A stretch of 11,019 nt of DNA from Promethearchaeota archaeon (GTDB taxonomy: Archaea; Asgardarchaeota; Lokiarchaeia; Sigyniarchaeales; SOKP01): the NCBI GenBank assembly GCA_048941015.1, contig JBHLNZ010000094.1, positions 1 to 11,019 on the forward strand, read 5' to 3'. Shown here piece by piece: positions 1 through 11,019 of this stretch (position 1 is the first letter of the stretch; each line of letters begins with the position of its first letter). The notes below the pieces were generated by a model. It did no database searches. It was not told the origin of the DNA and was given only the letters and a program-made list of their open reading frames with translations. The position numbers and the translations under genes are program-made.

Positions 1-656
1 TAAGAATTTATGATCAACAAGAAACATTTAGACATTTTGGAAATGTAGAAAAAGCAAAGGATAAATTAATGGTTGTATTTGTATGTGAAGGAAAAGCTAA
101 GCTAGTCGATCTTGAAAAAATGGTAACAATTGAGAAATGTGAAAAAAACTCGGGTATTAATTGTGGCGAAAGTCCCGTAGAACATTGGTTTGAGACAAGA
201 TTCAGAGTAACTGAAACATCATCAATGCCACCATATAAGATTGTATTTGATACTATTGAAGTTGCTTCTTTATGGGAGAATGCATCAAAAATTTATCATG
301 CTGTTATTAATTCTATGAATAGTGTAAAAGGTAACCTCTTAATTACAGCTCATGTTTCACATTTTTATCCAAACGGCGTAGGAATTTATTTCAGTTTTGG
401 CGGAGTTCCACTAAAAGGAACTTCAGAGTTAGAATTTTATCAAAAATGTTGGAATACAATTATTAAAGCAGTTTTAGATTCTGGTGGTTCAATTGCTCAC
501 CATCATGGGATAGGTATTAATAGATCTCATTGGATGGAAAATGAATGGGGGAACGCTATGAAAGTCATGAAAGATTTTAAAAAAATGCTTGATCCAAACA
601 ATATTTTAAATCCTGGTAAAATTTATGAGCCAATATGGAGAGGTGGTGAAAGCTAA
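1..656 (+). CDS. FAD-binding oxidoreductase, VAO/PCMH superfamily, alkyl-dihydroxyacetonephosphate synthase (AGPS)/YgcU-like; C-terminal part only (5'-truncated)
   Basis: The frame is open from position 3 (RIYDQQETFRHFGNVEKAKDKL-MVV...), so ATG 69 is internal. Motifs are DTIEVA, AHVSHFYPNGVGIYF (Tyr codon 387-389), GGSIAHHHGIG (HHH at 498-506) and K..LDPNNILNPGK. These are typical of the FAD-oxidase C-terminal domain, and HHHG is typical of the AGPS-like branch. Confidence 0.85.
   Translation, partial: RIYDQQETFRHFGNVEKAKDKLMVVFVCEGKAKLVDLEKMVTIEKCEKNSGINCGESPVEHWFETRFRVTETSSMPPYKIVFDTIEVASLWENASKIYHAVINSMNSVKGNLLITAHVSHFYPNGVGIYFSFGGVPLKGTSELEFYQKCWNTIIKAVLDSGGSIAHHHGIGINRSHWMENEWGNAMKVMKDFKKMLDPNNILNPGKIYEPIWRGGES
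639..649 (+). promoter_or_regulatory. Shine-Dalgarno-like site (AGAGGTGGTGA) for the ORF at 657
   Basis: GGTGA ends 7 nt upstream of ATG 657. Stop TAA (654-656) directly abuts the ATG, suggesting translational coupling. Confidence 0.6.
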
Positions 657-1931
657 ATGGGTATCGAAGAGACTTTGAAAAAGTATAGCTGGATGGTACC
701 ACTACTCCAAGAAGCAGACAGAGAAACAAGATCAATATTAATGAAAAATTTTAGGCAAAAACATAAGAATTTTTACCCAGAAGAAGAAGTTAAAGCTGAT
801 GTCGATAATCTGATTAAATGTATGCTTTGTCCAAACATGTGTAGATTTGACTGTGGAACCCTACAAGCTTCACAAAAAGAAACTATGAGCCCCGCATATA
901 AGGCAAGAATAGGATATTATCTCACTATTGGAAAAATTGATCCTACAAGAGGAGAGAATAAAGAGTTTATTGATCTTATGTATAAATGTTCTAATGAAGA
1001 GAATTGTAAAATCTGGTGTCCTTTTGAATTCTCAGTCGTTTCATTACTTGAAACAGTAAGAGATGATTTGAATGATAAAGGATTAATGCCAGATTATTGT
1101 AAAGAACAAATTAGAAAACTAGAGAAATCGAATACTATAGAAGATTATAATATTTATGAAACTTATAAAGAGAAAGGAATTGAAAATATTGAAACTGATG
1201 GTAATGACGAAGTTTATTATTATATTGGATGCGAATCGATGAAATTTCCGAATGTAGTAAAAGCTAATATTGAAATTTTAAAAAAAGCTGGTGTTAAGTT
1301 CTCAACTAATTTAGACCAAAAAATTTGTTGTGGTGGACCTGCTTTCAATATAAGAGATATCAATACTGGGAGAAAGTTCGCTGAAAAAAATAAAGAATTG
1401 ATTAAAAAAACTGGTGCAAAAGTAGTTGTTTCTGATTGTCCTGGTTGTGTTTTAACATTAACGAATAGATATGAAAAGGCAGGAATTAAAATAGAAACTA
1501 AAGTCATACATATCGTTGAATATATAAAAGATCTTATTGAAAATGGAAAAATAAAGCCAGAAAAACAAATTCCTGAAGATTTTAAAATTATTACTATCCA
1601 CGATCCATGTTTAATTGCCAGAAATTTAAATGATACAATATCAATTAGAACGATTCTAAATAAAATACCAGGATTAGTAATTAATGAACCTATTTATAAT
1701 AAAGAAGATGTTCATTGTTGTGGTTGGAGCGGAACAGCTCATTGGGCAGATAGAAATTTAGCTATTAAGGAGGCAATAAACAGGGTTTCAGAATTAAAAG
1801 AAACTAAGGCATCGATTTTTGTTTCAGCATGCCCTCTTTGTGAATTAGGATTAGCATACGGATTAGATGAAAAAGAAAAAGAATATTATAAAATACTAGA
1901 TATATCTGAATTATTAATTAAAAGTCTTTAG
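657..1931 (+). CDS. Fe-S oxidoreductase subunit of the GlpC/GlcF/HdrD family (N-terminal ferredoxin-like motifs plus two CCG domains)
   Basis: Ferredoxin-like motifs CMLCPNMCRFDC (from 819) and CSNEENCKIWCP (from 987). CCG domain 1: YIGC...CCGGP...DCPGC. CCG domain 2: HDPC...CCGWSG...ACPLC. Confidence 0.88.
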   Translation: MGIEETLKKYSWMVPLLQEADRETRSILMKNFRQKHKNFYPEEEVKADVDNLIKCMLCPNMCRFDCGTLQASQKETMSPAYKARIGYYLTIGKIDPTRGENKEFIDLMYKCSNEENCKIWCPFEFSVVSLLETVRDDLNDKGLMPDYCKEQIRKLEKSNTIEDYNIYETYKEKGIENIETDGNDEVYYYIGCESMKFPNVVKANIEILKKAGVKFSTNLDQKICCGGPAFNIRDINTGRKFAEKNKELIKKTGAKVVVSDCPGCVLTLTNRYEKAGIKIETKVIHIVEYIKDLIENGKIKPEKQIPEDFKIITIHDPCLIARNLNDTISIRTILNKIPGLVINEPIYNKEDVHCCGWSGTAHWADRNLAIKEAINRVSELKETKASIFVSACPLCELGLAYGLDEKEKEYYKILDISELLIKSL

Positions 1932-1942
1932 AAAGTGATTTT

Positions 1943-3406
1943 ATGAGTGATCTGATATGTATATTTGATGTTGGAACAACTGGAGCAAGGACTGTAATCT
2001 TTGATATGAATGGGAGAGAAATAATAAAAGCTTATGAGGAGTATCAAATACCTAGACAACCAGTGGGGGTTTCAGAGCAAGATCCTCAGATTTGGTGGGC
2101 AGCGATAAGAAATACCTGTAATAAAGTAGTAAAAAGTGGAAAATTCAAGCCAGAAGAGATAATTGGAATCTCAGCAGCATTTGCTAGGGGAACAGTGACA
2201 TTATTAGACAATAACAATGAAATTTTGCATCCTGCACTCACTTGGATGGATGAGCGTGAATTAACTGATGCTAAGGGATTTAAAGAGGAATTAATTTGGA
2301 GAAATTCAATTCCTAAATTGCTCTGGTTAAAATCTAATAAACCTGAATTGTTTAATAAAGCTTCTAAAATTGTCTGGCCCGATTCTTTTTTATATTTAAA
2401 ATTATGTGATAAATTTGTTAGCGATCCCACTAATGGGATGAATGGTATTCTCCATCTTCAAACTTGGCGATGGGATGAAAGTCTTGCGGAAGCTTATGAA
2501 TTACCTGTATCTCTATGGCCTGAGTTACATATGCCTGGTGAAATTATTGGTGAGTTATCGTCTACTGCTGCGTCAATGCTTGGGTTAAAATCAAATACAC
2601 CAATAATTCTGGGTGGTGGCGATCAACAATGTGCCGCATTAGGAATGGGCGTAATTGAGAAAGGGCAATCTAAAGTAACCACCGGAACCGGTACAATGGT
2701 GGATTACGTAATAGATGAACCTAAACGGGTACATGGAGATGTCCCTATTTTCACATTTCCTCATTTAATTAAAGGAAAATGGGTGCTAGAAGGGGTTATG
2801 CCTGGCACGGGAACAATGTTTCAAACCTATGCGAAAAATTTCTCTCAATTGTTAATGAAAGAATGTGAAGAAAAAAATCTAAACGTATATGATATGCTAA
2901 CAAAAGAGGCTGAGACAGCTCCTCCTGGCAGTAATGGGTTGTTATTTATTCCTCTATATATATTTCGTAAAGGTACTATTCATGGATTAGGATGGCACCA
3001 TAATAGAGCTCACTTTGCCCGTGCGATAATGGAAAGTGCAGCCTTATCTGCACAAATGTACTTAAATCTGATTGAAGGATTTGGAGGAATTAAAAGTGAA
3101 ATCCTTAAATCAGATGGTGGAGCAATGAATAGTAGCTTTTGGGCACAAATATTTGCAGATGTAATTAATAAAAAGATACTTATTCCAGAAAATAAAGATG
3201 GAGCAGCAGTAGGAGCATGCATTTTAGGATTTTATGGCTGTGGAAAATATAGTACTATTTCAGATGCTATTAGTAAAATAGTTAGATTTAGTGATGAGAA
3301 AGTACCAAATAAAAATAATGCAAAAATATATAAGAAACTTAGTCGTATTTTTTTCTCTACAGTTCTAGAAACTAATGAAAAAAAGCGTGTAACAAAGGAT
3401 TTATAA
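1943..3406 (+). CDS. FGGY-family carbohydrate/polyol kinase (substrate unknown)
   Basis: Motifs DVGTTGAR, EQDPQIWW, WMDER, PKLLWLK, GGGDQQCAALG, TTGTG, PPGSNGLLFIP, RAIME, DGGAMNSSFWAQIFADV. Starts 11 nt after the upstream stop. Confidence 0.9.
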   Translation: MSDLICIFDVGTTGARTVIFDMNGREIIKAYEEYQIPRQPVGVSEQDPQIWWAAIRNTCNKVVKSGKFKPEEIIGISAAFARGTVTLLDNNNEILHPALTWMDERELTDAKGFKEELIWRNSIPKLLWLKSNKPELFNKASKIVWPDSFLYLKLCDKFVSDPTNGMNGILHLQTWRWDESLAEAYELPVSLWPELHMPGEIIGELSSTAASMLGLKSNTPIILGGGDQQCAALGMGVIEKGQSKVTTGTGTMVDYVIDEPKRVHGDVPIFTFPHLIKGKWVLEGVMPGTGTMFQTYAKNFSQLLMKECEEKNLNVYDMLTKEAETAPPGSNGLLFIPLYIFRKGTIHGLGWHHNRAHFARAIMESAALSAQMYLNLIEGFGGIKSEILKSDGGAMNSSFWAQIFADVINKKILIPENKDGAAVGACILGFYGCGKYSTISDAISKIVRFSDEKVPNKNNAKIYKKLSRIFFSTVLETNEKKRVTKDL

Positions 3407-3420
3407 TATAGATTTAATAA

Positions 3421-3442
3421 ATTTTCATCATTTTTTTATTCT
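3421..3442 (+). terminator. Possible archaeal oligo-T terminator after the three-gene module
   Basis: ATTTTCATCATTTTTTTATTCT lies shortly downstream of the kinase stop. The signal is weak against an AT-rich background. Confidence 0.3.
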
Positions 3443-3691
3443 CTACAATTTTAATTTAGTTATATTAGATTTTTTGCCTTTATTATGATATATAATTTAC
3501 AAAAAGGTATAACTTATTCAAATTGAACAATTAAAAATGAAAAAAATTCAATGATTTCTACTTTTCCGATTATTAAAAGTGGAAAATTTACGTTAGACAT
3601 TCAATAATTTTAAAGATTTTTTATTTTAGAAAAGTATTTTTTGTATACTTTATTTCAAAAATTATCAGTAAAATTTTATATGAATTCTTAC

Positions 3692-4528
3692 ATGCCTTTT
3701 TACAAGAATAAAGAGGGTTATAACCTCTATTATGAGGATATCAACGGAGAGCTTAAAGAACAAACAGAAGGAACCATTATCTTATTGCATGGTTTTGCTT
3801 CCTCAGCTTCTTTTTTTAAAGGGCAGATTCAAATATTAAAAGAAAATTATAGAATTATAGCTTTTGATGCATTAGGGCATGGAAGAAGTGAACATCCAAA
3901 ACAATTAAACTTATCAAAAAATTTAAGGCATGATATTATTAGAGATCTTGAAGATCTACTTAATTTTTTAAATGTTAATGAGCAATTTGGAATAATTGGT
4001 CATTCTTTAGTCGGAGGAATGATAGCTCAACTAATTTGCATGAAGCATCCAGAAAAAATTAAGTTTTTAGTGTTATTAAATTCTGGCTATATAATGATTG
4101 ATAACGTTATCAGAAACATTTTCTATAATTTACTTCCTTACTTCATTCGCATGAACTTTTTGGATGTTGTAGCAAATTCTGTTGAAAATATTTTGGATAA
4201 GATTATTCCTTATATATTGACTTCTTTAGCCGATTCAATCAATGGAATGAAATTGACTCGAGATGAATTATATATGCTTATTGAGGATCAAATTTTTAGT
4301 ATGATAAATGAAATAAATGAATATGATCCTTCTGGTATTAAATGTCCTACTTTAATTATCGGGGGAAGGCTAGATAATTTCGCACCTGAACAAATGTCTG
4401 AAGAATTGCACAAAAAAATTCCAAACTCTAAATTAAAAATCATCGATATGGCTGGACATTTCGCACCTGCTCAGCGAAAGAATATAATTAATGAGTTAAT
4501 ATGTGATTTTATTAGAAATCTTAAGTGA
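3692..4528 (+). CDS. Alpha/beta-fold hydrolase (Abhydrolase_1; lactonase/esterase/lipase-like)
   Basis: LLHGF oxyanion motif, FDALGHGRS, GHSLVGG elbow, PTLIIGGRLD (acid) and AGH (His). ATG 3692 (MPFYKNKEGYNLYYED, a typical N-terminus for this family) is preferred over the TTG at 3641. Confidence 0.85.
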   Translation: MPFYKNKEGYNLYYEDINGELKEQTEGTIILLHGFASSASFFKGQIQILKENYRIIAFDALGHGRSEHPKQLNLSKNLRHDIIRDLEDLLNFLNVNEQFGIIGHSLVGGMIAQLICMKHPEKIKFLVLLNSGYIMIDNVIRNIFYNLLPYFIRMNFLDVVANSVENILDKIIPYILTSLADSINGMKLTRDELYMLIEDQIFSMINEINEYDPSGIKCPTLIIGGRLDNFAPEQMSEELHKKIPNSKLKIIDMAGHFAPAQRKNIINELICDFIRNLK

Positions 4529-4569
4529 ATAATATATAGATACTCTAAATCAAATATTTTAATCTTTAT

Positions 4570-4941
4570 ATGACTTCAAATAATATGAATGATAATATAG
4601 CGACTATTTCTTTTTTTAAAGAAGAAATAGCTAAATTTGTTGAAGAACGTAATTGGAAAAAATATCACACACCTAAGAATTTAATACAAGCACTCGGGAT
4701 TGAGGTAGCGGAACTATCTGAAATCTTTCTTTTTAGAAATTATGAAATCTCAGAAATCTATGAAAATAAAAAGCTTTTAGAAAGTATGTCAGATGAGATT
4801 GCTGATATATTCATTTATTTAATAAGTTTAATTAATTGTTTAAAAATTGATTTATATGATACTTTTACTAAAAAAATGTTAAAAAATGAGAAAAAGTATT
4901 CTGTTCATGAATTCAATGATGGCACTTTTTATAAAAAATGA
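4570..4941 (+). CDS. MazG-like all-alpha nucleotide pyrophosphohydrolase (dCTP pyrophosphatase/RS21-C6 type)
   Basis: FVEERNWKKYHTPKNL...EVAELSEIF...DEIADIFIYL...KMLKNEKKY. The start could alternatively be ATG 4585. Confidence 0.88.
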   Translation: MTSNNMNDNIATISFFKEEIAKFVEERNWKKYHTPKNLIQALGIEVAELSEIFLFRNYEISEIYENKKLLESMSDEIADIFIYLISLINCLKIDLYDTFTKKMLKNEKKYSVHEFNDGTFYKK

Positions 4942-5033
4942 AAATTTGAGCTCGTTTTCATATTTCTCTGTTAATAATTACTATATAAAATATATTAATA
5001 GCTTTTTTATGATATTTTTCCTTTTTAGTTATC

Positions 5034-6014
5034 ATGAAAGCAGACAATATTGATGAAATTATAAAACAACAATTAGATAAAACGTTAGATGAAACTAACT
5101 TTCCTTCACTAGGAAAGCTTTATAAAGGAAAAGTCCGCGATAACTATATAAAAGAAAATATCAGAATAATTATAGCAACAGATCGTTTATCTGCTTTTGA
5201 TAGAGTAATAACTACTATACCTTTTAAAGGACAGATGCTAAATCAAGTTTCTGCTTTTTGGTTTGAAAAAACAAAAAATCTCGTTAAAAATCATATAATT
5301 GACATTCCAGATCCCAATATTGCTGTTGTACATCAATGTGAGATGATCCCTATTGAAATAATAGTAAGAGGATATTTAACTGGTACAGCATGGCGAAATT
5401 ATATAAAAGGAGAGTCAACTTCAGGTATAATTCTTGCTAAGGGATTAAGAAAAAATGAAAAGTTGGATAATCTTTTAATCACACCTTCTACTAAAGCTGA
5501 ATCCGGTCATGATATCTACATTTCAAAAGAAAGAATAATAAATGATAAAATGGTTGAAAAGGAAATTTATGAACAGATGGAAATTACTGCTTTAAAACTT
5601 TTTAACTTTGGACAGGAATATTGTAAAAAAAATGGCCTTATTATGGTGGACACTAAGTATGAATTCGGCATCAAGGATGGTGAGTTATTAGTAACTGATG
5701 AAATACATACTCAAGATTCTTCAAGATTTTGGATTCTTAACACATATCAAGAGAAATTTGAAAGTGGGCAAGAACCTGAGATTTTAGATAAAGAAATATT
5801 TAGAGGCTGGTTAATGGAAACATATCCAGAAATTTTTCCAAATATAAAACCAGAACAAAAAATTCCTCCCATCTCAATAGATATTAAAATAGAGTTAGCC
5901 AAGCGATATATGAAAAGCTATGAGAAAATAACAGGTTTAAAATTTAAAGCAGAAGTTTCAGATGTTAAAAATCGAATCTATGAAAATTTAAAGAAAAATA
6001 ATTATTTGAATTGA
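5034..6014 (+). CDS. purC: SAICAR synthetase, long form
   Basis: YKGKVRDNY, ATDRLSAFD, IPFKG, PIEIIVRGYLTG, TPSTKAESGHD, DTKYEFG, DEIHTQDSSRFW, LDKE. Confidence 0.96.
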   Translation: MKADNIDEIIKQQLDKTLDETNFPSLGKLYKGKVRDNYIKENIRIIIATDRLSAFDRVITTIPFKGQMLNQVSAFWFEKTKNLVKNHIIDIPDPNIAVVHQCEMIPIEIIVRGYLTGTAWRNYIKGESTSGIILAKGLRKNEKLDNLLITPSTKAESGHDIYISKERIINDKMVEKEIYEQMEITALKLFNFGQEYCKKNGLIMVDTKYEFGIKDGELLVTDEIHTQDSSRFWILNTYQEKFESGQEPEILDKEIFRGWLMETYPEIFPNIKPEQKIPPISIDIKIELAKRYMKSYEKITGLKFKAEVSDVKNRIYENLKKNNYLN

Positions 6015-6020
6015 GAATGG

Positions 6021-6035
6021 GAAAAGATTTATATA
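6021..6035 (+). promoter_or_regulatory. Archaeal-type promoter: purine-rich BRE (GAAAAGA) plus TATA box (TTTATATA)
   Basis: GAAAAGA-TTTATATA at 6021-6035, with 22 nt between the box and ATG 6058. This spacing fits a leaderless transcript. Confidence 0.55.
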
Positions 6036-6057
6036 ATCAATAGTAAATATTTTTATA

Positions 6058-6261
6058 ATGTTTAATATAATTTTGCTAATTGGTTCATTTGTTTTATTTT
6101 TAACAAGTGCTTACTTATTATTATTGGATTTAGGATCAAAAAATAGAGAGGAAAATATAGAAATAAAACGAAATTTACCAAAATTGGGAAGTTATAGTTT
6201 CTTATTAAATCTGATAGCTTTATTACTTTTAGTTTTTGTCAGCTTTGGCTATGATTTATAA
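6058..6261 (+). CDS. Small hypothetical membrane protein, 67 aa, two predicted TM helices
   Basis: Hydrophobic segments IILLIGSFVLFLTSAYLLLL and YSFLLNLIALLLLVFVSFGY flank a charged loop (SKNREENIEIKRNLPK). A promoter-like element lies directly upstream. Confidence 0.6.
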   Translation: MFNIILLIGSFVLFLTSAYLLLLDLGSKNREENIEIKRNLPKLGSYSFLLNLIALLLLVFVSFGYDL

Positions 6262-6394
6262 ATTAAATTTACCATAACCGTTTTGAAAATTCAATATTTA
6301 AAAATATTTCGAATTTTGTCTTATTTTGTCGGTGGAAATTATTTATTAATTAATAAGAACTATTAATATTATTATAAACTTTTTCTTTAAATAA

Positions 6395-6667
6395 ATGGAG
6401 CAGATAGAATATATAATAGAAGTAGTATTAGAAAATAAAAAAGCTGCTCGGGATCCAGTAGGAGAAACTATTAGAAGAGATCTTCTCGCAAAAAAAGGGT
6501 ATGATATGGTTCTAAACGTTAGAAGTGGGCAATATTTAAGATTTTATTTGAATGCAGCTAACGAAGAAGAAGCAAGCGATATTATAGAAGATTTACTAAA
6601 TAAATTAAGAATATATAATCCTGTTACTCAAAATTTTAAAATATTAAATATTTCACAAGAGAGCTAA
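6395..6667 (+). CDS. purS: FGAM synthase subunit PurS
   Basis: 90 aa with K..ARDPVGETI, VRSG and YNPV motifs; lies immediately upstream of purQ. Confidence 0.92.
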   Translation: MEQIEYIIEVVLENKKAARDPVGETIRRDLLAKKGYDMVLNVRSGQYLRFYLNAANEEEASDIIEDLLNKLRIYNPVTQNFKILNISQES

Positions 6668-6669
6668 AA

Positions 6670-7380
6670 ATGACCATCAAAATTGCAGTTATCCAATTTC
6701 CCGCAGCTAATTGCGATTTGGATGCAATACATGTATTAAATGAAGTAATAGGTGTTAAGGCTAATTTAGTCTGGCATAATCATTTTAAAGAAGCAAAATA
6801 TGATGGCGTAATACTCCCTGGAGGATTTTCATTCGGGGATTATTTACGTGCAGGCATTATAGCAGCTCATAGTCCTGCAATAGATGAAACAAAAATAATG
6901 TTAAAAGATGGAAGACCAATTATAGGAATATGTAATGGTTTTCAAATCCTAACGGAAGCGCAATTTCTTCCAGGTGCTTTACTTCAAAATGAATGTCTTA
7001 AATTTGTTTGTAAATGGGTAAATATTAAAGTAGAAAATAATCAAACAGCATTTACTAATAAAATGAAGATAGGGGATGTTCTTGACATTCCTGTTGCACA
7101 TGGAGAAGGAAGATATTTTACAGATAAGCTATCAGAATTGAAAGATAATAATCAAATTGTGTTTAGATACACCTCGAGGAATGGTGAGTATGGAGATAAT
7201 GTAAATCCTAATGGATCAATGGATAATATCGCTGGAGTTTGCAATTTAGAACAGAATTGTATAGGCCTTATGCCCCATCCTGAAAGAGCTTCTGAACCAA
7301 TTTTAAGTCCTTTTAAAACTTCTCATGGCAAATTATTTTTTGAGTCAATGATAGAATTTATAAAACGGAGACTGTCATAA
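6670..7380 (+). CDS. purQ: FGAM synthase glutaminase subunit PurQ
   Basis: FPAANCD, PGGFSFGDYLRAG, GICNGFQIL (catalytic Cys), PVAHGEG, NPNGS, GLMPHPER (His-Glu). Confidence 0.97.
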   Translation: MTIKIAVIQFPAANCDLDAIHVLNEVIGVKANLVWHNHFKEAKYDGVILPGGFSFGDYLRAGIIAAHSPAIDETKIMLKDGRPIIGICNGFQILTEAQFLPGALLQNECLKFVCKWVNIKVENNQTAFTNKMKIGDVLDIPVAHGEGRYFTDKLSELKDNNQIVFRYTSRNGEYGDNVNPNGSMDNIAGVCNLEQNCIGLMPHPERASEPILSPFKTSHGKLFFESMIEFIKRRLS

Positions 7381-9626
7381 TGACAAAATTAAGAGTTAAT
7401 GGAAAAGATGTAGGCGTAGAAATGACAAAGAATGAATATGGGAAAGTTAAAGACTTATTAAAGAGAGACCCTAATATAACTGAATTAGGAATGTTTGATG
7501 TCATGTGGAGTGAACATTGCTCTTATAAATCATCTCGACCTAAATTGAGATTATTTGAAAATGCTGAAGAAAACTATGATTATGTTTTAGCTGGTCCCGG
7601 TCAAGATGCTGGAGTAATAGATATTGGAGATGGATATGCTCTTGCATTTCGAATTGAATCTCATAATCATCCCTCTGCCATTGAACCCTACCATGGAGCC
7701 GCTACTGGAATAGGTGGCATAATTAGAGATATATTATGCATGGGAGTGCGTCCTATAGCTTTATTAGATCCTTTAAGATTTGGTAGATTAAAAGACAATC
7801 CACATTCACAATGGTTGTTTAAGTATGTAGTAAAAGGAATTGCTGATTACGGAAATTGTACAGGTATTCCTACGATAGGAGGAGAAGTTGAATTTGATGA
7901 CAGTTTTGAAAGTAATTGTTTAGTAAATGTTGCATGTATAGGATTGGGGACAATAGAAGATTTTAAGCACGCTCCTAGTAGAGCTTATAATCCTGGAGAT
8001 TATGTAATTCTAATGGGAGGTTCCACTGGAAGAGATGGGATTCATGGAGTAACCTTTGCTTCTCGTACTTTAACTGAGATGTCTGAAGCGGATAGACCCG
8101 CAGTTCAAATTGGTGATCCTTTTACAAAAAAAATGATTATTGAAGCGACATTAGAAGCTATTCAGACAGGTTATGTTAGAGGTTTAAAAGATCTAGGAGG
8201 AGGGGGCTTAACATGTGCAACTAGTGAATTAACTGGAGATGGAAATACTGGAGCAAATATTGATTTAAATAAAGTATTTACTAGAGAACCTGGTATGAAT
8301 TCATATGAGATTATGCTTTCAGAATCACAGGAGCGTATGGCTTTTATTGTCAAACCTGAAGGATTGGAAACTGTTCTGGATGTTTTCAGAAAATATGAGA
8401 TGAATCATGCTGTTATTGGCAAAACAGATGATTCAAAGATTCTTAAGGTATTCGATGGTGGGAATCTTGTAGTTAATATTCCTTCAAAAGCCCTCTCCGA
8501 ATCACCAATATTTATAAGACAGGAGAAACAACCTTCTTATCTTCATAAATTATTAAATCAAAATACTCCAAAACCAAATTTACAATTAGATGATATTTTT
8601 TATAAGTTAATAGCTTCTGAGAACATTTGCAGCAAAGAATGGGTTTATAGACAATATGATCATGAAGTTGGTGTCAGATCAGTAGTTAAATGTGGAGATG
8701 GAGATTCAGGGATTCTGAGAATAATAGGGACAGATAAGTTTATAGCAGCAAGTGTAGGGGTCAATTCAAAACATTGTTTCTTAGATCCATATCATGGTGT
8801 TAAGGGAGGATTAGTTGAACAATGCGGGAATATTATTGCGACTGGTGCAAAACCAATGGCTATGGTAAATTGTTGCAATTTCGGAAATCCTGAAATAGCA
8901 GAATCCTTCTGGTATTTTTCTAGGTCTGTTGATGGTATGAATGATTTCTGCAGAAAGTTAAAGATTCCAATAGTTGGAGGTAATGTTTCTTTTTATAATG
9001 AAGATGAAGTCAAGAAAATAGCCATCAAAGCTACACCTACGATAATGATTGTTGGTCTAATTGAAGGTGAAAAAAATATAATTACAATGCCTTTTAAAAA
9101 TGTGGGAGATGATATTCTCATAATTGGTGAAACAAAAGCAGAATTAGGAGGATCTGAATATCATTCTGTTATTCATAATCTTGAGGGTGGTAAACCCCCT
9201 AAAGTTGATGAAGATAAAATTCATGCGATATGGGATTTTCTTTTTAAACTATACGAAAATGATTTAGTATTAGCTAACCATGATGTTGATAAAGGGGGAT
9301 TTGTAATTACTATTGCTGAGATGTGTTTCAAAAATAAATTGGGTGCAAAGTTAAATTTAAGTTCCTATCATACCAATTCTCTAAGGGATGATGAATTACT
9401 TTTTAGTGAATCAGTGGGAAGATTCATAATTGAGGTTAATTCAAAAAATACAGATAAAATCTTAAAATTAGCTAAAGAATTTCATGTCAATGTTGAAAAA
9501 CTAGGTGTTGTAACTCCAGAATCAAAATTAAGTATTAAAGGATTAAAAACGGGTAATATTAATTTAGATTTGGAAAAGATGAAAAAATTGTATGATTCAA
9601 CAATCCCAGATCTGATGGATATATAA
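7380..9626 (+). CDS. purL: FGAM synthase synthetase subunit PurL (small type)
   Basis: MWSEHCSYKSS, ESHNHPSAIEPYHGAATGIGGIIRD, TGRDGIHG, VQIGDPF, DLGGGG, LSESQER, QYDHEVG, NFGNP, GGNVSFYN. Overlaps the purQ stop (TAATG, 7378-7382). Confidence 0.97.
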   Translation: MTKLRVNGKDVGVEMTKNEYGKVKDLLKRDPNITELGMFDVMWSEHCSYKSSRPKLRLFENAEENYDYVLAGPGQDAGVIDIGDGYALAFRIESHNHPSAIEPYHGAATGIGGIIRDILCMGVRPIALLDPLRFGRLKDNPHSQWLFKYVVKGIADYGNCTGIPTIGGEVEFDDSFESNCLVNVACIGLGTIEDFKHAPSRAYNPGDYVILMGGSTGRDGIHGVTFASRTLTEMSEADRPAVQIGDPFTKKMIIEATLEAIQTGYVRGLKDLGGGGLTCATSELTGDGNTGANIDLNKVFTREPGMNSYEIMLSESQERMAFIVKPEGLETVLDVFRKYEMNHAVIGKTDDSKILKVFDGGNLVVNIPSKALSESPIFIRQEKQPSYLHKLLNQNTPKPNLQLDDIFYKLIASENICSKEWVYRQYDHEVGVRSVVKCGDGDSGILRIIGTDKFIAASVGVNSKHCFLDPYHGVKGGLVEQCGNIIATGAKPMAMVNCCNFGNPEIAESFWYFSRSVDGMNDFCRKLKIPIVGGNVSFYNEDEVKKIAIKATPTIMIVGLIEGEKNIITMPFKNVGDDILIIGETKAELGGSEYHSVIHNLEGGKPPKVDEDKIHAIWDFLFKLYENDLVLANHDVDKGGFVITIAEMCFKNKLGAKLNLSSYHTNSLRDDELLFSESVGRFIIEVNSKNTDKILKLAKEFHVNVEKLGVVTPESKLSIKGLKTGNINLDLEKMKKLYDSTIPDLMDI

Positions 9627-9646
9627 ATTTTAGGTGCATAGTAAAA

Positions 9647-9654
9647 AAGGAGTG
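9647..9654 (+). promoter_or_regulatory. Shine-Dalgarno site (AAGGAGTG) for the purF-like gene
   Basis: Lies directly upstream of ATG 9659. Confidence 0.65.
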
Positions 9655-9658
9655 TAAA

Positions 9659-11019
9659 ATGATCTTCAATAATAATAAAGTAAGAGAATCTTGTGGTGTT
9701 TTCGGTATATCGTGTAATGATTATAGCTATTCAGTTGCGGGCTTAATATATTCTGGTCTTATGGCTCTTCAACATAGAGGTCAATTATTTTCAGGGATAT
9801 CAATAAAAACTAATGAAAATAATATTATTACTTATAAAGATAAAGGATTAGTTTCAAAGGTTCTTAATCCTAAAAAGTTAAAATCCATGATTGGAAATGT
9901 AGGGATTGGTCATGTTTGTTATGGAAAACCTAACTGCACAAATGTTGATAATGCTCAACCTTATCATTCAAAAATTAATAATACAGAATTTTCAATAGCA
10001 ATGAATGGGGTTTTTAGCAATTATAATGAGATTCATAAAGAATTAAGCAAAATGGGAAGAGTATTTACTGGTAATTCTGATATTGAATTAATATCCGTTT
10101 TAATTGAAACGCTTATTAATCTTTTAGGGGATAGGATAAGTGCTATAAAGAAGTTATTCGAATTATTAAAAGGAGCTTATTCTATTATTGTTCTATTTAA
10201 TGATGGAAATATATATGCAATACGAGATCCTAAGGGATATAAACCTCTATGTTATGGGAAATTAAATATTGAAAACAAACTTTTTTTTATTATATCATCA
10301 GAATCATGTGCAATTGATGTTATAGGCGGCAATTTAATAGAAGACGTCTCGCCAGGAGAGATAATAAATATTCATCCTACTAATAAAATTGAAAAATATC
10401 AAATTTTAAATGAGGAAGTTTGCGGGGTATGTGAATTTGAATATATTTATTTTGCTAGACCCGATTCTATCATAGATGGAATACCAGTTGGAGATGTGAG
10501 ATATAAATTAGGACAATTTTTAGCTGAAACAGATGATTTTTTTTCTGAAGATGCTATTGTTGTTCCAATACCAGATTCGGGGAGGAGTGCAGCAATGGGT
10601 TATTCGTGGAAATCTAAAATTCCATATGAAGAAGGTTTAATGAAAAATAGATATATGTGGCAGCTTAAAAGTGAAGTTGAACAAAAGTTAAATCCTATTA
10701 AAGAAGTAGTAAAAGACAAGGATATAATTTTAGTAGATGATTCTATAATAAGTGGAAATACTATGAAAAAGATAATATCAATGCTTAGAAATGCAAAAGC
10801 TAACTCAATTCATGTACGAATTAGTTGTCCTCCTATTATAAAAAATTGCGAATTTAATGATAGCATATCAAATCGAGAGTTGTTAATAGCTTTTCAAGCA
10901 AAAGTTAGAAATTATGATAACTTTAACGAAGAAATGAGAAAATTTTTAGGAGCTGATAGTTTAAAATTTCAAAGTGTAGATGGGCTATTCAATGCTATTG
11001 GAACTGAAGAAAATAAAGG
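9659..11019 (+). CDS. purF: Amidophosphoribosyltransferase-like (PurF family) protein with degenerate active-site motifs; 3'-truncated by the window end
   Basis: Not in the ORF track because it has no stop codon in the window. Manual translation gives 453 uninterrupted codons: MIFNNNKVRES-CGVFG...LQHRGQ...GIGHVCYG...NAQP...MNG...SDIE...KGAYS...RDPKGYKPLCYG...SSESCA...CEFEYIYFARPDS...VPIPDSG...KNRY...LVDDSIISGNT...HVRISCPP...LGADSL. Confidence 0.9.
   Translation, partial: MIFNNNKVRESCGVFGISCNDYSYSVAGLIYSGLMALQHRGQLFSGISIKTNENNIITYKDKGLVSKVLNPKKLKSMIGNVGIGHVCYGKPNCTNVDNAQPYHSKINNTEFSIAMNGVFSNYNEIHKELSKMGRVFTGNSDIELISVLIETLINLLGDRISAIKKLFELLKGAYSIIVLFNDGNIYAIRDPKGYKPLCYGKLNIENKLFFIISSESCAIDVIGGNLIEDVSPGEIINIHPTNKIEKYQILNEEVCGVCEFEYIYFARPDSIIDGIPVGDVRYKLGQFLAETDDFFSEDAIVVPIPDSGRSAAMGYSWKSKIPYEEGLMKNRYMWQLKSEVEQKLNPIKEVVKDKDIILVDDSIISGNTMKKIISMLRNAKANSIHVRISCPPIIKNCEFNDSISNRELLIAFQAKVRNYDNFNEEMRKFLGADSLKFQSVDGLFNAIGTEENK

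Follow-up and report, generated by a model that had tools for sequence, protein, structure and literature searches.

A purine-operon PurF paralogue of one Lokiarchaeal family that keeps the N-terminal nucleophile and lacks the canonical glutamine-anchoring and flexible-loop residues

Introduction

The ammonia channel of PurF forms through closure of the PRTase flexible loop (PMC7056826). Archaeal purF duplicates have been known since 2011. In Crenarchaeota, a divergent second purF-like gene, encoding PurF', is found near purine genes (Brown et al. 2011, PMC3261824); the hallmark of PurF' is a missing N-terminal Cys, with Ala, Val and others in its place (PMC3261824). In Methanocorpusculum labreanum, a recent purF duplicate, Mlab_0150, carries Ser in place of Cys1 (PMC3261824).

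Here we describe a Lokiarchaeal paralogue, termed clade B, that is of a different kind from the Cys-less PurF'. No description of a nucleophile-retaining, loop-shortened PurF type was found in the literature searched, in which the one relevant match was Brown et al. 2011, and a search of the ESM Atlas matched only ordinary PurF clusters. The original prediction for this locus had named divergent archaeal purF duplicates as a possible precedent; such duplication is indeed known, but the class it named corresponds to another Lokiarchaeal paralogue (C, below) and not to clade B.

Results

The window, which is the whole stretch of DNA analysed, is the entire contig G000:C42 (11,019 bp) of a Lokiarchaeal (Promethearchaeota) MAG of 3.59 Mb in 144 contigs, with a completeness of 95% and a contamination of 5%. 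On the 5' side of the pur genes, the contig encodes a GlcD-like oxidase fragment, a CCG Fe-S protein, an FGGY kinase, an alpha/beta hydrolase and a MazG-like protein. The pur genes and the ribosome-binding motif of the paralogue are as follows:

5034-6014, + strand: purC, in the operon that the clade-B purF paralogue ends
6395-6667, + strand: purS
6670-7380, + strand: purQ
7380-9626, + strand: purL, directly 5' of the clade-B purF paralogue
9649-9652, + strand: ribosome-binding motif GGAG, placed 6 nt upstream of the ATG, read from the sequence
9659-11019, + strand: clade-B purF paralogue, 453 codons seen, 3' end cut by the contig end

The stop codon of purL and the start of the paralogue are separated by 32 nt. 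The strong ribosome-binding site and the unbroken frame described originally were both recovered, and the coordinates predicted for the ORF and for the motifs GHVCYGK, MNGV, VDDSIISGNT and CEFNDS proved exact when re-read from the sequence. The frame has no stop and stays open through the contig end, which however cuts the ORF: full-length relatives have 476-480 aa, so that about 26 C-terminal residues, a CxxC pair among them, are missing. A full-length relative of 479 aa (P0003) is 93% identical to the window ORF.

The domains found by Pfam in the window ORF are GATase_7/GATase_6 (class-II glutaminase) and Pribosyltran (PRTase). On TIGR01134, the purF equivalog model (EC 2.4.2.14), the truncated ORF scores 329.2 bits, under the curated cut-off of 350 bits; full-length clade-B copies also fall below it (338.5 bits in G003 and 327.4 bits in G024). 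The best solved relative is Bacillus subtilis PurF 1ao0 (E 1.9e-76, 35% identity over residues 12-460). The AlphaFold2 model of P0003 (pLDDT 88.7, pTM 0.88) superposes on 1ao0 with TM scores of 0.82/0.86 and has the two-domain PurF fold throughout, with an Ntn class-II glutaminase domain fused to a type-I PRTase domain, which bears out the conserved fold that had been proposed from the sequence.

Genome searches and BLAST separated three groups of PurF in this archaeal order. Group A (canonical, about 507 aa) scores 407-479 bits on TIGR01134 and is 42-47% identical to the window ORF, with 46-50% identity between B and the A copies of its own family; group B (about 478 aa) scores about 330 bits; group C (about 465 aa) scores about 180 bits and is 28% identical to the window ORF. 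In C, Gly takes the place of Cys1 (6/6), other residues stand at the Arg26, Asn101 and Asp127 positions and the segment that carries Arg73 has been deleted, while the long flexible loop and DSxVRGT are kept, the opposite of the clade-B pattern. A maximum likelihood tree of 113 sequences recovers B as a monophyletic group (SH-aLRT 100), sister to clade A of the window's own family, f1 (97); it is nested inside the Lokiarchaeal PurFs, and the A copies from three sister families branch outside A+B. This placement indicates that the purF duplication behind B took place near the base of one Lokiarchaeal family.

To define the residues kept and lost in clade B, we used 83 alignment columns conserved in clade A and in 32 diverse PurFs, and counted residues in 51 clade-B members, 23 clade-A members, 32 other PurFs and 6 members of paralogue C. 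Of the 83 canonical columns, 62 are retained in clade B, 8 are retained in part and 13 are lost, the lost columns clustering in the glutamine-site, flexible-loop, PRPP-loop and YGID motifs. The motif changes of clade B are not due to chance, as the 13 losses are concentrated in the same motifs. In the window, the elements concerned are:

9692-9694, + strand: Cys12, the Ntn nucleophile (Cys1) after an 11-aa propeptide, aligned to 1ao0 Cys1 (51/51 in clade B)
9770-9784, + strand: QHRGQ (Arg26/Gly27), kept; the next acidic residue is replaced by Leu
9908-9928, + strand: GHVCYGK, with Cys87 at the Arg73 position and Lys90 at the Thr76 position; the glutamine alpha-carboxylate anchors are lost
10001-10012, + strand: MNGV (canonical HNGN)
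10004-10009, + strand: Asn116-Gly117, the oxyanion hole (Asn101/Gly102), kept (clade B: Asn 49/51, Gly 51/51)
10079-10081, + strand: Asp141 at the Asp127 position, the glutamine alpha-amino anchor, kept in the window (clade B: 35/51, 69%)
10430-10432, + strand: Cys258, the first [4Fe-4S] ligand, in CxFEYIYFARPDS, aligned to a Cys of 1ao0 (51/51)
10571-10579, + strand: Pro-Asp-Ser, the PPi loop, kept (clade B: 50-51/51)
10643-10693, + strand: KNRY...KLN, the remodelled PRTase flexible loop, with 10 residues from NRY to Lys and not 19
10733-10762, + strand: VDDSIISGNT, the PRPP loop, which retains Asp-Asp-Ser and the last Thr and has Ser365 in place of the invariant Arg
10847-10864, + strand: CEFNDS, with the second Fe-S ligand retained as Cys397; in the YGID part, Asn400 stands in place of Gly and the Asp is missing

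The changes predicted in GHVRYST, in the GRTFI loop, in DDSIVRGTT and in CFYGID were thus all confirmed by alignment to 1ao0. The change from HNGN to MNGV, which had been counted as a functional loss, could not be upheld as one: because canonical clade A has Phe or Tyr at this position, the replacement of His by Met carries no weight, and Asn101 and Gly102 are kept.

In the glutaminase half, QHRG is retained in 51/51 clade-B members; the acidic residue next to QHRGQ is lost in the clade. Arg73, present in 23/23 A copies and in 31/32 other PurFs, is found in 0/51 members of clade B, which have Cys, Gly, Ser, Ala or Asn instead; Thr76 is found in 4/51, and Tyr74 is partly kept (76%). We take Arg73, Thr76 and Asp127 to be glutamine-binding residues from the enzymology of the E. 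coli and B. subtilis enzymes. All three positions are variable in clade B, with no new conserved substitutes.

In the PRTase half, the flexible loop carries a 9-residue deletion relative to 1ao0 (the GRTFIQPSQALR region), with loss of an Arg, a Phe, an Ile, a Pro and a second Arg. Among 143 representative PurFs, the length from NRY to Lys is 19 residues in 133 (range 17-21), against 10 in clade B. Lys-Asn-Arg-Tyr and the loop Lys are kept in 49-51 of the 51 members. Within the PRPP loop, Asp-Asp (51/51), Ser368 (49/51), Gly (51/51) and Thr374 (51/51) are preserved, while the Arg of DDSIVRGTT is Ser in 51/51 and the neighbouring Thr is lost too. The Gly of YGID, a region that presumably adjoins the allosteric nucleotide site, is Asn in 49/51, and its Asp is lost as well; Ser365 and Asn400 are clade-B-specific invariants. 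The four [4Fe-4S] cysteines are 98-100% conserved across clade B; two of them, Cys455 and Cys458, lie past the contig end of the window and are present in 50/51 relatives. The conserved C-terminal Tyr is lost in clade B, and an extra Cys is found there in 35/51.

Clade B is present in 17/135 genomes of family f1, spread over 10 genera, and in 0/265 other genomes sampled from the phylum; a wider protein database holds 53 clade-B clusters, down to 52% identity. In 17/17 B genomes the gene lies directly 3' of purL, with the same purC-purS-purQ-purL order, and is not adjacent to canonical A. It is followed by a conserved CxxC ORF of 55-69 aa. A second purF had been expected possibly just downstream; instead, close relatives show on the 3' side of B an ORF of 68-69 aa and then a convergent HAD hydrolase. 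In the 10 genera, no new neighbours pointing to another pathway were found around B. The small downstream ORF was considered as a B-specific partner and rejected, since it is also found after purL where B is absent, and after A in G048.

In B-less relatives, the small ORF comes directly after purL; in one genus the slot is occupied by C and then A, and in a sister family a canonical purF is found in the equivalent slot (purC-purL-purQ-purF in G032). Most genomes of the window's own genus are without B and have an otherwise intact operon. As B-less relatives keep the operon intact, with the small ORF straight after purL, B is dispensable.

A canonical PurF encoded elsewhere had been anticipated, and A is indeed present in 15/17 B genomes. 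The two with B and no A are G074 (91% completeness) and the window's own genome, G000, in whose 95% complete assembly no other purF was found; A is missing equally often with and without B, in 2/17 B genomes and in 17/118 B-less genomes. In the closest relatives, C and A lie beside hypE, hypD and hypF, and in G143 also beside hisF and hisH. None of these five genes was found in the window's assembly, which does hold hisD, a NiFe-hydrogenase large subunit gene and purD. With the flanking region of A gone while these genes are present, the contig carrying A was likely left unassembled or unbinned, and A is probably missing from the bin and not truly absent.

The co-occurrence of B and C was also scored. 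Among B-positive genomes, 4 have C and 13 do not; among B-negative genomes, 85 have C and 33 do not (raw counts, with shared ancestry ignored). This negative association hints that B and C may be alternative accessory paralogues. A heteromer in which B would supply the glutaminase half and C the PRTase half is unlikely, as C is present in just 4/17 B genomes.

Selection was estimated by comparing the window gene with three relatives of 77-93% protein identity. The dN/dS of the window gene is 0.12-0.16, compared to 0.05-0.15 for purC, purS, purQ, purL and the hydrolase; by domain it is 0.13-0.21 in the Ntn glutaminase half and 0.08-0.10 in the PRTase half. The evolutionary rate of B is about double that of A, the mean within-clade identity being 55% in B and 73% in A. 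Reading frames are intact in the 17 genomes and in the 53 database clusters. One copy suspected to be a pseudogene (G052) has its reported TAG upstream of the Met-Cys start, with an intact ORF. Apparent Cys-less isoforms, which are entries starting at MALQHRGQ, were also discarded: their frame continues upstream without a stop and codes for CGVFG, starting from TTG or possibly ATT. The substitutions therefore mark a monophyletic clade under purifying selection, as one of the outcomes foreseen in the original prediction; the other, recent decay, was not borne out, with no broken copy and dN/dS well below 1.

Discussion

The reading that we tentatively favour is that B is an accessory, still catalytic PurF in which the handling of the nitrogen donor and the regulation have changed, a proposal drawn from sequence comparison. 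According to this reading, purF was duplicated at the base of one Lokiarchaeal family, and B has stayed at the end of the purC-purS-purQ-purL operon as its final enzyme gene, an accessory one that normally coexists with canonical A. B has retained the Ntn Cys and the oxyanion hole together with the PRPP loop, the PPi loop and the [4Fe-4S] ligands. It has given up the Arg73/Thr76 anchors, the YGID region and the long loop whose closure over PRPP builds the ammonia channel. Beyond the clade, synteny, selection, residue pattern and co-occurrence that are observed, we infer that B would supply purine synthesis with phosphoribosylamine or something close to it. Canonical glutamine binding would be poor or lost, the nitrogen coming from another amide or from free ammonia, and canonical interdomain coupling and end-product control would be absent.

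Two arguments frame this reading. Firstly, paralogue C serves as an internal control, as abandonment of the glutaminase has there led to replacement of Cys1, Arg26 and Asn101, all of which are kept in B. Because the catalytic residues of B are under selection whereas C lost them, B is probably not a classic dead pseudoenzyme. The description of B as catalytically eroded was therefore overstated: conservation is 100% across the 51 members at Cys1, at Arg26/Gly27, at Gly102, in the PPi loop, at the Asp-Asp pair and at Thr374. Secondly, B is probably not an ordinary PurF, because the glutamine alpha-carboxylate anchors and the channel-building loop are gone.

Several points stand against the favoured reading. 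Loss of Arg73 and Thr76 together with the Arg, Phe and Ile of the loop would cripple a canonical PurF, so that B may instead have a non-catalytic or partner role. The variable Arg73, Thr76 and Asp127 positions look like relaxation and not like a new specific pocket, and B changes at roughly double the rate of A. Furthermore, two genomes have B without A, and A may have been replaced in some lineages.

An unlikely, if arguable, alternative is that B is a non-catalytic regulatory or structural partner that forms mixed tetramers with A and tunes the activity or feedback control of A, while its own sites bind PRPP, nucleotides and an Fe-S cluster acting as a sensor, with no turnover; this was the main idea of the original prediction. 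Mixed assembly is possible between recent paralogues of a homotetrameric enzyme, A accompanies B in 15 of 17 genomes, the elements lost in B are those that couple and gate catalysis, B is dispensable and frequently lost, and the tendency of B and C to exclude each other could mean a common accessory role with no need for a glutaminase. However, the near-complete retention of Cys1, Arg26/Gly27 and Gly102 (each 51/51) and of Asn101 (49/51) persists despite 45% divergence, while C lost these residues. In addition, B is not encoded beside A, and the association of B with C ignores shared ancestry, both being present in four genomes.

We rate lower the bolder proposal that B has a new activity, as an Ntn-Cys/PRPP enzyme with neither free-glutamine recognition nor a gated channel, which would use another amide donor or make another product, feed the purine operon of one Asgard family and functionally replace C in several genera. 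Less probable again is that B is a repurposed Ntn-PRTase, using PRPP and amide nitrogen or another nucleophile for a reaction that does not yield phosphoribosylamine, or hydrolysing another amide. Such a role would fit with catalytic residues that are kept while substrate-anchoring residues are changed, with the clade invariants Ser365 and Asn400, and with a remodelled loop carrying a conserved Trp. This Trp is however also found in clade A, the changed glutamine-pocket positions are variable and not newly conserved, and the slot after purL is invariant in 10 genera, with no neighbours for another pathway.

It is improbable that the window's genome has in B its one, fully functional glutamine-dependent PurF, with the substitutions of B tolerated and A lost. 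The lack of another purF in a 95% complete assembly, the position of B in what is the canonical purF slot of a related family (purC-purL-purQ-purF), and the presence of purD and purCSQL would agree with it; yet the entire hyp/his neighbourhood of A is missing while pathway partners are present, 15 of 17 B genomes retain A, genomes with B show no excess of A loss, and Arg73 and the 19-residue loop are near-universal among PurFs. That B is a recently inactivated gene drifting to a pseudogene is extremely improbable, for although it evolves faster than A and its neighbours and scores under the TIGR01134 cut-off, its dN/dS of 0.12-0.16, the intact frames in 17 genomes and in 53 clusters down to 52% identity, the position of the G052 TAG upstream of the Met-Cys start and the open CGVFG-coding frame of the internal-Met entries rule out recent decay.

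One Lokiarchaeal family has three PurF types: A, which is canonical; B, with the nucleophile kept and gating lost; and C, with the nucleophile lost and gating kept. They represent a natural dissection of what each part of a channelling enzyme is needed for and a tractable set for expression. Clade-B genes are labelled 'amidophosphoribosyltransferase' in databases, a label that is unsafe on its own for inferring purine prototrophy in Asgard MAGs.

B can also be compared with known systems. The canonical A copies of the same Lokiarchaeal family are its sister group and have in common with it the Trp of NRYxW and a non-His residue before Asn-Gly. In contrast to B, they keep all 83 canonical columns (by construction of the column set), are usually encoded tail-to-tail with C and not after purL, and evolve more slowly. 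With the canonical B. subtilis-type PurF (1ao0/1gph), B shares the propeptide before Cys1, the oxyanion hole, the PPi and PRPP loops, the four Cys ligands of the cluster and the purine-operon context; it differs by a loop that is 9 residues shorter, by the loss of Arg73 and Thr76, and by Ser in place of the PRPP-loop Arg. Like B, Mlab_0150 is a lineage-specific, recent purF duplicate with altered active-site residues, but there the nucleophile is changed, whereas B keeps it and has changed anchoring and gating elements. Like PurF' of Crenarchaeota, clade B is a second, divergent purF-like gene located beside purine genes; it adjoins purL in 17/17 genomes and does not adjoin canonical purF. Unlike PurF', it has the N-terminal Cys in 51/51 members (Cys12 in the window). 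Among the Lokiarchaeal types, it is paralogue C that matches PurF', with Gly at Cys1 and with Arg26 and Asn101 lost.

Organization of the pur operon

The order of the genes located 5' of purC in the window (positions 3-4941), which encode a GlcD-like oxidase, a CCG Fe-S protein, an FGGY kinase, an alpha/beta hydrolase and a MazG-like protein, is conserved over several genera of the family, and in all genera compared purC is directly preceded by the MazG-like nucleotide pyrophosphohydrolase gene. At its other end, the operon closes in all genomes inspected, whether or not they carry paralogue B, with a conserved ORF of 55-69 aa (MRARACIKCKEY...) that contains a CxxC motif and has no match on record in Pfam. 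Its positions are:

Immediately past the 3' end of the window, terminal ORF
Locus L044, 8887-9093, terminal ORF
Locus L045, 11579-11788, terminal ORF
G000 (the genome carrying the window), contig C60, 3314-3511, further copy, 62% identical

Comparison of the window with L044, a contig from the closest related MAG, revealed complete nucleotide identity for purS and purQ (window 6395-7380, L044 4031-5016; dS 0) compared to a dS of 0.17-0.42 for the flanking purC, purL and purF-B genes. This difference suggests a recombination tract of recent date within the operon. The L044 contig also carries an insertion between the MazG-like gene and purC that is not found in the window:

L044, 1331-2608, IS605 OrfB/TnpB (Cas12f-like) gene

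In a search of 13 genomes from the order, purM was not detected at the cut-off of TIGR00878. The top candidates in these genomes were divergent AIRS-family ORFs of 396-402 aa scoring 57-116 bits:

G000, contig C3, 30058-31059, divergent AIRS-family ORF, with counterparts in 12 related genomes

Either purM is very divergent in this order or its step is carried out another way.

Start codons of clade-B genes

In two clade-B genes, no ATG, GTG or TTG was found upstream of the conserved Cys, and in both the upstream frame is open and conserved:

Locus L048 (genome G143), 8969-9004
Locus L069, 2899-2935

ATT is the sole plausible start of both genes, and gene callers consequently shorten the proteins to an internal Met.

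Divergent PurF paralogues

Paralogue C, the third PurF-like type besides A and B and about 465 aa long, was identified in 98 of 154 genomes, its copies being 67-83% identical over four families:

Locus L037 (genome G024), 5230-6630, paralogue C
Locus L066 (genome G048), 8218-9618, paralogue C
Locus L067 (genome G143), 8703-10103, paralogue C

C and canonical purF (A) are mostly arranged tail-to-tail; the order in G048 is purL-C-A. In relatives of G000, the C-A pair is flanked by hypE, hypD, hypF, hisF and hisH. As none of these five genes was found anywhere in the G000 assembly, a single region seems to be absent from this bin; hisD (C44) and a NiFe-hydrogenase large subunit gene (C53, 7480-8670) are present.

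Among 143 representative PurF-like proteins, eight from other lineages (P0147, P0157, P0161, P0183, P0188, P0211, P0235 and P0260) keep Cys1 and lack Arg73, and others lack Cys1. PurF paralogues of several divergent kinds seem to have originated repeatedly. In paralogue C, the Cys1 position is occupied by Gly, Arg26, Asn101 and Asp127 are lost and the Arg73 segment is deleted; the long flexible loop and DSxVRGT are retained. Paralogue C looks like the Lokiarchaeal counterpart of PurF', the Cys-less second purF-like gene of Crenarchaeota.
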